From contig JAGTQY010000003.1 in NCBI GenBank assembly GCA_018396815.1, forward strand, positions 69,481 through 133,480: a stretch of DNA of 64,000 nt, in the 5' to 3' direction. Positions within the stretch are counted from its first letter, which is position 1; each line of letters starts with the position of its first letter. Positions 1-64,000 of this stretch are shown here, piece by piece. The notes under the pieces are model-generated. The model made no database searches, was not told where the DNA came from, and saw nothing but the letters and a program-made list of their open reading frames with translations. A program made the position numbers and the translations under genes. Origin of the DNA: Candidatus Bathyarchaeota archaeon. GTDB lineage: Archaea; Thermoproteota; Bathyarchaeia; 40CM-2-53-6; DTDX01.

Positions 1-693
1 CTTTCTGAAGATTACTTAGCTATAACTCTTTTAGCTATAAGTGAAGTTACATACTTAGTTTTATACTATAATGTAGATATTATAGGTGGATACTATGGTG
101 TTTCTATTCCAGATGTGTTAGCTTTTATTCCTGGTACCAAAAGAATTTTCGTTTTTACAGGTATATTAATTTTAATAGTGTTTGGATGCTACATTTTTAT
201 TGAGAAGCTTCTTAATTCACCTTATGGTAGAGTTCTTAAAGCTATGAGGGAAAATGAATTAGTGGCTAAAGCTTATGGAAAAAACGTTATGATGCTTAGG
301 GTTAAAACAGTAGCTTTAGGATCTTCAATAGCTTCTTTAGCAGGGGCACTTTACTCTTTTTACTCAGTTAATGTTATAACTACAAGCTTTAGTAGAGTTG
401 AGTGGACGTTTTACCCAATTTTAATGCTTATTTTAGGTGGAGCTGGAAACAATGTTGGGGCTCTTTTAGGGGCTTTCACATTTGTATTAACTAAAGTTTT
501 ATTAATAACTTATAAATTTGAAATCACTTCTATTTTACATCTTCCATTTCAAGCTGTATGGTTAGAATATATATTGTTTGGTGTAGTTATGCTTTTAATC
601 CTTCTTTTTAAACCTGAAGGATTAATTAAGGAAAAACCTGTATTCACTAAAGCTGTAAAAAAAGTTGTTAAAACTAAACAAAAACAAAAATAA
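1..693 (+). CDS. Branched-chain amino acid ABC transporter permease (LivM-like). C-terminal part only; the gene starts before the window.
   Basis: The reading frame is open from base 1 with no upstream stop. The product is polytopic and hydrophobic with glycine-rich LivM-like segments (GGAGNNVGALLGA) and a basic C-terminal tail. Confidence 0.55.
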   Translation, partial: LSEDYLAITLLAISEVTYLVLYYNVDIIGGYYGVSIPDVLAFIPGTKRIFVFTGILILIVFGCYIFIEKLLNSPYGRVLKAMRENELVAKAYGKNVMMLRVKTVALGSSIASLAGALYSFYSVNVITTSFSRVEWTFYPILMLILGGAGNNVGALLGAFTFVLTKVLLITYKFEITSILHLPFQAVWLEYILFGVVMLLILLFKPEGLIKEKPVFTKAVKKVVKTKQKQK

Positions 694-1050
694 ATTTAAA
701 TTTTCATAAAAAGTAAAATTTCATCAAAACCCATTAAGTATAATTTTGATCCATAAGTTTCTGTTTACTCTTTACGATTTAAAATACTATTTCTTCAAGC
801 GCTTAATTGAATAATCCTTCTCAAGATCAAATATAAACTGAGTTTTCTTAATAATAATTTATTTTTCGTTTTACTAATGTTTTACCTTTAAGGCAATAGC
901 TTTTTTACTTGTTTAAATTAACTATACATAGGAATAACTGTGTTTAGAACCATTTAACTGAAAAAAATTTTGAATTTATTTCTTCTAAGCCATTTTCTTT
1001 GAAACCTTTCAAGTTGAACTCTGTTTACTCTTTTTAAAAAGCAAGCTTTT
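645..1050. repeat. Copy A of a roughly 400-bp duplicated segment (3' end of the LivM-like gene plus a cupin gene). The cupin part is degraded here.
   Basis: Collinear nucleotide similarity to 2185..2585. Examples: taaagctgtaaaaaaagttgttaaaactaaacaaaaa against taaagctgtaaaaaagttgttgaaactaagcaaaaa; tttcttcaagcgcttaattgaat against tttcttcaagcgctttaactgaat; tacctttaaggca and cataggaat are shared, with a constant offset of about 1525 nt. Confidence 0.6.
705..1050 (-). pseudogene. Cupin-domain gene relic, a decayed paralogue of the intact cupin gene at 2224..2583.
   Basis: The reverse-strand translation gives recognisable but stop-interrupted remnants of the cupin protein. LNGSKHSYSYV* aligns to LVKMAPGAVIPMHSH, and SIKRLKK* aligns to HSVKALEET. 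No intact ORF remains. Confidence 0.45.
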
Positions 1051-1079
1051 TAACTTCCATAAATCACTACAATATTCTT

Positions 1080-1982
1080 TTATGCTAATTGTTTAGTATG
1101 TTCCATCCTCATTTTTTTATGAATTTTAATTAATCTCTTCAGTATTTCAGATTTTAACTCGCTATATTCATAATTCTTTGTATTCACTACAATTTTTACT
1201 AAATAATATTCTTTATCACTTTGCTCATCTATTTTTACACTTAAAACTGGCATATCTTTAAGTGATTCATTAATTTTCATTAAAACTGTTTCTGGATCAT
1301 ATATTATTGGGAACTCATATCTAACATTAAAAATATAATCTTGATCTTTTATATATTCTACAACGCCAGAGTTTGTAGCTAAAATAGTGTTTGGAATTTT
1401 TATTATTTGTCCTTCTTCACTTATTATTTTAGTATAAAAAAGACTTACTTCAAGGACTGTGCCCATGTAACCTGCATATACAAAATCATAAGAGAAATAC
1501 TTGTAGGCAGGTAAATTAGCAATTTGAAATGGAATGTTTGATGTTAATATTCTTATTCGGCTTCCAGGTTTAACCATTCCTGTTAAAAGCATTAATATAC
1601 CTGAGAAAAAATTGCTAAGAATAGGTTGTACAGCTAAACCTATTATTAAACCGCTGAATGTTGCTCCTGCAAGCCAAGCCTCCGGTAATGAAGTAACATA
1701 GGCTACTGTAGTTGTTATAGAAATAATATACCCGATTATTGAAATGCTGTTTCCTATAATTAAAGCCTGCTCTTTAAGCTTTAATTTAAGATATTCAATA
1801 ATTAATAAAGATATTTGACGTGTTATAATAATACCGCCAATTAAAATAATTGCTGCATAAACATATTTAAAATATTCAATATATTTAGCGGTTATTACTA
1901 ATTCTCTTTTTAATACTGTGACTAAAACTGCTGCGAATATTATTAAACTTAATGTAGTAACAATTTTAATAATGGGCTTCAT
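1080..1982 (-). CDS. Small-conductance mechanosensitive channel (MscS family).
   Basis: 300 aa. Three or four N-terminal transmembrane helices are followed by a beta-rich cytoplasmic domain, the typical MscS architecture. The gene lies between the two duplicated segments. Confidence 0.5.
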   Translation of the reverse strand: MKPIIKIVTTLSLIIFAAVLVTVLKRELVITAKYIEYFKYVYAAIILIGGIIITRQISLLIIEYLKLKLKEQALIIGNSISIIGYIISITTTVAYVTSLPEAWLAGATFSGLIIGLAVQPILSNFFSGILMLLTGMVKPGSRIRILTSNIPFQIANLPAYKYFSYDFVYAGYMGTVLEVSLFYTKIISEEGQIIKIPNTILATNSGVVEYIKDQDYIFNVRYEFPIIYDPETVLMKINESLKDMPVLSVKIDEQSDKEYYLVKIVVNTKNYEYSELKSEILKRLIKIHKKMRMEHTKQLA

Positions 1983-2184
1983 AAATATAACCTTACTACC
2001 TTAACCTTTTTACTCATTAAAACGTTGTGCGCGCATCATAACTTCACTAATGTAATCGATTAACCGCTTTATTTTCAGTATAAAGTTTAACTTATTTTGC
2101 TTCATTTAAAGCTTACTGTAAACATATAGATTTAAAACATTTAATTCCATTAATTAAGATTATTTTTAATAAAAACCTGCATCT

Positions 2185-2585
2185 ATTAAAGCTGTAAAAA
2201 AGTTGTTGAAACTAAGCAAAAATTTATTGATTACAATTTTGTTCCGCGGTTTTTTGTTTTTTTGAATAATCTTCACGTGGAGGTGAAAACACATCTAAAA
2301 ATATTGTTTCTTCAAGCGCTTTAACTGAATGTTCTTCTTTAGGCTCAAATTTATAAGCTGAATTCTCTTCAATAATTAATTCTTTTTCTTTAGTTTTAAT
2401 TAATGCTTTACCTTTAAGGCATATTCCCATTTGTTCATTTATATGGCTGTGCATAGGAATTACTGCTCCTGGAGCCATTTTAACTAGAAGGAATTGAATT
2501 TTATCGCTTTCTAAAACGATTTTTCCTAAAACATCTTGAGTTAAAACCCATTCTACTCCTTCAAAAAGTTTTTTCGCTTGCATGA
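2185..2585. repeat. Copy B of the duplicated segment. The LivM-tail part is a non-coding relic here and the cupin gene is intact.
   Basis: See copy A. Positions 2188..2228 match the last roughly 40 nt of the LivM-like CDS (36 of 38 identical) but lie outside any ORF. Confidence 0.6.
2224..2583 (-). CDS. Cupin-domain protein.
   Basis: 119 aa with the cupin His/Glu metal-ligand pattern (MHSHINEQ ... H). Confidence 0.6.
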   Translation of the reverse strand: MQAKKLFEGVEWVLTQDVLGKIVLESDKIQFLLVKMAPGAVIPMHSHINEQMGICLKGKALIKTKEKELIIEENSAYKFEPKEEHSVKALEETIFLDVFSPPREDYSKKQKTAEQNCNQ

Positions 2586-2646
2586 TAAGAAATTTAAGAG
2601 TTTAAATAGATAAGTTTATATAACAGTGTTATAAAACATATTATAG

Positions 2647-3066
2647 GTGAAGAAAATGCCTAAACTCTCAATAATAATCTCCTCGGAAAAATTGGATAAA
2701 ATTTATCCAGCAGCGATTTTAGCTAGCACTGCAGCAGCTATGGATTGGGAAGCTGAATTATTTTTCACATTCTGGGGTTTACTCGCCTTAAAAAAAGGTT
2801 ATGAACCGTCTGAAGTCAGCTTAGATTACGCGCAATATAAAGATGCTTTAGGTAAAGCAATAGAGCAAGGCTCAATACCTAAATGGAAAAACTTGATTAA
2901 AGAAGCTAAGGAAAAAGGAAAAGTGAAAGTTTACGCTTGCTCAACAACAATGGGCGTCTTCAATATTAAAAAAGAAGATTTAGAAGATTTTGTTGATAAC
3001 ATTCTTGGAGCAGCTTCCTTTCTATCTAAAGCTAAAGATTCTCAAGCAACATTGTTTATTTCATGA
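2647..3066 (+). CDS. DsrE/DsrF-like sulfur-relay protein.
   Basis: 139 aa with the DsrE/DsrF fold signature, including a Cys in the VYACSTTM context. It sits directly upstream of TusA. Confidence 0.55.
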   Translation: MKKMPKLSIIISSEKLDKIYPAAILASTAAAMDWEAELFFTFWGLLALKKGYEPSEVSLDYAQYKDALGKAIEQGSIPKWKNLIKEAKEKGKVKVYACSTTMGVFNIKKEDLEDFVDNILGAASFLSKAKDSQATLFIS

Positions 3067-3082
3067 AGGAGGAATAAACAAA

Positions 3083-3310
3083 ATGAATGAAGTAATAACT
3101 GTTGATGCTAGATATAAATCATGTCCAGGCCCATTAATAGCTATAAGCGAAGCTGTTAAAAATGCTAAACCAAAACAAATAATTAAGCTTTTAGCTACCG
3201 ATCCAGCTGCACCCTTTGATATTAAAGCTTGGAGTGAAAGCGTTGGTCACAAGCTTTTAAAAGCTTCAAAAAGAAATGGTATATATGAAATTGAAATTGA
3301 AGTAAGGTAG
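3083..3310 (+). CDS. tusA: TusA-like sulfurtransferase.
   Basis: The CPGP motif (YKSCPGPL) sits in a protein of about 75 aa. A GAAGGAGG Shine-Dalgarno lies 7 nt upstream of the ATG at 3083. The ORF-track start at 2990 is an out-of-context extension. Confidence 0.7.
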   Translation: MNEVITVDARYKSCPGPLIAISEAVKNAKPKQIIKLLATDPAAPFDIKAWSESVGHKLLKASKRNGIYEIEIEVR

Positions 3311-3342
3311 GTGAAACAAATATTACTGAAGCCGTTAAAAGC

Positions 3343-4533
3343 GTGAAAAAACTTATAAAAACTCATGGAAAACCTAAAAAAGAAGTTTATTTTGATTCTG
3401 AAAACTCAGGCTTAATCTTTCCTGAAGCTCTTAAAGAGCTTATAAAAGCTTATAGGAAAACTGGTTATGGGAATCCTGCTATAACGCATAAAATCGGTTG
3501 GGAATCTTATGAAAAACTTTATAAAGCAACAGAAAAATTATCAAAAATCTTAAATGTTTCACAAAACGAGTTAACTTATACGCATAACGCTACAGAAGCT
3601 AACAATTTAGCTATTATAGGCGCTGCAAAAGCTAATAAAACTGAGAAGAAAAAAATTATAGTTTCAAGCATAGAACATTTAAGCGTCATATTTGCAGCTG
3701 AAGAGCTTCAGAAACATGGTTATAAAATTGTTAAGGTTCCAGTTGATAAAGAAGGCTTCGTAAATAAAGAATTTATTAATAAAGAGGTTGATAAAGAAAC
3801 CTTTTTAGTAAGCATAGCTCCAATAAATCATGAAATAGGCGTTATTCAAGATTTAAAGGAGATTAGCGAATTAATTAAGGATAAAAACCCTAATACGCTT
3901 TTTCATGTTGATGCAAGTGATGCTTTTGGAAGAATTAAATTAAACCTTGATAAAATTGATTTAGCAAGCTTTAGCAGCCATAAAATTTATGGTCCAAAAG
4001 GTGCAGGTCTCTTATATACTAAAGAAGGTGTAAAGCTTGAACCAATAATTCACGGCCAGTTAACTGCCCAAAAACTATGGCCTAGCGTAGAAAACATTCC
4101 AGCTATAGCAGGATTTGCTAAAGCAGCTGAGTTAATTCATTTAACAGATATGAATAAAATTTCTCGATTAAGAGATAAATTGATAGAAGGAATTTTAAAT
4201 GAAGTTGATCAAAGCATGCTTAATGGTCCTAAAGGATTTAAAAGAGCTCCAGACAATGTTAATATATCTTTCCTTAATATTGAAGGAGAAGCTGTAACTG
4301 TTGAGTTAAGTATGAGGGGGGTTTATGTCTCAAGTGGAAGCGCTTGCACAAGCAGAATTCTTCAGCCAAGCCATGTTCTTTTAGCTATAGGAAGAAGATA
4401 TGAGGAAGCGCATGGAAGCATACTCATGAGGATAACGCCTTTCCATAATGAGGAGGATATTGAATATTCATTAAACCAAATTTATGAAGGAGTAAAAAGG
4501 CTTCAGTTAATAAGCCCTATTAAAGGAGGTTAA
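3343..4533 (+). CDS. Cysteine desulfurase (class V aminotransferase, IscS/NifS-like).
   Basis: The PLP-lysine motif SSHKIYGPKGAGLLY and the active-site loop SSGSACTS are both present. The start is GTG. Confidence 0.8.
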   Translation: MKKLIKTHGKPKKEVYFDSENSGLIFPEALKELIKAYRKTGYGNPAITHKIGWESYEKLYKATEKLSKILNVSQNELTYTHNATEANNLAIIGAAKANKTEKKKIIVSSIEHLSVIFAAEELQKHGYKIVKVPVDKEGFVNKEFINKEVDKETFLVSIAPINHEIGVIQDLKEISELIKDKNPNTLFHVDASDAFGRIKLNLDKIDLASFSSHKIYGPKGAGLLYTKEGVKLEPIIHGQLTAQKLWPSVENIPAIAGFAKAAELIHLTDMNKISRLRDKLIEGILNEVDQSMLNGPKGFKRAPDNVNISFLNIEGEAVTVELSMRGVYVSSGSACTSRILQPSHVLLAIGRRYEEAHGSILMRITPFHNEEDIEYSLNQIYEGVKRLQLISPIKGG

Positions 4534-4536
4534 AGA

Positions 4537-5028
4537 ATGACGAATAGAATTCCCTTACCCTATAACCCTAAAGTTTTAGAGCTTTTTAAAAACCCTAAAA
4601 ATTTAGGAAAAATTAACGATGCTAACGCTCAAGCTACAGCTGGAAGCTTAGCTTGCGGAGATATGATCTCTATTTACCTTAAAATAGTTGATGAAAAAAT
4701 TGTTGAAGCAAGCTTTGAAAGCTATGGTTGCGCAGCTAATATAGCTGCAGCAAGCATAATGACTGAAATGGTTAAAGAGAAAACTCTTAAAGAAGCATGG
4801 CAAATCTCTTGGAGGCAAATTTCAGATGCTCTCGGCGGTTTACCAGCAGTTAAATATCATTGCGGAGTTTTAGCTATAGGCGCTTTAAGAAGAGCTATAC
4901 GAGCATATTTTAAAAATAAAATAAAGCCTGATTGGCTTCCTGAAGAACCAACTTCAGATGAAAAACATGCTCTTGAAGAAGAAAAGTTAATGGAAATTTT
5001 ATCAAAAAGAATTGAAAAAACTCAATAG
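4537..5028 (+). CDS. iscU: Fe-S cluster scaffold protein (IscU/NifU-like).
   Basis: Conserved Cys ligands (GSLACGD, GCAANIAAAS, HCGVLA). A GGAGG Shine-Dalgarno precedes the start, which lies 4 nt after the desulfurase stop. Confidence 0.75.
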   Translation: MTNRIPLPYNPKVLELFKNPKNLGKINDANAQATAGSLACGDMISIYLKIVDEKIVEASFESYGCAANIAAASIMTEMVKEKTLKEAWQISWRQISDALGGLPAVKYHCGVLAIGALRRAIRAYFKNKIKPDWLPEEPTSDEKHALEEEKLMEILSKRIEKTQ

Positions 5029-5040
5029 TAAAAAGCTTTA

Positions 5041-5300
5041 CTGAAGTTAAAGAGGTAAAGCTTTTAGCTGAAACGATAGTTTTAGTTGCTCTCTCAAGTA
5101 TTCTCCACTTAATTAGAAAATATATACTTTACCTCAAGGCGGTTCAATAACAGCCGGCTCTATGATACCTATTTTTCTCCTAGCTTTAAGAAGAGGAATA
5201 AAAATAGGTGTTCTTAGCAGTTTAGCTTTTGGGCTTATAGTATTAATTGAGGAACCTTTTATTTATCATCCAGTTCAAGGCGCTTTACTCCGCTATATAT
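5041..5300 (+). pseudogene. Frame-disrupted fragment of a YuaJ/ThiT-type membrane transporter (ECF S-component-like).
   Basis: Two frames joined by a single shift read EVKEVKLLAETIVLVALSSILHLIRKYILY then LPQGGSITAGSMIPIFLLALRRGIKIGVLSSLAFGLIVLIEE. The LPQGGS motif is typical of the YuaJ family. There is no start codon and the total length is only about 90 aa. Confidence 0.35.
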
Positions 5301-5524
5301 AACGGGAGTTATTTAATTGTAGAATTCATATAATTATTTATTTTTATTTATTTTCTTTTAAAAAGAAAAATTTAACTATTCTTTAATAATGAAGAGTCTC
5401 TTTAGGTCTCGAAATATTAAATGCTTTCAAAACTTAGGTGTTAGCAAGACAGAGTTATAAATTTTTATTACTAATCATACGCATTTAAAGGGAGATTTAT
5501 AAGAGGCAAAAGTTTTTAAATAAT

Positions 5525-5965
5525 ATGATTAAATCCTTATATATAATGGGTATAAATAATCTTGGTGAATATTTAAAAAAGCTTACTTATGAGCATATAA
5601 TATTTTATAAAAGAGTTGAAGAGTTAGAAAATTTATTAGAAACGAATCCCTTAAACGCTATTGAGGTCTCCACGCATTTTTTAGAGAACGTTGTTTTTCC
5701 GCACATGGTAAAAGAAGAAAAAACAGTAATTCCAGTAATTCCTAATAAAGCGGGGGAAAGAGAAAAAATTTTAATAGAAGAGTTGAGTAAAGAGCATGAG
5801 GAAATGGAAAAGCTTTATGAAAGCTTTAGAAAAAGCTTATCTAATGGTAAAATTACCGATGCAGCTGCTCAACTAAAGAAGATTTTAACGCTTCTTAAGC
5901 TTCATTCGAAGAAAGAGGAATCTTTATTCGAATTTATTTTGAAAAGATACCTAGAAGAGAAGTGA
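5525..5965 (+). CDS. Hemerythrin-like (HHE cation-binding) domain protein.
   Basis: Repeated H..E and E..H spacing (EHIIFYKRVEELE, HMVKEE, EHEEME, HSKKEE). Confidence 0.4.
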   Translation: MIKSLYIMGINNLGEYLKKLTYEHIIFYKRVEELENLLETNPLNAIEVSTHFLENVVFPHMVKEEKTVIPVIPNKAGEREKILIEELSKEHEEMEKLYESFRKSLSNGKITDAAAQLKKILTLLKLHSKKEESLFEFILKRYLEEK

Positions 5966-7332
5966 GTTTAACCTCTATGGAAGAAAGAAGAGTTGCGTTA
6001 TTCATTGTTTCTTTAGGATCTTTTTTAACGCCTTTTATGGCTTCATCTATTAATGTAGCAATTCCATTAATTGAAAAAGATTTTTCAGTGAAAGCTGCTT
6101 TATTAACTTGGATTGCTTCATCTTATCTTTTGTCAGCAGCTATATTTCTTATTCCCTTCGGTAAAATAGCTGATATTTATGGACGAAAAAAGATTTTTAA
6201 ACTTGGTGTAATAATTTACATTAGCGCTTCTGTTTTTTCTGGTTTTTCTCCTTCCTTCTTGTTTTTTATTTTTTCTCGAATTTTACAAGGGTTAGGTGGC
6301 GCAATAATTTTAAGCGCAAGCGTTGCGATTTTAACATCGATGTTTCCAGTTGGAGAAAGGGGTGAAGCTTTAGGGCTTAATGTAGCAGCAGTTTATTTAG
6401 GGCTTTCACTTGGTCCATTTATAGGCGGGTTTTTAACGCAAAATTTAGGTTGGAGAAGCTTATTTATTTTAAACATTCCTTTAGGCATGTTAATAATTCT
6501 TCTTGCTCATTTAAAATTAAAGAGAGAATTGTGTGAAGCTGAAAAAGGAAAATTTGATTTAATCGGCTTCTTAATTTACAGCTTTATGCTCGCGATTACT
6601 TTATGCGGATTCTCTTTTTTGCCAAAGCTTATAGGATCCTTAATGATTTTAACCGGTTTTTTAGGTTTTTTAGCGTTTGTTAAATGGGAAAATAGAGTTG
6701 AGAATCCTATATTAAACATAAACCTTTTTAAAGAGAATAAAGTGTTTACCTTTTCTAACTTAGCTGCATTGATTAATTACAGCGCAACTTTTGCTGTAAG
6801 CTTTCTTTTAAGCATTTATCTTCAGCATATAAAGGGTTTTAATCCTCAAAACGCAGGTGTAATTTTATCTTCTCAACCTATTGTTCAAGCTTTGTTTTCT
6901 CCAGCTGCTGGCAAGCTTTCAGACATAATTGAGCCTAGAGTAATCGCTTCAATAGGCATGGCGTTAACTTTTATAACTCTTTTATCATTTTCATTTTTAA
7001 GCGATTCATCCAGCTTAATCTTTATTTTAATTAGCTTAATTGTTTTAGGGTTAAGCTTCGCTCTTTTTTCTTCTCCAAACACGAATGCTGTAATGAGCTC
7101 TATTAAAGAAAAATTTTATGGAGTAGCTTCAGCAACTCTTGCAACAATGAGGTTAATCGGTCAATCGTTAAGCATGGGGATTTCTGGAGTAGTTTTCGCA
7201 ATTTATATAGGTGAATCTGAAGTTACAATTGAGCATCATTCAGTTTTATTGAAAGCTATAAAAACGCTTTTTATAATTTTCGCTTTTTTATGCTTTATTG
7301 GAATATTTGCATCTCTTAAAAGAGGTAAATAA
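5962..7332 (+). CDS. Major facilitator superfamily (MFS) transporter.
   Basis: About 12 transmembrane helices. The MFS loop motif GKIADIYGRKKIF (G-x-x-D-R/K-x-G-R-K/R) is present. Confidence 0.7.
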   Translation: MSLTSMEERRVALFIVSLGSFLTPFMASSINVAIPLIEKDFSVKAALLTWIASSYLLSAAIFLIPFGKIADIYGRKKIFKLGVIIYISASVFSGFSPSFLFFIFSRILQGLGGAIILSASVAILTSMFPVGERGEALGLNVAAVYLGLSLGPFIGGFLTQNLGWRSLFILNIPLGMLIILLAHLKLKRELCEAEKGKFDLIGFLIYSFMLAITLCGFSFLPKLIGSLMILTGFLGFLAFVKWENRVENPILNINLFKENKVFTFSNLAALINYSATFAVSFLLSIYLQHIKGFNPQNAGVILSSQPIVQALFSPAAGKLSDIIEPRVIASIGMALTFITLLSFSFLSDSSSLIFILISLIVLGLSFALFSSPNTNAVMSSIKEKFYGVASATLATMRLIGQSLSMGISGVVFAIYIGESEVTIEHHSVLLKAIKTLFIIFAFLCFIGIFASLKRGK

Positions 7333-7348
7333 TATATAATATAAGCAT

Positions 7349-7867
7349 TTACTTTATTAAAATTAACCCAAATCTATAAAACTTTTGATTTTTATCTTTA
7401 AGAATTTTAATTGAAAAACCTGCGTTTTTAGCTGTTTCAAAAACATTTATTCCACAAGCCTCCATTGATGGTCTAGTTAACAAAGGGTTTTTGCATTGCT
7501 TAACGTCAAGCAAGCATTTTTCGCAGTATGGGCAATGTCCTCCTCCAAACCCAAAAGCTTTATAATAACCTTGAAGAAAAAGCTCTCTTTCAAGCTTATT
7601 AATAACATCATAAAGTTTAATTTTATTATCTGAAAACCTAAAAATTAATGCAATTTTATATTCTTTAAGCAAAGCTTTAGTTTCCTTAGGCGTAGGCGTA
7701 TAAGGTGGGCAATTTAACCATTTACCGTAATCAGGGCATCCATATCGGCATTTCCAATTAACCCAATTTTCAACAATTATTTTCGATGTTTTAATAAGTT
7801 TAGCTTCTGAAACTCCAAACTTTAAAGCTAATGCTTTTATTTTTTCAGTTTCACTATCTCTCTTCAT
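7349..7867 (-). CDS. DUF2284 metal-binding protein.
   Basis: Cys-rich (CRYGCPDYGKWLNCPPY, HCPYCEKC). Confidence 0.45.
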   Translation of the reverse strand: MKRDSETEKIKALALKFGVSEAKLIKTSKIIVENWVNWKCRYGCPDYGKWLNCPPYTPTPKETKALLKEYKIALIFRFSDNKIKLYDVINKLERELFLQGYYKAFGFGGGHCPYCEKCLLDVKQCKNPLLTRPSMEACGINVFETAKNAGFSIKILKDKNQKFYRFGLILIK

Positions 7868-8324
7868 TTTCTTCTCTTAAAGATTTACTATTTATAAAGC
7901 TTAAAAGATCTTTTTTAGGAATTATTTCATAAGCTTTCTTTAAAATCTCTTTTTCACCATTATACGATAAAGATTTAAGAGCTTCATTAAAAGTGAACCA
8001 TCCATAAGTATCATGTTCTTCTCCAATTTTAGTTTCAACTTGATCAGTTTCAAAAAGATAAAAATGAACAGTTTTATTTATTTTATTTTTTCTAAACCAA
8101 AATTGATAGTTAATTGACCCTATTTTACTAATTAATTTTAAATTTTTTATTCCAGTTTCTTCTGCAACTTCTCTTTTAGCAGCTTCTAATTCGCTTTCAC
8201 CTTTCTCTATAATTCCTTTTGGTAAACACCAAATCTTCTTCTCCTTAAATCCTAAAAGAAAAAATAAAATTTTATCTTTCTCTCTTCTAAAAACTACTCC
8301 ACCAGCAGAAACTTGAGTAATCAA
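7854..8324 (-). CDS. NUDIX hydrolase.
   Basis: Nudix box Gx5Ex7REVxEExGI (GIIEKGESELEAAKREVAEETGI). Confidence 0.75.
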   Translation of the reverse strand: MITQVSAGGVVFRREKDKILFFLLGFKEKKIWCLPKGIIEKGESELEAAKREVAEETGIKNLKLISKIGSINYQFWFRKNKINKTVHFYLFETDQVETKIGEEHDTYGWFTFNEALKSLSYNGEKEILKKAYEIIPKKDLLSFINSKSLREENEER

Positions 8325-8336
8325 TTAAAACTTCAC

Positions 8337-9536
8337 CTATACTTCTAAATTTTTACTTAATTTAGTTAAAGGTTCAATTTTAGCTTTAAAGTTAATAATG
8401 AAAACATCCTCTACTCTTACTCCACCAATTTTTTGGTTATATAATCCAGGTTCAATTGTGAATACATTCCCTTTTTTTAATTCATCTTCACTAAAAATGG
8501 AGAGAAATGGGTGTTCACCAATTGTTAATCCTATTCCATGACCTAAAGAATGAATAAATCCTTTCTCAACTTTAAAAGAGCTTTTAATTGTTGAGTAACC
8601 TTTTTTTTCAAAGAAATCGCAAACAGTATTCATAACTTCTTTACCTTTAACTCCTTCCTTAATTTTTTCAATAGCTTTTTCTTGAGCTTCTAAAACTAAT
8701 TGATGCATTTCTTTAATTTTTTTTGAAGCTCTACCAACAACTATTGTTCTAGTTATATCAGTAAAATAACCATGCTTCTCTTGAGGGAATAAATCAAAAA
8801 CTATTGGTTTATTTAAGATTAAAAAATCTTTATCGCTACCTAAATAATGGGGTTGAGCTGATTTAACTCCAGTAGCTAAAATAAAATCTTCACTTAAAAT
8901 TAACTCTTCATCAATTAATAATTGCTTTACGTAAAGTTTAACATTTTTTACAGTTGCTTTCTTCCCCTTATATAAAAGATAATTTCCTAAAACCTTTAGG
9001 TTTGAAATGAACTCTATAGTTTTCTTCATAATTTCTTCTGTTTTTCTTGAAGCATTCTTGATTTTTTCAATTTCCTCGATGCTTTTAGTTTCCATTAAAG
9101 ACTCAAGCAAAGTTGGCGTTTTTTCTATAACAATTTGATAACCAAAATTTTTAAGCGCTTCAGTAATTCTTAATATTTTTGATGCTTCATTTTTCCCAGC
9201 TAAAATTATTCTTCCAGAAACTTTATGTTCTTCAAGAATTTTTTTAAGAAAAATTAAAAAAGCTTTTTCTGCTCCGTGACTTTTCAAAATTTCTTCATAT
9301 TTATAATCACTAAAAGTTTTAATGTTTTTTACGTTTCCTTTTTTTGCTTCAATTAAATCTATAGAATTAACAATTAATAATGGGGGTTCAAAAAGTTTCT
9401 TTAAGTATACTCCTCCTCTTGGAATAGAAGTGCCAACTAAATAATGAAACTCATGGTTACTATATGTTGAATCAGCAAAAGCTACAACTGCTTCTAAACC
9501 TCTTTTCTCCATTTCTTTATCAATATCTTGAAGCAT
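8337..9536 (-). CDS. Xaa-Pro aminopeptidase/prolidase (M24B family).
   Basis: Creatinase N-terminal fold plus an M24 C-terminal domain with metal-ligand motifs (HGYFTDITRT, HSLGHGIGL, TIEPGLY). Confidence 0.7.
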   Translation of the reverse strand: MLQDIDKEMEKRGLEAVVAFADSTYSNHEFHYLVGTSIPRGGVYLKKLFEPPLLIVNSIDLIEAKKGNVKNIKTFSDYKYEEILKSHGAEKAFLIFLKKILEEHKVSGRIILAGKNEASKILRITEALKNFGYQIVIEKTPTLLESLMETKSIEEIEKIKNASRKTEEIMKKTIEFISNLKVLGNYLLYKGKKATVKNVKLYVKQLLIDEELILSEDFILATGVKSAQPHYLGSDKDFLILNKPIVFDLFPQEKHGYFTDITRTIVVGRASKKIKEMHQLVLEAQEKAIEKIKEGVKGKEVMNTVCDFFEKKGYSTIKSSFKVEKGFIHSLGHGIGLTIGEHPFLSIFSEDELKKGNVFTIEPGLYNQKIGGVRVEDVFIINFKAKIEPLTKLSKNLEV

Positions 9537-9651
9537 AATTTATAATTACTTTTATAACTTAATTATAAAGTTCTCTTAAAATCTTAAGGATTATAAGGAT
9601 TAGAGATGTTAAAATTTAGAGAGGAAGGAAAGGAGGATTAAAAATTTTAAA

Positions 9652-11958
9652 ATGAGTGCCTTAAATATGCTTTTAACTCCAGTTAAGGAAGCTGTTAACT
9701 CTTTTGAAAGAAGATTAATTGTTTTAACTGGTGAAGAAGGAGAAAATATTGGAACTAAATTAATTGAGGAGTATTGTTCTTTAAAAAAGAATGAAGTTAA
9801 CGCGCTTTACGTTGGGGATAACTTTGAAGAAAACACCTCCAGCTTTAAACGTTTCGTTAAATTTAAATGTTTAATGGAGAAGCTTAAAGAGTTTAAACTT
9901 CAAAATACTTCTTTTAAGGAATCATTAAATGTTTTAGGTTTAACTTTTGATTTACTTATTTTAGATTTAAATGAAAATTTAACACCTAATGATATTGGTG
10001 TTTTAATTGAAGTGGTTAAAGGAGGAGGTTTAATCTTATTTTTAACTCCAAAACTTTCAGATTGGGAATCATGTATAACAACTTTTCATAAAAAACTTGT
10101 TGTTTTACCGGAGGATTACATTCGATTAAGACATATATTTGTTAAATGGTTTATTAAAAAATTAAAGGAAAGTAAAGGTGTATGGATTTATGATCCACCA
10201 AATATTTATGGAGAAGCTTTACAACCTAGCGAAATTAAAAAAACTACTAATATAGAAATTGATGAAAATATTATTTTTCCAAAACAGCTTTATGAATTAT
10301 GTGTAACTCAAGATCAAATTCAAGCCCTTTCAAGTTTTGAGAAACTTTTAGATAGAAAAGGAAAAAAAGCTTTAGTTATGATAGCGGATAGAGGGAGAGG
10401 AAAATCTTCGCTGCTTGGGCTTTCAGCAGCTGGTTTACTTTTTAAACTTGGAGCAAAAAAACCTTTATTTATTACTTTTACAGCGCCTTCTCAATCAAAT
10501 TTAGCTACTGCTCTTCAATTTGTTAAAATAGCTTTTGAAAAATTGAATGTAAAAATTAAAGAGTTTAAAGTCAATAATGAAATTTCAACTTTAAAATGTA
10601 AATATGGCGTTATAGAAGTTTTAAGTCCATATAAAGCTTTAAGTAGCCGTGGGAAAATAGCTTTTATTGATGAAGCTGCAGGTATACCTGTTCCTCTTCT
10701 TTTTAAATTTTTAAGGAAATTTAGAACAGTTGTTTTTTCTTCTACAATTCACGGTTATGAAGGTGCTGGAAGAGGATTCAGCTTAAGATTTCTTAAAGCT
10801 TTAGAAGAAAATAAATCTATTGAAACAATTAAAGTTGAATTAAAAACACCTATAAGGTATAGTATTAATGACCCAATTGAAAAATGGCTTTATAACACTT
10901 TACTTTTAAATGCTGAGCCCCCTCAAATTTCTTTACCAATTGATTTAAATAAAGTATTTTATGAAAAACCAAATTTAGAAGAATGGTTTAGTTTAAACGA
11001 GAAACCTTTAAGAGAATTTGTTGGAATATGTATTTTAGCTCACTATAGAAATAGACCAAATGATTTTGCTATGCTTGCTGATGCACCCCACCATCAAGCT
11101 AGAGTGTTAAAGCTTTCATCAGGAGAAATAATTACAGTTTTACATTTAGCTGAAGAAGGAGGTCTTCCAGATGAGCTTATAGACAAAATAGCTGAAGGGG
11201 AAGATATTCCTGGAGTTGTTATTCCAAGCTGTATAATAAAACATTATACGCCTTTAAAATTCTTTGCAAAACAAAAAGGTTTAAGGATTGTTAGAATAGC
11301 TGTTCATCCTGAACTGGAAAGAAAAGGGCTGGGCTCTAAAGCTTTAAAAAATCTTATTGATGAAAGTGAAGCTCTAGGATACGATTGGATTGGTGCAGTA
11401 TTTGGTGCGACAATTCCTTTATTAAGTTTTTGGTTGAAAAATGGGTTTACACCAATTCATTTAAGTCCATCTAGAAACATAGTCTCAGGTGAATATAGTG
11501 TTGTTGTAATTAAACCTTTAACTAGAAGAGCTTTAAAATTAACGTTAACTTTAAATCAAGAGTTTAAATTGAAACTTTTAAATTCGCTTTTCACAACTTA
11601 TTTTACACTCGATCCAAAGTTAGCTAGATTGCTTTTTAAAGGAGTTGAAGAACCAAAATTATTTAAACCGAAATTAACTAAAGTTCAAGAGAAAAGACTT
11701 TTAATGTATAGTAAAGAAGTATTAACTTTTGAATCTGCTGCAGACGCTATTAAAGCTTTATTAGACGCTCATTTTATGAGCAGCGATTCAAGCAGAATTG
11801 AAGTTACACCTGAGGTAGAAGCAGCTTTAATAGCTAAATGTCTTCAAGGAAAAAGCTGGAGTTTAACAGCTAAACTTTCATTAATAAATCGTGAAGAAAT
11901 AAAAGCTATTCTTAGAGAAAACATTAAAAAAATGGTGAGTTATTACGTCAAGGATTAA
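9652..11958 (+). CDS. tmcA: tRNA(Met) cytidine acetyltransferase TmcA (ac4C34 writer, NAT10/Kre33 homologue).
   Basis: 768 aa. DUF1726 N-terminus, RecD-like helicase core (GRGKSS Walker A) and a C-terminal GNAT domain, the TmcA architecture. GGAGG Shine-Dalgarno upstream. Confidence 0.8.
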   Translation: MSALNMLLTPVKEAVNSFERRLIVLTGEEGENIGTKLIEEYCSLKKNEVNALYVGDNFEENTSSFKRFVKFKCLMEKLKEFKLQNTSFKESLNVLGLTFDLLILDLNENLTPNDIGVLIEVVKGGGLILFLTPKLSDWESCITTFHKKLVVLPEDYIRLRHIFVKWFIKKLKESKGVWIYDPPNIYGEALQPSEIKKTTNIEIDENIIFPKQLYELCVTQDQIQALSSFEKLLDRKGKKALVMIADRGRGKSSLLGLSAAGLLFKLGAKKPLFITFTAPSQSNLATALQFVKIAFEKLNVKIKEFKVNNEISTLKCKYGVIEVLSPYKALSSRGKIAFIDEAAGIPVPLLFKFLRKFRTVVFSSTIHGYEGAGRGFSLRFLKALEENKSIETIKVELKTPIRYSINDPIEKWLYNTLLLNAEPPQISLPIDLNKVFYEKPNLEEWFSLNEKPLREFVGICILAHYRNRPNDFAMLADAPHHQARVLKLSSGEIITVLHLAEEGGLPDELIDKIAEGEDIPGVVIPSCIIKHYTPLKFFAKQKGLRIVRIAVHPELERKGLGSKALKNLIDESEALGYDWIGAVFGATIPLLSFWLKNGFTPIHLSPSRNIVSGEYSVVVIKPLTRRALKLTLTLNQEFKLKLLNSLFTTYFTLDPKLARLLFKGVEEPKLFKPKLTKVQEKRLLMYSKEVLTFESAADAIKALLDAHFMSSDSSRIEVTPEVEAALIAKCLQGKSWSLTAKLSLINREEIKAILRENIKKMVSYYVKD

Positions 11959-12271
11959 AACCCTTAACTTTTCCAAAGAATATAAAGAGAAGCTTTTATC
12001 TGGAGAAAAAACCTCAACTTTACGATTAAAAACATTATTAAAGAAAGGCGATTTAGTAAACATAGTGGTTGGAGGAGAAAACTTAGGTATAGCTAAAATA
12101 ATTCAAGTAAAAAAAATAACATTAAAAGAATTATCAATTAATGAAATTAAGAAAGATGGCTTCAAAAGTAAAAAACATCTTCTTAAAGCTTTAAAAAAAC
12201 ATTATCCATCAATTAACTTAACTGAGCAAACTCCCTTATACTTAATAACCTTTGCCTTCCAATCTAAGTAA
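11939..12271 (+). CDS. ASCH-domain protein (PUA-like; the family includes the ac4C amidohydrolase YqfB). No in-frame ATG, GTG or TTG before 12065.
   Basis: From the TGA at 11936, translation gives ...KTLNFSKEYKEKLLSGEKTSTLRLKTLLKKGDLVNIVVGGE...EIKKDGF.... The LSGEKTxxLR and GD...V ASCH core lies upstream of the only conventional start (GTG at 12065). The frame is +1 relative to TmcA and the two reading frames overlap at GAT-TAA-AAC. Confidence 0.5.
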   Translation, partial: VITSRIKTLNFSKEYKEKLLSGEKTSTLRLKTLLKKGDLVNIVVGGENLGIAKIIQVKKITLKELSINEIKKDGFKSKKHLLKALKKHYPSINLTEQTPLYLITFAFQSK

Positions 12272-12378
12272 GGGTTCAAAGTTATAAAATTATAAAATAC
12301 TAATACTAAAAAATTAACGCTATATTATCAGTAAATAACAAAACCGTTTTTAAAGGAGTGGGATGCACCCCAAAACTG

Positions 12379-12503
12379 TGGTGGGGCTGGCCGGATTTGA
12401 ACCGGCGATCACGTGGGTTCTCGGCTTTTAACTCCCAAGCCACGTAGCCTAGACCAGATTTGCCTCGCAGCCTTTTTAAGGCTGAGATCTAGCCGACAGC
12501 CCC
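12379..12503 (-). tRNA. tRNA-Pro(TGG) with genomically encoded CCA. It appears to carry two introns: 16 nt at the canonical 37/38 site and about 30 nt in the D-arm at 13/14.
   Basis: Perfect 7-bp acceptor stem (GGGGCTG/CAGCCCC) with discriminator A and CCA. T-arm GCCGG-TTCAAAT-CCGGC. Anticodon stem CGTGG/CCACG with loop CTTGGG-G, giving U33 and G37 as expected for tRNA-Pro. The 16-nt insert pairs TTGG with CCGA followed by a 3-nt bulge, a BHB-like arrangement. Removing 30 nt restores a canonical D-loop (AATCTGGTCTA). 76 + 30 + 16 = 122 nt, which matches the locus length. Confidence 0.6.
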
Positions 12504-12514
12504 TTCTATTTTAG

Positions 12515-12540
12515 AAGTATTAAAAGTTAGCTTTTAAATT
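12515..12540 (-). promoter_or_regulatory. Putative TATA box/BRE for the tRNA gene.
   Basis: An A/T-rich TTTTAATA/TTTAAAAG element lies about 20 to 32 nt upstream of the tRNA 5' end on the minus strand. Confidence 0.3.
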
Positions 12541-13064
12541 TTTCTTTTGAATTTTACTCTTAAAAAATATTTTACGTACGTATAATAAATATAAAACTTC
12601 GTTTGAAAATATAATTATTGCTTAAAAATCTGTTTTCAATTGAAAGTAGTAAAAAATCTGAAAAATTAAAAGGAACAAAAATTAATTGAAGCTTATTTTA
12701 AAGATAGAAAAGCTTTATGAGCAATGGTTATGCAAATCTTATGTAATGATAGAAGAACATTATAAAAGTAATAGTTTAAGCATTAGCATTAATATTCTTA
12801 CTAAATGAAGTTTTAACCATTTTTCATTCTAACTAAATGCTATAAATTTATCTTCTTCAATTAATAAAACTTAAGACGCCTGCACTTATGATTTGCCATC
12901 TCTTTAATAACTTCTTCTTCCATTATGTATGTAAAAATAAGTAATAAATTAATACTTTAAAAAATTATTTTGCGATTTAGTTTTATTTTTTGAATTGCTT
13001 GTAATTAGCTTTATCACAATATTTATAATTCACTTATTTTTCACTAAAGAGAGAGGTAAAAATA

Positions 13065-14306
13065 ATGAGAATTGTAATTATTGGTAATGGTCCCTCAGGT
13101 GTAAAAGCTGCTGAAACAATTAGAAAAATTGATGATAAATCCGAGTTAATATTAATTTCAGAAGAAAAATACTCGTTTTATTTTAGAAGGAATTTACCTT
13201 GGTTTATTGCAGGTAAATTTACTGAAGAAAAACTTACAGCTAAAAAACCTGAGTTTTACATAAAAAATGATATAAACCAAATTTTAGGTAAAACCGTAGA
13301 GAAAGTTCTTATAAAGGAAAAAGAAATTTTATTAAATTCAGGAGAAAAAATAAAATACGATAAGTTATTAATTGCTTCAGGTGCTGCACCAATAACAGGT
13401 GCTTGGATGACCCTAAACTTAAAAGGAATATTTACATTAAGAACTTTAGATGATGCTAAAGCAATTAAGGAATATATGGGGAAAGTTGAAGAAGTAGTGA
13501 TTGTTGGTGGTGGGTTACTTGGGTTAAATATGGCTGAAGTATTTTCTGAAAAAGGTTTTAAAGTTCATATTCTTCAGAGAGGTTCAAAACTTTCACCTCA
13601 AATGTTTGATTTTGAAGTTTCAAATTTTATAAAATCCAAGTTGGAAGAGAAAAATGTTGAAGTTAATCTTAATGAAGAATTAGTTGAAATTAAAGGTAAA
13701 AATGGAATCATTTCAGAAATTGAAACATCTAAAGGGCGGAGAATAAGTTGTCAACTATTACTTATAGCAATAGGTGTGATGCCAGCAATAAAGTTTCTTA
13801 AAGAAACTGAAATTAAAACTGATAGAGGTGTCTTAACAAACGAGTATATGGAAACAAATGTTCAAAACGTTTATGCAGCTGGAGATGCAGCTCAAATTTA
13901 CAATCCTTTAAAAAATCAATATTTAATTTATACTTCTTGGGCTTCAGCTTTAGAGCAAGGAGAAACAGCGGGTTTCAACATGGTTACTCAACAATGTAAA
14001 AAAAGATATATTGGAGTACCATCAAACATAGAGTTTATTTTTGGTATTCCAATAGCTTCAATAGGGTCACCGAATCCAACTGAAGAAACTAAACATAAAT
14101 TGTTACTTAAGAACGAATTAAGTAAAGGTTTATACTTAAAGTTTGTTTTAGAAAATGAAAAAGTTGTTGGTAGTTTAATTGTTGGAAAAATTGAAAAAGT
14201 GGATTTAATTAAAGAATTAATTAAACAACAAATTAATGTAGGTAAATATGAAAAAAGTCTTATTGAAGGAGAGTTTGAAAAAATATTAAATGAAGGGAAA
14301 AAATAG
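13065..14306 (+). CDS. FAD-dependent pyridine nucleotide-disulfide oxidoreductase family protein (NADH oxidase/CoA-disulfide reductase-like).
   Basis: Two Rossmann dinucleotide motifs (IVIIGNGPSG and VVIVGGGLLG) and the AAGD FAD motif. Confidence 0.7.
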   Translation: MRIVIIGNGPSGVKAAETIRKIDDKSELILISEEKYSFYFRRNLPWFIAGKFTEEKLTAKKPEFYIKNDINQILGKTVEKVLIKEKEILLNSGEKIKYDKLLIASGAAPITGAWMTLNLKGIFTLRTLDDAKAIKEYMGKVEEVVIVGGGLLGLNMAEVFSEKGFKVHILQRGSKLSPQMFDFEVSNFIKSKLEEKNVEVNLNEELVEIKGKNGIISEIETSKGRRISCQLLLIAIGVMPAIKFLKETEIKTDRGVLTNEYMETNVQNVYAAGDAAQIYNPLKNQYLIYTSWASALEQGETAGFNMVTQQCKKRYIGVPSNIEFIFGIPIASIGSPNPTEETKHKLLLKNELSKGLYLKFVLENEKVVGSLIVGKIEKVDLIKELIKQQINVGKYEKSLIEGEFEKILNEGKK

Positions 14307-14712
14307 TATGAGTGATGTTGAAATAATAAAGATTTTAAATTCAGAAAATGAAAGCGAATTAACTAGGCTAACCGCGAATATTATTAGAGTTTTAACAATT
14401 TATCATGGTGTATGTTGGAAAACAGAGCTTCCAGAAGATTTATTAAAATTTTATAAAGTTATGGGAGATGAACCTTTAAATTTAGATTTATTAGATGAAG
14501 CTATTAATTATCTTGAAGCTAAAGGTATAATCGTTACAGAATATAGAAAAAGAGGAGAAATTTTAAATAAAAACATATATGTGGATAAACTTGTTAAACT
14601 AAAAGATTTAGATACAATTCTTAAAGTCCTTCAGAAAGATGAAGTCTTTATTAAATATCGTTTTAAGAGAGCTGAAGCTATTAAAAAAGCTTTAAATCTA
14701 AACAAAGAATAA
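14290..14712 (+). CDS. Hypothetical protein. The start may be the ATG at 14308.
   Basis: ORF with coding-like composition, co-directional with and overlapping the end of the oxidoreductase gene. No recognisable motif. Confidence 0.35.
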   Translation: MKGKNSMSDVEIIKILNSENESELTRLTANIIRVLTIYHGVCWKTELPEDLLKFYKVMGDEPLNLDLLDEAINYLEAKGIIVTEYRKRGEILNKNIYVDKLVKLKDLDTILKVLQKDEVFIKYRFKRAEAIKKALNLNKE

Positions 14713-14726
14713 ACAGTAATTTATAT

Positions 14727-15107
14727 TTACACTTTTACTTTAATATCTTTTATTATGCAACTTTTTCCTTCAATAACCTCAACTTCTCTGCTTTGACATT
14801 TTAAACATTTAAGTTGAAAAATAAATTCTGTCCATTCAAAATTAACTAAAGATTCTGAATCTATAATGCTTTCATATCCACAATTTAGGCATTTCAATTT
14901 TACTGGAGTATAATTAATGTTAAATTTAGCGCCTTCAACAATAGTTTTTTCAGATAAAATTGTAAGTGAAAAAATTAATTGTTCCGAATTTAACATTGTT
15001 AAAGCTCCTATCTCTAGATTTACTTCAGTAACGCGTTTAGCATTATGTTTTTCAGCAACCTTAAGTATACTCTCTATTATAGTTTGAGCTGTAGAAAATT
15101 CATGCAT
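14727..15107 (-). CDS. hypA: HypA-like zinc/nickel metallochaperone.
   Basis: N-terminal MHEFSTAQTIIESI (the HypA MHE motif) and C-terminal CxxC...CxxC (CLNCG...CLKCQ). The probable start is the Met at 15107 rather than 15125. Confidence 0.5.
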   Translation of the reverse strand: MHEFSTAQTIIESILKVAEKHNAKRVTEVNLEIGALTMLNSEQLIFSLTILSEKTIVEGAKFNINYTPVKLKCLNCGYESIIDSESLVNFEWTEFIFQLKCLKCQSREVEVIEGKSCIIKDIKVKV

Positions 15108-15251
15108 TCTTCTTCCCTTTTTCACCTTTTAATCTTTAACCATTTTAAGATAAATCTTTATTAAAAACAATTTGTTCTCCATTCAAATCTATGTTTAAAT
15201 AATTTAAAAATTAATTTAATTTAATAAAAGCTATAATGTGAGGTTAAAATT

Positions 15252-16880
15252 TTGAACAAGTTTATTTTTGTTACTGGCGGTGTTATGTCTGGAATAGGCA
15301 AAGGAATAGCTACAGCTTCTATCGCTAAAATTCTTCAAGTAAGAAATTTCAAAGTTACTGCTGTTAAAATTGATCCATACTTAAACGTTGATGCTGGAAC
15401 TATGAATCCAATAATTCATGGAGAAGTTTTCGTTACTGAAGATGGTGGAGAAATAGATATGGATCTAGGAACTTATGAACGCTTTTTAGATATTAATTTA
15501 TCTAAAGAACATAACTTAACTACTGGAAAAATTTACTTATCTGTTATAGATAAAGAAAGGCGTGGAGAATATTTAGGTAAATGCGTTCAAATAATTCCTC
15601 ATATTACTGATGAGATCAAAACTCGAATCAGAGCTATAGCTCAAAAAAATAGTGTAGATGTTATTGTCACAGAAATTGGGGGAACTGTGGGAGATATTGA
15701 AGGGCAACCTTTTCTTGAAGCTGCTCGTCAAATGAGAATTGAAGAAGGCTTGAATAACGTTTTATATGTTCATGTTACTTTAGTTCCAGTTTTAGACGTT
15801 GTTGGAGAACAAAAAACTAAACCAACTCAGCATAGCGTGCAAGAACTAAGAAGAATAGGCATTCAACCAGATATAATTATTGCTAGAAGCAAAAAACCTT
15901 TGCTTAATGAACCTAAAAGAAAAATAGCTTTATTTTGCAATGTTGAAGAAAGAGCTGTATTCACAGCGCCTGATGTTAAATGTATCTATGAATGCCCCTT
16001 AATCTTTGATAAACAGGGAATGGGTGATTTTATTTGTGAAAAACTTAATTTACCAAAGCGAAAACCTAATTGGGCTTCATGGGAAAGAACAGTTAACCGT
16101 TTTTTAAACCCAACCTATGAAGTAAAAATAGCTTTATGCGGAAAATACGCAGAATTAGCTGATTCTTATGTAAGTGTTAATGAAGCTTTAAAACATGCTG
16201 GAGCAGCATGCGACGCAAAAGTTACAATTGATTGGATAGAAACCGAAATTTTTGAAGAAGATACTTCAAATCTTAAAATGCTTTTTCAATATGATGGAAT
16301 ATTAGTGCCTGGGGGTTTCGGTTCTAGAGGAACTGAAGGAAAAATTAAAGCTATAGAGTTTGCTAGAACAAATAATATTCCATTTTTAGGCATATGCTTT
16401 GGTTTTCAACTTGCAACGGTAGAGTTTGCAAGACATATAACTCTTAAAGATGCTAATAGCACTGAAATAAACCCTAATACGCAGCATCCTGTAGTAGATT
16501 TAATGCCTGAACAAAAAAACATAAGTTATAAAGGTGCTACAATGCGTTTAGGTGCTCATGAAATAATTATAAAACCTGGAACTTTAGCTTATTCTCTTTA
16601 TAAATCCACTTTAATTACGGAAAGGCATAGACATAGATATGAAATAAATTTAAAGTATGTCCCAATTCTTGAAAAACATGGGTTAGTTTTCTCTGGAGTA
16701 AGTAAAGATGGGAAACGAATGGAAATTCTCGAGTTACCATCCAATTTATTCCATTTTGCAACCCAATTTCATGCAGAGTTTAAATCTAGACCAGAAAAAC
16801 CATCCCCTCCATACTATGGTTTCATACTTTATGCTCTCAAGAGAAAATTAAGTTTGAAAGCTTCTGTATCACAGATTTAA
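15252..16880 (+). CDS. pyrG: CTP synthase.
   Basis: N-terminal synthetase domain ([10 protein letters not shown]) and C-terminal class I glutamine amidotransferase domain (GICFGFQ, HRHRYE). Confidence 0.9.
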
Positions 16881-17119
16881 CTTTTTTCTTGTGGAGAAAT
16901 CGAAATGTAAAGAATGTTGCTTCCTCTAAGTACTAAGCTTCCTAGGTTTGCTGCTAACTCTCCATTTCTATATTCTTTAGCATCCTCTAAAACAATATTC
17001 ATATATCCATCGCAATTAACCATTTTACCTTCGTATTCAACACCATTTTTTAGTTTAATACATATTCTTTCATTAAGTTTTTTTAAAAGAAGATTTAAAG
17101 GTTTTTTTGAAGGCTCCAA
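16877..17119 (-). CDS. Sm-like archaeal protein (SmAP/LSm).
   Basis: 80 aa with Sm1/Sm2 motifs ([29 protein letters not shown] ... [11 protein letters not shown]). Confidence 0.75.
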
Positions 17120-17305
17120 GTTTTTCTCCTTCCAAAAATCTGGTTTTTATGTTTTAATATAAAAATCTTTCTACACCTTTAATAATATTATAACTCCTAA
17201 AATGTTTTAACAGTATCTAATATAATTTTCTATTTTAAACATTTTAAATCTTGATAAATTAGCAGTATTTATTCTTTTAATCTTTATAAAATTAACTATT
17301 AACTT

Positions 17306-18073
17306 ATGGAGCCGTTAATTCTTACAAAACCAAATTTTAAATTAGCTGAAGAAACCATTAACAAATCTGTTTTAAAAGAAACCATCATTATAGTTGGAAA
17401 ATGCAAAGTTAATTATAAAGGTAGAGCTGAATCTACACTTGATTTTGGAGAAAGAATTATTTTAATAAAAAAAGATGGAGCTTTACTGATTCATAGGCCT
17501 ACAGGTTATCTCCCTATAAATTGGCAACCTTCAAAATGTTTTTTTCAATCTTCCTCAAATGATAAAGAGTTAAAAATTAAAAGTGTTAGAAAGGAGATTA
17601 AAGAGGAAGTAACCATAGTTTTTTCCGAAATTTCATTATTAACAGTCTTAAACTTAAAAGATGAAGGAGAATTCAGTTTGTATGCAAGCGAAGAAGATAT
17701 GAAAAAAGCCATAATTTTAAAGCCTGAATTAATTGAGGAAGGCTTTAAAATAATTGATTTTGAAAAGAAAGTTGAACCAGGATTTATAGATGTGTATGGA
17801 ATAGATAAAAAAGGGAATTTAACAATTATTGAGATTAAACGTGGAACTGCTGGAAAAGATGCTATAATGCAACTAGTGAAATACATCAATTCTGTATCAA
17901 AGTTAACTTCAAGAAATTTACGCGGTATTATTGTTGCTCCTAAACTAGTTAAAAAAGCCAGCAAACTTCTTGAAAGCTTCAATATAGAATTTAAAAGATT
18001 AAACCCTAAAATTTGTTCTTCCATAATTAAAAATGAAAAAACTGAAAGACACAGTTTAAAAGAGTGGCTTTGA
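17306..18073 (+). CDS. nucS: Endonuclease NucS/EndoMS (mismatch-specific endonuclease).
   Basis: 255 aa. N-terminal dimerisation/DNA-binding domain plus a C-terminal RecB-like nuclease with the IDVYGIDKKGNLTIIEIK (D...E.K) motif. Confidence 0.8.
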   Translation: MEPLILTKPNFKLAEETINKSVLKETIIIVGKCKVNYKGRAESTLDFGERIILIKKDGALLIHRPTGYLPINWQPSKCFFQSSSNDKELKIKSVRKEIKEEVTIVFSEISLLTVLNLKDEGEFSLYASEEDMKKAIILKPELIEEGFKIIDFEKKVEPGFIDVYGIDKKGNLTIIEIKRGTAGKDAIMQLVKYINSVSKLTSRNLRGIIVAPKLVKKASKLLESFNIEFKRLNPKICSSIIKNEKTERHSLKEWL

Positions 18074-18134
18074 ATTAACTCATTAAATATATTTATATTG
18101 ATGAGTTCATTCAAGTTTTTATTGGTAAAGCATT

Positions 18135-19118
18135 ATGAGTGAAGAGAAAAAAAAGTATGAATCTATAGAGGATATTCCAGGAATAGGTCCAGCTACAGCT
18201 GAAAAACTTAAAGAAGTTGGTTTTCACACGGTAGAATCTTTAGCTACAGCAACAATTAAAGAACTTGTCTCTGTTGGAATAGGAGAAAAACAAGCTGCAA
18301 AAATAATTGCGGAAGCTAGAAGTAGCATAGCTCTCAATTTTGTAAGAGCTGATGAACTAATAAAGATGAGAAAAAATGTTTTAAAACTTTCAACAGGAAG
18401 CAAAGCTTTAGATGAGCTGTTAGGCGGAGGAATTGAAACTCAAACAATCACAGAGTTTTATGGAGAATATGGCGTTGGAAAAAGCATTTTATGCCATCAA
18501 CTTGCAGTTAATGTTCAGCTTCCAATTGAAAGAGGTGGATTGAATGGAAGTGCTCTTTATATAGATACGGAACAAACGTTTAGACCTGAATGGATTGTGA
18601 GAATGGCTAATCATTTAGGGCTTAATCCAGATCAAGTTGCTCAAAGAATCATTTATTCTGAAGCTTATAATAGTGATCATCAAATTCTTATTCTTGAAAA
18701 ATCTGATAAGATCATTAAGGAAAATAATGTAAAACTTATAATAATCGATTCTTTAACAGCTCATTTTAGAAGTGAATACTTAGGGAGAGAAATGCTAGCT
18801 GAAAGACAACAAAAACTAAATAATCATATGCATAAATTGATTAGGTTGGCTAGAGCTTTTAATGCAGCTGCTGTTGTAACTAATCAAGTTATGGCTAAAC
18901 CAGATCAATTTTTCACTGTAGGAGTAGAGCCTGTAGGAGGACATGTAGTTGCTCATACATCGCATACAAGAGTTTTTTTAAGAAAAACAACCGGTCAAAT
19001 TAGGATAGCTCGCTTAGTTTCAAGCCCATATCTACCTGAAGGAGAAAGAGTATTTAAAATAACTGAAGAAGGTATAACTGACGTTTCTGAAGAAGATCAA
19101 CTAAAAAAAAGGAGATAA
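18135..19118 (+). CDS. radA: DNA repair and recombination protein RadA.
   Basis: N-terminal HhH domain, Walker A (GEYGVGKS) and Walker B ([12 protein letters not shown]) of the RecA/Rad51 core. Confidence 0.9.
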
Positions 19119-19121
19119 ATT

Positions 19122-19460
19122 TTGAATAAACAAGAAACACAAAAGTTTTTTCAATTAATTTTAAATAAAAACTTTAAAGAAGCTGAAGAAATGCTTGAGC
19201 AAATAAAAACAAAACTTGAAAAATCACCTGAAAATTTTGGTTATTTAAAAGCTTTAGAAGGATTAATATTAACTTTTAAATCTACTGATGAAAAACTTTA
19301 TTTAAAAAAATTGATAGAAACTACAGATGAGAAAGAGTTGAATCGCCTTAAAAATGAGTTTTCCATTCATGTTAAAAATGAACTTCATGCAGATTATGAT
19401 AGAGGATATTTTAAAGCTCTCTTGGATTATTTAAATTTCCTTAAAAAACCTAAACTTTAA
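19122..19460 (+). CDS. Hypothetical protein, tightly coupled to radA.
   Basis: Starts 4 nt after the radA stop. Predicted alpha-helical with no recognisable motif. Confidence 0.35.
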   Translation: MNKQETQKFFQLILNKNFKEAEEMLEQIKTKLEKSPENFGYLKALEGLILTFKSTDEKLYLKKLIETTDEKELNRLKNEFSIHVKNELHADYDRGYFKALLDYLNFLKKPKL

Positions 19461-19463
19461 CTT

Positions 19464-19769
19464 CTAATAAGGGTTTAAAGTAAAAAGCAGAATCCAAGTT
19501 AAAGCCCAAACAAAAATATATGTGCCTAACCCCAAAATTACTCTTTTATATTTACCTTTAAGGTCTTCATCGCTAAAACGGAAAATTCCTTTAACTATAC
19601 CATAAGAAACCGCATAAATTACCGCCATTAAAATTAATCCAATAGAACCCTTAATTTGAAGAAGATAACATAAAACTCCAGCAAATATTGCTAAACCAAA
19701 TCTAAACCAATATACAATAGTAGTTGGTTTAAAATGTTTAATTTTAACAAGCTCTTTTTCACTTTTCAA
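19464..19769 (-). CDS. Small membrane protein (3 transmembrane helices).
   Basis: Hydrophobic 101-aa ORF. Confidence 0.35.
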   Translation of the reverse strand: MKSEKELVKIKHFKPTTIVYWFRFGLAIFAGVLCYLLQIKGSIGLILMAVIYAVSYGIVKGIFRFSDEDLKGKYKRVILGLGTYIFVWALTWILLFTLNPY

Positions 19770-19861
19770 TTTTTAACTCCTCTTTTTACTTTTAAATTTT
19801 AATCTTTTAAATTTTAATTTTAAAGATTAAAGCTTTATGGTTACAGCTTGGGGAAACAAAT

Positions 19862-21838
19862 TTGTTTATAGCGGAAAAAAAGAAAACTATGACAAGCTAC
19901 GATATTTCAGTAATAGTTAAAGAGTTAAAAGAGAAAATTGTAAATAAAAAAATAGATAACATTTATCAATTAAACGAGAAAACTTTTCTATTTAAATTAA
20001 AACCTAATCAAGCTAACTTACTTATTGAAGTTGAACGAAGAATTCATCTTACAAATTTTGAGTTTAACATACCAAAAGAACCTGCTGTTTTTTGTAAAAA
20101 TTTAAGAAACCATATTAGAGGGGGTATTATTAAAGATATAACACAACATGAATTTGAAAGAATTGTAATTTTAAGGTTAAATATTAAAAATGAAAGAAAA
20201 GCTTTAATTGTGGAGCTTTTTAAAAGAGGAAACTTAATTTTATTAAATGAGGAAAACAACAAAATTATTTTAGCTCTTTATTATGCTAAAATGAAGGATA
20301 GAACTATTAGCCCTGGAAGCGAATTTAAATTTCCCCCTTCCACTGGAGTTTCTCCATTAAACCTAAATTTAAACATGCTAAAAGCTTTTGAAAATGAGTT
20401 TTTGAAAGATGCTTTATTAAAAATTTTAGCTATTGGAAAATTATATGTAAAAGAAATTCTAACTAGAGTTGAATTAAATGAAAACATTAAGGTAAACGAA
20501 GTTTCAAATGAAGAATTAGAAAAAGTAATTTATGAAGCGAAAAATTTAGATTCTAAAATTGAACCTTGCATTATAAAAAACAGTAATGGCAATTATATTG
20601 ATGTTACGCCTTTCCCATTAAAAATTTATATGGATTTTGAAAAAGAATTTAAAAAAAGCTTTAATGAAGCTGCAGATGAGTATTTTTCTAAGTTAATTAT
20701 TGAGGAAATAGAGTTTAAACAAAAATTTGAATTTGAAAAAAAGCTTCAAACACTTAAAAGTTTACTTGCAAAGCATGAGAAAAGAGTTAATAAATTAAAT
20801 GAAGAATTAAAAAAAGCTAAAGAAAAAGCTGAAATAATATATTTATGTGCAAATGAATTAAAACAAATTAAAGAGTTAATTCTAAAAGAAAGAAATTTAA
20901 AAAGTGCTGACGAGCTTTTAAATTTTATAAAAAATAGTTTTCCATTAACCAAAAATTACATTGAGAAATTAGATCTAAAAAATTTATTCGCAACCTTAAA
21001 GGTTAATCAAGAATTTTTCTCTATAGATTTAAAAATTAACCCTTTTAATGAAGCTTCAAAATACTTTAAAAAAGTTAAGGAATATGAAGAAAAACTAAAA
21101 CAAGTTAAAAGTTTAATTGAGAAGACAAAGCTTGAAATAAACTCTATAAGTGAAAATTTACCGTCTTTAATAAAACCTGTGGAATTAAAAAAGAAGAAAG
21201 AGAAAAAATGGTTTGAAAAATTTAGATGGTTTAAATCTTCAGAAAACTTTTTAGTTTTAATCGGCAAGGACACAAGCACAAATGAGCTTTTAATTAAACG
21301 TTACACAAATATTGATGATTTAATTCTTCATCCAGATCTTCATGGAGCTCCTTTTGCTGTTATAAAATGCGAAGGAAAAATTCCTAGTGAAACTACGATT
21401 AAAGAAGCTGCAATAGCCGCCGCTTCGTATAGTAAAGCTTGGAGTTTAGGTTTAGGTGCAATTGATGTATACTGGGTGAAGCCGGAACAAATAAGTAAAA
21501 AACCTCCTTCAGGTCAATATGTTAAGAAAGGTATGTTTATGATTTATGGCCCTAGAAACTATATTAGAGGAGTTGAGCTTAAACTTTCTATAGGAGTTGT
21601 TAAAGAGGAGGGTGAAGAATTAAAAGTTATTTCAGGACCTACATCTGCAATCAAAAAAATCGCTATAACATTTGTTGAAATAGCTCCAGGCGAATTTAAA
21701 TCTAAGGATTTAGCAAAGTTGATTCTTCAAAAACTTTATGAAAAAGCTCAAGGAGAAATTAAAGAAAAAATTAAATTATTAAATTTAGTTGAAATTCAAA
21801 ATTTAATACCTGCAGGTAAAGGAAGAATTATAAGCTAA
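19862..21838 (+). CDS. NFACT-family protein (archaeal RqcH/Rqc2 homologue; ribosome quality control).
   Basis: 658 aa. NFACT-N, a central coiled coil, and NFACT-R/DUF814 at the C-terminus (motifs FLVLIGKDTSTNELLIKR, HPDLHGAPFAVIK). Confidence 0.7.
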   Translation: MFIAEKKKTMTSYDISVIVKELKEKIVNKKIDNIYQLNEKTFLFKLKPNQANLLIEVERRIHLTNFEFNIPKEPAVFCKNLRNHIRGGIIKDITQHEFERIVILRLNIKNERKALIVELFKRGNLILLNEENNKIILALYYAKMKDRTISPGSEFKFPPSTGVSPLNLNLNMLKAFENEFLKDALLKILAIGKLYVKEILTRVELNENIKVNEVSNEELEKVIYEAKNLDSKIEPCIIKNSNGNYIDVTPFPLKIYMDFEKEFKKSFNEAADEYFSKLIIEEIEFKQKFEFEKKLQTLKSLLAKHEKRVNKLNEELKKAKEKAEIIYLCANELKQIKELILKERNLKSADELLNFIKNSFPLTKNYIEKLDLKNLFATLKVNQEFFSIDLKINPFNEASKYFKKVKEYEEKLKQVKSLIEKTKLEINSISENLPSLIKPVELKKKKEKKWFEKFRWFKSSENFLVLIGKDTSTNELLIKRYTNIDDLILHPDLHGAPFAVIKCEGKIPSETTIKEAAIAAASYSKAWSLGLGAIDVYWVKPEQISKKPPSGQYVKKGMFMIYGPRNYIRGVELKLSIGVVKEEGEELKVISGPTSAIKKIAITFVEIAPGEFKSKDLAKLILQKLYEKAQGEIKEKIKLLNLVEIQNLIPAGKGRIIS

Positions 21839-21873
21839 AAACAAAAACCTATAAAAGAAAGGGAAAAATTAAA

Positions 21874-22431
21874 ATGAGTGAAAAAAAGATTGAAGTGAAA
21901 GTTAAAGATGTTATGTCAACTCCTGTAGTTACTGTAAATATGAATACCTCTATGGATGAAGTAGCCTCTTTAATGATTAAAGAAAATGTTGGAAGCGTTA
22001 TTGTTGTTGATGAATTGGGGAATCCAATAGGAATAATAACTGAAAGTGATTTAGTTAAAAAAGTTGTTGCAAAAAATGTTTTTCCAAAACAGGTTAAAGC
22101 TTTAGAAGTAATGAGTAAACCTTTATTCACTGTGAGTAAAGAAGAGGAGTTAACTGAAGTTGCTAAAAAAATGAGTAGATTAAATGTAAAACGTTTTCCA
22201 GTTATGTTTGAAGGGAAACTTGTTGGAATAATTTCAAGCAAAGACATTCTTGAAATAACTCCGCATCTTATAGATGTGATTATGGAAAAAAGCGAATTCT
22301 TTCCTGTTAAAACTGAAAAACCTCTAATTGGAAATTGTGAATTATGCGGTAACTGGTGTGAAAACTTAAAGTTTCATGAAGGAAAGTTTTTATGTGAAGA
22401 TTGCTTAATTGATTTAACTAAGCAGGATTAA
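21874..22431 (+). CDS. CBS-domain pair protein with a C-terminal zinc ribbon.
   Basis: Two CBS repeats (VMSTPVVTV..., VMSKPLFTV...) and CELCGNWC...CEDC. Confidence 0.7.
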   Translation: MSEKKIEVKVKDVMSTPVVTVNMNTSMDEVASLMIKENVGSVIVVDELGNPIGIITESDLVKKVVAKNVFPKQVKALEVMSKPLFTVSKEEELTEVAKKMSRLNVKRFPVMFEGKLVGIISSKDILEITPHLIDVIMEKSEFFPVKTEKPLIGNCELCGNWCENLKFHEGKFLCEDCLIDLTKQD

Positions 22432-22433
22432 AA

Positions 22434-23777
22434 TTGGTTGAAACCATAAATATTTTAAATACTAAAATTTTATTGAAGGAAGGTTTTTTTGAAGGGGGTA
22501 TTCACATAAGTTTTGGTAAAATAAAAAAAATTGGGCGAGAAACTAATTTACCTAAGGCTGAAAAAAACATTAATGCAAAAGGTTTAATCGCTTTACCAGG
22601 GCTTATAGATTCTCATGTGCACTTAAGAGATTTAAATTTATCTTATAAAGAAGATTTTTATACAGGTACATGTGCTGCAGCTGCAGGAGGATTCACAACA
22701 GTTCTAGATATGCCTAATACATCTCCCCCAACAGATTCTATTGAAAGATTAAAGGAAAAGATTGAACTAGCAAAAAACAAAATAATTGTAAATGTTGGTT
22801 TTCATGTTTTACCACCTAAAAACCCTAAAGAAATAAATGAGATAGTAAAATTAGGTGCTACATCTTTTAAATTTTACTTTAACCTTTTAAAAGATGAGGA
22901 TTTAAGAAGTAACATATTAAAAGAGACGTTAAATAAATGTAGTGTTTTAAATATTCCTTTAACTATTCATGGAGAAAATGGAGAAAAAATAAGTAGATTA
23001 AAAAGTTTTCTTTTAAAGAAAGGAAAGAAAGATTTGCAGAGCTTTCTTAAAGCTCACTCTAAAGATGTAGAATTTTCTGGAGTAAAAAAAGCTTTAAATT
23101 TAGTTAAGAAAAGATTTAAAAACGATAAAGTTTATTTTTGTCATGTTTCAACATTAAAAAGCCTTAATGAAATAAAAAGAAACGGTTTTTTAGCTGAAGT
23201 TTCACCCCACCATCTTTTCTTAACTAAAGAAAAACTTTTAAAGTTAAAAGGTGTTGCTTTAACTTTACCTCCTTTAAGAAGCAAATTTGAAACTGAAGCT
23301 CTATGGAAAAAAACTGTTAAAGGTTTTATTGATGTAATAGCTAGTGATCATGCTCCGCATACACTTGAAGAAAAAATTAAAGAAAATTATTGGGAGGTTT
23401 CCCCAGGTATTCCAGGTTTAGAAACAACTTTGCCTCTTCTTTTAACTAAAGTTAATCAAGGGGAAATCTCTCTTCAAAAACTCGTAAAACTTTTAGCTTA
23501 TAATCCAGCAAAAATATTTAATTTAAGGTTTAAAGGCGAATTAAGAGAAGGTTTCGACGCTGATATAACATTAGTAAATTTAAAAAAACGTTTTAAAATT
23601 AAAAGTGAAAAATTTTTTTCTAAAGCTAAATATTCTCCTTTTAATGGTTTTAAATGCGTTGGTAAACCTGCTAAAACAATTGTCTTTGGGAAATTAGTTA
23701 TGGATAATGGAGAAATAGTAGCTGAAAAAGGAAATGGCTTTATAATTAGGAGAGAGTTAAATGAAGTTTCTAGTTGA
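22434..23777 (+). CDS. pyrC: Dihydroorotase (cyclic amidohydrolase).
   Basis: Metal-ligand motifs DSHVHLRD, FKFYF (a carbamylated Lys would lie in FKF), HGE and DHAPH. Confidence 0.6.
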   Translation: MVETINILNTKILLKEGFFEGGIHISFGKIKKIGRETNLPKAEKNINAKGLIALPGLIDSHVHLRDLNLSYKEDFYTGTCAAAAGGFTTVLDMPNTSPPTDSIERLKEKIELAKNKIIVNVGFHVLPPKNPKEINEIVKLGATSFKFYFNLLKDEDLRSNILKETLNKCSVLNIPLTIHGENGEKISRLKSFLLKKGKKDLQSFLKAHSKDVEFSGVKKALNLVKKRFKNDKVYFCHVSTLKSLNEIKRNGFLAEVSPHHLFLTKEKLLKLKGVALTLPPLRSKFETEALWKKTVKGFIDVIASDHAPHTLEEKIKENYWEVSPGIPGLETTLPLLLTKVNQGEISLQKLVKLLAYNPAKIFNLRFKGELREGFDADITLVNLKKRFKIKSEKFFSKAKYSPFNGFKCVGKPAKTIVFGKLVMDNGEIVAEKGNGFIIRRELNEVSS

Positions 23778-24279
23778 TGGTATGCTTGGTAAACTTGCTA
23801 AATGGTTAAGGTTAATGGGCTACGACGCTAAATACTCTATTTTTCCAGATAGAACTTTAATAATTGAAGCTTCTAAAGAAAACCGTATATTGTTAACTTC
23901 AGATATTGCTTTATATAGAGAAGCAGTAGCACGAGGTGTTGAAGCTTACCTTGTTAAAGGGAAAAATGAAATTGAAAGAATTGCTGAGCTTGCTAAAAAA
24001 TTTAATTTAAAAATAGAGGCTAATGTTGAATCTTCAAGATGTCCTTTATGCGGTTCACTACTAAAGAAAGTTGAAAAAACACTTGTTAAAGGGAAAGTTC
24101 CAGATCAAACTTTTAATTTTTACAGTAATTTTTGGGTTTGTATAAATGAAAACTGTAAAAAAATTTACTGGCAGGGAAGTCACTGGAAAAAAATAAACGA
24201 GGTTTTACTTCAAGCTAAAAAATTAATCGTAAACGCTAAAAAGGTGAATAAACAAGTTATTAATAATAATGGGAGTTGA
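23761..24279 (+). CDS. Mut7-C RNase-domain (DUF82, PIN-like) protein with a zinc ribbon.
   Basis: N-terminal PIN-like MLGKLAKWLRLMGYD...DR plus C-terminal CPLCG...C..C. Confidence 0.55.
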   Translation: MKFLVDGMLGKLAKWLRLMGYDAKYSIFPDRTLIIEASKENRILLTSDIALYREAVARGVEAYLVKGKNEIERIAELAKKFNLKIEANVESSRCPLCGSLLKKVEKTLVKGKVPDQTFNFYSNFWVCINENCKKIYWQGSHWKKINEVLLQAKKLIVNAKKVNKQVINNNGS

Positions 24280-24905
24280 ACTTTATGCTTGATTTTTCTT
24301 TAGAGGAAGGTGAATTTCTCGTTAAAGTTGCACGAGAAGCTATTAAAACTTGGCTTAAATATAAAAGAAAAATTTCTTTTATGAAAGATGCTCCTGAAAA
24401 AACAAAACAAAAGTATGGAGTATTCGTTACATTAACAAACGCTTATACGCATGAGCTTAGAGGATGTATAGGATACCCTCTTCCAATTAAACCTTTAGTT
24501 GAAGCAACAATTGAATCAGCTATTGAAGCTGCTACTGGAGATCCAAGATTTAAACCTGTAACTTTAGATGAGTTAGAATCAAGCATAGCGGTTGAAGTTA
24601 GCATTTTAACTCCTCCAGAAATTATTGAAGTTGAAAAACCAATTGACTACCCTAAAAAAATAGTTATTGGAGAGGATGGATTAATTGTTGAAAAGGGCTT
24701 TTTTAAAGGTTTACTTCTTCCTCAAGTAGCTGTAGAATGGAATATGGATGCTGAAGAATTTTTAAGCAATTGTTGCTTGAAAGCTGGGTTACCGCCAGAT
24801 GCATGGTTAAGCAAAGACATTAAAATAAGCAAGTTTCAAGCTGTTATTTTTACTGAAGAAACTCCAAATGGTAAAATTATTAAGAAAACTTTAAAAGATT
24901 CATAA
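24276..24905 (+). CDS. AMMECR1-domain protein.
   Basis: LRGCIGYP and the conserved AMMECR1 core. Overlaps the previous gene by 4 nt. Confidence 0.8.
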   Translation: MNFMLDFSLEEGEFLVKVAREAIKTWLKYKRKISFMKDAPEKTKQKYGVFVTLTNAYTHELRGCIGYPLPIKPLVEATIESAIEAATGDPRFKPVTLDELESSIAVEVSILTPPEIIEVEKPIDYPKKIVIGEDGLIVEKGFFKGLLLPQVAVEWNMDAEEFLSNCCLKAGLPPDAWLSKDIKISKFQAVIFTEETPNGKIIKKTLKDS

Positions 24906-25514
24906 GCCTCTATAGATTCTTTCATACATTCTTCTTAAAGTCCATCGAATAGCATTCGTTAATTCTGTCAATCTTTTTTCATCACCAAAATTTTTTATTA
25001 AAATTCGTTTAACAAAACCATCTTTATCCTCTATATTATAGGAAAACGCTTCATTCTCATTTAGTTCTCCAGATTTAACAGCATCCTCATCCTTCTTACT
25101 CATTGGTTCAAGAACTTTAGCTATTAAAAAAGCTTTTAATGGAGGGGAATTCACATCAAACTTTATGTATGGATCTAAATTTAATGTTAAGTTTTTATTT
25201 TCAACTACTAAATCTCCTAGATGCACTCCATCTACAGTTTTTATTGGAGTAATTTTTTGAGGAGTAACTTGAGAAGGTTGTTGTGTTTCTTCAACTTTAG
25301 TTACTTCAATTTTTTTAAAGCTTTTTTCGGTTAAATAATCGTCAACTACTTCTACAAGCATTTTTAAATTTGAAACTTCCTCATTTAATTCACTAATTTT
25401 CTTTTCTAGAAAAGATTTTAATTTAGCTAACTTTTTTACTGCATCTTGTTCCTCCATTTTTTCACACAGCTTAACTAAACTCAAACTTCTTATAATTAAT
25501 AAGTTTATACGCAT
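24900..25514 (-). CDS. Hypothetical protein. The start may be the internal Met MEEQ.
   Basis: ORF with coding-like composition. N-terminal coiled coil. No recognisable motif. Confidence 0.3.
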   Translation of the reverse strand: MRINLLIIRSLSLVKLCEKMEEQDAVKKLAKLKSFLEKKISELNEEVSNLKMLVEVVDDYLTEKSFKKIEVTKVEETQQPSQVTPQKITPIKTVDGVHLGDLVVENKNLTLNLDPYIKFDVNSPPLKAFLIAKVLEPMSKKDEDAVKSGELNENEAFSYNIEDKDGFVKRILIKNFGDEKRLTELTNAIRWTLRRMYERIYRGL

Positions 25515-25651
25515 TAGAAATATTTTTATTTTTATATTTAATGTTTAATGAATGTATGTTTAAACGTAATTAAAAGTGTGAATCCTAACTAAATAAATTT
25601 AAGATTGGTTATGTGAAAATTCTTTAGGGTTTTACTGAGGGGAAATCAAAA

Positions 25652-26962
25652 ATGCTTAATGAGGAGTTTATAGATTCATCGAAGATTTTTAAAGGAGATT
25701 TTACTGGAAAAAAAGTTCAGATTAGAGGGTGGCTTCATAATAAACGATCAAGTGGAGGTATTCAATTTCTTTTAGTTAGGGATGGAGGCGGTTTAATTCA
25801 ATGTACTTTAAGAAAAGATGCTGTAAATGATGAAGTTTTTAAAAAAATAGAAAAACTTCCTATAGAGTCCACTATTATTATAGATGGTGTTGTTAAAGCT
25901 GATTCGAGAGCTCCAAGAGGATTTGAAATAGTTGTGGAAAATATTAAGGTTTTTCATGAAGCTGAAGAAAACTATCCTATAGCTAAAAAATATCATGGAC
26001 CAGAATTTCTTCTTGATAATCGCCATTTATGGATTAGAAGCGAAAAAATGCAGGCAATCCTTAAGGTTAGAGATTCCTTTTTAAATGCTGCTATTGATTG
26101 GTTTAGAAATAATGGTTATACAAGTGCTCATATGCCAATATTAATTACTGCAGCTTGTGAAGGTGGAGCAACACTTTTTGAAGTTAAGTATTTTGATCAA
26201 AAAGCTTATTTAACTCAAAGTTGGCAGCTCTATGCTGAAGCTGCTATAGCTAGCTTAGGCAAAATTTACACTATAGCCCCATCTTTTAGAGCTGAAAAAT
26301 CTAGAACAAGAAGGCATTTAACTGAGTATTGGCATTTAGAAGTTGAGTTACCATGGTGTGATTTAAATAAATTAATGAGTATTCAAGAAGAGTTGCTTAG
26401 TTTCATTTGTGAAAAAGTAGCTAAAGAAAGAAGTTATGAATTGAAGCTTTTAGGTAGAGATCCTAAAGATTTAATGCATGTTAAACCGCCATTTCCTAAA
26501 ATCACTTATGATGAAGCTGTAGAAATGCTTAAGAAGGAGGGATTAGATTTTAAATGGGGAGACGATTTTGGATATGAACAGGAAAGTAGATTAACTTCTA
26601 AATTTAATATGCCCTTCTTTATAACTTATTTCCCAAAAACTGCTAAAGCTTTTTACCATAAATTAAACCCTGAAAGACCTGAAGTAACTCTATCAGTTGA
26701 TTTGCTCGCTCCTGAAGGTTACGGTGAAATTACTGGTGGAGGAGTAAGAATAGAAGATTATAATGAGCTTCTTGAAAGAATAAAGGAAAATGGATTGGAT
26801 CCTAAAGATTATCAATGGTATCTTGATTTAAGAAAGTACGGTTCAGTGCCGCATGCTGGTTTTGGAATGGGTGTTGAAAGAGTTATAGCATGGATATGTA
26901 AGTTAAACCATATAAGAGATGCTATTGCTTTTCCAAGATTAATAAATAGAGTTTATCCTTAA
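25652..26962 (+). CDS. asnS: Asparaginyl-tRNA synthetase (class IIb). Aspartyl specificity is not fully excluded.
   Basis: N-terminal OB fold plus class II motifs (FRAEKSRTRRHLTEYWHLEVE, GGGVRIED, GFGMGVERV). FRAEKS.T.RHL favours AsnRS. Confidence 0.65.
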   Translation: MLNEEFIDSSKIFKGDFTGKKVQIRGWLHNKRSSGGIQFLLVRDGGGLIQCTLRKDAVNDEVFKKIEKLPIESTIIIDGVVKADSRAPRGFEIVVENIKVFHEAEENYPIAKKYHGPEFLLDNRHLWIRSEKMQAILKVRDSFLNAAIDWFRNNGYTSAHMPILITAACEGGATLFEVKYFDQKAYLTQSWQLYAEAAIASLGKIYTIAPSFRAEKSRTRRHLTEYWHLEVELPWCDLNKLMSIQEELLSFICEKVAKERSYELKLLGRDPKDLMHVKPPFPKITYDEAVEMLKKEGLDFKWGDDFGYEQESRLTSKFNMPFFITYFPKTAKAFYHKLNPERPEVTLSVDLLAPEGYGEITGGGVRIEDYNELLERIKENGLDPKDYQWYLDLRKYGSVPHAGFGMGVERVIAWICKLNHIRDAIAFPRLINRVYP

Positions 26963-26982
26963 TAATAGAATATTACTAAAAT

Positions 26983-28401
26983 TTAATCTTCATATAATTT
27001 AAATTCTTCATGAAGTGCATTAACTGCTTTAGGTCCATCCTCCTCTTTTACAACAAAAGATATGTTAAGTTCTGAAGAACCTTGAGCTATCATCCTAACA
27101 TTTATTCCTTTATCAGCTACTGCTTTAAAAACTCTGGCTGCTACGCCTGGAGTACCTTTCATTCCTGCCCCAATAACAGCTACTATACAAACATCAGCTT
27201 CTGATGAAACTTCCTTAACAGTTTCTCCTCCAAGCAAGTTTAACTCAAGTAAATTAACAGCTTTACTTAAGCTTTCTCTTGGAACAGCAAAAGAAATATT
27301 AACTTCAGATGAACCTTGAGAAATCATAAGTATATTTATTCCATTATCTCCTAGAATTTTAAACACCTGAGCTGCTACACCTGGGGTTCCGACCATTTCA
27401 CTTCCAGAAACATTTATTAAACCAACTTCCTTAATGAAAGAAATAGCCTTAACAACTTCTTTAGGCTTAATTTTTTGTTCTTTAATTATTAATGTACCTG
27501 GATCATTTAAGTTAAAAGCATTTCTTATTCTAACTGGAATTTCAGCTTCAATTACTGGTTTTAAAGCTCTAGGATGAATTATTTTAGCGCCAAAATATGC
27601 TACTTCGCTTGCTTCAGCATAAGATATCACCCTTATAGTTCTTGCTTTAGGTTCAATTTTTGGATCAGCTGTCATTAACCCATCTACTTCTTTCCAAAGC
27701 AAAACTTCATCAGCTTTTAAAGCTGCACCTATTATAGTTGCTGTATAATCTGATCCCCCTCTACCAAGTGTTGTTACAACTCCATCTGGAGTGCAACCAT
27801 TAAATCCAGTCACTATTGGAACAATATTTTCATTAAGTAAACGTGTTAAATTATAATTTAATTTTTGAGCGCTTAGATTAAATAGCGGTTTAGCTTTTCC
27901 AAATTCATCATTTGTTATAAGTCCTGCTTCACCTCCAGTAATCCACTTAGCTTTTAATCCCTCCTCTTTAGCTGCTGCGCATAAGATAGCGCAAGAAAAT
28001 TTTTCTCCAAAAGATAAAATAAAATCTTTAGAGCGAGGCGTTAACTCTTTTAATCTAGCGACACTAAATAAAGTTTCTTTTAACTCTTCAATTAATTTCT
28101 TTAATTCTAAAGTTAAATCTTTTAAAATCTCTCTATTTTTAATAGTTTTTTCAGCTAAACTAAAATGTATATTCTCCATTTCGCTTATAATTTTTTTTAA
28201 GTTTTCCCAATTTGAAAGAGAAGCTTCTTTAGAGGCTTTAATTAATTCATCAGTCACTTTTGAAACAGCTGAACCTACTACAATAATTTTAATCCCCTTA
28301 TTTAAATAATCTTTAATTATTTCAATAATTCTTTTTATTTTTTCAGGTTTAGAAACTAATGCTCCACCAAACTTCATTACAATTAACATATAATTTTTCA
28401 C
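26983..28401 (-). CDS. Aspartate kinase.
   Basis: The kinase domain begins KFGGALV. Two C-terminal ACT domains. Confidence 0.85.
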   Translation of the reverse strand: MKNYMLIVMKFGGALVSKPEKIKRIIEIIKDYLNKGIKIIVVGSAVSKVTDELIKASKEASLSNWENLKKIISEMENIHFSLAEKTIKNREILKDLTLELKKLIEELKETLFSVARLKELTPRSKDFILSFGEKFSCAILCAAAKEEGLKAKWITGGEAGLITNDEFGKAKPLFNLSAQKLNYNLTRLLNENIVPIVTGFNGCTPDGVVTTLGRGGSDYTATIIGAALKADEVLLWKEVDGLMTADPKIEPKARTIRVISYAEASEVAYFGAKIIHPRALKPVIEAEIPVRIRNAFNLNDPGTLIIKEQKIKPKEVVKAISFIKEVGLINVSGSEMVGTPGVAAQVFKILGDNGINILMISQGSSEVNISFAVPRESLSKAVNLLELNLLGGETVKEVSSEADVCIVAVIGAGMKGTPGVAARVFKAVADKGINVRMIAQGSSELNISFVVKEEDGPKAVNALHEEFKLYED

Positions 28402-29420
28402 ACTCCTGTCTTTAATAAATTTAATTTAATATCTATTAAATCTCTAATTATTGCGCTTGCTGTTTCTTTGCCGCCTGCACCTTTCCCAACTATAGTTATT
28501 TCTCCTGAATCTTCAACATTAAATGTTACAGCATTTAGGGTTCCGCTTACGCATAATGGATTTAAACTTGAAATCTCCATTGGTTTAACAAACGCTTCAT
28601 CGTTTACTTCCCCAATTAATTTAATTACGTTTCCCCTTTTTTTAGCTTCGCTTACATCTTTTAAAGTTACATTTTTTATTCCTTCTATTTTAACATCTTT
28701 AATTGAAATTCTTTTATTCATAATCCAATTTGCTATTATAACAAGTTTACAGGCAGTATCTATCCCTTCAATATCGTAAGATGGGTCTGCTTCAGCATAA
28801 CCAAGTTTTTGAGCTTCTTTTAAAGCCTCTTCTAATGAAACTCCCTCTTCATACATTTTCGTAAGAATATAATTTGTTGTTCCATTTAATATTCCTTTAA
28901 CTAAAAGAATTTTTTCACCAATTAAACATTTTTTAGCTAAATCAAGTACTGGTGTTCCACCACCTACCGCTCCACTAAACCTTAAAAATACTTTATTGTA
29001 ACTTGCTAGGTCCATTAAAGCTGGTAAAGCTAAGGCTAACGGTCCTTTATTAGCTGTTACAACATGCATTCCTTTTTTAAGTGCAGCTTCTATATGGGAT
29101 AACCCAGGTTGTCCATCTTTAATGTTTGTTGGAGTTAACTCAATCATTACATCGCTTTCCATTTCATTAATCACTTCGATAGCTTTCACATTTTTAACTC
29201 CATACTTTTCATCTGAAGCAACAGTTCCTCCATTTATATCAGCTTTAAAAGCTAAAGTTAAATCTAGTCCTTCAGGATTTATTAATGCGCCTCCTCGATC
29301 AACTATAGCAATAACTTCTGGTCTAAACCCATAATTTTTAATTAATTCTTCTTTCTTTCTCATTAAAGTTTCTGTAAGCGCTTTTCCTACAGTTCCAAAT
29401 CCTATAATAATAATTTTCAT
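28398..29420 (-). CDS. hom: Homoserine dehydrogenase.
   Basis: N-terminal Rossmann fold (IIIGFGTVG) plus the HSDH catalytic domain. 4-nt overlap with the aspartate kinase gene. Confidence 0.85.
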   Translation of the reverse strand: MKIIIIGFGTVGKALTETLMRKKEELIKNYGFRPEVIAIVDRGGALINPEGLDLTLAFKADINGGTVASDEKYGVKNVKAIEVINEMESDVMIELTPTNIKDGQPGLSHIEAALKKGMHVVTANKGPLALALPALMDLASYNKVFLRFSGAVGGGTPVLDLAKKCLIGEKILLVKGILNGTTNYILTKMYEEGVSLEEALKEAQKLGYAEADPSYDIEGIDTACKLVIIANWIMNKRISIKDVKIEGIKNVTLKDVSEAKKRGNVIKLIGEVNDEAFVKPMEISSLNPLCVSGTLNAVTFNVEDSGEITIVGKGAGGKETASAIIRDLIDIKLNLLKTGV

Positions 29421-30656
29421 TTATAACATTCCTTCTAAAACTTTTTTTAAATTCTCAATTTTTGGAGAAACATTAATTAATGGTTCATTACAAGTTTTAA
29501 TTACGACATCTGGATCTTTTAATCCATGCCCAGTTGTTATACAAACAATATTTTCATTTTTATCTATTTGACCATTTTCTAAAAGTTTTTTTAAACCTGC
29601 TATTGAAGCTGCACTTGCAGGTTCAACAAATATTCCTTCTTTTCTAGCCAAAAGTTTTTGGGCTTCTATAATTTCATTATCATTAACTGTCTCTAATAAT
29701 CCACTAGAGTTCTTAACAGCTTTTAAAGCTTTTTTCCAGCTTGCAGGTGCGCCTATCTTTATTGCAGTAGCAATTGTTTCTGGATTTGTAATAATCGAAA
29801 TTTCATTTTTTCCTTCTTTAAAAGCTTTAGCTAAGGGTGCTGCTTTTTCAGCTTGAATCCCAATCATCCGTGGAACCTTTTGAATTAACTCCAAATTTTT
29901 AAATTCATTAAAACCCTTCCAAACAGCACTTATGTTTCCTGCATTTCCAACTGGAAGTATAACAACGTCAGGGGCTTCATAATTTAATTGACTGCAAATC
30001 TCCATAGCTAGAGTTTTTTGGCCTTCTATTCTAAATGGGTTAATAGAATTTAAAAGACAAATTTGTGGATAATACTCTATTAACTTTCTCACAGCTTTTA
30101 AAGCATCATCAAAATTTCCATTTACTTGAATTATTTTAGCGCCATGAATTATTGCTTGAACCATTTTTCCTAATGCGACTTTTCCTTCAGGAACAAAAAT
30201 AATACTTTTAATATTTGCTTTAGCTGCATATGCAGCTAATGAAGCTGAAGTATTCCCTGTAGAAGCACATGCAACAATTTTAACATTTTTCTCTAAAGCT
30301 TTAGATATAGCAACAGTCATTCCTCTATCTTTAAATGATCCTGTTGGATTCTCTCCCTCATTTTTCACAAGCAAATTTTTTATATTAAAAAGTTTGCATA
30401 AATTTTTGCATTTATGAAGCGTTGTGCCCCCTTCGCCAAGAGAAACAATTTTAGATGAATCTTTAATTGGTAAAAGTTCTCTATATCTCCAAACAGATAA
30501 AGCACGTTTTTCAAATTTTTCTTTAGAAATAACTTTTTTTAATTCCTCAATATTATAAATAATTTCAAGCAAATCATTGCATTTAGGGCAATAATACTCA
30601 ACATTTTCAGATTCAAATTTAAATCCGCAATTTATGCAGTTAAAAAGGTAATTCAA
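29421..30656 (-). CDS. thrC: Threonine synthase.
   Basis: N-terminal zinc ribbon (CINCG...CPKC) and the PLP-lysine motif (TGSFKDRG). Confidence 0.85.
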   Translation of the reverse strand: MNYLFNCINCGFKFESENVEYYCPKCNDLLEIIYNIEELKKVISKEKFEKRALSVWRYRELLPIKDSSKIVSLGEGGTTLHKCKNLCKLFNIKNLLVKNEGENPTGSFKDRGMTVAISKALEKNVKIVACASTGNTSASLAAYAAKANIKSIIFVPEGKVALGKMVQAIIHGAKIIQVNGNFDDALKAVRKLIEYYPQICLLNSINPFRIEGQKTLAMEICSQLNYEAPDVVILPVGNAGNISAVWKGFNEFKNLELIQKVPRMIGIQAEKAAPLAKAFKEGKNEISIITNPETIATAIKIGAPASWKKALKAVKNSSGLLETVNDNEIIEAQKLLARKEGIFVEPASAASIAGLKKLLENGQIDKNENIVCITTGHGLKDPDVVIKTCNEPLINVSPKIENLKKVLEGML

Positions 30657-30747
30657 AGCTTTTTAACGCTCCAAGTTTCAATTTTTTAAACGAAACAAAA
30701 ACCAAATATTTAAGTATTCAATAAGATTCAGGTTAAAAATTAAAATT

Positions 30748-31569
30748 TTATGTTTTTACAGTGTTTACTAAAACTTTATGAAAATCCTCAGTTTTAGCTG
30801 CAATTATATTAAATCCTTTTTTAACATCTTTTAAGGAGGCTTTAATAGACGTACCATTTAAGCTTGAAATTACGCCTCCAGCTTCTTCAAGAATAACTTT
30901 TCCAGCGGCAAAATCTACAATTCTCGCTTTTTTTCTTGCATCAATTACTCCATCTAACCTTCCTAAAGCTGTATAACAAAGCTCTAAAGCTAAACTGCCT
31001 AAAACTCTAATTTTAAATTCTTTAAGCAAGCTTAAAAAAACTTTTATTGATAATACGTTATTACCATATGTATATAAACTGATTAATGGTTTATCTTTTT
31101 CATAAAACACTTTTTCATTAATAATTTTTTTATTATTATAGTATGCGCCTTCTCCTTTCACAGCATAAAATAAATCTCCTCTCAAAACATCTTTTACAAC
31201 GCCTATAAATAAATCGTTTAACTGCAAATATTCATTAAATTTTCCAGCAGCTATAGATATAGAGTAAAATGGAATTGAATTGACAAAGTTTCTTGTTCCA
31301 TCAAGTGGATCAACAACTATCATTAACTCTGGTTTTATTTTTTCACCTATTTTTTTGAGTGGTGTTTCTTCACTAACTAAATAAGCTTCTATACCTTCAT
31401 TTTTTAAGCTTTCCTCAATTTTTTCTTCAGCAATTAAATCAACTTTTCTAGTTAAATCAGAATTTTTCTCCTTTACGATAATTTTAGATTCTTTATTTTT
31501 TATGCATTGTAAAATTGCTTCTTGAGCTTGATTAATTGCATAAATTATGGAATCTAAATAATTATTCAT
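30748..31569 (-). CDS. Inositol monophosphatase/fructose-1,6-bisphosphatase family protein.
   Basis: DPLDGT and WDxAAG-like motifs (VVDPLDGTRNF, DFAAGKVI). Confidence 0.7.
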   Translation of the reverse strand: MNNYLDSIIYAINQAQEAILQCIKNKESKIIVKEKNSDLTRKVDLIAEEKIEESLKNEGIEAYLVSEETPLKKIGEKIKPELMIVVDPLDGTRNFVNSIPFYSISIAAGKFNEYLQLNDLFIGVVKDVLRGDLFYAVKGEGAYYNNKKIINEKVFYEKDKPLISLYTYGNNVLSIKVFLSLLKEFKIRVLGSLALELCYTALGRLDGVIDARKKARIVDFAAGKVILEEAGGVISSLNGTSIKASLKDVKKGFNIIAAKTEDFHKVLVNTVKT

Positions 31570-31637
31570 TCTTAATCAAAAATTATCAACATACCTCCTT
31601 AAATTAAAGTTTTCCTAAATTAATTTGGGAGACAATT

Positions 31638-32183
31638 TTGGTTGGATGGGCTATTTGGATAACAGGTTTACCTGGTTCAGGAAAATCTACAATAGCTAAT
31701 GAATTAAGTAAAAAACTTAAAAAATTAAGTATTCCTTTTCAACTTCTTTCAATAGAGATGATTCGAAAAGTTTTAACTCCTAACCCTTCTTATACTGAAG
31801 AAGAAAGAAAAATGGTTTATGCAGCTTTAGTTTTTATAGCTGAGCTTTTAACTAGAAATGGTGTAAACGTTATAATTGATGCTACGGGAAATAAACGAGC
31901 ATATAGAGATAAAGCTAGAAAAAGAATTAAGAAATTTATGGAGGTTTATATTAAATGTCCATTAAAAATCTGTATGGAACGAGAAATGCATAGGAAAAAA
32001 ACATATGGTGCACCTAAAGGAATTTATAAAAAAGCTTTAACTGGAAAAAGCTTAACTGTTCCAGGTGTTGGAGTTGTTTATGAAGCTCCCTTAAAACCAG
32101 AAATTATAATTGATTCAGTTAAGTTAACACCTAAGAGCGCTGCAGAAAAAATACTTAATAAAATAATGGAGAAGTGGTGTTAA
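31638..32183 (+). CDS. P-loop kinase, adenylylsulfate-kinase-like.
   Basis: Walker A ITGLPGSGKST plus an (F/Y)SEEER motif resembling the APS-kinase FS.EDR. Confidence 0.45.
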   Translation: MVGWAIWITGLPGSGKSTIANELSKKLKKLSIPFQLLSIEMIRKVLTPNPSYTEEERKMVYAALVFIAELLTRNGVNVIIDATGNKRAYRDKARKRIKKFMEVYIKCPLKICMEREMHRKKTYGAPKGIYKKALTGKSLTVPGVGVVYEAPLKPEIIIDSVKLTPKSAAEKILNKIMEKWC

Positions 32184-32187
32184 TTTA

Positions 32188-33279
32188 TTGTTAAACCGTG
32201 AGAAACTAGAGAAATATCTCTCTAGTATTTATAAATCCAAAATTAAAATTGAAAGGATATCGTTATTAAGTGAAAAGGAAGAAATAGAGAAAGGAGCAGT
32301 TAATGAAGGAGTTAAAGCGTTTGGTTATGGAAAACCATATTTAATTGAGTTTAGAATAAATAAAGAAAAGAAGATCATTGTTTTAGAAACAATGAAAGGT
32401 GATAGTTTTGGGCATGAATTCTCCTACGATAGAGCTCATGCGCTTTTATTTGCTTATTCAACCTACAATAAGCTTCCTAAACATGCTAAATCTATAGACA
32501 TTGGAGTTTTCATGAAAAATGGTGAATTAACCTCGCTTAAAGATTATGATGAATTCTTTATTTTAATGAATAAAGTTGAGGGTACTCCATACTATAAGGA
32601 TCTAGAGAGAATTCTTAAAGAAAAAAATTTAACTCAACTAGATGAACTTAAAGCCGAAGCTCTATCAAATTATCTAGTTGAGATTCACTCATTAAAGTTT
32701 AGTGCTCCAAACCTTTATAAAAGACGTCTTAGAGAGCTTTTTGGTCATGGAGAATGTATAATGGGTCTTATCGATAATTATCCAGAGGGATACGTTAAGA
32801 AAGAAAATTTCTATTTAATAGCTGAGAAATGCTTCAAGCATATTTGGAGAATCCGAGAAAAAACTTATCGTTTGTGCCAGGTTCATGGGGATTTTCACCC
32901 TTGGAACATTCTTTTTAGAGGAGGAGTAGATTTCACAGTGTTAGATAGAAGTAGAGGTGAATGGGGTGAAGCTGCTGATGATTTAGCTGCAATGAGTATA
33001 AATTACATTTTCTTTTCTCTTCAAGCATTTGGTGAATTAAAAGGTGCTTTTGAAAAGCTTTACTTAAGGTTCATGGAAAATTACTTAATTAAAACTGGAG
33101 ATGAAGAAATTTTAGAAGTTATTCAACCTTTTTATGCTTGGAGATGTTTGGTGTTAGCAAATCCAATTTGGTATCCAAATTTAAACATGAAAATCAGACA
33201 GAAAATATTCAACTTTATTTTTAACGTTCTTGAAACCGAAAAATTTAGTATAAAGGATGTTAACTCTTATTTAACTTGA
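32188..33279 (+). CDS. Aminoglycoside/choline-kinase-like phosphotransferase (APH fold).
   Basis: Brenner motif HGDFHPWNILF and a DF/DW metal loop (DFTVLDRSRGEWGEAADDLA). Confidence 0.55.
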   Translation: MLNREKLEKYLSSIYKSKIKIERISLLSEKEEIEKGAVNEGVKAFGYGKPYLIEFRINKEKKIIVLETMKGDSFGHEFSYDRAHALLFAYSTYNKLPKHAKSIDIGVFMKNGELTSLKDYDEFFILMNKVEGTPYYKDLERILKEKNLTQLDELKAEALSNYLVEIHSLKFSAPNLYKRRLRELFGHGECIMGLIDNYPEGYVKKENFYLIAEKCFKHIWRIREKTYRLCQVHGDFHPWNILFRGGVDFTVLDRSRGEWGEAADDLAAMSINYIFFSLQAFGELKGAFEKLYLRFMENYLIKTGDEEILEVIQPFYAWRCLVLANPIWYPNLNMKIRQKIFNFIFNVLETEKFSIKDVNSYLT

Positions 33280-34376
33280 TGAGCATAAACAAACGTTTTA
33301 AATTCTTCACTTAATTCATTTATTATAAGCTTTAGTAATTGATCTATATTTTCTCCTGTTTTAGCGCTTATAAAAACAATTTTAACACCTAAAAATTTTC
33401 TTTTAATAATTTTCTCAATTTCTTTGAGCTTTTCTTCATTAACTAAATCGATTTTATTTACGCAAATAATCATTTTAGAGCTAGCGCCTATACGCCTAAG
33501 TATCTGATCTGAAGTATTTATTTTTCTAGTTAATGCTTCAAAATCATCGCTCGCATCAATAAATAATAAAATTAAATCTGCATTTGCAATTTCATTTAAG
33601 GTAGCATTAAATGCATCGAGAATTATAGGGTGCATATCCTCAATAAACCCTATTGAATCTATAAGAATAAAATCAAAATCATTTACTTTTCTAGCAAATG
33701 TTGATAAAGTTGTGAATGGGCCTAATCCAACGCTTTTATTTTCAGATGCTAACCTATTGAAAAAGGTTGTTTTTCCACTTTGAGTATAACCTGCTAAAGC
33801 TACTATTGGATAACCTAATTCATGTCTCCTCTTGCGTAAAGCATCTTTTTTTGATCTAATTTCTTCAAGCTTCCTTTTTATTCTACTTATTCTTTGTTTA
33901 GCTGCCTTTTCATAGTCGCTAAACGGGTAATCTCCAGGGCCACTCCATCCAACTTGCTCATTTAAGATTCCTTTAAGCTTAAGGTATTCTTTACCCCAAG
34001 AAAAAGTATACTTAAGTTTAGCAAGCTTTATTTGAAGTTTAGCCTCGCTACTTAAAGCTCTACTTTTGAAAAGTTCTAAAATTAACAAGTTTCTATCGAT
34101 TACTTCCACATCATATCCTAATTCCTTCTTTATTTTAAATGCTTGAGCGCTTGAAAGAGTATTACAGAAAACCACAAGATTAACTTCCTTTTCTTTAATA
34201 ATCTTTTTTAATTCATGAAGTTTTCCTTTTCCAATACAATAAGAATGATTAATACTGTTTCTTTTTTGAATTATTCTATCAACAATTCTATAACCTAAAG
34301 TCTCAACCATTTCTGAAACTTCATCTACTCTTGAAGGTAGCTTAGGGAGTTTACACTCCACTATAATTACGTTCAT
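33267..34376 (-). CDS. hflX: GTPase HflX.
   Basis: N-terminal HflX domain plus G1 (GYTQSGKTT), G3 (DSIGF) and G4 (NKID) motifs. Confidence 0.8.
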   Translation of the reverse strand: MNVIIVECKLPKLPSRVDEVSEMVETLGYRIVDRIIQKRNSINHSYCIGKGKLHELKKIIKEKEVNLVVFCNTLSSAQAFKIKKELGYDVEVIDRNLLILELFKSRALSSEAKLQIKLAKLKYTFSWGKEYLKLKGILNEQVGWSGPGDYPFSDYEKAAKQRISRIKRKLEEIRSKKDALRKRRHELGYPIVALAGYTQSGKTTFFNRLASENKSVGLGPFTTLSTFARKVNDFDFILIDSIGFIEDMHPIILDAFNATLNEIANADLILLFIDASDDFEALTRKINTSDQILRRIGASSKMIICVNKIDLVNEEKLKEIEKIIKRKFLGVKIVFISAKTGENIDQLLKLIINELSEEFKTFVYAHQVK

Positions 34377-34689
34377 GTTTTTCCACGAATTTATAAATAT
34401 ACATCATATTGCAAATTTAAAATTAAGTGTAATCCTTAATATTTAATTTCTGTTTTTAAAATCATTTATATAAGCTTTATGCATTTTTAATCATTCAACG
34501 TCATTATTCCTTATTACTAATTGCTATATTCTTTAACTTTACAGTATAGTAATTAATAAAAAAGGAATTGTGCTTAAATGTAAACCTTATTTGGGTTAAA
34601 ATTTAAATACAACTATAGAAACTATTTTACTATATAGCTAAAAATGTTTTATTAAGATTATATTGCAAGAAGAACTTAGATGTAGAGGG

Positions 34690-35709
34690 ATGCAGAAAAT
34701 GCTAAACGCATTTACACTACTTATCTTAACCGTAATTATAGCGTTAATTTTTGATTTAGCTAATGGATGGCATGATGGTGCAAATTCTATTTCAGTAATA
34801 GTTTACACTGGTGGACTAAGGCCTCATCCTGCTGTTGTTATGTCTGCAATCTTTAATTTCGTAGGTCCATTTGTTGTTGGAACAACAGTTGCAAAAACAA
34901 TAGGAACTGAAGTAATTCCTGAAGGAAAAATTACAACTGTGATAATCCTTGCAGCTCTTATAAGCGCTATCACTTGGGATATTTTAACTTGGGTTTGGGG
35001 GCTACCTGTAAGTTCAAGTCATGCATTAATAGGTGGATTAGTAGGCGCTGGAGTGGCGAGTTACGGAATTTATGGAGTAAAATGGTATGGTTTAATTGAG
35101 AAAGTTATAATTCCTTTAGCAACAAGTCCTTTAATAGGATTATTTATAGGATTTTTAGCTATGAAAGGTTTATCTAAACTTAAAAACAAGTTTAGCAATC
35201 CAAACAAACTTGATAAATACTTTAATCATTCACAAATTCCCTTAGCTGCTTTTCTAAGTCTCAGTCATGGCGCTAATGACGCTCAAAAAACTATGGGCAT
35301 AATTGCTATGGTTCTTGCAGCATATTACGCTATTCCTTTTCATGTTCCTATGTGGGTTATGGTTTCCTGCGCTATGGCTATGGCGGTAGGAACATACTTG
35401 GACATAAAAATCTGGAGAATAGTGAAAACTTTAGGAGAAAAAGTAACTCATTTAGAACCTATTCATGGGTGTTCAGCGAATCTTTCCTCTTCATTAATTA
35501 TCTTTCTAGCCTCTCTACTAGGTGCACCAGTTAGTACTACGCATGTGGTAACTTCCTCTATTGCAGGCGTAGGAGTTGCTTCAGGTCTTTCAAGAGTTAA
35601 TTGGAGAGTATTTAGGGATGTTATATTAGCTTGGGTTACTACATTGCCTTTTTGCATAGGATTTAGTGCTTTAACCTATATTTCACTTATAAAAATATTT
35701 CACTTTTAG
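34690..35709 (+). CDS. Inorganic phosphate transporter (PiT family).
   Basis: Duplicated GANDAQKT/GWHDGANS PiT signature. ATG at 34690 is preferred over the TTG at 34663. Confidence 0.8.
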   Translation: MQKMLNAFTLLILTVIIALIFDLANGWHDGANSISVIVYTGGLRPHPAVVMSAIFNFVGPFVVGTTVAKTIGTEVIPEGKITTVIILAALISAITWDILTWVWGLPVSSSHALIGGLVGAGVASYGIYGVKWYGLIEKVIIPLATSPLIGLFIGFLAMKGLSKLKNKFSNPNKLDKYFNHSQIPLAAFLSLSHGANDAQKTMGIIAMVLAAYYAIPFHVPMWVMVSCAMAMAVGTYLDIKIWRIVKTLGEKVTHLEPIHGCSANLSSSLIIFLASLLGAPVSTTHVVTSSIAGVGVASGLSRVNWRVFRDVILAWVTTLPFCIGFSALTYISLIKIFHF

Positions 35710-35756
35710 TTTATTTATATGAATGAAAATCAATGAAATTATTGAACATTTTCCCT

Positions 35757-36458
35757 TTATTCTGAGCCAAAAAGCATTGCTGAAACTCTACTCATTATAA
35801 CTTGAATTAAATCACTGCTATCTTCAATTATATCTGATATACGTTCAATTATAGTTAATATATCTTTAAGAAATATGAATAAAGGTGCATCAATTTGGCT
35901 TCCATATTTAAAGTGTAACTCTCGTCTTATTTTAAAGTATTCTTCATCTATTAAATGTTCTATTTGTTCAACTTTAAGTTTAAGCTTGTACGCTTCATTA
36001 ACGTTTGTAGCTATTTTATTTAAGCTCAAACTATAAGCATCTATTTCATCTATTACATTTCCAACTAAGCTTGCGTAATTTTTTAAAAGTTCTTTTGGAA
36101 TTCTTTCTTTAGCATCAAGCTTAATAAGTTTAAGAATTAATGCCGCGTCTTTTGTTAAATCAATAATTTTTTCATGTCTCCATAATAATTGAAGTGTGTC
36201 TTCTCTATCTATTGGTGGAAGTTTACCTTTTTGAATCTCTCTTGCTATATTTCTAGCTAGATGATCGCATCCCTCTTCTATTAAAAAGATTTTACTCATA
36301 TTTTCGTCAGCTTCTTTATCCTTTCCTTCACTCATGTTTTCTAGAAGTTTTTTAAATTCATGTATAGCATTGTTAACTTTTGTTAAATGCTCTGAAAGAA
36401 TTTTAAGGGTATTCATTCCACCTCTTTTAGTTAACCAAATTAGAAGTTTTTCAGCCAA
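35757..36458 (-). CDS. PhoU-like/DUF47 phosphate transport regulator.
   Basis: Helical-bundle protein convergent with PiT, the conserved PiT-PhoU-like pairing. Confidence 0.65.
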   Translation of the reverse strand: MAEKLLIWLTKRGGMNTLKILSEHLTKVNNAIHEFKKLLENMSEGKDKEADENMSKIFLIEEGCDHLARNIAREIQKGKLPPIDREDTLQLLWRHEKIIDLTKDAALILKLIKLDAKERIPKELLKNYASLVGNVIDEIDAYSLSLNKIATNVNEAYKLKLKVEQIEHLIDEEYFKIRRELHFKYGSQIDAPLFIFLKDILTIIERISDIIEDSSDLIQVIMSRVSAMLFGSE

Positions 36459-36656
36459 TATTTTTCCCTCTTTGAAGACACCTTCTAATTACCTTATATA
36501 TTTTATATATCTTTCTAAAAGCTATATTTAAACTTTAAAAATTACTCTTCAATTCATTAAATTTGTTATTTTTGTTATTTATTAATTTAATAAAACTTTT
36601 AACCTATAATAAAAGCTTTCTTTAATTAATGAATCTTTTGTGGAAGTGAAGTATGT

Positions 36657-37229
36657 TTGACCTTTTTGTTTGATAAAAGAAAAAAGAAAAGTAGTTTAAT
36701 GCGATTAATTGAAAAACTTTCTATGAATAAAATTGGCGAAATTACGCTTGTGAAACTTGAGCAATTAGCTGCTAAATTCGGAATTGATGAAAAACAATTA
36801 TTAACACTTTATATTAAAACGAAAAATTTAGCTTATAGGAAAGTTTTTTCTAAAGTATCTTTTTCAGATAGAATTCTGCTTTTACCCCAATGTTTAAGAC
36901 CTAAAGATTGCTTAGCTTCCTTTAAGGAATTTAGTTATGAATGTAAAAACTGTGGAAATTGTAGGCTTGGAGAGATAATTAATCTTGCTAAAAAATTAGG
37001 TTACAAAGGAGTTTATGTTATTTCTGGAGGAAGTGTAGTCTCAAAAATATTTGAAAAAATGAAGCCTAAAGCTTGTATTGGAGTAGCTTGTTTAAAGGAA
37101 TTAGTTTTGGGGAGTTTTGTTGCTGAAAAATCTGGGGTTATAACTCAATGTGTAGCCTTATCTAAGGATGGATGTGTAAATACTGAAGTTGAATGGGGTT
37201 TTTTAAGAAAAATCATTGAATTAAGTTGA
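36657..37229 (+). CDS. DUF116 family protein.
   Basis: LLLPQCLRPKDC...CKNCGNC...ACIGVAC, the characteristic DUF116 cysteine pattern. Confidence 0.55.
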   Translation: MTFLFDKRKKKSSLMRLIEKLSMNKIGEITLVKLEQLAAKFGIDEKQLLTLYIKTKNLAYRKVFSKVSFSDRILLLPQCLRPKDCLASFKEFSYECKNCGNCRLGEIINLAKKLGYKGVYVISGGSVVSKIFEKMKPKACIGVACLKELVLGSFVAEKSGVITQCVALSKDGCVNTEVEWGFLRKIIELS

Positions 37230-37324
37230 TAGTGTACTTTTATATTTTGTAGTTTTGTCCTTCATAGAAACATTTATATAGTAGTTTTGTACTACATAAA
37301 TACAGAAGTAAAGAGGTGAAGTAA

Positions 37325-37930
37325 GTGAAGCAAACAAAACCTACAATAGAGATAAAAAATGTAGTGGCATCCGGTGATTTAAAACAACAGTTAGATCTAG
37401 ATACAATACTTAAATTTTCTCAAGGTTTCGCCTATAAACCTCGAGATTTTCCAGGAATAATATATCGATTAAAAAAGCCTAAAACATCCGTTTTAATGTT
37501 TAACTCAGGAAAAATAATTTGTACAGGAGCTAAATCAGAGAAAGAAGCTAAAAAAGCTATAATAAAAATTGTTGAAATGCTCAAACAAAATGGTTTATTG
37601 ATTCTTAATCAACCAAAAATAGAAATTCAAAATATCGTAGCTACAGGTGAACTTTCTGGAAAAATTGATTTAGAAAAAACCGCTTTCATACTAGAAAAAA
37701 CAATTTATGAGCCTGATCAATTTCCAGCTTTAATTTATAGAATGGAAAAACCTGAAGTTTCAACTCTTTTATTTGCCAGCGGAAAAATTGTTTGCGCTGG
37801 AGCAAAAAATGAAGAAGAGGCTAAATTTGCAATAACTTTTTTATCTGAAAATTTAATGAGAAAAGGGGCTATCTCCCATGAACATTTTGAAAATAAAGAA
37901 TTGATAGAACCTCAATTAATTCATGTTTAA
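37325..37930 (+). CDS. tbp: TATA-box binding protein.
   Basis: Two direct TBP repeats (IEIKNVVASGDL... and IEIQNIVATGEL...). Confidence 0.9.
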   Translation: MKQTKPTIEIKNVVASGDLKQQLDLDTILKFSQGFAYKPRDFPGIIYRLKKPKTSVLMFNSGKIICTGAKSEKEAKKAIIKIVEMLKQNGLLILNQPKIEIQNIVATGELSGKIDLEKTAFILEKTIYEPDQFPALIYRMEKPEVSTLLFASGKIVCAGAKNEEEAKFAITFLSENLMRKGAISHEHFENKELIEPQLIHV

Positions 37931-37962
37931 ATAAATTAAATAAGATTTGGAGGTGAAATTAA

Positions 37963-38058
37963 ATGGAAAAGAAAGGAATTTTATTAGGAATGGTTGGAAT
38001 TGTAGCTGCAACAGCAATAGCCCTTGTATTAGCTAGAAATAAGTTAAAAGCAAAATAA
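37963..38058 (+). CDS. Candidate 31-aa single-pass membrane peptide.
   Basis: A GGAGGTGA Shine-Dalgarno lies 7 nt upstream of the ATG. Sequence MEKKGILLGMVGIVAATAIALVLARNKLKAK, a hydrophobic core with a basic tail. Below the ORF-track size cutoff. Confidence 0.3.
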   Translation: MEKKGILLGMVGIVAATAIALVLARNKLKAK

Positions 38059-38095
38059 AAAATAAAGTAGGTTAAAACTTAATTTTTCCTTTTTT

Positions 38096-38635
38096 TTAAA
38101 TCATCATTTCTCCTAGTTTATTTAAGCATTCTTTAACTTCAGTTCTTTCAAAATCTATTAAAGGAACCATAATTTTTTTCTTATTCATCATATTAATTAT
38201 TTCTTCAATTAAAATTCCTTTTTCTTCGCTTAAAACACTGCATGTGGGGCTTCCTCTTTTACCCACTAAACCTACAACTTTAAATCCATTCTTAATATAT
38301 TCCTCAATTAAGTTTACTGCTGATTCAGCTACTTTTTTACAATAATCTCTGAACTTTGGAGTATCGATTTGAGTTTTTGAAGCTTCTCTCCTTACTAAAC
38401 CGAAAACTGCTTGTTCTGGGCATGGTAACTGGATAATTCCTACTTTATTCTTCATTAACAACTCAATAATTTCATCTATCATAGCTGGCCATATACTAGG
38501 CGTTTTTGGACCAATGCAAAGAGAGTTTGAATTAATTATGCAATGAACCAAAAATATTACTTTTCCGCTTCTTCCATTATTAATCATTTTTAATAATTTT
38601 CCCCCTTCTTCTAACATTACAAACAAGTGAATCAA
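38096..38635 (-). CDS. DUF523 family protein (TudS-like thiouracil desulfidase family).
   Basis: Conserved Cys residues including QLPCPEQ, the CPE motif typical of DUF523. Confidence 0.45.
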   Translation of the reverse strand: MIHLFVMLEEGGKLLKMINNGRSGKVIFLVHCIINSNSLCIGPKTPSIWPAMIDEIIELLMKNKVGIIQLPCPEQAVFGLVRREASKTQIDTPKFRDYCKKVAESAVNLIEEYIKNGFKVVGLVGKRGSPTCSVLSEEKGILIEEIINMMNKKKIMVPLIDFERTEVKECLNKLGEMMI

Positions 38636-38639
38636 ATAT

Positions 38640-39476
38640 TTATGAATTTTCTCGATTCTTAATAGTTTTATTCATGTTTCCTTGAATGTAACCGCTTAAC
38701 TCTAAAGCCACAAACTTAAACCCTAACGCTTGTAATCTTTGAGACACTTCATCCATAATTTTCTCATTAAAAAATAATTTTCTTTCATTTGGATCTACTT
38801 CTATTCTAGCTATATCCTCATGATCTCTAACCCGAATTTGTTTAACTCTAGTAATTTCTTTAACAATTTTTTCAGCTTCAGCTACTCGTTTAATCCTTTC
38901 TAATGTGATTTTTTGGCCATATGGAATTCTTGATGCTAAACATGCTGAAGAAGGTTTTTCAGCTATAGATAAACCAAGAATTTTCGCTATTTCTCTTACT
39001 TCTCTTTTTGTTATTTTTGCTTCAATTAAGGGGCTATATATACCTTCTTCTTTTAAAGCTATTCTTCCAGGTCTATAATCTTCAAGATCCTCAATGTTAC
39101 TTCCATCAACTATATTTTTTAATCCTCTTTTTTTAGCCAACTCTTTTAATTTAATTGCTAAATTTTTTTTACAAAAATAACATCTATTCATTGGGTTACA
39201 AGCAAAGTTAGGGTCTTCAAGTTCATTCCCCTCTAAAATCACATGTTCAACTCCAATTTCTTTAGCTACTTTAACAGCTTCTTCCAATTCCTCCTGTGGC
39301 ATAAGTGGTGAGTTTATTGTTACAGCTACTACATTATTTTTTAAAGCTATTTTAGCCGCAGCAGTAACAACAGCACTATCAACTCCGCCTGAAAACGCTA
39401 CAAGAACACTTTCCTTACTCTTTAAAATATTAATTAAATAATTAAATTTTCTTTTAATGTTGTTACTATCTTCCAC
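38640..39476 (-). CDS. PP-loop ATP pyrophosphatase, LarE-like sulfur transferase family.
   Basis: PP-loop SGGVDS and a Cys cluster (CNPMNRCYFCKK). Confidence 0.65.
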   Translation of the reverse strand: MEDSNNIKRKFNYLINILKSKESVLVAFSGGVDSAVVTAAAKIALKNNVVAVTINSPLMPQEELEEAVKVAKEIGVEHVILEGNELEDPNFACNPMNRCYFCKKNLAIKLKELAKKRGLKNIVDGSNIEDLEDYRPGRIALKEEGIYSPLIEAKITKREVREIAKILGLSIAEKPSSACLASRIPYGQKITLERIKRVAEAEKIVKEITRVKQIRVRDHEDIARIEVDPNERKLFFNEKIMDEVSQRLQALGFKFVALELSGYIQGNMNKTIKNRENS

Positions 39477-39586
39477 TAAGTATTCACCTTTATTCTAAAA
39501 ATATTACTATTACCATTAAATAAATTTTAAATTTGAGTTTTTCATTATTTCTTGCTAAAAATTAAATTTCATAATGAGGTTAAAAA

Positions 39587-40234
39587 ATGCTCTTCAATTT
39601 AGAGAATTTTCATCCATGCCTCAAAAAGATTTACTTGATTCAAGGAGTTGGATTATGCTCAAACACCTATATTATTGATAAAGGTAAGTTAACTTTAGTT
39701 GATTGTGGAAATGGTTTACCTAAAAATAATATCAAGCCTTATTTAGATGAGCTTTCAATAAAAAATGTTGAACAAGTAATTTTAACACATAATCATCCTG
39801 ATCATACTGGAGGATTAAGGGAAATCCTTCGATATTTTAAACCAAGAATTTTTATTCATAAACTTGATTTTAAATTTCCTTTTTTAATTAATAACTCGTT
39901 AATTGAATTTATTAATGATAACGATAATATTTCAATTGGTGAAGAAAAACTTAAGGTTTTACATACGCCTGGACACACAGCAGGAAGCATATGTTTATAC
40001 GAAGGAAAAAATAAAATTCTATTCTCAGGAGACACAGTATTTCCAGGTGGCTTTTTCGGTAGAACAGATTTACCTACAGGAGATTCCAAAGCATTAATTA
40101 ACTCATTAAAGAGATTAACAAAATTAGATGTAGAGTTTCTTTTAGCAGGTCATGAAGAACCTGTTTTTAGAAACGGTAAGAAACATATAACTTCCTCCTT
40201 TAAAGCAGCTTTAAGCTTCTTTAATACTTTTTAA
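39587..40234 (+). CDS. Metallo-beta-lactamase-fold hydrolase.
   Basis: THNHPDHTGG motif (HxHxDH) and a downstream H. Confidence 0.7.
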   Translation: MLFNLENFHPCLKKIYLIQGVGLCSNTYIIDKGKLTLVDCGNGLPKNNIKPYLDELSIKNVEQVILTHNHPDHTGGLREILRYFKPRIFIHKLDFKFPFLINNSLIEFINDNDNISIGEEKLKVLHTPGHTAGSICLYEGKNKILFSGDTVFPGGFFGRTDLPTGDSKALINSLKRLTKLDVEFLLAGHEEPVFRNGKKHITSSFKAALSFFNTF

Positions 40235-41215
40235 TTAACCTTTAAAACCACTTTTCCGAAGTGCTTAGACTCTTCAAGATACTTATGCGCTATTCCAGCA
40301 TCCTTTAAATTAAAAACTTTATTAACAACAGGCTTAAGAATTCCCTTTTTGAAAAGCTCTGTTATTTTGAAAAGATCTCCCTTTCTCCCCATGTAAACGC
40401 CTTTTAAAGAGATTTCTCTTGTAAAATTATATCTTATATTTATCTCAGTGGTATCTCCTGTCGTTGTTCCAAAAAAGACTAACCTCCCGCCTTTTTTAAG
40501 GCATTTTATGCTTTTTTTCAAACGTCGCTTTTCCTACATGATCTATTACTATTATCTACCCCTTCATTAAATATTTCTCTTACTCTTTTTTCTACATCCT
40601 CAGTATAGTGATTTATAACTATATCCGCTCCTAGCTCTGCATTTATCTGCTTTTTCTTCACTCCCTGCTGTTGCAATAATAAAGGCATTAAAAAGCTTAG
40701 CTATTTGAATACTAGCTACGCCAACGCCTGAAGACCCAGCCCATACAAGAACTTTAGGGTTTTATTTTTCCCTTTATCACAAGAGCGTTCCATGCTGTTA
40801 AAAATGTAAGAGGATAGCTTAAAGCTTCTTCAAAGGATAAATTGTTTGGTTTTAGAATTGCATTTCTGCTTGGGACAACTACATAGTCAGCATAGCCTCC
40901 TTTACTTTTAAGCCCTAAAATATCAAAATTTTTGCAGCGATTATTATATCCTACTTGGCATTCATAGCATATTCCGCAAGAAAGCCCAGGTGATACAATA
41001 ACTTCATCGCCAATTTTAACATTTTTTACGATCCCCTACTTCTTCAACAATACCGCTTACATCTGATCCAAGGATATGAGGAAGCTCAAGGTTTTACCGC
41101 TAAAATCCCCATTCTTACCCATATATCAAGATGATTTAAGGCTACAGCCTTTACTTTAATTAAAACTTCATCTCCCCCTTAGTTTAGGTTTCGGAAAATC
41201 TTCATTATGCAGAAG
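40231..41215 (-). pseudogene. Zinc-binding alcohol dehydrogenase/quinone oxidoreductase (MDR family) disrupted by multiple frameshifts.
   Basis: Translating the minus strand across three frames recovers MKIFRNLN*, GEVLIKVKAVALNHLDIWVRMG, GICYECQVGYNNRCKNFDILGLKSKGGYADYVVVP and GSSGVGVASIQIAKLFNA. Only the last 96 codons (40231..40521) are an intact ORF. Confidence 0.6.
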
Positions 41216-41290
41216 ATTTTCAATACCACCAAATTGTTTAAGAAGAATAGCCTTAATTTTTAAATTCTCTTAAATATTATTTATTAATTG

Positions 41291-41722
41291 TTAAGGCTTA
41301 TATTCTATCCAATAAGATCTTCCATCTTCTAAAGTTTCCTTCTTCCATAAAGGTGCTTCTTGTTTTACTCTTTCAACGATTTCTCTTAAAGCTGGAAAAA
41401 CATCTTTTCTAGACTTTCCTGAAACTGCAATCATCATTATTTTTTCTCCTACTTTAACTTGTCCCATAACATGATGAATCAAAACATTAGTAATTTTATA
41501 TTGTTCTTTAATTTCCTCAGCTATCTTCTTAAATGCTTCTTCTGCTTTTTCTTTATACGCATCAAATTCTAAATAAGCAACTCTTTCCTTTTGGTATGTT
41601 TCTCCTCTTACTATTCCAAGAAAGATACCAATCGCTCCATCTTCACCATCTTCACACTCTTTAATAAAATTCATTAATTTTTTAAGGGATATACCCCTTT
41701 TTGAAACAAGGAAATTACTCAA
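41291..41722 (-). CDS. moaE: Molybdopterin synthase catalytic subunit (MoaE).
   Basis: 143 aa with the MoaE fold motifs (GAIGIFLGIVR, HHVMGQV). Confidence 0.65.
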   Translation of the reverse strand: MSNFLVSKRGISLKKLMNFIKECEDGEDGAIGIFLGIVRGETYQKERVAYLEFDAYKEKAEEAFKKIAEEIKEQYKITNVLIHHVMGQVKVGEKIMMIAVSGKSRKDVFPALREIVERVKQEAPLWKKETLEDGRSYWIEYKP

Positions 41723-41804
41723 AATTTTCTCACCTACTCCTCCATATATATTATATTTAAATAAGTTTAATCATTCTATGTAAATTACATGAAATTATGT
41801 TAAG

Positions 41805-42311
41805 GTGAAATTAAAAATGATTATTGGAATAATTTCAGATACTCATGATAGAATACCCTTTATAATTAAAGCTATAGAGCTATTAAACGCTGAAAAAGTT
41901 GATTTAGTACTACACTGTGGAGATTACTGTGCGCCTTTTGCAATTGTTCCATTCAAAAGCTTAATTGCTAAAATGATTGGTATATATGGAAATAATGATG
42001 CTGAAAAAGAGTTGTTAAAAAATGCTTTTTTAAGTATTAATAAGGAAGTTAGAGGGAGTTTTGCTAAGTTGGATATTAATGGATTTAAAATTGGTATGCT
42101 TCATGGAGAAAATAAAGATCTTTTAGATACAATTATTGAATGCGGCTTTTTTGATTTAGTGGTTTATGGGCATACTCATAAAGTTGATATACGTGAATTT
42201 GGGAAAACTTTAGTTATAAATCCTGGAGAAATATGTGGTTATTTAACTGGTGAATCTTCCTTAGCTCTATTTGATGTAAAAACAAAAAAAGTGAATATAG
42301 TTAAATTATAA
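41805..42311 (+). CDS. Metallophosphoesterase (MJ0936/YfcE family).
   Basis: D.H, GD, GNND, H and GH.H motifs (ISDTHD, HCGDYC, GNNDAE, GHTH). Confidence 0.7.
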   Translation: MKLKMIIGIISDTHDRIPFIIKAIELLNAEKVDLVLHCGDYCAPFAIVPFKSLIAKMIGIYGNNDAEKELLKNAFLSINKEVRGSFAKLDINGFKIGMLHGENKDLLDTIIECGFFDLVVYGHTHKVDIREFGKTLVINPGEICGYLTGESSLALFDVKTKKVNIVKL

Positions 42312-42319
42312 AGTGAAAA

Positions 42320-43498
42320 ATGTCATCATCAATTGATACTCTTTCAAGGATTTATAAACTTTCTAGTGATGTTATTGAAAGTTTAGAAAAAGTTTATCGA
42401 AATGATTTAGAAAAAGTTCTTCAAGCTCTTAAAACTCCTGGAAAAAAATATTATTTTAGAGTGAATACTTTAAAAGCTAATTTAAATGAAGTATTTATAA
42501 ACCTGAAGAATAAGGGTTTTCAAGTTAAAATGGATGAACATATTCCTGAAGCTTTTTATGTTCCTGTTGAAGGCCCATTTAATATTCCAATTTTTAATAA
42601 ACGTGTTATTGTTGATAAATTTACTGCTGAATCCGTTTTGCAAGGTGCACATGTTTATGCACCTGGAATTGTAAATTGTAAAGGAATAAGGGTAGGAGAT
42701 AAAGTCACAATTGTTGATGAATTGAATCAAGAAGTTGGTAGTGGGATAGCTAGAATGAATGAAACTCAAATTCTTCAATTCAGAAGAGGGCTAGCTGTTG
42801 AAGTAATTTATCCAAAGTATAAAATTCCAAGTTTTAGAGAAACTGAAGAATATAAAAAAGGCTTGATATATCCACAATCTTTTCCTGCAATTTTAACTAG
42901 TAGAATTCTTGATCCTAAACCTGGAGAAAAAATTTTAGATATGTGTTGTGCACCAGGAGGGAAGCTTTCTCATATAGTTCAATTAATGGAGAATAAAGGT
43001 TTAGTTATAGGGGTTGATAGAAACAAAAAGAAGATAGAAACTACAATGAAAAACTTAAATCGTTTAAACTGTAAAATTGCAACTTTAATTATTCATGATT
43101 CAAGATATCTTGATGTAAATTTTCCATCTTTAAAAGTTGATAGATGTTTAGTTGATCCGCCTTGCAGCGCTTTAGGAGTTACACCTAAGCTTTTTGATTT
43201 TACATCGATAAAGGATATTTTAAATTTGTCTAATTATCAAAAACAATTTATTAAAGTTGCTTCTAAACTTCTTAAACCAAATGGAATTTTAGTGTATAGT
43301 GTATGCACATTAACAATTGAGGAATGTGAAGCAATAGTTAAATTCGCTGAAGAAGAGTGTTCATTAAAAATTGAGATGCAAAATTTTTTTGTTGGTTCAC
43401 CAGGAGTTAATATATTTTCAAATGCTGAAAAACTTCAACGTTTTCATCCGCATATTCATGGTTTAGGTTTTTTCATAGCTAAATTTAAGAAAAATTAG
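42320..43498 (+). CDS. RNA cytosine-C5 methyltransferase (NOL1/NOP2/Sun family) with a PUA domain.
   Basis: SAM site DMCCAPGGK plus the catalytic Cys motifs DPPCSA and YSVCT. An N-terminal PUA domain. Confidence 0.8.
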   Translation: MSSSIDTLSRIYKLSSDVIESLEKVYRNDLEKVLQALKTPGKKYYFRVNTLKANLNEVFINLKNKGFQVKMDEHIPEAFYVPVEGPFNIPIFNKRVIVDKFTAESVLQGAHVYAPGIVNCKGIRVGDKVTIVDELNQEVGSGIARMNETQILQFRRGLAVEVIYPKYKIPSFRETEEYKKGLIYPQSFPAILTSRILDPKPGEKILDMCCAPGGKLSHIVQLMENKGLVIGVDRNKKKIETTMKNLNRLNCKIATLIIHDSRYLDVNFPSLKVDRCLVDPPCSALGVTPKLFDFTSIKDILNLSNYQKQFIKVASKLLKPNGILVYSVCTLTIEECEAIVKFAEEECSLKIEMQNFFVGSPGVNIFSNAEKLQRFHPHIHGLGFFIAKFKKN

Positions 43499-43997
43499 TT
43501 TTTTCTGCTTTTCGCTTTAATTTAGTTCCACATGTATCGCAAACTGTTTTATTAACATCATATTTCTTAAAACATGCTGGACAATAAATAACCCATTTTA
43601 ATGGTTTAGAAATTCCAAAGGTAGCTATTGAAGAGAAATTTAATTGAAGAAAATAGGCAACATTTTGAATTGCATAATCATCTGTTAATATAATAGGTTC
43701 AAAACCTTCTGTTTTTAATTCAAAAGCTAAAGCTAACAATTGTAAATCAGCTTTAGAAAGCACATTTTTATCACCAATTTTAACTGATACTTCATAAACT
43801 TTTTTTTCAGAGTTTTCACTTGGTTTTTTAATGTTTAGTTTTTTAGTTTCTTGTAGAGCTTTTACTCTTAAGGCTATAGGCCCCTCTTTAGGTAATTCTT
43901 CAATAACTAAAGGTGGTGAATAAGCTTGAATATTTATTAAATCGAAACCTGCTATAAACGCTGAAGAATCTAAAACTAAAATTTTTTTACTCATCAC
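43485..43997 (-). CDS. Nob1-like PIN-domain endonuclease with a zinc ribbon.
   Basis: N-terminal PIN (LVLDSSAFI) plus C-terminal CPAC...CDTCG. Confidence 0.6.
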   Translation of the reverse strand: MMSKKILVLDSSAFIAGFDLINIQAYSPPLVIEELPKEGPIALRVKALQETKKLNIKKPSENSEKKVYEVSVKIGDKNVLSKADLQLLALAFELKTEGFEPIILTDDYAIQNVAYFLQLNFSSIATFGISKPLKWVIYCPACFKKYDVNKTVCDTCGTKLKRKAEKTNFS

Positions 43998-44824
43998 ATT
44001 CTAGAAACTAATCTAGATAATCTTCGGCATAAAAATTTTGTTTCAAACCTTATAAATAAAGCTTTATGATTCGATTTTTTCACTAAAACTTTAGAGTTAA
44101 CTGGAAGCTCTTTTATGTAACAACCATCCACAATTAATACTGCCCCAACTTTTTCATTCGAAACTTTTATAGTTACGTCAAGTCTATCTGGAATAATTAT
44201 CGATCTTATAGGTTTCAGCGGGCATATAAAAACTAAATCAAAAGCTTCAAGATTTGTTTCTAAAATTGGTCCTCCAGCTGAAAATGCATGAGCAGTTGAA
44301 CCTGTAGGAGTAGCGATTATTAATCCATCAGCTCTAATCTCTATAAGCTTGTAACTTCCTGCTAAAACATCAAAATGAAGAGGTTTTAAAGGTGTTTTTG
44401 AAGTTATTAAAGCTTCATTTAATCCATCTACTAAAAATTCCTCTTCATGAAAAACTGAAAGTTTTGAATGTTCTTCTATCTTGTATTTTCCAGCTAAACA
44501 ATCTTCAATTGCATCAAATGTATGTTCTGGAGGCACTTCAGTTAAATAACCTCTTCTACCCATATCCACAGATAGTATTGGTGTTTCCGGATTTGGAATA
44601 TTCATGCATGTTTTTAAAATTGTTCCATCCCCGCCAATAGTTAAAATTAAATCCGCACTTAACTTATTAAGAGGTACCCCTAAATTTAACTTTAAAGCTT
44701 CAGCTAATTGCTTTTCTAAAGTAACTTCTAAACCTTTTTTTGAAAGAAACTCTAAAACTTCATTTGAAAGTTTAATTGCATCTTCAATATCCAACCTTGA
44801 GACTATACCAATCTTTTTAAACAT
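43994..44824 (-). CDS. nadK: NAD kinase.
   Basis: GGDGT motif and the NE/DG region (DGLIIATPTGSTAHAFSAGGPI). Confidence 0.8.
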   Translation of the reverse strand: MFKKIGIVSRLDIEDAIKLSNEVLEFLSKKGLEVTLEKQLAEALKLNLGVPLNKLSADLILTIGGDGTILKTCMNIPNPETPILSVDMGRRGYLTEVPPEHTFDAIEDCLAGKYKIEEHSKLSVFHEEEFLVDGLNEALITSKTPLKPLHFDVLAGSYKLIEIRADGLIIATPTGSTAHAFSAGGPILETNLEAFDLVFICPLKPIRSIIIPDRLDVTIKVSNEKVGAVLIVDGCYIKELPVNSKVLVKKSNHKALFIRFETKFLCRRLSRLVSRM

Positions 44825-44967
44825 TTTTATCTTCCAACTTTATTATAAGGTAACTAAAATAGCTAGTTACTTAAGAATTACTCCTTAATTAAACATTAAA
44901 AAGGTTTTTAGGTTTTAAGCATTACAAGTTTTGTTTAGAAAACTTAGTCAGGAACTGAAAGTAAACA

Positions 44968-45672
44968 ATGTTGAAACCTAAATTTCTTTCTACAAAATCT
45001 TTTTCTCTCAATAAATTATTAAATGGTGGTTTACCTTTAAGGGAGTTATCTTTAATTTATGGGGAAGCATCCACTGGGAAAACTACTTTAGTTCTTCAAA
45101 CAGCTATTGAAGCCGCTAAAAACTTATTAAAAGTACTTTATATCGATGTAGATTATTCCTTTACTCCGCAACGGTTTAACCAAATAGCAGGTTTACATGC
45201 AAATAAAGCTTCACCTAACATTTTTATTTTTACTCCAAAAACTTTTTTTGAGCAAACTCAAATAATAGAGAATTTGGAAACTTACTTATCTAAATTAACT
45301 GTTTTAATTATTGTTGACTCTATTACAACGCTTTACAGGTTGGAGGTTTCAACTTTAGAAGAGCGTTTTGCTTTAAACCGCGCTTTAAATAGGCAATTAG
45401 CCTATTTAGCTGAATTAGCTAAAAAACATGAGTTAGCTGTAGTTTTAACAAGTCAAGTTCATAGCTCATTAAATGAGTACGTGGATATAGAACCTATAGC
45501 TAAACGCGCTCTTTTTCACTGGTGTGGAACAATAATTAAACTAGTAAATCTTAAAGGCAACTTTAAAGAAGTTATTGTTGAACGATTAAACTTCAAGGAA
45601 ACACCTAATCTTAAATGCAAATTAAAACTTACAAAAGAAGGGTTAATAGAGGCTTTAAATAAAGATGAATGA
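44968..45672 (+). CDS. RadA paralogue (RadB/aRadC-like KaiC-type ATPase).
   Basis: A 234-aa RecA-fold core only. Walker A GEASTGKT, Walker B LIIVDSIT. Confidence 0.6.
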   Translation: MLKPKFLSTKSFSLNKLLNGGLPLRELSLIYGEASTGKTTLVLQTAIEAAKNLLKVLYIDVDYSFTPQRFNQIAGLHANKASPNIFIFTPKTFFEQTQIIENLETYLSKLTVLIIVDSITTLYRLEVSTLEERFALNRALNRQLAYLAELAKKHELAVVLTSQVHSSLNEYVDIEPIAKRALFHWCGTIIKLVNLKGNFKEVIVERLNFKETPNLKCKLKLTKEGLIEALNKDE

Positions 45673-46165
45673 ATCTTTTTTTTCAGCTTTAATATTTATT
45701 TTGCCTGCTTATATAGCGAATGCTAGTGCAGTAGTTTTTCATGGGAAAAAACCAATAGATTTTAACAAAACTTTTATTGATAAAAAAAGAGTGTTTGGAG
45801 CTAATAAAACTATTGAAGGTTTTATTGGGGGTTTTTTATGCGGTTTATTAATGACGATAATTGAATGTTTAATTTTAAACTGTAAAAACTTTAATTTCTT
45901 CTTATTAGGTGCTTTAATTAGTTTAGGAGCTTTACTGGGGGATCTTCTAGGAGCTTTTATTAAGAGGAGATTAACTTTAGCTCCAGGTTTTCCTCTTCCA
46001 TTTCTAGATCAATTAGATTTTGTTTATGGCGCATTAATTATTTCTTATCCTTTTTCAAAATTAGATTTAAACGCGTTATTTTTTATTTTTCTCTTTACGC
46101 CTTTTCTTCATTTAATCACTAACAGTATAGCTTACTTGTTAAAATTAAAAAAATTTTGGTGGTAA
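45665..46165 (+). CDS. carS: CDP-archaeol synthase (CarS, DUF46).
   Basis: 166-aa membrane protein with NKTIEGFIGG, the CTP-transferase signature of DUF46. Confidence 0.55.
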   Translation: MNESFFSALIFILPAYIANASAVVFHGKKPIDFNKTFIDKKRVFGANKTIEGFIGGFLCGLLMTIIECLILNCKNFNFFLLGALISLGALLGDLLGAFIKRRLTLAPGFPLPFLDQLDFVYGALIISYPFSKLDLNALFFIFLFTPFLHLITNSIAYLLKLKKFWW

Positions 46166-46168
46166 GTA

Positions 46169-46594
46169 TTATCCAGAAATTTTCTGTTGCATTAAAGTGA
46201 TTAAATAATAAACTGAGAGTATTGTTATTGTAAATCCTATAATAAGTGTAATATAGGCTTCTCTAGGTCTATAAACCATTTTTATACTTTTATAAAGCAG
46301 GTATAATCCTACAACACCTATTAAATATAGAAAAGCTGAAACTAAACTTTCACTTAAAGTTTGAACATTAATGTTTCCTCTATAAATAAATGTCCAACCT
46401 GTTGAAGAGGGTAGTAAAGCTAAAGGTTTTTCTAAAGCTGCAAAAATTCCACCAGAAAAAATAAACACTGAAAAAACAAGAACTATAATAAACAAGGTTG
46501 TTGCTGAAAGTTTAGGTTTTACTCTTCTTTTTTTAACAGTGTAAATTAAATCCTTAGTTTTAAGCTTTATTTTCCATAAAATTTTTTGAGTCAA
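46169..46594 (-). CDS. Membrane protein of unknown function.
   Basis: Three or four predicted transmembrane helices. Confidence 0.3.
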   Translation of the reverse strand: MTQKILWKIKLKTKDLIYTVKKRRVKPKLSATTLFIIVLVFSVFIFSGGIFAALEKPLALLPSSTGWTFIYRGNINVQTLSESLVSAFLYLIGVVGLYLLYKSIKMVYRPREAYITLIIGFTITILSVYYLITLMQQKISG

Positions 46595-46714
46595 TATTTA
46601 CACCGCCTTATTAGGTTTTAAACAATTTTAAATCGGATTTAAATCTTTTGAATATTTATATTTAATGTTTATCTTATTGTTTTTACTTTGGTTTATTTAA
46701 AAAAAGGAGGTTTC

Positions 46715-46897
46715 ATGTTGCCTCAAAAAGTTTTCTGCAGCAAATGTGGAGCTACACTTTATGAAGGTGGAGAATTAGCGTCTCCCATAGATATAATTCA
46801 ACGTTATCGTGGTATTTGCCCTAAATGTGGAAAAACTTTAAATTTTGATTATGATAATATTGAGATTCATCCTATTGAAAATGAAGAGGCGCTTTAA
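46715..46897 (+). CDS. Small zinc-ribbon protein (2x CxxC).
   Basis: A GGAGG Shine-Dalgarno lies 4 nt upstream of the ATG at 46715. CSKCG...CPKCG. The stop is 2 nt before gcvT. Confidence 0.4.
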   Translation: MLPQKVFCSKCGATLYEGGELASPIDIIQRYRGICPKCGKTLNFDYDNIEIHPIENEEAL

Positions 46898-46899
46898 AA

Positions 46900-48027
46900 A
46901 TGCTTAATAAAACTCAAATATATGATTTCCATAAAAAAAATGGAAAATTAGTTGAATTTGCTGGTTTTGAAATGCCTATTTGGTATAAAGGAATAATTGA
47001 AGAATGCTTGGCTGTTAGAAATGCTGCAGGAATTTTTGACGTATCCCACATGGGAAGAGCCTTTATTTATGGCGAGGAAGATGAAGCTTTTCTAAATTAT
47101 TTAACTCCAAATGATGTTTCAATGCTTAAACCAGGCATGGGTCATTACTCGGTTATGTGTAATGAGCAAGGTGGTATAATAGACGATTTAATACTACTTA
47201 AATTAAAAGATAAATTTTTAATGGTTTTTAATGCTAGCAATAGAAGTAAAGATTTAGCGTGGATGTATAAACAAGCGGAAAAATTCAAAGTTAAAATCGA
47301 TCATGTTTCTGATCAAATAGCAATGTTTGCTATTCAAGGACCTAAAGCTAGAGAAATTACTCAAGAAATAGCTAAAGAAAATGTTTATGACATTCCTAGG
47401 TTTGGTGTAGGAGAATTAACGTTAAATGGAGTTAAATGTTTAGCTTCAGGAACAGGTTATACAGGTGAAGATGGATTTGAAATATTTGTGTTAGATGCTT
47501 CAATTGAAAAACCTCAAAATGCATTTAAAGTTTGGGGCTCTATTTTAGAAGTTGGTAAGAAATATGGTTTAGAACCATGCGGTTTAGGGGCTAGGGATGT
47601 TTTAAGGCTTGAAGCAGGTATGTGCCTTTATGGAAACGATATTGATGAGTCGACAACACCATTTGAAGCTAAAATTTCTTGGGTAGTGAAACTAAATAAA
47701 AAAAGCGATTTTATAGGAAGAAAAGCTTTAGAAAAACAAAAAATTGAAGGTATAAAAAAATGTAGAGTTGGGTTAAAACTTAAAAGTAGGGGAATTCCTA
47801 GACATGGTTATGAAATTCTAAAAAATAATCAAGTAATTGGAAAAGTTACTAGCGGAACATTATCACCAATATTGAATGTTGGAATAGCAATGGGTTATAT
47901 TCCTGTTGAATACTCTAACCCTGGTGAAATTTTACAAATAAAAATTAGAGATAAACTAGTTGATGCTGAAGTAGTTAATGTACCGTTTTATGATACAACT
48001 AAATATGGATGGAAAAGAGAAAAATAA
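46900..48027 (+). CDS. gcvT: Glycine cleavage system T protein (aminomethyltransferase).
   Basis: Full-length GcvT fold. Confidence 0.9.
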   Translation: MLNKTQIYDFHKKNGKLVEFAGFEMPIWYKGIIEECLAVRNAAGIFDVSHMGRAFIYGEEDEAFLNYLTPNDVSMLKPGMGHYSVMCNEQGGIIDDLILLKLKDKFLMVFNASNRSKDLAWMYKQAEKFKVKIDHVSDQIAMFAIQGPKAREITQEIAKENVYDIPRFGVGELTLNGVKCLASGTGYTGEDGFEIFVLDASIEKPQNAFKVWGSILEVGKKYGLEPCGLGARDVLRLEAGMCLYGNDIDESTTPFEAKISWVVKLNKKSDFIGRKALEKQKIEGIKKCRVGLKLKSRGIPRHGYEILKNNQVIGKVTSGTLSPILNVGIAMGYIPVEYSNPGEILQIKIRDKLVDAEVVNVPFYDTTKYGWKREK

Positions 48028-48076
48028 ATAAGTATGTAAAATGATTAATGAAAAAGTTTAAGGGGAGGATGAATAA

Positions 48077-48490
48077 ATGAAAGTTGGAGAATATGAAGTT
48101 GTTGAGGGTTTATACTATACTAAAGAGCATGAATGGCTTAAAATTGAAGGTGAATTATGTAGAATTGGGCTTTGCGACTACGCTCAAAAATCTCTTCATG
48201 AAATTGTTTTTGTTGATTTACCTAAAGTTGGAGCTAAAGCAACTCAAATGCAAAGTATAGGAAGCGTTGAATCTGTAAAGGCTGTTGCTGAAATTTTCTC
48301 TCCAATTTCTGGAGAAATTGTTGAAGTAAATACTAGACTTGAAAATAACCCTGAACTTCTTAATGAAAGCCCATATGGGGATGGTTGGGTAGCTTTAATT
48401 AAACCCTCTAATCTTCAAGAGGAGCTTAAAAACCTAATGGATGCAAAAAGTTACGCTGAATTTTTAAAATCTATTATTGAGAAAGAATAA
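48077..48490 (+). CDS. gcvH: Glycine cleavage system H protein.
   Basis: Lipoyl-lysine motif ESVKAV. GGAGG Shine-Dalgarno upstream. Confidence 0.9.
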   Translation: MKVGEYEVVEGLYYTKEHEWLKIEGELCRIGLCDYAQKSLHEIVFVDLPKVGAKATQMQSIGSVESVKAVAEIFSPISGEIVEVNTRLENNPELLNESPYGDGWVALIKPSNLQEELKNLMDAKSYAEFLKSIIEKE

Positions 48491-48511
48491 ATTTTTTTCT
48501 TTCTCTCTTTT

Positions 48512-49627
48512 TTATTCAACTTTAACTACTATCTCTTCTTTATAATCTGTCACAACTTTAATGTAACCTTTTAATTCTTCATCTAATTCAGGATCCCCTG
48601 TATCTACAAGAAGTCTTTTAGGGTTTAATGTTTGAAGTTTATTTTTAGTAGCTATAACTATTATATTTTCTTTTCCAACTCTTCTTATTACAGTTGGGCT
48701 GATTTGTTGATTTCCTCTACCAAATATATATCCTTGACCACCAATTGGTGTTACTACTATCTTAGCTTTAGAATAAGCATCTAGTATTTTTAAAATCTCT
48801 TTTTCATTTACATCTTTTGCAATGATTTTTTTCCTATATAACACATCTACTCCTAAAAGAGTTTTCTCAAGATAAAGCAAATCAAATATCGTTTTTGTTG
48901 TTGAGCCTGGGCCAACTATATAAATATAATCATCTTTCATCTCTTCAATTAAATATTTAGCTATTGCCTCCCTATTTTCTTTCTCTTCTTCAACTAATGG
49001 AATAGTTGATTTAACTTGTTGAATAAGAAGCTTCTCGGAAGGAACCTTTAAATATCCATAAAGTTTAGCTGAAACTCTTCCTTGTCTAAACGCTTCTTCA
49101 TCAATATCCATAACTTCACATTCAATTAATGATAATTGATTATTAAAGAAATCTTTAACTATTTTAGCTCCTGCTTTAGGATTTGTAGCGAAAACGCCTG
49201 AATGCATCTTTACACCTGAAGGAATTCCTAAAACTGGGACTTCTAAATCTACAGCATCCATAATATCCCTTGCTGTTCCATCTCCACCACAAAAAACTAG
49301 TAGATCAACTTTATTTTTCATTTCTGAAGCTATTCTTTTAGTGTCCTCAGCTGTTGTCTCATTTTTTTCTTCTCCTAGAACAAGTTTCGGAGTTAATTTA
49401 CATTCTTTAGCTTCTTTTTCACCCATTAATCCTATTCCTGTATAAAGTTCAAATTCACAGTTAAGTCTTATCAACTCTAATAAGAATATTTTAGCTTTTT
49501 CAGGTGAAATTAATTTAGCTCCAAGAGAAAAAGCTTTTTCAACAGTTTGTTTTCCATTAGAACCTTTTAATCCTACAGCGCCTCCTACACCGGCTATAGG
49601 ATTAACTATAAAGCCTAAGCGTTTCAT
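48512..49627 (-). CDS. ATP-NAD kinase-like protein (uncharacterised archaeal COG3199 family).
   Basis: GGDGT motif (FCGGDGTARD). 4-nt overlap with ileS. Confidence 0.45.
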   Translation of the reverse strand: MKRLGFIVNPIAGVGGAVGLKGSNGKQTVEKAFSLGAKLISPEKAKIFLLELIRLNCEFELYTGIGLMGEKEAKECKLTPKLVLGEEKNETTAEDTKRIASEMKNKVDLLVFCGGDGTARDIMDAVDLEVPVLGIPSGVKMHSGVFATNPKAGAKIVKDFFNNQLSLIECEVMDIDEEAFRQGRVSAKLYGYLKVPSEKLLIQQVKSTIPLVEEEKENREAIAKYLIEEMKDDYIYIVGPGSTTKTIFDLLYLEKTLLGVDVLYRKKIIAKDVNEKEILKILDAYSKAKIVVTPIGGQGYIFGRGNQQISPTVIRRVGKENIIVIATKNKLQTLNPKRLLVDTGDPELDEELKGYIKVVTDYKEEIVVKVE

Positions 49628-52600
49628 TGAATGCTCTCCGTTTTTATTGCTATTTCAAAAGTTTCTTCATCAATAATCCATTGCTTTTTAAGGTTAAACT
49701 TTTGATCTTTTGGAATTTCAAAAATTACTTCTTTCGCTCTAACTTCTTCCTTAATATAATTTTTTTGTGTTTTTATTTTTTCTTCTTTAGTACTCGGGCA
49801 TTTAATGTAAACAGTGATAAAAGCATCAACTGGAAGATCTATCTCTCCTCTCATTTCTTGAATTCTCCTAATAATGTCTCTTGTTAATCCTTCCAGAATT
49901 AACTCTTCAGTTAATTCTCCATCTATATAGATTCTGCCATTAGCAAATTCGCCAACAGCAAATCCTTCAAGCTCCTCTTTAAATGTAACCATCTCAGGTG
50001 TAATCTTTATTTTTTCTTCATTCAATGAAACTTCAAAGAAGCCCTTTTCTCTAAAGCTTTTTAGAATATTCCATCCATTTTCATTTTTTATTCTCTCAAT
50101 TATTTGAGTAGTTTTTGATTTAAAAATTGGTCCTAAAACATCTAGTTTTGGAAGTGCGAAAATTCTCCTTAATTTTTCTTCATCATCTAAAGGTATGAAC
50201 TCCATTGTTTTAGTGTTTACTTGTTCTAAAATAACATCTTTAAAGTTGATTAAACTATTTTTCACATGTAAATTTCCAGTTACAATCATAACTCTTTTTA
50301 CAGGTTGCCTTAACTTTATTTTTAATGTTTGTCTAGCGCTTAAAGCTGCTTCTACAACTTTTTTAACGATATCCATTTGTTCTTCATAATCTTTGTTAAT
50401 GAGTTTTTCCTCAATTTTAGGCCATTTCCACATATGTATACTGATTCTTTTTCCTTCAGCTGGAAACATGATTTCTCTATATAGTTTTTCTGAAATAAAG
50501 GGTAGAAATGGCGCAATTAAAATTAACCAATTTTTTAAAGCGTAATATAAAGTTGCGTAAGCTGCTAATTTATCTAAACTTTCTTTTTCTTGCCAAAATC
50601 TTCTTCTAACAAGTTTAATATACCATCGACTTAAATCTTCAACAGCATAATTTAAAAGTTCTTTAATAGCAGAATGAACTTCAAATCTTTCAAGAAACTC
50701 TGTTACTTTAACTTTTAAGCTTTCAGTTTTAGATAGTAGCCATTTATCTTCATTTCTCATATATTTATAAAGTCTTTTTACAGACCATTTACTAGGTTGA
50801 AATTTATCAAGATTCATGTAAATGCTTGCGAAGGCATAAACATTCCATATTATATGAAGGTTTCTCCAACATTCCTCTACTTCAATCCAAGAAAACTTAA
50901 AATCTTCCCAGGTTGTGTTTTGTAATTCATATAACCTTAAAGCGTCTCTTCCATACTTAGTTATTACATCCTCTGGTGAAATAAAATTCCCAAGTGATTT
51001 ACTCATTTTTTGTCCAGAAGCATCAAGTGCGTGACCATGCATCAAAACTGCTTTATATGGACTTTTATCAAAAGCTAATATACTTGCGCAAAGTTGAGTA
51101 TAAAACCAACCTCTTGTTTGATCATGCGCTTCAATAACAATATCGGCAGGCCACCATTTTTCAAATTCATCTTTCTTTTTTGGGTAGTTTAAACTAGCCC
51201 AAGAAGCTGTTCCAGAATCCATCCAAACATCTAATATGTCTGGAATTCTTTTCATTTTACCGTTGCAACTGCATCGTAAATAAATTTCATCTACGCAATC
51301 TCTATGTAAATCAATTTTTTTCGGGAAGTTTAATGCTTTAGATTTAAGTTCGCTTATTGAACCTACAACTTCCTCTTTTTTACATTTTTCGCAAACCCAG
51401 ATTGGGATTGGAATACCCCAAAATCTCTGTCTGGAAATTACCCAGTCTCGAGCTCCAAGAAGCCAATCTTTAAACCTTCTTTTTCCAGCCCATTCTGGAA
51501 TCCAAGTAACATTTTCATTTTCTTCAATAAGCTTATTTTTATACTCAGAAACTTTAATGAACCATTGTTCTGTAGCTCTAAGAATTAATGGTGTTTTACA
51601 ACGCCAACAATGAGGATAAGCATGCTCTATAGTAGTGACATGGAAAAGCAATTTTTTGTTTTTTAAATCATTAATTATTAATTGATCAGCTTCTTTAATG
51701 TATTTTCCAGCATACTTTCCAGCATCTTGAGTAAACTTTCCAGAAGCATCAACTGGAGAAACCACAGGCAAACTATATTCTAAACCCACTTCAAAATCTT
51801 CTTCTCCATGTCCAGGTGCGCAATGAACGCATCCAGTTCCTTCATTCATAGATACATATTTTTCTGATGTAATAACTATATGTGCATTTTTAATTTGAGC
51901 TTGAAGAGGCGTCTCCTCTAAAAGTGGAGGTTTATATTTTAACCCTAATAACTCTTTTCCTTTTACTCGTTTAATAATTTCGAATTGTTTTCCCACTTCA
52001 TTAAATACTGGTTCGCATCTATTTTCAGCTAAAATATATGTTTCATCTCCTGATTTAGCTTCAACATAATATTCTTCAGGGTGAATCATTACAGCAACAT
52101 TTGCTGGAAGTGTCCATGGGGTCGTTGTCCAAATAAGAATAAATTTATTCACTTCATTTTCTAATGGAAACTTAACATAAACTGAATAATCTTTCACATA
52201 TCTATATTCATCAGTAACTTCATATCCTGATAAAGCTGTTTCACATCTTGGACACCAATGAACCACTTTTAAATCTTTTTTAAGAAGATTTTTTTCATAA
52301 GCTTTTTTTATAGTCCACCATACAGACTCTATATAATCATTTTTTAAAGTTAAATATGGGTTATTCCAATTCATCCATACACCTAAATTTTTGAATACCT
52401 CTGTTTGAATTTTAGCATTTTCTTCAGCATATTCTTTACATCTTTTAATAAAAGTTTGAACAGAAATTTTTTCTTCTATTTCTTTTTTAGTTTTTATTCC
52501 AAGTTCTTCCTCAACTTTAACTTCTATAGGTAAACCATGGCAATCATAACCAGGTTGATCTCTAACCTTAAAACCCCTCATTCTTTTAAATCTAATTACA

Positions 52601-52830
52601 ACATCTTTTAATATTTTATTCCAAGCTGTTCCTACATGAGGGGGATTAGTTACATATGGTGGTCCATCTAAAAAATAAAACTTCTTTCCGCCTTTATTTA
52701 GTCTTTTAATTCTATCATAAATTTTTTCTTTTTTCCACCATTCAAGAATTTCTTCTTCATACTCTTTAGGGGAAAAACTTTTACTAATTTTTCCTACAAT
52801 TTGTTTACTCAATCTCATCCTACCTTTCAA
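49624..52830 (-). CDS. ileS: Isoleucyl-tRNA synthetase.
   Basis: HIGH (PPHVGTAWN) and KMSKS motifs, CP1 editing domain and C-terminal zinc finger. Confidence 0.95.
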   Translation of the reverse strand: MKGRMRLSKQIVGKISKSFSPKEYEEEILEWWKKEKIYDRIKRLNKGGKKFYFLDGPPYVTNPPHVGTAWNKILKDVVIRFKRMRGFKVRDQPGYDCHGLPIEVKVEEELGIKTKKEIEEKISVQTFIKRCKEYAEENAKIQTEVFKNLGVWMNWNNPYLTLKNDYIESVWWTIKKAYEKNLLKKDLKVVHWCPRCETALSGYEVTDEYRYVKDYSVYVKFPLENEVNKFILIWTTTPWTLPANVAVMIHPEEYYVEAKSGDETYILAENRCEPVFNEVGKQFEIIKRVKGKELLGLKYKPPLLEETPLQAQIKNAHIVITSEKYVSMNEGTGCVHCAPGHGEEDFEVGLEYSLPVVSPVDASGKFTQDAGKYAGKYIKEADQLIINDLKNKKLLFHVTTIEHAYPHCWRCKTPLILRATEQWFIKVSEYKNKLIEENENVTWIPEWAGKRRFKDWLLGARDWVISRQRFWGIPIPIWVCEKCKKEEVVGSISELKSKALNFPKKIDLHRDCVDEIYLRCSCNGKMKRIPDILDVWMDSGTASWASLNYPKKKDEFEKWWPADIVIEAHDQTRGWFYTQLCASILAFDKSPYKAVLMHGHALDASGQKMSKSLGNFISPEDVITKYGRDALRLYELQNTTWEDFKFSWIEVEECWRNLHIIWNVYAFASIYMNLDKFQPSKWSVKRLYKYMRNEDKWLLSKTESLKVKVTEFLERFEVHSAIKELLNYAVEDLSRWYIKLVRRRFWQEKESLDKLAAYATLYYALKNWLILIAPFLPFISEKLYREIMFPAEGKRISIHMWKWPKIEEKLINKDYEEQMDIVKKVVEAALSARQTLKIKLRQPVKRVMIVTGNLHVKNSLINFKDVILEQVNTKTMEFIPLDDEEKLRRIFALPKLDVLGPIFKSKTTQIIERIKNENGWNILKSFREKGFFEVSLNEEKIKITPEMVTFKEELEGFAVGEFANGRIYIDGELTEELILEGLTRDIIRRIQEMRGEIDLPVDAFITVYIKCPSTKEEKIKTQKNYIKEEVRAKEVIFEIPKDQKFNLKKQWIIDEETFEIAIKTESIQ

Positions 52831-53031
52831 ATTAAATTTTATGTTTAAATGATTTCAGCAAACTTTGTTGATTTTAGTCTTTGAAATTAATTTTCAATTT
52901 ATGTGCAAATTATAAAAGCTTTTTATTAAGTTTTTTCTTATAATCTACAGGTTAAGCGAAAATTTATTAAGCAGATAACTTTTCTATCTCTAGCTTAAAG
53001 CTGAAAAGAATAAAAATATTTAAAGAATGGG

Positions 53032-55740
53032 ATGCTAATGAAAAGAAATTCATATTCAGAATCTTTGTTTAATAAGGTTAAAAATTCAATTAAGGGTTTA
53101 AAAGTTCCTGGAAGTAGTTATTTACACTTTATAGTGCTTTCATTAATTTTATTTTTAGCTGCAATTATTCGACTTTTACCTTTAAGATGGGGCTTCTTCA
53201 TTTCTGAGTTTGATCCTTATCAACAATATAGAATGGCTGAGTACATAGTAAATAATGGATTTAAAGCGTGGTTTAACTGGCATGATTCAATGAGTTGGTA
53301 TCCTTGGGGTAGAAATATTCCAACTACAAGTTTCCCTGGCGTAGCATTTACAGCAGCATTACTTTATATGCTTCTTCAAGATTTAGGGGTTTCAGTAACT
53401 CTTTATCAATTATGTGTAATTTTTCCAGTGATTATGGGGGTTGCAACATGTTTAGCAGCTTATCTTTTAGGAAGAGAATGGAATAAAAGCGTAGGTTTAC
53501 TCTCAGCTTTATTTTTAGCTTTTAGTACTTCCCATATTACTCGTACATCATTAGGCTTTTTTGATGATGAAACAATTGGAATATTCACTATGCTTTTATT
53601 CTTTATGTTTTATTTAAAGGCTTTATCTAATTCTAAACCTCTTAGAATAAGCATTATATATGCTTTGTTAGCTGGGTTATCTTTAAGCTATATTGGAATG
53701 AGTTGGGGTGCTCTTAGATATCCAGCTTCATTAATTGCTCTATTCACTTTAGTGTTAGTCTTTATTAAACGATATACAACTAGATTGTTAATTGTTTATT
53801 CAATAACGTATGGTACATTCTTTTTAACTATTCTTCAGCTTCCAAAATTAGGTTATAGTTTTATTACTGAATGGTCAACTTTAGCTTTAATTTTGATTTT
53901 AATCATTTTAGTTTTATACGAAATATTTAATAGAGTTAAATCTTTTTATGGAAAACTTTTCGTGTTATTAGGTTTTATTGCTTGTTTAATTACTGGAACT
54001 TATATTTTATGGAGCCAAGGTTTAATTGCTCCTTTAGCTGGAAAATTTGCAGCTATAGTTAACCCATTAACCAGAGCTGAAATGCCATTAGTAGAATCTG
54101 TTGCTGAGCATAGGCCTGGAACTTGGTCTTCCTTCTTTTACGAATTTGGAGCATTACTTATTTTAGGCTTATTTGGCTTCTTCTTCTCTCTTCAAAAAAG
54201 AGGAATTAATGACATTTTTCTTATTCTTTTTGGTTTATCTTCAATTTATTTTGCCGGTTCATTTGTTAGATTAACTATTATATTAACCCCTGCATTATCC
54301 CTTTTAAGTTCTATAGGGATAATTGAATTAGCTAAACCATCTTTAGATATTTTAAGGGAGAAAATTATTTTCCCGAAAAAGAAAATCAAGTTTGAATCTA
54401 GAGTAACACGTGAGTTTGGAGTAGCTATACTACTTGTTCTTCTAATTGTTATTACCCCAACCTTATATTATGCTTCAAGCTCAGCTTATGCACCAACTAC
54501 TATAGCCGTTTCAAGTATCCCGACAGCTCCTACAGGAGAGTCGGCTTCAAAATATCAAGATTGGCTTCAAGCTTTAATTTGGATGAGAGAAAACTTACCT
54601 AATAACGCTGTTGTGTTTTCATGGTGGGATTACGGTTATTGGATAACAACTATAGCTGATAAACGTTCAATGGCTGATAACGGTACATTAAACTTTACTC
54701 AAATAGCTTTAATAGCTAGAACTTTTCTTTCAAATGAAACTGAAGCCATCCCAACCTTAAAATCTTATAATGTTACCCATATTGCCATATTTGTAACGTG
54801 GACTAGAGGACAAAGCGGTGTACAATATTATGGTTATGGTGAAGATAATAAATGGTACTGGATGGCTAGAATAGGAAATGGAACATCTTATGATGGGAAA
54901 ACAGTTTATTTCTATGAAAAAAGAGAAAATCAACAAGTTAAATACTATAGAGTAATAACTTCAAATAATCAAGTTATAGCAAATGAAACAATTGCTGAGA
55001 GAACTGGCATAAATGAAAACACTATTCTTGGGAAATTGATTGCTATAGGAATAAATCCATCTCAAGCCTCCTCAGATTACTTTAAACTTGTTTATGCTTC
55101 CCAACCAAATAGATTTGTATTCATTTATGAAGTAAGCTATCCTGCCTTAAGTGAATTAACGCTTTCATTAAGTAAATCTGATATCTTGTATGGTGAAACA
55201 GTCACTCTTCATGGAAGATTAACCTCTAAAAATGAAGGGTTAAGCGATAAACTTATAACTCTTGAGTACTCGAAAGATGGAGGGTTAACTTGGGAAAAAA
55301 TTGGAACAAGTTTAACAACAGTTAATGGCTCTTATATTTATAATTGGATTCCTGGAAGCGGTGTTTATCTTATTAGAAGTAGATGGGATGGTGAAGCTGG
55401 AAAATACACGAAGGCTTTTAGTCAAACTTTACCATTAACTGTGAGTAATGCTTCTTTATCGTTAAACGTTTCATTGTCGCCGTCACAATTAAAATTAGGT
55501 GAAAACGTTAGAATTGAGGTTTCTTCATTAATCTATAAAGAAGGAAATATTACAGTTCAATATAGCGCTGACAAAATTAATTGGTTTAATTTAACTGAAG
55601 GGAAGCTTGAACAAAACATGTTTAAAACAACTTGGAAACCTGAAAAACCTGGAACATATTATATTAAGGTTTTACTCATTACGAAAGAGGGGACATCTCT
55701 TTCTAGTGAAATAAAGACCTTAATTGTTGAATCTACTTAA
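53032..55740 (+). CDS. aglB: Dolichyl-phosphooligosaccharide-protein glycosyltransferase AglB (STT3).
   Basis: 13-transmembrane N-terminal domain, WWDYGYWI motif and a large C-terminal periplasmic domain. Confidence 0.9.
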   Translation: MLMKRNSYSESLFNKVKNSIKGLKVPGSSYLHFIVLSLILFLAAIIRLLPLRWGFFISEFDPYQQYRMAEYIVNNGFKAWFNWHDSMSWYPWGRNIPTTSFPGVAFTAALLYMLLQDLGVSVTLYQLCVIFPVIMGVATCLAAYLLGREWNKSVGLLSALFLAFSTSHITRTSLGFFDDETIGIFTMLLFFMFYLKALSNSKPLRISIIYALLAGLSLSYIGMSWGALRYPASLIALFTLVLVFIKRYTTRLLIVYSITYGTFFLTILQLPKLGYSFITEWSTLALILILIILVLYEIFNRVKSFYGKLFVLLGFIACLITGTYILWSQGLIAPLAGKFAAIVNPLTRAEMPLVESVAEHRPGTWSSFFYEFGALLILGLFGFFFSLQKRGINDIFLILFGLSSIYFAGSFVRLTIILTPALSLLSSIGIIELAKPSLDILREKIIFPKKKIKFESRVTREFGVAILLVLLIVITPTLYYASSSAYAPTTIAVSSIPTAPTGESASKYQDWLQALIWMRENLPNNAVVFSWWDYGYWITTIADKRSMADNGTLNFTQIALIARTFLSNETEAIPTLKSYNVTHIAIFVTWTRGQSGVQYYGYGEDNKWYWMARIGNGTSYDGKTVYFYEKRENQQVKYYRVITSNNQVIANETIAERTGINENTILGKLIAIGINPSQASSDYFKLVYASQPNRFVFIYEVSYPALSELTLSLSKSDILYGETVTLHGRLTSKNEGLSDKLITLEYSKDGGLTWEKIGTSLTTVNGSYIYNWIPGSGVYLIRSRWDGEAGKYTKAFSQTLPLTVSNASLSLNVSLSPSQLKLGENVRIEVSSLIYKEGNITVQYSADKINWFNLTEGKLEQNMFKTTWKPEKPGTYYIKVLLITKEGTSLSSEIKTLIVEST

Positions 55741-56498
55741 GATATATATGAGAATTTTTCAGTTATTTTCTTTTCTTCAAAAGTTTCTTCAAAACTTTGA
55801 GTTGTTTTAAGAATTTTCTCTTCTAGTTTTCCCATTTCCTTAATTTCTTTTTCAAGTTCTTTTAAATCTATTTTTAAGTTTAAAAGTTGATTTAAAACTT
55901 CTAGAACGCTTTTAGCAGCTTTAGGATCTGGAATGTAACCTAAAGTTTCTCCAAGTAAACATATAGCGTTTAACCCTTTAGCTTTAGCTAAAGGAAGTAA
56001 TATTCCAGCCACACCAACTACAGGTGCACCTTCTTCATTAATAGCAACACCTGCTTTAACCAATTGATTAATTAATTTAACTGTTGTAGCCGCTCCATAA
56101 ACTTTAGGTGTTTCTTTTCTACTTGAACTATAACCTCCAACACTTATAATAAGTTTACTCGAATATTTTTTAGCGTACTCAATTATTTTTTCTGCAATTT
56201 CATACTGCCCTATATTACTTTGAGGTTGACAATCCCCTGTAACTATAACTAATTCAAGCTTTCTTTTTTTATCTATATAATAGTAAAATGTACTTTTAGG
56301 TAATCTTGCTACTCCCCGTTCATCTACTAAAGCGTAATGAGGGAAATACGGTGAATAAAGCTCAGCTATTTTTTTAGCATTTAATTGAGAGATAAGATAT
56401 GAAGCAACTATTTTCCCAACGGAACCTAGACCTGGTAGCCCCTCTATAATTATGGGTCTGACAGGTTTAACTTTACATTCTTTAAGAATAGTTTTCAT
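55737..56498 (-). CDS. PAC2-family proteasome assembly chaperone-like protein.
   Basis: LPGLGSVGKIV N-terminal motif. Conserved position downstream of nop10. Confidence 0.55.
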   Translation of the reverse strand: MKTILKECKVKPVRPIIIEGLPGLGSVGKIVASYLISQLNAKKIAELYSPYFPHYALVDERGVARLPKSTFYYYIDKKRKLELVIVTGDCQPQSNIGQYEIAEKIIEYAKKYSSKLIISVGGYSSSRKETPKVYGAATTVKLINQLVKAGVAINEEGAPVVGVAGILLPLAKAKGLNAICLLGETLGYIPDPKAAKSVLEVLNQLLNLKIDLKELEKEIKEMGKLEEKILKTTQSFEETFEEKKITEKFSYIS

Positions 56499-56644
56499 TT
56501 CTTTTCAGCTTTCAACCTTAACTCAAGATATTTATCATTTAAAGAAAATTTAGGGGGATGAGGATTAAATGTTTTTTCTCCGCATAAAGGGCAATTTTCT
56601 TTAAGCGTGTATCTATTACATTTCCCACATTTTTTAATTTGCAT
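56495..56644 (-). CDS. nop10: H/ACA ribonucleoprotein subunit Nop10.
   Basis: 49-aa MQIKKCGKCNRYTLKENCPLCGEKTFNPHPPKFSLNDKYLELRLKAEKK. Zinc ribbon plus the PPKFS motif. Its stop overlaps the downstream start (ATGA). Missed by the ORF track because it is under 60 aa. Confidence 0.8.
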   Translation of the reverse strand: MQIKKCGKCNRYTLKENCPLCGEKTFNPHPPKFSLNDKYLELRLKAEKK

Positions 56645-56646
56645 TT

Positions 56647-57426
56647 TCAATCTATTTGCCTTCCTTCTCCCCCAAAGTTCTTTATTGTTGTTAAAGCCTC
56701 ATTTATCGCTTTTTTCAAAGCAGCTTCAGCTTCTCCATAATCGTTAGCTGAAACCTCTATTCTATATTTCGGTGCTCCTACAGTATAGGTTGCTATAGTT
56801 ACCCCCCTTTTCTTAATTTTTTCAGCATTAAGTAAGCTTTGTTTTATAGCTTTTATTCCATCAGGTTTTAAACAAGTTAGTTCTATTGTTGCTGAAACTT
56901 TAGCTTTTTCAAGTTTTATTTTTAATTTAGCAGATTCAGTTAAAGCTTTAGCCCATTCTGAAGAAATTCCAAGCTTTATAAATGTTTCTTCTCCTTCTTC
57001 TACAGCTTCCTCAAAAGCATCATATAAACTTTCATACTTTTTTAAAATAGCTTCTTTAATTGCATTAGCTTCTTCATCAGTTTTTTTTAATTTTTCAATA
57101 GCTGTCTTCATTATTGACTCTGCTTTTTTATCCTTTTTCCATTGAAGTAGTTTTTCTGTTTTTTCTCTTCCAGTGACTCTTCTTAAGGATAAATCTATAT
57201 GACCTTTTTCAGGATCGACTCTTAAAACTTTTAAAACTAGTTTTTGTCCTTCTCTTACGTGATCTCTTATATTTCTAACCCATGTTGATGCAATTTCAGA
57301 TATATGTAATAAACCTTCTTGATCTTCATATTCATCCAGTGTCACATAAGCACCATAACTTTCTATTCGTTTTACTGTTGCTATTACTAAATCTCCTTCC
57401 TCAGGGTAATCCCTATTTATTGACAT
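56647..57426 (-). CDS. Translation initiation factor 2 alpha subunit.
   Basis: S1 domain followed by the helical and alpha/beta domains. Confidence 0.9.
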   Translation of the reverse strand: MSINRDYPEEGDLVIATVKRIESYGAYVTLDEYEDQEGLLHISEIASTWVRNIRDHVREGQKLVLKVLRVDPEKGHIDLSLRRVTGREKTEKLLQWKKDKKAESIMKTAIEKLKKTDEEANAIKEAILKKYESLYDAFEEAVEEGEETFIKLGISSEWAKALTESAKLKIKLEKAKVSATIELTCLKPDGIKAIKQSLLNAEKIKKRGVTIATYTVGAPKYRIEVSANDYGEAEAALKKAINEALTTIKNFGGEGRQID

Positions 57427-57444
57427 TTTTAATCTTTCCCTAAA

Positions 57445-57639
57445 TTAATCAAGCTCCTGCAATTTTTCGCATAAAAGTTTTACTCGTCCACCTGTCGGCT
57501 CAGCTAAAACTTCATCACATACATTGCATTTAACTTTTATACTTGCTTTACCAAAAATTATTTGTTCATTTCCACATTTAGAACATTTCACTTTAATAAA
57601 TTTGCTTGAAGGTTTAGGAATTAACTCTACTCTAGCCAT
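57445..57639 (-). CDS. rps27e: 30S ribosomal protein S27e.
   Basis: C4 zinc finger (CSKCGN...CNVCD). Confidence 0.9.
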   Translation of the reverse strand: MARVELIPKPSSKFIKVKCSKCGNEQIIFGKASIKVKCNVCDEVLAEPTGGRVKLLCEKLQELD

Positions 57640-57642
57640 TTT

Positions 57643-57921
57643 TTACGCCTCAAACTGAAGTTTTCTCAATCTTATCCCAAGTCTATAAATTGTGTAATTG
57701 CATTCTTTACATTTTAGTTTTAATAATTGTTTTTTAGTTGTTTTTGCTGTTCTTTTAAGTTCAGGCCATTTTTGGCCACCATAACCATGCTTTTCTCTTT
57801 CATGTCTTCTAGCCCCTATAGCTAAAGCTCTTTCTTTCCCTTTTTTATAAAGAGAAACTGAATGAAGCGAATGTTTTTTGCATCTAGGACAATAAACATT
57901 TATTTCTTTTGGCACTTTCAT
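57643..57921 (-). CDS. rpl44e: 50S ribosomal protein L44e.
   Basis: CPRC...CKEC zinc ribbon in a basic protein. Confidence 0.9.
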   Translation of the reverse strand: MKVPKEINVYCPRCKKHSLHSVSLYKKGKERALAIGARRHEREKHGYGGQKWPELKRTAKTTKKQLLKLKCKECNYTIYRLGIRLRKLQFEA

Positions 57922-58078
57922 TTTTAAATCTCCTTTCTATTTTCATAAAAACTTCTAAACGTTATGGTTTATTGAGAGGTTATAAATTTTTCTCTTCTAA
58001 AATATATTAAGTTAAAACAGGAGTTTTTCCAAAAAGTTTCCTTACTTTATACTAAACAATTTAATTTATTTAATGATG

Positions 58079-58615
58079 TTAATCTTTATAAATTATTTTT
58101 TCTGCAACACCTCTTTTAATTAATGCTTCAGCATTTTCCTCAGGTAAAACTGCTACATCTTCATCTTCAAAAGGTCCATAAGTTTTTAAATCTTCGCCAA
58201 TTATTTCTGGAAGTTGTTGAAGGAACCTTATAACTGTAAGTTTTTCTTTTTTTGCTTCTATTTTTCCTTTAAAAAGTTTCTCTTTAAACTCAATTATTAA
58301 ATCAGTAGCTTTATTTAGTAAAGTGAATAGTTCTTTTTCTTCTTCAGTAAGAAGTTCTAAAGGTATCTTTTTTCCTTCAATAACGTTCTTCATTACTTTT
58401 CTAAGTCTACTTTCTACAAGTTTATTTAAAATTTTTATGGCATAGCCGTATTCTTCCTTAGCTAGTTGTAGTTTTAAAGAATCTTGCTCTTTTTCTATTT
58501 TTTCCTTTAAATCATTAATGTATCGATTTACATTAAAATAGAAGTCTTGGCTTAAACTTTGAAGTTCTGCATTAGCTTCTTCTTTCTTCCAAGCTTTAAA
58601 TAATTCATTAAACAT
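58079..58615 (-). CDS. GINS subunit Gins51 (Sld5/Psf1-like).
   Basis: 178-aa helical A-domain protein immediately downstream of priS, the conserved archaeal gins51-priS linkage. Confidence 0.5.
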   Translation of the reverse strand: MFNELFKAWKKEEANAELQSLSQDFYFNVNRYINDLKEKIEKEQDSLKLQLAKEEYGYAIKILNKLVESRLRKVMKNVIEGKKIPLELLTEEEKELFTLLNKATDLIIEFKEKLFKGKIEAKKEKLTVIRFLQQLPEIIGEDLKTYGPFEDEDVAVLPEENAEALIKRGVAEKIIYKD

Positions 58616-58617
58616 TT

Positions 58618-59694
58618 TTAATTCACTAACTTTGCTTTTCCCTTACAAATTAAAAGTAGAGCTGCTGCCATTGGAAGAGTAACTTCTTCATTCTTATATG
58701 GTCCGAATTCTTCTCCTCCTAAAAGAAATTTTGGGGCTTCTTTAATATAGATTTTTTCTTCTCCTTTCTCTAAAGCAATTGCTTCATTAAGCGGATTGAA
58801 CTCTTCAAGGTTAGTTAAATCTACTTTTACTGCTCTTAAACCCGTTTTTCCGTTTAATGTTTCTGGAAGCCTTATTAATCTATGAATATCCATAGTCACT
58901 ACTGAATCTACTTTAACTGCTTTATCTTTAATAATGGAGCGGATTTCATGAAGTATTCTTCTTTTTGTTAAAGATTTTAATGAATTACTTTTTATTATTG
59001 AAGCAACTCTCTTAGCCCAACCGGAAGGCTGTTCATCAATATTATTTAAAACATTATTTAAATCTATTCCAATACCCATTACATAATCAACTATTTCTTT
59101 TCTTTCATCACTAGTTAATTGCAATATTTCATTTGAATCTATATGAATATGATATCCTCTATGACCTGTGAAGTAAATTTTAATATTTTCTTTTTTAAAT
59201 CCAAAATCTTTCATTAAAAAATCTATTAATTTTAAAGTTTCTTCTTTAGCTTTTTCTAAGCATTTTTGGCAGATCCATGTTTCTGTTTGAATCTTGCTTT
59301 CACCGCATTTTAAACATTTTTCTGGCGGCATACCTTTACTTGTGTAACTACAATTTTTACAAATCCATTTATCATGCTCTTTTTTGCATAAAGTATCTAT
59401 ATGATCTGCATCTATATCAAATATTAAATCAGCCCCAATCCATTCTTTACCTTTCATTTCTTCTTCAGGTTTTAAATAGTATGCTGATGAATAATAAACA
59501 TCTGATGGAACAATTGTTTTAATGAATTCTCTAAGGGTATTAATGTTTAAAAAATTTTTATGACGAACCATAATTTTCTCTTTAAAAAGGAGAAAACCAA
59601 ATTCTCTTTTAGTAATCTCTTTAGGTTCCTTAATTCTCCAAGAAAATAAACGATAATACTCAAAAAACTTTTTCTTAATGTAATCTTCTATCAA
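58618..59694 (-). CDS. priS: DNA primase small (catalytic) subunit PriS.
   Basis: Catalytic DIDADH motif with a zinc-ribbon insertion. Confidence 0.8.
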   Translation of the reverse strand: MIEDYIKKKFFEYYRLFSWRIKEPKEITKREFGFLLFKEKIMVRHKNFLNINTLREFIKTIVPSDVYYSSAYYLKPEEEMKGKEWIGADLIFDIDADHIDTLCKKEHDKWICKNCSYTSKGMPPEKCLKCGESKIQTETWICQKCLEKAKEETLKLIDFLMKDFGFKKENIKIYFTGHRGYHIHIDSNEILQLTSDERKEIVDYVMGIGIDLNNVLNNIDEQPSGWAKRVASIIKSNSLKSLTKRRILHEIRSIIKDKAVKVDSVVTMDIHRLIRLPETLNGKTGLRAVKVDLTNLEEFNPLNEAIALEKGEEKIYIKEAPKFLLGGEEFGPYKNEEVTLPMAAALLLICKGKAKLVN

Positions 59695-60721
59695 CTTTTT
59701 TTCTCCAAAACTTTAATGCCTTCTTATAATAAGTTAATGGATGCACTACTTTACTACATAATTCATCTTGATTTATACATATGCCATAAGTTTTTAATGT
59801 TGAACATTTCGGTGGAACATACTTAATTCCTGAACCTCTTGCACCTGCTATATGTTCAATTTGATATTTTGTTTTTTCCTCATTAAAATCTGAAACTCCT
59901 TTAAAAATTTGAGTTATTTCTTCAGGTTTTAAACCTATGTTTAAAAGAAAAGCTGTTAAAGTAAATCTTTCCACATGAGAAGCATGCCCTCCAGAAATTA
60001 TGGATTCATAAATCTTCTTTATGCATGGTGGGAAAGCTGAAAAAACCATTGTTTTAGGCAATTCAGTAGAAGAAACAAAACTTAATTTACTTGAATAAGA
60101 AATGATTCTTTTTATATATTCTTCAAAATTATTTTTTATTTCAACATTAGAATCTTCTATTTTAGCCAGTATTCTTCTTTGAATTTCTTCTTCAAGAAGT
60201 CTTGAAGCTTCCTCTTTAGTTAAGTATACGTAGCCATCCTCCAAAATTCTATTAATTAATTTCCATTTCGTATCTTTAATTTTTACAGCATTCCTTAAAT
60301 AATTTGAAAAATGAAGTTTAAACGTGAAAAATCTATTATTAAAAGTGGTATTAACAAACTCTATTTTCCAATTAAAGGTTTCTTTAGCTATATGAAGAAT
60401 TTTTTCATTTTCCTCGTCTATTAAAAACTCGTATGCTCTTTTAGCTTCTGATAAAGCATATCTTCGTTTAATTTTTTCATCTTTAATTCCACTTAATAAA
60501 AGAATAGCTGTTGGGAAAGATAGGATTTCAACATCATTATGTAACCATTCTTTTGAGATTTTAACGTTTAAAATAGCTTCTTTTATCCTTTCTTCAGCTC
60601 TATTAATCACTTCAATAAATTCTATCGAGGTTAAATCATCTATTTTAAGCCCTAAATTTTTAACGTATTCAGCCGCTTCCTTAGTAAATGGATATTTGGC
60701 TAGATCAATAATTGTTAACAT
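59675..60721 (-). CDS. priL: DNA primase large subunit PriL.
   Basis: PriL helical N-terminal domain and a C-terminal Fe-S domain with four Cys. Confidence 0.8.
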   Translation of the reverse strand: MLTIIDLAKYPFTKEAAEYVKNLGLKIDDLTSIEFIEVINRAEERIKEAILNVKISKEWLHNDVEILSFPTAILLLSGIKDEKIKRRYALSEAKRAYEFLIDEENEKILHIAKETFNWKIEFVNTTFNNRFFTFKLHFSNYLRNAVKIKDTKWKLINRILEDGYVYLTKEEASRLLEEEIQRRILAKIEDSNVEIKNNFEEYIKRIISYSSKLSFVSSTELPKTMVFSAFPPCIKKIYESIISGGHASHVERFTLTAFLLNIGLKPEEITQIFKGVSDFNEEKTKYQIEHIAGARGSGIKYVPPKCSTLKTYGICINQDELCSKVVHPLTYYKKALKFWRKKVDRRLH

Positions 60722-60722
60722 A

Positions 60723-61475
60723 TTAAGTTGTTTCTATTCTAGGAGCTAAATAATAAACTAAATTTGCTTGAATTAAATTAAACTCAAGTTTAATGGGCAT
60801 ATTTGTTGAAAACTCTAATGTGGCTACCTCTGATGCTGATGCTCCAGCTTTAACCATTTCAGCTAAAAAGTTTAAATTAAAAGTTGCTTTTGAAGGTTCT
60901 TTAACCTCAAGCTCTAAAAGAGCTTCACTTCCTTTTTCAACTTCAAAAGTAGCGTTGCTTAATTCTGAAGTTGCATTTACAATAAACTTTTCTTGAGTAG
61001 CTTCTAAAGTAACATTATCAGCTATTGCTTCAGCATCATCAATTATTTCTTTTAAGCTGCTTGAAAGCATTTTAACTTTAGCGTTAAATGTTAATTTTGG
61101 AGATGGCGCTTCCTCCTCACTACTCTCTAAAGTTGGTATAATAAATTTTTTAGTTACTTTTCCCTTAAGAATCATAGTTAATTTTCTTGAGTCTTCATCA
61201 TAATTTATTTCAACGCTTTCATCACTTTTAGCTTTTTTTAAAAGCTTCTGTACATTACTTAAATTAATCCTTACTTTAGTTAGTTTATCGCATTCATATT
61301 TCTCAAATGATTGCTTAGGCCATGTTAAACTTACCATCGCTACATGGCTTGGATCTAATGCTTTAAGGCTTATTCCCTCCTCATTCATATTAAAATCTAC
61401 TTCTTCTACAAGCGTTGAAACTGCAGCTAAAATATTTCGTAAAAGTTTCGCATCCGGGGCTATCACTTTAAACAT
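60723..61475 (-). CDS. pcn: DNA polymerase sliding clamp PCNA.
   Basis: 250 aa with the two-domain PCNA fold. Confidence 0.9.
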   Translation of the reverse strand: MFKVIAPDAKLLRNILAAVSTLVEEVDFNMNEEGISLKALDPSHVAMVSLTWPKQSFEKYECDKLTKVRINLSNVQKLLKKAKSDESVEINYDEDSRKLTMILKGKVTKKFIIPTLESSEEEAPSPKLTFNAKVKMLSSSLKEIIDDAEAIADNVTLEATQEKFIVNATSELSNATFEVEKGSEALLELEVKEPSKATFNLNFLAEMVKAGASASEVATLEFSTNMPIKLEFNLIQANLVYYLAPRIETT

Positions 61476-61576
61476 TATTTTCCCCCAAGCTTTCTTTATT
61501 CTTAAATTTTCTAAATGTTCTTTAAAAATTATTTTTTAATCATATTGTAAAACTGAAATCTTCTTTATTACTTTAA

Positions 61577-61900
61577 TTATGATAATTCACGCCAAGTATA
61601 ACCGCATTTTGTGCATCTAAAAAATTGAGTTGAAGATTCATCAGCACCTCTGGTTTGAACTATCCAATAGAAAGCTTCTCGATTTCCACATTTAGGGCAT
61701 TCAGCCTTAACTTTAGGCATAGTTCTTATTTTTTCTTCTTCTTTACTTACAACAACTATTTTTTCTTTTTCTTGAGCTATTTTAGTAATTGCTTTCTCTG
61801 TTTTTTCAGTTTCATAATTACACTTCATGCATTTTAATATCACTTTATCATTTTTTTTAGTTAAAGTAAGGGCAGTGCCGCATTTAGGGCAAAACTGCAT
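61577..61900 (-). CDS. tfs: Transcription factor S (TFS/RpoM).
   Basis: Two zinc ribbons (CPKCG...CMKC, CPKCG...CTKCG). The acidic hairpin is QTRGADES. Confidence 0.85.
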   Translation of the reverse strand: MQFCPKCGTALTLTKKNDKVILKCMKCNYETEKTEKAITKIAQEKEKIVVVSKEEEKIRTMPKVKAECPKCGNREAFYWIVQTRGADESSTQFFRCTKCGYTWRELS

Positions 61901-61970
61901 TAAAAACCATCTCGCATAAACTATTTTTTGTTTAAGTTAGCTGTTGTGTTTAATTTAAACTTTTTCATTG

Positions 61971-62438
61971 TCACGCTTCTAGATTGTTTAAAGCTTTTGC
62001 AATTAAAAAAGCAACTCTTAAAGGTTCTGGAAAATCTGCTTTTTTTAATGTAAAGTTCTTTAAAGCCTCTTTAGTTAAAGCTTGGTTAAATCCAATTGCT
62101 TTAACATAAATCTCCCTTTTATTAATTTTTAGCTTTAAAAGTTCCTCGTTTTTTATTGGGGGTTTTTTGTAAACTACTATAACCGGTAATTTTGTTTCTT
62201 CATAAATTTTTTGTAAATTAACTTTAGCTACAATATTTTCGCTAAACATTATTATTCTTAATTGTTTAAAATGTGGTGAGGCTTTTAATACTTTAACTAT
62301 TTCTTCTGTTACATTTATATTTAAATCAAGTTTAATTTTAATTAGTCCTTCGAAACATGTGTTTCCTCTGAAAATAACTCCAATAATATTTTTAGTATTT
62401 CCATACACGAATCCTATTGCTCTAATCTCTTTCTTCAT
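61971..62438 (-). CDS. UPF0215/DUF99 family protein.
   Basis: Family-typical N-terminus (IRAIGFVYGNTKNIIGVIFRG). Confidence 0.55.
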   Translation of the reverse strand: MKKEIRAIGFVYGNTKNIIGVIFRGNTCFEGLIKIKLDLNINVTEEIVKVLKASPHFKQLRIIMFSENIVAKVNLQKIYEETKLPVIVVYKKPPIKNEELLKLKINKREIYVKAIGFNQALTKEALKNFTLKKADFPEPLRVAFLIAKALNNLEA

Positions 62439-62441
62439 GTT

Positions 62442-62831
62442 TTATTCACTTAACTTTTTTAGAAGAATTTTAGTAAGTTTCTCTATCGCTTTAACAGGAT
62501 CATCAACTTCTTTCTCTATTATTACTATTAATTCCTCAATTGAAACTTTGTTTTTCAACCAAGCGTCTCCAAGTAAAGCTTCGATAGAATTTGCTATTTC
62601 ACCTTTACTTATTCTTGATGGTAAAAACTTTCTTATCCCAACATTTTTTGCTACAATTGATAAAACTTTATCGCTTACTTTTTCTCCTGTTGGTTCTCCC
62701 CTTCTTTTCGTAAGAGCAAAAGAATAAATGAAATTTAGGAGAGAATCTCCAAATCTTGCAAGTTTTTTATTAAGTAAAATCTCTTTAACTGTTTTTTCGT
62801 TTAATTCAGTTTTTTCAAGTTGCTTCCTCAA
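62442..62831 (-). CDS. RNase III-domain-like protein (mini-III-like).
   Basis: LARFGDSLLNFIYS resembles the RNase III signature ERLEFLGDA.L. 129 aa. Confidence 0.35.
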   Translation of the reverse strand: MRKQLEKTELNEKTVKEILLNKKLARFGDSLLNFIYSFALTKRRGEPTGEKVSDKVLSIVAKNVGIRKFLPSRISKGEIANSIEALLGDAWLKNKVSIEELIVIIEKEVDDPVKAIEKLTKILLKKLSE

Positions 62832-63117
62832 ATCTCTTCATGAACTCTTCTGTTTGAGATTTCATTTTTTTTAAAGCTTTTTTTAAAGCTTCTCTCGCTG
62901 TTTCTTTGCCTGAGACTCGAATATAAAATACTGCTTTCTTAAATAATGGATGAGGGACATCATAACCTGCTATTTCAACATTTTCATCCTCAAGCAATGT
63001 TTTTTGAAGAAGATTACAAAAAGTATGCGTTTCATCTAATTCAAATTTAATTTCTTTCTCATTTTCTTTAACTATTGTAATATTCAATTTTTTCTCCTCC
63101 AGTAATTTTGAAACCAT
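62815..63117 (-). CDS. rpoL: DNA-directed RNA polymerase subunit L (Rpb11 homologue).
   Basis: EDHTFCNLLQ...AGYDVPHPL motif. Confidence 0.75.
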   Translation of the reverse strand: MVSKLLEEKKLNITIVKENEKEIKFELDETHTFCNLLQKTLLEDENVEIAGYDVPHPLFKKAVFYIRVSGKETAREALKKALKKMKSQTEEFMKRFEEAT

Positions 63118-63676
63118 AAGTTTTAGCTATTTTTCTATATTCAATATTACCACAATTCTTGCATTCTAATACACCTTTCCTGCTTTTTAAATTTAATTCA
63201 TTTCCACATAAAGAGCAATAAGCTAATATAACTCCTAAATCCTCTCCAACAGTTGTTAACTGAAGAAGACCATTTTTTACTTTAGAAACTCTAGCTTTAA
63301 TTATATCGGTAGCTTTACATATATCACTCATTGTTTTTTCAAATTTATGGCTTGAAGCTGAAATATGAAGAAAACCTGTAAATGAATTTGATAAAATCGT
63401 ATTTTTGATTAAAAACACATTTATTACTGCTATTTTGTCTTGCACTCCTGTAACTACGCCTAAAACTTCATCTCCTTCACTTGGAAAAACTGGTTTTCTA
63501 ATTGAAGTTTTAATATAGATTTTTTTGTTTATAAGGTCTTTAATAGCTAACCCTACAGTTTTAGCATAAATCACTCCATTCACTTCATAAGTTCCTAAAC
63601 CTGGAGAAAACTCTTCAACTACCCCTAATTTATCTCCAGGTGTAACAAACTCAACTCTTCTCTTGTTATCCATCAT
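63068..63676 (-). CDS. csl4: Exosome complex component Csl4.
   Basis: N-terminal domain, S1 domain and C-terminal zinc ribbon (CSLCGN...CKNCGN). Confidence 0.8.
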   Translation of the reverse strand: MMDNKRRVEFVTPGDKLGVVEEFSPGLGTYEVNGVIYAKTVGLAIKDLINKKIYIKTSIRKPVFPSEGDEVLGVVTGVQDKIAVINVFLIKNTILSNSFTGFLHISASSHKFEKTMSDICKATDIIKARVSKVKNGLLQLTTVGEDLGVILAYCSLCGNELNLKSRKGVLECKNCGNIEYRKIAKTYGFKITGGEKIEYYNS

Positions 63677-64000
63677 TTTTAACTACCCTATATAAATCAA
63701 CTTTAATAATATGCCTTTTCTTATAATGGAAATTAAAAAGCCTTGGGATAGTTAAGTTTATTTGGAAAATAGCTGAAACTTCTCCCCCTTCATTAATTAT
63801 TTTATCTTTTATAAATTTTCTGTTTTTTTCACTTGATTTATGAAGTGTATAAATTACTTTACCTATTTCAAGAGCTTTCTTTAAAAATAAAATATCTGCG
63901 CCTCTTTTTTTTACTCCAAATGGAGGATTTTGAAGTACAACATCAAATTTGCCTATTATCGAGGATACATCACCAATAACCCATTGAATTTTATCTTTTA
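63666..64000 (-). CDS. METTL5-like RNA methyltransferase. C-terminal part only; the gene continues beyond the window end.
   Basis: The minus-strand frame reads ...IGDVSSIIGKFDVVLQNPPFGVKKRGADILF..., with an NPPF motif of amino-methyltransferases. Its stop overlaps the csl4 start. Confidence 0.55.
   Translation of the reverse strand, partial: KDKIQWVIGDVSSIIGKFDVVLQNPPFGVKKRGADILFLKKALEIGKVIYTLHKSSEKNRKFIKDKIINEGGEVSAIFQINLTIPRLFNFHYKKRHIIKVDLYRVVKNDG

Follow-up and report, generated by a model that had tools for sequence, protein, structure and literature searches.

The mscS gene at this locus of an uncultured hot-spring archaeon (Bathyarchaeia) very probably owes its position to a duplication that relocated it between a cupin gene and a livM gene, which were ancestrally adjacent. 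The stretch of DNA analysed, here called the window, is 64,000 nt long; it and the genomes of this organism compared with it are MAGs. mscS came from merely ~4-5 kb away, within the same chromosomal neighbourhood, and to judge from DNA comparisons of its upstream flank it probably brought along a piece of its former upstream neighbour, a polyprenyl synthase gene.

Gene content and the two copies of the repeat

The window opens with the 3' part (230 codons, positions 1-693, + strand) of a livM-like gene that is cut by the window start. Its product is a LivM/LivH-type ABC permease by Pfam (BPD_transp_2, PF02653, E = 6e-37) and is ~90% identical in amino acids to LivM of both L025 and L027, and the operon context in L001-L012 consists of livH, Peripla_BP_6 and two ABC_tran genes. 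On the opposite strand follow mscS (1080-1982, 300 aa) and an intact cupin_2 gene (2224-2583, 119 aa). The former matches the MscS family (MS_channel_2nd, PF00924, E = 1.4e-8, 35.1 bits vs a cut-off of 20.2), and over 100 of its homologues carry the annotation small-conductance mechanosensitive channel; the latter matches Cupin_2 (PF07883, E = 2.2e-10, 40.6 bits vs a cut-off of 27.2). An Rfam scan of the whole window returned no known RNA family, and a scan with bacterial-type promoter and terminator models, which do not apply to archaea, gave no signal above shuffles.

Two collinear paralogous segments, at ~632-1060 (copy A) and ~2171-2583 (copy B), bracket mscS. Their direct-repeat blocks are 79-93% identical and sit at offsets of 1517-1539 nt (632-662 vs 2171-2201, 87%; 658-684 vs 2196-2222, 93%; 781-804 vs 2298-2321, 92%; 858-895 vs 2384-2421, 79%). 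Local gapped alignment of 781-1041 with 2298-2568 gave 199/252 identical positions (79%) and a score of 123, as against control maxima of 42 (300 shuffles) and 44 (400 random window pieces). A sequence-only reading had placed collinear paralogues at 645..1050 and 2185..2585 with a roughly constant offset and had named mscS as the only gene between them. The self-alignment, significant and scoring far above 700 of 700 controls (123 vs at most 44), bears out the first point, and the open reading frame list and Pfam agree on the second. MAFFT, opening fewer gaps, gives ~68% identity across the cupin part of the repeat. Its central part (685-780 vs 2223-2297) aligns badly, since both copies have indels there.

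With a G+C content of only 23-30% in the region and genomes that are MAGs, a mis-assembled or collapsed repeat, or fortuitous AT-rich similarity, had to be considered, and the sequence-only reading had itself raised the worry of an artefact. That explanation is effectively refuted. The alignment score exceeds every control, the homology is also seen against orthologues from other species, and no fewer than 23 contigs, drawn from independent NCBI MAGs and Logan assemblies, repeat the layout with only a few SNPs and indels between them. Furthermore, with 20-30% divergence the two copies would not be mixed up or collapsed by an assembler.

Copy B holds the functional cupin, which is under purifying selection: it is 83% and 80% identical in amino acids to its orthologues in L025 and L027, respectively, has a dN/dS of 0.19 vs L025, and shows no variants among 12 strains. 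Beside it lies a non-coding footprint of the livM tail (2171-2222, + strand, 87-93% identical to 632-684). The presence of this tail had been noted earlier at ~40 nt; its size in copy B is ~52 nt and may extend to 2147 across a 12-nt insertion. The functional counterpart in copy A is the last ~55-75 nt of livM (619/632-684). The final 9 nt of livM and all of the ancestral intergenic spacer are missing from the footprint, which now directly adjoins the cupin stop codon. In a four-way alignment its homology to livM breaks off abruptly. Junction J1 is at the left edge of the footprint (2170/2171 or possibly 2147).

In copy A the cupin is a pseudogene (psi-cupin, ~734-1060, - strand), recognised by homology together with disabling mutations. 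No open reading frame of at least 30 aa is present in 694-1079, every frame contains at least nine stops, and comparison with three intact orthologues reveals five deletions (2, 8, 2, 1 and 24 nt) and three insertions (4, 1 and 2 nt), seven of these eight indels being frame-breaking. Remnants still recognisable by tblastn are CLKGKTLVKRK, ALEEIVF and VIPMYS. In the four-way alignment 66 singleton changes fall in copy A vs 5-16 in the other three sequences, showing that copy A is decaying under relaxed constraint. The psi-cupin is fixed in the population, yet it is the most polymorphic segment, with indels still segregating and the highest variant density (5 events/386 nt vs 8/3454 nt, Fisher p = 0.0065). 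Its relic ATG (1058-1060) lies just 19 nt past the mscS stop codon, so the psi-cupin has no promoter region of its own, and this want of any upstream region accounts for the death of copy A rather than copy B. Copy A forms a long branch approximately equidistant from copy B, L025 and L027, and a grouping of A with B is weakly favoured (informative sites 9 vs 5 vs 5), which together point to an old duplication that followed the split.

The earlier description of a stop-riddled cupin relic in copy A, of an intact cupin beside a non-coding livM tail in copy B, and of reciprocal decay therefore stands, the livM tail being coding in A only. Two details do not. The peptide LNGSKHSYSYV* quoted for the relic is from a mostly non-homologous frame, the homologous one reading MVLNTVIPMYS*, and the direct repeat reported within copy A as 14 nt does occur twice but is 13 nt long (CTGTTTACTCTTT). 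Its exact copies on the + strand lie in the C-terminal part (761-773) and the N-terminal part (1021-1033) of the psi-cupin. As a functional or mechanistic element this 13-mer was rejected as incidental, since its copies come from different cupin regions and the second is polymorphic (T1024C in 8/12 sequences, all 8 of which also have a 6-nt insertion next to it).

Ancestral gene order and descent of mscS

In two sister Bathyarchaeia lineages cupin and livM are immediate, convergent neighbours without an intervening mscS. L025 and L026 (cupin 83%, LivM ~90%) and L027 and L028 (cupin 80%) all have the order MFS(-)-cupin(+)-livM(-), with the cupin and livM stop codons just 59-68 nt apart. In L025 and L026 a single contig carries polyprenyl synthase-mscS-M24-NUDIX-DUF2284-MFS-cupin-livM, so that the sister mscS orthologue adjoins the polyprenyl synthase gene ~4 kb from the cupin, and in L037 the polyprenyl synthase gene is followed by the MscS N-terminus. 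The ancestral order, preserved in two sister lineages, is trp operon-polyprenyl synthase-mscS-M24 peptidase-NUDIX-DUF2284-MFS(-)-cupin-livM(-). These genomes show that cupin and livM, and polyprenyl synthase and mscS, were each ancestrally adjacent, and that there is a single orthologous mscS. The adjacency of livM and cupin without mscS, which the sequence-only reading had proposed to look for in related genomes, is thus seen in four of them (L025-L028) and supports its suggestion that mscS arrived or was rearranged through a duplication.

The mscS of the window is 79% identical in amino acids to that of L025 and is the sole match in the window, with none beside M24. Its dS vs L025 (0.425, with a dN/dS of 0.26) equals that of the neighbouring cupin (0.43), which fits vertical orthology, and its identity lies within the 74-91% range of the flanking genes. 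These values count against an import by homologous recombination, in which circular or linear DNA of a related strain, carrying mscS beside a patch of cupin-livM-tail homology, would have integrated by a single Campbell-type crossover and duplicated the homology around the insert. Direct repeats around an insert are the classic product of such a crossover, the polyprenyl synthase relic described below is slightly nearer L025 and L038 than the host's own gene, and livM of strain L013 has a possible recombination tract. The weaker match of the host polyprenyl synthase to the relic is, however, explained by its greater overall divergence (68% aa), and a donor molecule would already need both novel junctions. 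Campbell-type integration of circular DNA likewise places an insert between direct repeats of the homology region, whereas here no integrase, transposase, plasmid, vector or other mobile-element genes are nearby, the insert is from ~4 kb away in the same genome, and its divergence matches vertical descent. We consider an import improbable.

More distant relatives have mscS in yet another, third setting, beside trehalose-synthesis genes, indicating that the gene is generally mobile in the clade. A LivM-anchored scan of GTDB species genomes found only relatives of 61-75% identity without cupin, mscS or dsrE nearby, which are uninformative on the ancestral state, and a metagenome scan with the cupin protein found only cupins of ~30% identity and no further lineages of the clade. 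The homologues of cupin, MscS and polyprenyl synthase and the metagenome scan, covering a sparsely sampled clade of three lineages, included neither a full 5.3 kb tandem intermediate nor a genome with two intact cupin or two intact mscS copies. L029 was considered as an A/B recombinant that had lost mscS and was rejected, its divergent tail matching neither copy A nor the rest of the window.

Junctions and possible routes of mscS

The mscS 5' flank (1983-2170, - strand), which travelled with the gene, has a conserved proximal motif, AAGGTTATAT(T/A)TATG at 1980-1996, whose last three letters (1980-1982) are the ATG that starts mscS. Farther upstream, 2062-2113 is probably the core of a decayed 3' end of the polyprenyl synthase gene. 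Semi-global alignment of the flank to the L025 polyprenyl synthase 3' end gave z = 4.2, a score reached by 0/1000 dinucleotide shuffles and 1/1000 random window pieces, and alignment to that of L038 gave z = 3.6. The 3' ends of L037 and of L034 (the window species' own gene) gave no significant match. With an nhmmer profile of four polyprenyl synthase 3' ends, 2062-2113 (- strand) was the second-best match of the whole window (E = 0.08-0.25). The putative peptide remnants ALNEAK and LIDYISE match GALNAAK and IIDYISESLEWYI*; a protein-level search for the relic was not significant, the signal being in the DNA-level and profile tests. A 31-aa open reading frame at 2010-2105 was rejected as a gene and is part of this relic. 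The polyprenyl synthase gene of the window species is intact elsewhere, so its 3' end would have been copied rather than cut. At the other end of mscS, junction J2 is the 19 nt between the mscS stop codon and the psi-cupin ATG (1061-1079, - strand). It contains ATTGTAG...TT(T)ATG, like the sequence just upstream of the L025 M24 start codon, a likeness that is a hint only in a stretch too short for statistics. At the donor-site scars, neither the window sequence upstream of M24 (z = 1.1) nor the stretch downstream of the polyprenyl synthase gene in L034 (z = 2.1) holds a significant mscS remnant.

The route that we tentatively favour, at a probability a little short of even, is a tandem duplication of ~5.3 kb followed by complementary losses; we infer the large tandem intermediate and the order of the losses. 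The duplication would have spanned from a point ~150-190 nt inside the 3' end of the polyprenyl synthase gene to one ~55-75 nt inside that of livM, creating J1 (livM tail / polyprenyl synthase 3' end, window ~2147-2171). A deletion of ~3.9 kb would then have taken out the second M24-NUDIX-DUF2284-MFS copy together with the cupin promoter, leaving no more than 19 nt between the second mscS copy and the start codon of the second cupin copy at J2. The first mscS copy would have been lost in connection with the synteny break that parts the trp-polyprenyl synthase block from M24. Finally, the promoterless, redundant cupin next to livM would have become the psi-cupin, and the truncated livM tail beside the intact cupin would have decayed as non-coding DNA. 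Overall, mscS would have crossed a 4 kb gene block from its left end to its right without being inverted.

Several observations agree with this route. The outgroup order (L025, L026, L027, L028 and L037) differs from that of the window by a one-gene shift across the block. The orientation of mscS relative to the block is kept, mscS sharing a strand with the cupin gene as it does in L025, and the livM-tail footprint lies immediately next to the mscS upstream flank. A tandem duplication, whose novel junction links the right end of the block with its left end, predicts both. The predicted remnants give a mixed picture: the psi-cupin and the livM tail are present, the polyprenyl synthase 3' relic is probable but weak, of the second M24...MFS copy there is no remnant, just 19 nt being left at J2, and the donor site holds no significant remnant of the first mscS copy. 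Against the route count these gaps, the moderate support for the polyprenyl synthase relic, the lack of a tandem intermediate among the genomes compared and the mobility of mscS in the clade.

Other routes lead to an identical arrangement and share its two novel junctions. One is a one-step, template-switch copy-paste (FoSTeS/MMBIR-like) with later loss of the original mscS: having copied ~55-75 nt of livM, a replication fork moving through cupin-livM would jump to the 3' end of the polyprenyl synthase gene, copy mscS to about the M24 start codon and return to the cupin start codon, yielding cupin-livM tail-polyprenyl synthase 3' end-mscS-cupin-livM directly and without a 5.3 kb intermediate. 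This accounts for exactly J1 and J2 with one event fewer, and possible short microhomologies are present at J1 (CTTAA(T)TAAT; CTTAATTAAT) and J2 (TTATG), but these are AT-rich and too short to test. No data separate the two routes. Simple tandem duplications and deletions are far more frequent than double template switches, and we regard the template switch as possible but rather unlikely.

Two local events, namely a tandem duplication of ~0.5 kb (livM tail, spacer and cupin) and the later arrival of an mscS cassette at its junction, are also compatible with the architecture, and small tandem duplications are common. The cassette would, however, have to land precisely at the junction, within at most 19 nt on one side, and three novel junctions rather than two would be needed. 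It would also be left unexplained why the donor is found, in the same orientation, at the opposite end of that collinear block. This sequence of events has a slim chance of being correct.

Insertion by a transposon or IS element was rejected, with mscS as the sole gene between repeats of ~450 nt. A transposon target-site duplication also leaves direct repeats around an inserted gene, but those measure 2-15 bp; here there is no transposase, there are no terminal inverted repeats, and the insert carries a fragment of a former neighbour. No inverted repeats flank the duplicated segments beyond AT-rich chance matches.

Relation to known systems and significance

The favoured route, large tandem duplication with complementary losses, corresponds to the tandem duplication-random loss (TDRL) model of gene-order change, which is established for animal mitochondrial genomes (e.g. 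as used in PMC5481413). As in that model, a block would be duplicated in tandem, one copy of each gene lost and a gene shifted without change of orientation, with pseudogenes and spacer remnants marking the lost copies. This locus differs in that it concerns protein-coding genes of an archaeal chromosome and in that the duplication would end inside genes, leaving truncated gene ends. One loss would be a clean deletion, whereas the cupin loss is a slow decay that is still visible, and the large intermediate is reconstructed here rather than observed.

The locus also resembles prokaryotic duplications with reciprocal degeneration, since each segment keeps a different functional part (the livM end in A, the cupin in B) and the rest decays neutrally; the unit here, unlike a gene pair, is one whole gene plus the 3' fragment of a second. 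Which copy survived was largely predetermined, because only the livM tail of copy A was attached to its gene and only the cupin of copy B had kept a promoter.

To our knowledge, TDRL has rarely been demonstrated with surviving relics in prokaryotic chromosomes, whereas it is accepted for mitochondria. The locus may be a clearly documented case of TDRL gene-order change in an archaeal chromosome with datable scars (the psi-cupin, the livM tail and the polyprenyl synthase 3' end), a reading that we hold with somewhat less than even confidence. No new molecular system is revealed and no open question is touched; this is ordinary genome evolution, well documented here. For annotation, the gap at 694-1079 and the 31-aa open reading frame at 2010-2105 should be treated with caution, as relics and not as genes or regulatory elements, and the psi-cupin is usable as a neutral clock. 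With both junctions and the ancestral state available, the change in neighbourhood of a single gene in an uncultured archaeon is reconstructed at the sequence level, and the locus serves as a textbook-style example of gene-order change.

Duplicated livM-cupin sequence around mscS

The first 8 kb of the window are AT-rich (G+C 23-36%) and carry the 3' part of a LivM/LivH-type ABC permease gene (1-693, + strand; Pfam BPD_transp_2, E = 6e-37), an MscS channel gene (1080-1982, - strand; Pfam) and a cupin_2 gene (copy B, 2224-2583, - strand; Pfam), beyond which Pfam identifies DsrE, TusA and a class-V aminotransferase (cysteine desulfurase). A gapless repeat finder returned four collinear direct-repeat blocks (about 632-895 vs about 2171-2421) with 79-93% identity at offsets of 1517-1539 nt, and gapped local alignment of 781-1041 with 2298-2568 gave 199 of 252 positions identical and a score of 123, against maxima of 42 in 300 shuffles and 44 in 400 pieces drawn at random from the window. 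Semi-global alignment resolved a well-conserved livM tail (632-684 vs 2171-2222), a poorly aligning middle zone (685-780 vs 2223-2297) and the cupin body. The repeat is thus real and well outside what chance would give, confirming the duplicated LivM-tail and cupin segments around mscS proposed in the sequence-only reading.

Copy A (psi-cupin, about 734-1060, - strand) has no ORF of at least 30 aa; homologous-frame translation recovers CLKGKTLVKRK (matching CLKGKALIKTKEK), ALEEIVF (vs ALEETIFL) and VIPMYS (vs VIPMHS), broken up by stops and frameshifts. A four-way alignment of both copies with the orthologous loci from two other lineages shows five deletions in copy A (2, 8, 2, 1 and 24 nt), three insertions (4, 1 and 2 nt) and 66 singleton substitutions, vs 14, 5 and 16 in the three intact genes. 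The copy B cupin is intact and, with a dN/dS of 0.19 vs L025 (a sister-lineage locus), under purifying selection, so that the reciprocal decay read from the sequence is borne out. The livM footprint beside copy B (2171-2222) ends 9 nt before the livM stop position and abuts the cupin B stop codon, and copy B thus lacks the ancestral 59-68 nt spacer.

The direct repeat earlier described in copy A as 14 nt is present at 761 and 1021 as an exact 13-mer, CTGTTTACTCTTT, with four matches at no more than one mismatch in the whole window vs 0.33 expected. Its copies align to separate cupin regions (one C-terminal, one N-terminal), and eight of the 12 population sequences have T1024C in the second, all eight also with an adjacent 6-nt insertion; the repeat is considered incidental.

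The locus in independent assemblies

At least 23 contigs, drawn from independent NCBI MAGs (GCA_0388...; source name Candidatus Bathyarchaeia) and Logan assemblies, encode exactly this cupin protein, all with the layout DsrE - cupin - mscS - gap of about 390 nt - livM; across 4.6 kb, 11 of the loci match the window at 99.1-99.9% identity. The layout is not an assembly artefact, a possibility that the sequence-only reading had wished to see excluded. Within the 386 nt of the psi-cupin segment there are three SNPs, one 1-nt indel and one 6-nt indel, 5 events vs 8 in the next 3454 nt (Fisher p = 0.0065; the count leaves aside a divergent livM patch in one contig), a concentration that relaxed constraint predicts.

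Two contigs depart locally. L013 (Logan SRR30574052) has 42 SNPs in about 340 nt of livM at its end (equivalent to window 42-379) and is near-identical to the window beyond; homologous recombination with a divergent lineage, or an assembly chimera, could explain the patch. The 2-kb contig L029 (GCA_038895255.1, JAWANR010000243.1) is 100% identical to window 2379-4246 and diverges mid-cupin B at 2378/2379, leaving a truncated 88-aa 'cupin' (P0004); its tail (1869-2064, 196 nt unmatched anywhere in the window) reflects either chimerism at the contig end or an insertion or rearrangement peculiar to the strain.

Gene order and divergence in sister lineages

Cupin homologues P0002 (83% identity) and P0003 (80%) occur in two sister lineages, represented by L025 and L026 (GCA_018396775.1 and GCA_038852005.1) and by L027 and L028 (JGI 3300043569 and a Logan run). 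All four loci read MFS(-) - cupin(+) - livM(-), with convergent cupin and livM stops only 59-68 nt apart and no mscS between them, the arrangement that the sequence-only reading had suggested seeking in relatives; its proposal that mscS arrived or was rearranged here through a duplication or recombination event is supported and extended. On the 73-kb L025 contig the mscS ortholog sits some 4 kb left of the cupin, in the order trpB - trpA - polyprenyl synthase - mscS - M24 peptidase - NUDIX - DUF2284 - MFS(-) - cupin - livM(-). L037, from the same metagenome as L027, ends in an ORF that is clearly an MscS N-terminus (MKPIIKLAAILTLIALTAIFVTILKEAL...) after polyprenyl synthase, and the polyprenyl synthase-mscS adjacency is therefore common to both sisters.

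The relative order M24 - NUDIX - DUF2284 - MFS is kept in the window (74-90% aa identity), with a single mscS (79% identity to the L025 gene) and, next to M24, no mscS but a tmcA-like gene. The intact polyprenyl synthase gene of the window species is on another contig of the same assemblies (L034-L036), located after the trp operon, and the gene that comes next is EamA rather than mscS. Measured against L025, synonymous divergence is 0.425 for mscS and 0.43 for the cupin, which fits orthology and an intragenomic move; import of mscS through single-crossover recombination, which these divergence data do not support, is also less parsimonious and seems improbable. More distant mscS orthologues (67-69%) adjoin trehalose-synthesis genes, so across the wider clade mscS has relocated more than once. 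In three such Bathyarchaeia (L030, L031, L033) the genes after mscS encode a second MS-channel-like protein, a trehalose-phosphate phosphatase and a GT4 glycosyltransferase, an osmoadaptation-type cluster absent at the window locus.

Copy A is about equidistant from copy B, L025 and L027 (p-distance 0.31-0.34, MAFFT alignment), with informative sites weakly favouring A+B (9 vs 5 vs 5). Read with a neutral rate estimated from the dS of 0.43 to L025, the A-B distance implies a duplication nearly as old as the sister-lineage split; the sisters lack it, and it therefore came soon after.

Synteny with the sisters breaks off immediately upstream of the gene for the M24 peptidase (8337-9536, - strand), where a 768-aa TmcA/NAT10-like tRNA cytidine acetyltransferase (9652-11958, + strand) replaces trp operon-polyprenyl synthase-mscS. 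Between cupin B and MFS the window lineage has an extra block of about 3.3 kb (2647-5965; dsrE-tusA-nifS-nifU-(yuaJ)-hemerythrin), MFS directly adjoining the cupin in both sisters (L025 7575-8000, L027 985-1064); counted with the mscS move and the break beside M24, at least three rearrangements fall within about 10 kb. The YuaJ-like thiamine-transporter gene in the block (about 5049-5372) is a pseudogene in the window, with a frameshift, a stop and an internal deletion of about 160 nt; strains L002 and L003 have an intact gene (169 aa), and in other strains it is split differently, an ongoing strain-level decay adjoining the duplication.

Junctions and proposed route of relocation

Every model requires two novel junctions, J1 (livM-tail copy B/mscS upstream flank) and J2 (mscS stop/psi-cupin ATG), and loss of the original mscS. 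At J1, copy B-livM homology stops abruptly at about 2170/2171 (the edge might lie at 2147 if a 12-nt insertion is allowed), 188 nt from the mscS start, with conserved sequence up to the mscS ATG (AAGGTTATAT(T/A)TATG). By semi-global alignment this flank matches the last 200 nt or so of the L025 polyprenyl synthase gene plus spacer (z = 4.2; score reached by 0/1000 dinucleotide shuffles and 1/1000 random window pieces) and the L038 polyprenyl 3' end (z = 3.6); matches to those of L037 and L034 were not significant. The host gene is more divergent overall (68% aa vs 78-85% among sisters), which accounts for the weaker match to it. When both strands of the whole window were scanned with an nhmmer profile built from four polyprenyl 3' ends, 2062-2113 (-) was the second-best match (E = 0.08-0.25), exceeded by one high-bias match only. 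That match (56861-57071, -; E 0.006-0.017, bias 32) is probably compositional, given its bias, and tblastn with the polyprenyl synthase protein found nothing there. Peptide remnants ALNEAK and LIDYISE match the orthologues' GALNAAK and IIDYISESLEWYI*, and a polyprenyl synthase 3' relic upstream of mscS is probable.

At J2, the psi-cupin ATG (1058-1060) lies 19 nt past the mscS stop (1080-1082), and these 19 nt hold ATTGTAG...TT(T)ATG, a very short stretch resembling L025 sequence just upstream of the M24 start. Copy A keeps essentially no upstream region and was thus promoterless from birth.

The route tentatively favoured is tandem duplication followed by losses: a duplication of about 5.3 kb, with one limit within the polyprenyl 3' end and the other within the livM 3' end, would create J1, deletion of the second M24...MFS copy would create J2, the first mscS copy would be lost at the synteny break, and the redundant, promoterless cupin would then decay. 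The model predicts what is observed: mscS has crossed the collinear block, from its left end to its right, with orientation unchanged, the livM tail is joined to the old upstream neighbour of mscS, and the surviving cupin is the copy retaining its promoter side. A one-step double template switch yields the same product and is a possible, less probable route; a small duplication with a later insertion precisely at the junction it had formed is less parsimonious and quite unlikely. Duplication followed by losses would be the tandem-duplication/random-loss scheme of mitochondrial genomes, and the literature found on that scheme comprised essentially mitogenome papers only (e.g. PMC5481413). The locus is an ordinary evolutionary product, in which a duplication relocated a gene and the copies decayed reciprocally. 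It is resolved unusually well here and represents no new kind of system.

Follow-up and report, generated by a model that had tools for sequence, protein, structure and literature searches.

Analysis of a 64,000-nucleotide stretch of DNA from Candidatus Bathyarchaeota archaeon (contig JAGTQY010000003.1, positions 69,481 to 133,480; hereafter the window) revealed an ASCH-domain gene that directly follows and overlaps tmcA, the gene for the enzyme that writes N4-acetylcytidine (ac4C). The operon itself is known; what is unusual here is that the gene for the predicted eraser has lost its ATG, yet is kept under selection in two lineages. The best explanation is a separate eraser gene that would be translated in full length, with initiation at an ACG codon and coupling to tmcA; judged from sequence comparison, we give this reading as a whole an even chance of being correct.

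The tmcA gene occupies positions 9652..11958 of the forward strand and encodes a 768-aa archaeal TmcA/Nat10-type RNA cytidine N4-acetyltransferase with Pfam matches to TmcA_N (3e-39), NAT10_TcmA_helicase (2e-50) and GNAT_acetyltr_2 (2e-35). It is the upstream gene of the operon and terminates in GAT-TAA, the TAA being located at 11956-58; a run of four A residues occupies 11957-60. The ASCH frame, on the same strand, is +1 relative to tmcA; according to the ORF listing it is closed on its 5' side by TGA 11936-38 and is open from 11939 to TAA 12269-71. Counted from the ACG at 11945, the YqfB-type ASCH gene (11945..12271) comprises 108 codons followed by TAA, and it overlaps tmcA by 14 nt (up to 17 nt). 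A preliminary description of this DNA had reported an ASCH-domain ORF in the +1 frame, and its coordinates hold; it also placed the junction of the two frames at the tmcA stop, and missed that the start is 12-15 nt upstream of that stop. The same listing confirmed its statement that no ATG, GTG or TTG precedes the GTG at 12065..12067, the first canonical start in the frame. Initiation at this GTG would give a 68-aa product from which the first strand, the first helix and the catalytic octapeptide are missing. A GC-rich tRNA-like element is present downstream; it had no match in ARAGORN, with or without the intron option, or in Rfam at the gathering threshold.

The 110-aa translation of the ASCH frame matches the Pfam ASCH family (PF04266) with E=1.1e-12 and 49 bits, the gathering cut-off being 21.2, and the match spans profile positions 1-100 of 103, starting from residue 9 (the L of KTLNF). 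The GTG-initiated product retains profile positions 42-100 only, with 28.5 bits, and would thus lose the N-terminal half of the domain, as described before; the difference places about 20 bits of ASCH signal, along with the catalytic motif, upstream of any canonical start. This motif is the GKTR-type ASCH octapeptide G-E-K-T-S-T-L-R, encoded at 12002..12025 of the forward strand and numbered G21-E-K23-T-S-T26-L-R28. In alignments, K23, T26 and R28 are invariant in 13 family members and correspond to Lys21, Thr24 and Arg26 of Escherichia coli YqfB, which are essential, the K21A, T24A and R26A variants being inactive (PMC6972931). The invariant Asp72 (KDGF) aligns with Glu74 of YqfB, so that this position is acidic with a shorter side chain, and an equivalent of Tyr89 is also present, whereas His70 and Asp27 of YqfB have no conserved counterparts.

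A profile search matched YqfB (9kyf/1te7) end to end with E=4e-6. The AF2 model of the ASCH protein (pLDDT 87.2) displays a PUA-like beta-barrel with flanking helices, and its best Foldseek match is YqfB (TM 0.71-0.77, rmsd 2.3-2.4 A). All of the top 20 PDB matches have the ASCH fold, being entries for YqfB, 3s9x, PF0470, EF3133, TTHA0113, PH0355, ZmASCH and 3iuw. The protein resembles YqfB in its sequence, in the fold predicted for it and in its catalytic motif, and like the ~105-aa YqfB (PDB 1TE7, 9KYF-9KYH; PMC6972931) it is a stand-alone ASCH domain, although the two share just 22% identity and the protein described here comes from an archaeon, where its gene shares an operon with tmcA. 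It is predicted from its sequence to be an N4-acetylcytidine deacetylating enzyme, a YqfB-type amidohydrolase.

Among archaeal species representatives, tmcA is located directly 5' of the ASCH gene in 15 of 19, usually with overlapping ends, and the same layout recurs at each of the loci to which the individual archaeal homologues led; at all of these the gene after tmcA is ASCH and not an unrelated one. The linked pairs come from Bathyarchaeia, Hecatellales, Nezhaarchaeota, Baldrarchaeota and Aenigmatarchaeota, and none of the bacterial homologues found shows tmcA linkage. In all 15 tmcA-linked representatives ASCH forms a gene of its own, whose canonical start (ATG, GTG or TTG) precedes the conserved K-x-L-N-F by a few codons, and the closest ATG-bearing relatives of the window (lineages L004-L006 and L007) likewise carry a separate gene with a canonical start. 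When 1.84 billion representatives were searched with the profile, none of the best 150 matches was longer than 254 aa, and thus none had the length of a fusion.

The frequent position of tmcA directly 5' of ASCH supports a role of the ASCH protein on TmcA-made ac4C. The pairing of a writer with an eraser had been suggested in the preliminary description, and this is reasonable for a YqfB-like protein, but the idea is no longer new: a conserved operon of TmcA/Nat10 and YqfB-clade ASCH genes is described in a 2026 preprint (bioRxiv 10.64898/2026.08.01.741249), and ASCH proteins are reported as tRNA ac4C erasers in another (bioRxiv 10.64898/2026.02.27.708502). The locus in the window agrees with the described operon in its two genes and in their order, and differs in that its downstream gene has no canonical start; in the available parts of the two preprints no mention of start codons was found.

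Close comparison of the junction rests on homologue-encoding contigs and a metagenome pattern scan, because a scan of genome contigs did not return the window's species or close lineages (best match 58% identity over full length). A sister lineage with about 86% nucleotide identity, represented by five contigs from different datasets (L012, L017, L018, L020, L021; hereafter the L012 lineage), is ATG-less too. In both lineages the position homologous to the start is occupied by ACG, located at 11945..11947 of the forward strand in the window. This codon aligns with the ATG of L004-L006 and matches the ATG of L007 by its position in the conserved tmcA context TAT-GTC. The T>C substitution that separates ATG from ACG is silent in tmcA (TAT>TAC), and it opposes the genome bias, as the GC content is 29.6%, TAT and TAC are used in a ratio of 437:119, and ACG makes up 7% of Thr codons. 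On the neighbour-joining tree, in which the three close lineages are weakly resolved, the L012 lineage groups with the window with 77% bootstrap support, which suggests that the loss of ATG in the two lineages was one old event; since the sister grouping has support of this size, two parallel losses are possible.

A Shine-Dalgarno-like GGTGA is located at 11934..11938 of the forward strand, inside the 3' end of tmcA, and ends with the very TGA at which the ASCH frame closes on its 5' side. Its GGTG is invariant across the window, L004 and L012 lineages. Shine-Dalgarno-like 5-mers precede 11 of the 63 long ORFs of the window, versus a background of 5.5%, and the spacers between GGTGA and other ORFs of the window are 5-8 nt, a range into which the 6-nt spacer of the ACG falls. 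Non-canonical initiation, one of the three readings offered in the preliminary description, is the one favoured here, with ACG, at the place of the ancestral ATG, as the best candidate and most likely the present initiation codon. ACG initiation is weak where measured. In E. coli, an ACG-initiated protein was found to carry Met at its N-terminus (bioRxiv 10.1101/063800). A full-text literature search found no paper on an archaeal ACG start. Acetylation of this ACG by TmcA was set aside, since the reported archaeal/eukaryotic target motif is CCG and the ACG stands in the context UACG. C-to-U editing, which would restore AUG, is not known for archaeal mRNA.

The gene could also be separate and translated, but from the ATT at 11942..11944 or the ATT at 11954..11956 of the same strand, which we consider unlikely. 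The NCBI annotation of the identical gene begins at the first of them and reads it as Met (P0001, 109 aa, MTSRIK...), and AUU demonstrably starts genes in bacteria (infC, pcnB) and in E. coli reaches 1-2% of AUG, above most non-canonical codons (bioRxiv 10.1101/063800). As a conserved start this ATT is weakened by its replacement with ACT in the L012 lineage, and it lies just 3 nt from GGTGA. The second overlaps the tmcA stop by one base (ATTAA), a geometry favouring termination-reinitiation; all close lineages share it, and its product would retain the whole Pfam domain, but it is 15 nt from GGTGA, outside the range of spacers in the window, and occurs equally in the ATG-bearing relatives, where it is a mere Ile codon constrained by the GAT-TAA of tmcA. 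Conservation cannot tell ACG from either ATT, because the same bases are also constrained by tmcA. Initiation at ACG would resemble the infC and pcnB cases in having a near-cognate codon where relatives have ATG, a Shine-Dalgarno-like motif before it and a coding sequence under selection, and the setting of low expression is a plausible role here as well. The differences are the codon, ACG (or ATT), which is a candidate start, its occurrence in an archaeon and in an overlapping gene pair, and that no infC-type autoregulatory logic is evident.

Strong purifying selection acts on the 36 codons that separate the tmcA overlap from the first canonical start and encode the catalytic Lys, Thr and Arg: comparison of the window with L012 revealed 13 synonymous and 6 nonsynonymous changes in this segment, with a dN/dS of 0.07. 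For the whole ASCH gene the same comparison gave a dN/dS of 0.13, and for tmcA 0.20; the values of the ASCH gene against sister lineages are 0.10-0.13. Polymorphic codons within the L012 lineage include 7 synonymous and 4 conservative nonsynonymous ones (binomial P=0.003 versus neutrality), the part upstream of the canonical start containing 4 and 0, respectively. No frameshift or stop in the ASCH frame was found in nine contigs of the two ATG-less lineages, which differ at about 14% of bases. Because purifying selection persists upstream of the canonical start, the ASCH gene most likely continues to be translated, with a near-cognate codon as its start.

These observations argue against the view that the gene is not expressed as a functional protein, being a young pseudogene or yielding at most the 68-aa fragment from GTG 12065. 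The canonical start is indeed gone, near-cognate initiation is very inefficient where measured (bioRxiv 10.1101/063800), and a gene caller shortens the sister-lineage gene to 75 aa from a TTG (P0004). However, this TTG is itself polymorphic (TTA/TTG), the fragment from GTG would be devoid of the catalytic residues, the frame is intact and change in it is biased towards synonymous sites, which makes this view improbable.

Purifying selection would be accounted for equally well by a frameshift fusion. The preliminary description had considered a +1 recoding event at the tmcA stop, and in its more general form this explanation holds that programmed +1 frameshifting within 11939-11955 fuses ASCH to the C-terminus of some TmcA molecules. 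The two frames overlap over 17 nt immediately before the stop, and the +1 frame relation, the stop that closes the overlap and the GGTGA upstream are loosely reminiscent of prfB; the likeness ends there, since the locus has no re-pairing slippery codon at the stop, the site of the shift is not conserved, and the orthologues are separate with their own ATG. In L012 the sequence GTC-AAA-AAT-TAA includes a run of five A residues, where tRNA-Lys could re-pair in +1, but the window has AAG-GAT-TAA and no such run; at its stop, re-pairing with AUU is impossible for tRNA-Asp on GAU, and the most favourable other shift, AAG>AGG, would be a poor one. Inspection of each 0-frame codon of the 17-nt overlap found no +1 re-pairing site common to the two ATG-less lineages. 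Fusions of ASCH with NAT10-like acetyltransferases are reported for another ASCH clade (bioRxiv 10.64898/2026.08.01.741249). In the subfamily studied here, however, none of the best 150 representatives is a hard-wired fusion, a separate gene with its own start is the ancestral and prevailing state, and one point substitution accounts for the lost start, which together render frameshifting very unlikely.

That a sequencing or assembly error, either a miscalled base or the 1-nt indel in the A4 run suspected earlier, conceals an ordinary start or an in-frame fusion has a negligible probability, even though homopolymer runs are error-prone and the window is probably from a metagenome-assembled genome: nine contigs from three species-level lineages, L004 and L012 included, all carry GATTAAAAC unchanged, which rules out the indel; three more assemblies of this species (GCA_038883075.1, GCA_038880715.1 and GCA_038868775.1, 99.1-99.96% identical to the window overall) match the window base for base at the junction, making four with the window; and the ACG recurs in the five contigs of the L012 lineage. 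The ATG-less junction is not a sequencing artefact.

In the preferred reading, with initiation at ACG, tmcA and the ASCH ORF are two separate genes with overlapping ends in a conserved archaeal operon. The ASCH product would be a ~108-aa YqfB-type N4-acetylcytidine amidohydrolase, turning ac4C back into cytidine, whether on tRNA or as free nucleoside that RNA turnover releases. Ancestrally, the gene of this Bathyarchaeia lineage started at an ATG inside the tmcA codons TAT-GTC, with the GGTG motif before it, and the substitution silent in tmcA converted this ATG to ACG, with full translation most likely being kept. The initiator tRNA would most likely be positioned at the ACG by the GGTGA 6 nt upstream, and ribosomes ending tmcA 11 nt further downstream would probably assist, through termination-reinitiation or upstream-translation-dependent initiation. 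Experiments in an archaeon have demonstrated that overlapping gene pairs can be translationally coupled (Huber et al. 2019, PMC6728339). The pair in the window resembles those pairs in its co-directed genes, few-nucleotide overlap and Shine-Dalgarno-like motif inside the upstream gene, but its overlap is 14 nt versus 4 nt or 1 nt, its restart codon is non-canonical and its coupling is putative. The expected outcome would be a yield of eraser much below that of the writer from the same mRNA. Our proposal that ACG is a real, long-maintained start in two Bathyarchaeia species-level lineages, throttling the eraser relative to the co-transcribed and coupled writer, is a tentative one, to which we give somewhat less than an even chance.

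The locus provides archaeal comparative support for a recently proposed action of YqfB-type ASCH proteins on ac4C made by TmcA/Nat10. For annotation of the family, homology-guided assignment of starts is needed, because gene callers either shorten the gene or choose ATT. The ACG (or AUU) is a candidate natural start in archaea, where the use of codons beyond AUG, GUG and UUG is poorly documented. Loss of the ATG with selection maintained suggests that the cellular demand for eraser is very low compared with that for writer; if true, this would be a case of natural archaeal initiation at a codon other than AUG, GUG or UUG that fixes the ratio of writer to eraser.

The tmcA gene (9652..11958, forward strand) encodes a TmcA/Nat10-type RNA cytidine N4-acetyltransferase with Pfam TmcA_N, NAT10/TmcA helicase and GNAT_acetyltr_2 domains, and ends ...TAT TAC GTC AAG GAT TAA. 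On the same strand, in the +1 frame, an ASCH reading frame is open from 11939, after the TGA at 11936-38, to the TAA at 12269-71; according to the ORF listing of the window, its first ATG, GTG or TTG is the GTG at 12065. On re-reading the window, each of these positions agreed with the preliminary description, and its assignment of the frame to the ASCH family was borne out by Pfam ASCH (PF04266), which matched the 110-aa translation with E=1.1e-12, profile position 1 falling on residue 9 (L of KTLNF). A product begun at GTG 12065 would keep 28.5 bits and profile positions 42-100 only. Half of the domain, containing the octapeptide G-E-K-T-S-T-L-R (12002-12025, forward strand) as well as strand 1 and helix 1, is thus encoded before the first canonical start.

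In every archaeal homologue whose contig was fetched, the ASCH gene lies directly 3' of tmcA on the same strand, with ends overlapping by 4-32 nt. These comprise two further Bathyarchaeia lineages (proteins P0002, contigs L004-6, and P0003, L007), Hecatellales (P0005 and P0007; L008-11, L015-16) and an Aenigmatarchaeota MAG (P0011; L013-14). A scan of GTDB species representatives gave 33 loci, 19 of them archaeal; tmcA was immediately 5' in 15 of the 19, Nezhaarchaeota and Baldrarchaeota among them, and in none of the bacterial loci, mostly from Patescibacteria. Each of the 15 linked ASCH genes has a canonical start of its own, located a few codons 5' of the conserved K-x-L-N-F; most use ATG, those of Nezhaarchaeota and Baldrarchaeota GTG or TTG. 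When 1.84 billion cluster representatives were searched with a profile, 256 proteins reached E<=1e-10; all of the best 150 measure 80-254 aa, and none has the length of a TmcA fusion. The normal architecture is thus two separate, usually overlapping genes, and not the fusion that the preliminary description had proposed to look for among orthologues.

Judged from the best 150 proteins and loci L032, L035, L036-L038 and L051-L052, the subfamily comprises stand-alone forms of ~100-125 aa and forms of ~170-254 aa with a C-terminal extension; the long forms are not beside tmcA in Thermococci/Thermoprotei and are beside it in Baldrarchaeota. Several family representatives (P0100, P0105, P0109, P0126, P0162) have only 80-95 aa and a first profile position of 15-36, and may be contig-end fragments or caller-truncated ASCH genes without a canonical start. 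The window lineage and L004 share the order NUDIX hydrolase, M24 peptidase, tmcA, ASCH, the first two divergent from tmcA (window 8337..9536, minus strand, and 13065..14306, plus strand, compared with matching parts of L001 and L004); the downstream neighbour of ASCH is a pyridine nucleotide-disulfide oxidoreductase gene in the window and a PIN-domain gene in L004. In a Hecatellales relative (L009, a 105-kb contig of Logan assembly SRR7042397), ~2.07 kb inside tmcA is absent (L009 3704..3873 versus L008 1625..3860), with ~14 nt common at the junction and an 80-aa remnant ORF directly 5' of ASCH, which is itself intact and identical (P0005); this is either a natural deletion variant retaining the eraser or an assembly collapse.

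The family profile aligned over the full length of the N4-acetylcytidine amidohydrolase YqfB of E. coli (9kyf/1te7, E=4e-6 and 8e-6). In a Foldseek search with the AlphaFold2 model (pLDDT 87.2, pTM 0.73), YqfB crystal structures ranked best (TM 0.71-0.77, rmsd 2.3-2.4 A), ahead of further proteins with the ASCH fold. Invariant K23, T26 and R28 align with YqfB Lys21, Thr24 and Arg26, alanine mutants of which are inactive (PMC6972931); Glu74 is matched by an invariant D72 and Tyr89 by Y88, whereas YqfB His70 and Asp27 are not conserved. The sequence places the predicted protein in the GKTR octapeptide class of bioRxiv 10.64898/2026.02.27.708502, which reports that ASCH proteins from either octapeptide class, bacterial as well as archaeal, strip ac4C from tRNA in vitro. 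The writer/eraser pairing suggested in the preliminary description is sound and not new, having appeared in bioRxiv 10.64898/2026.08.01.741249, which also records fusions to NAT10-like acetyltransferases in another ASCH clade.

The junction reads ATT ATG TCA AAG ATT AAA (M-S-K-I-K) in the nearest ATG-bearing lineage and ATT ACG TCA AGG ATT AAA in the window; in L007, which is further removed, the ATG occurs within the same tmcA context (CAT TAT GTC). ACG 11945-47 is therefore the counterpart of the ancestral ATG. In tmcA the T>C substitution is silent (TAT>TAC, Tyr) and opposes genome composition (29.6% GC; TAT:TAC 437:119; ACG just 7% of Thr codons). A third lineage (L012), reached via a truncated gene call of 75 aa from TTG (P0004), reads GTT ACT ACG TCA AAA ATT AAA, keeping ACG at the ancestral position. 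A search of a metagenome collection with a degenerate junction pattern added four L012-lineage contigs from different datasets, all with ACG and an intact 106-codon ORF. Neighbour joining of tmcA and ASCH nucleotides grouped the window lineage with L012 (77% bootstrap), the ATG lineage remaining outside, which makes one old ATG>ACG event the more parsimonious account; a parallel origin in two events is nevertheless possible.

Nei-Gojobori counts between the window and L012, both ATG-less, gave 34 synonymous and 24 nonsynonymous differences for the whole ASCH gene (dN/dS 0.13), 13 and 6 for the 36 codons from the tmcA overlap to the first canonical start (0.07), and 155.5 and 146.5 for tmcA (0.20). 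Within the L012 lineage (0.5% divergence), polymorphic codons were 7 synonymous and 4 nonsynonymous, the latter conservative (binomial P 0.003 against a neutral expectation of 21% synonymous), and 4:0 5' of the canonical start; the caller's TTG is itself polymorphic (TTA/TTG). No stop or frameshift occurs in ASCH among nine contigs. This pattern of selection and the intact frame therefore suggest that the N-terminal half is translated, or was until very recently, without an ATG.

SD-like 5-mers (GGAGG, GAGGT, AGGTG, GGTGA) precede 11 of 63 long window ORFs, against 5.5% of random 25-nt windows, and GGTGA lies 5-8 nt before such starts. From the GGTGA at 11934-38, ACG 11945 is 6 nt away and conserved in both ACG lineages, which, together with its location at the ancestral start, makes it the best candidate initiation codon. 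Use of an ATT instead is possible: ATT 11954 is equally conserved and lies 15 nt from GGTGA, and ATT 11942, 3 nt away, is ACT in L012. An identical NCBI protein (P0001, 109 aa, MTSRIKTLNF..., 'ASCH domain-containing protein [Candidatus Bathyarchaeia archaeon]') begins at the equivalent of ATT 11942, and an ATT start was thus accepted by annotators. The tmcA stop lies 11 nt 3' of ACG 11945, and ribosomes terminating there may, by coupling, help initiation at the weak codon; in Haloferax and E. coli, experiments on overlapping pairs showed tight coupling by termination-reinitiation, to which the SD motif contributed variably (PMC6728339). No paper describing an ACG start in an archaeon came up in a literature search.

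The selection data on their own are also compatible with the recoding event proposed in the preliminary description, which would need a +1 frameshift within 11939-11955 to join ASCH to TmcA, and the L012 lineage has an A5 run (AAA-AAT). However, tRNA-Asp on GAU at the tmcA stop is unable to re-pair with AUU, the best alternative shift in the window is AAG>AGG, and the A5 run is absent from the window, so a shift site common to both ATG-less lineages is lacking; with a one-base change accounting for the lost ATG orthologues having starts of their own and fused relatives not found among the best 150, such a frameshift is unlikely. A 1-nt indel in the A4 run is ruled out, GATTAAAAC, which holds the run, being unchanged in all close lineages and the junction exactly alike in three more assemblies with 99.1-99.96% identity to the window across 4-8 kb (GCA_038883075.1, GCA_038880715.1, GCA_038868775.1). 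The original observation thus stands, and its interpretation does so in part, with initiation at a non-canonical codon the favoured reading over recoding and the indel.

Convergent with the ASCH gene is a GC-rich (58%) tRNA-like gene of 125 nt (12379..12503, minus strand), with acceptor stem GGGGCUG/CAGCCCC, discriminator A, encoded CCA, T arm GCCGG-UUCAAAU-CCGGC and, by eye, anticodon stem CGUGG/CCACG and loop CUUGGG... These features suggest a tRNA-Pro(UGG) with two introns, in the D-arm region and near 37/38. Neither ARAGORN, whether or not its intron option was on, nor Rfam at the gathering threshold detected the element; a tmRNA model matched its ends only (28 bits).

The tmcA-ASCH pair belongs to an operon type already described, and its start codon is what is unusual here. 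GFP initiated at ACG in E. coli bore an N-terminal Met, and non-canonical start codons overall gave 0.01-3% of AUG (bioRxiv 10.1101/063800); with such weak initiation, the eraser:writer ratio in this lineage is likely to be very low. The locus adds a concrete archaeal example, a survey in which the two genes overlap tightly across five groups of archaea, and a case in which the canonical ASCH start was lost while selection goes on.
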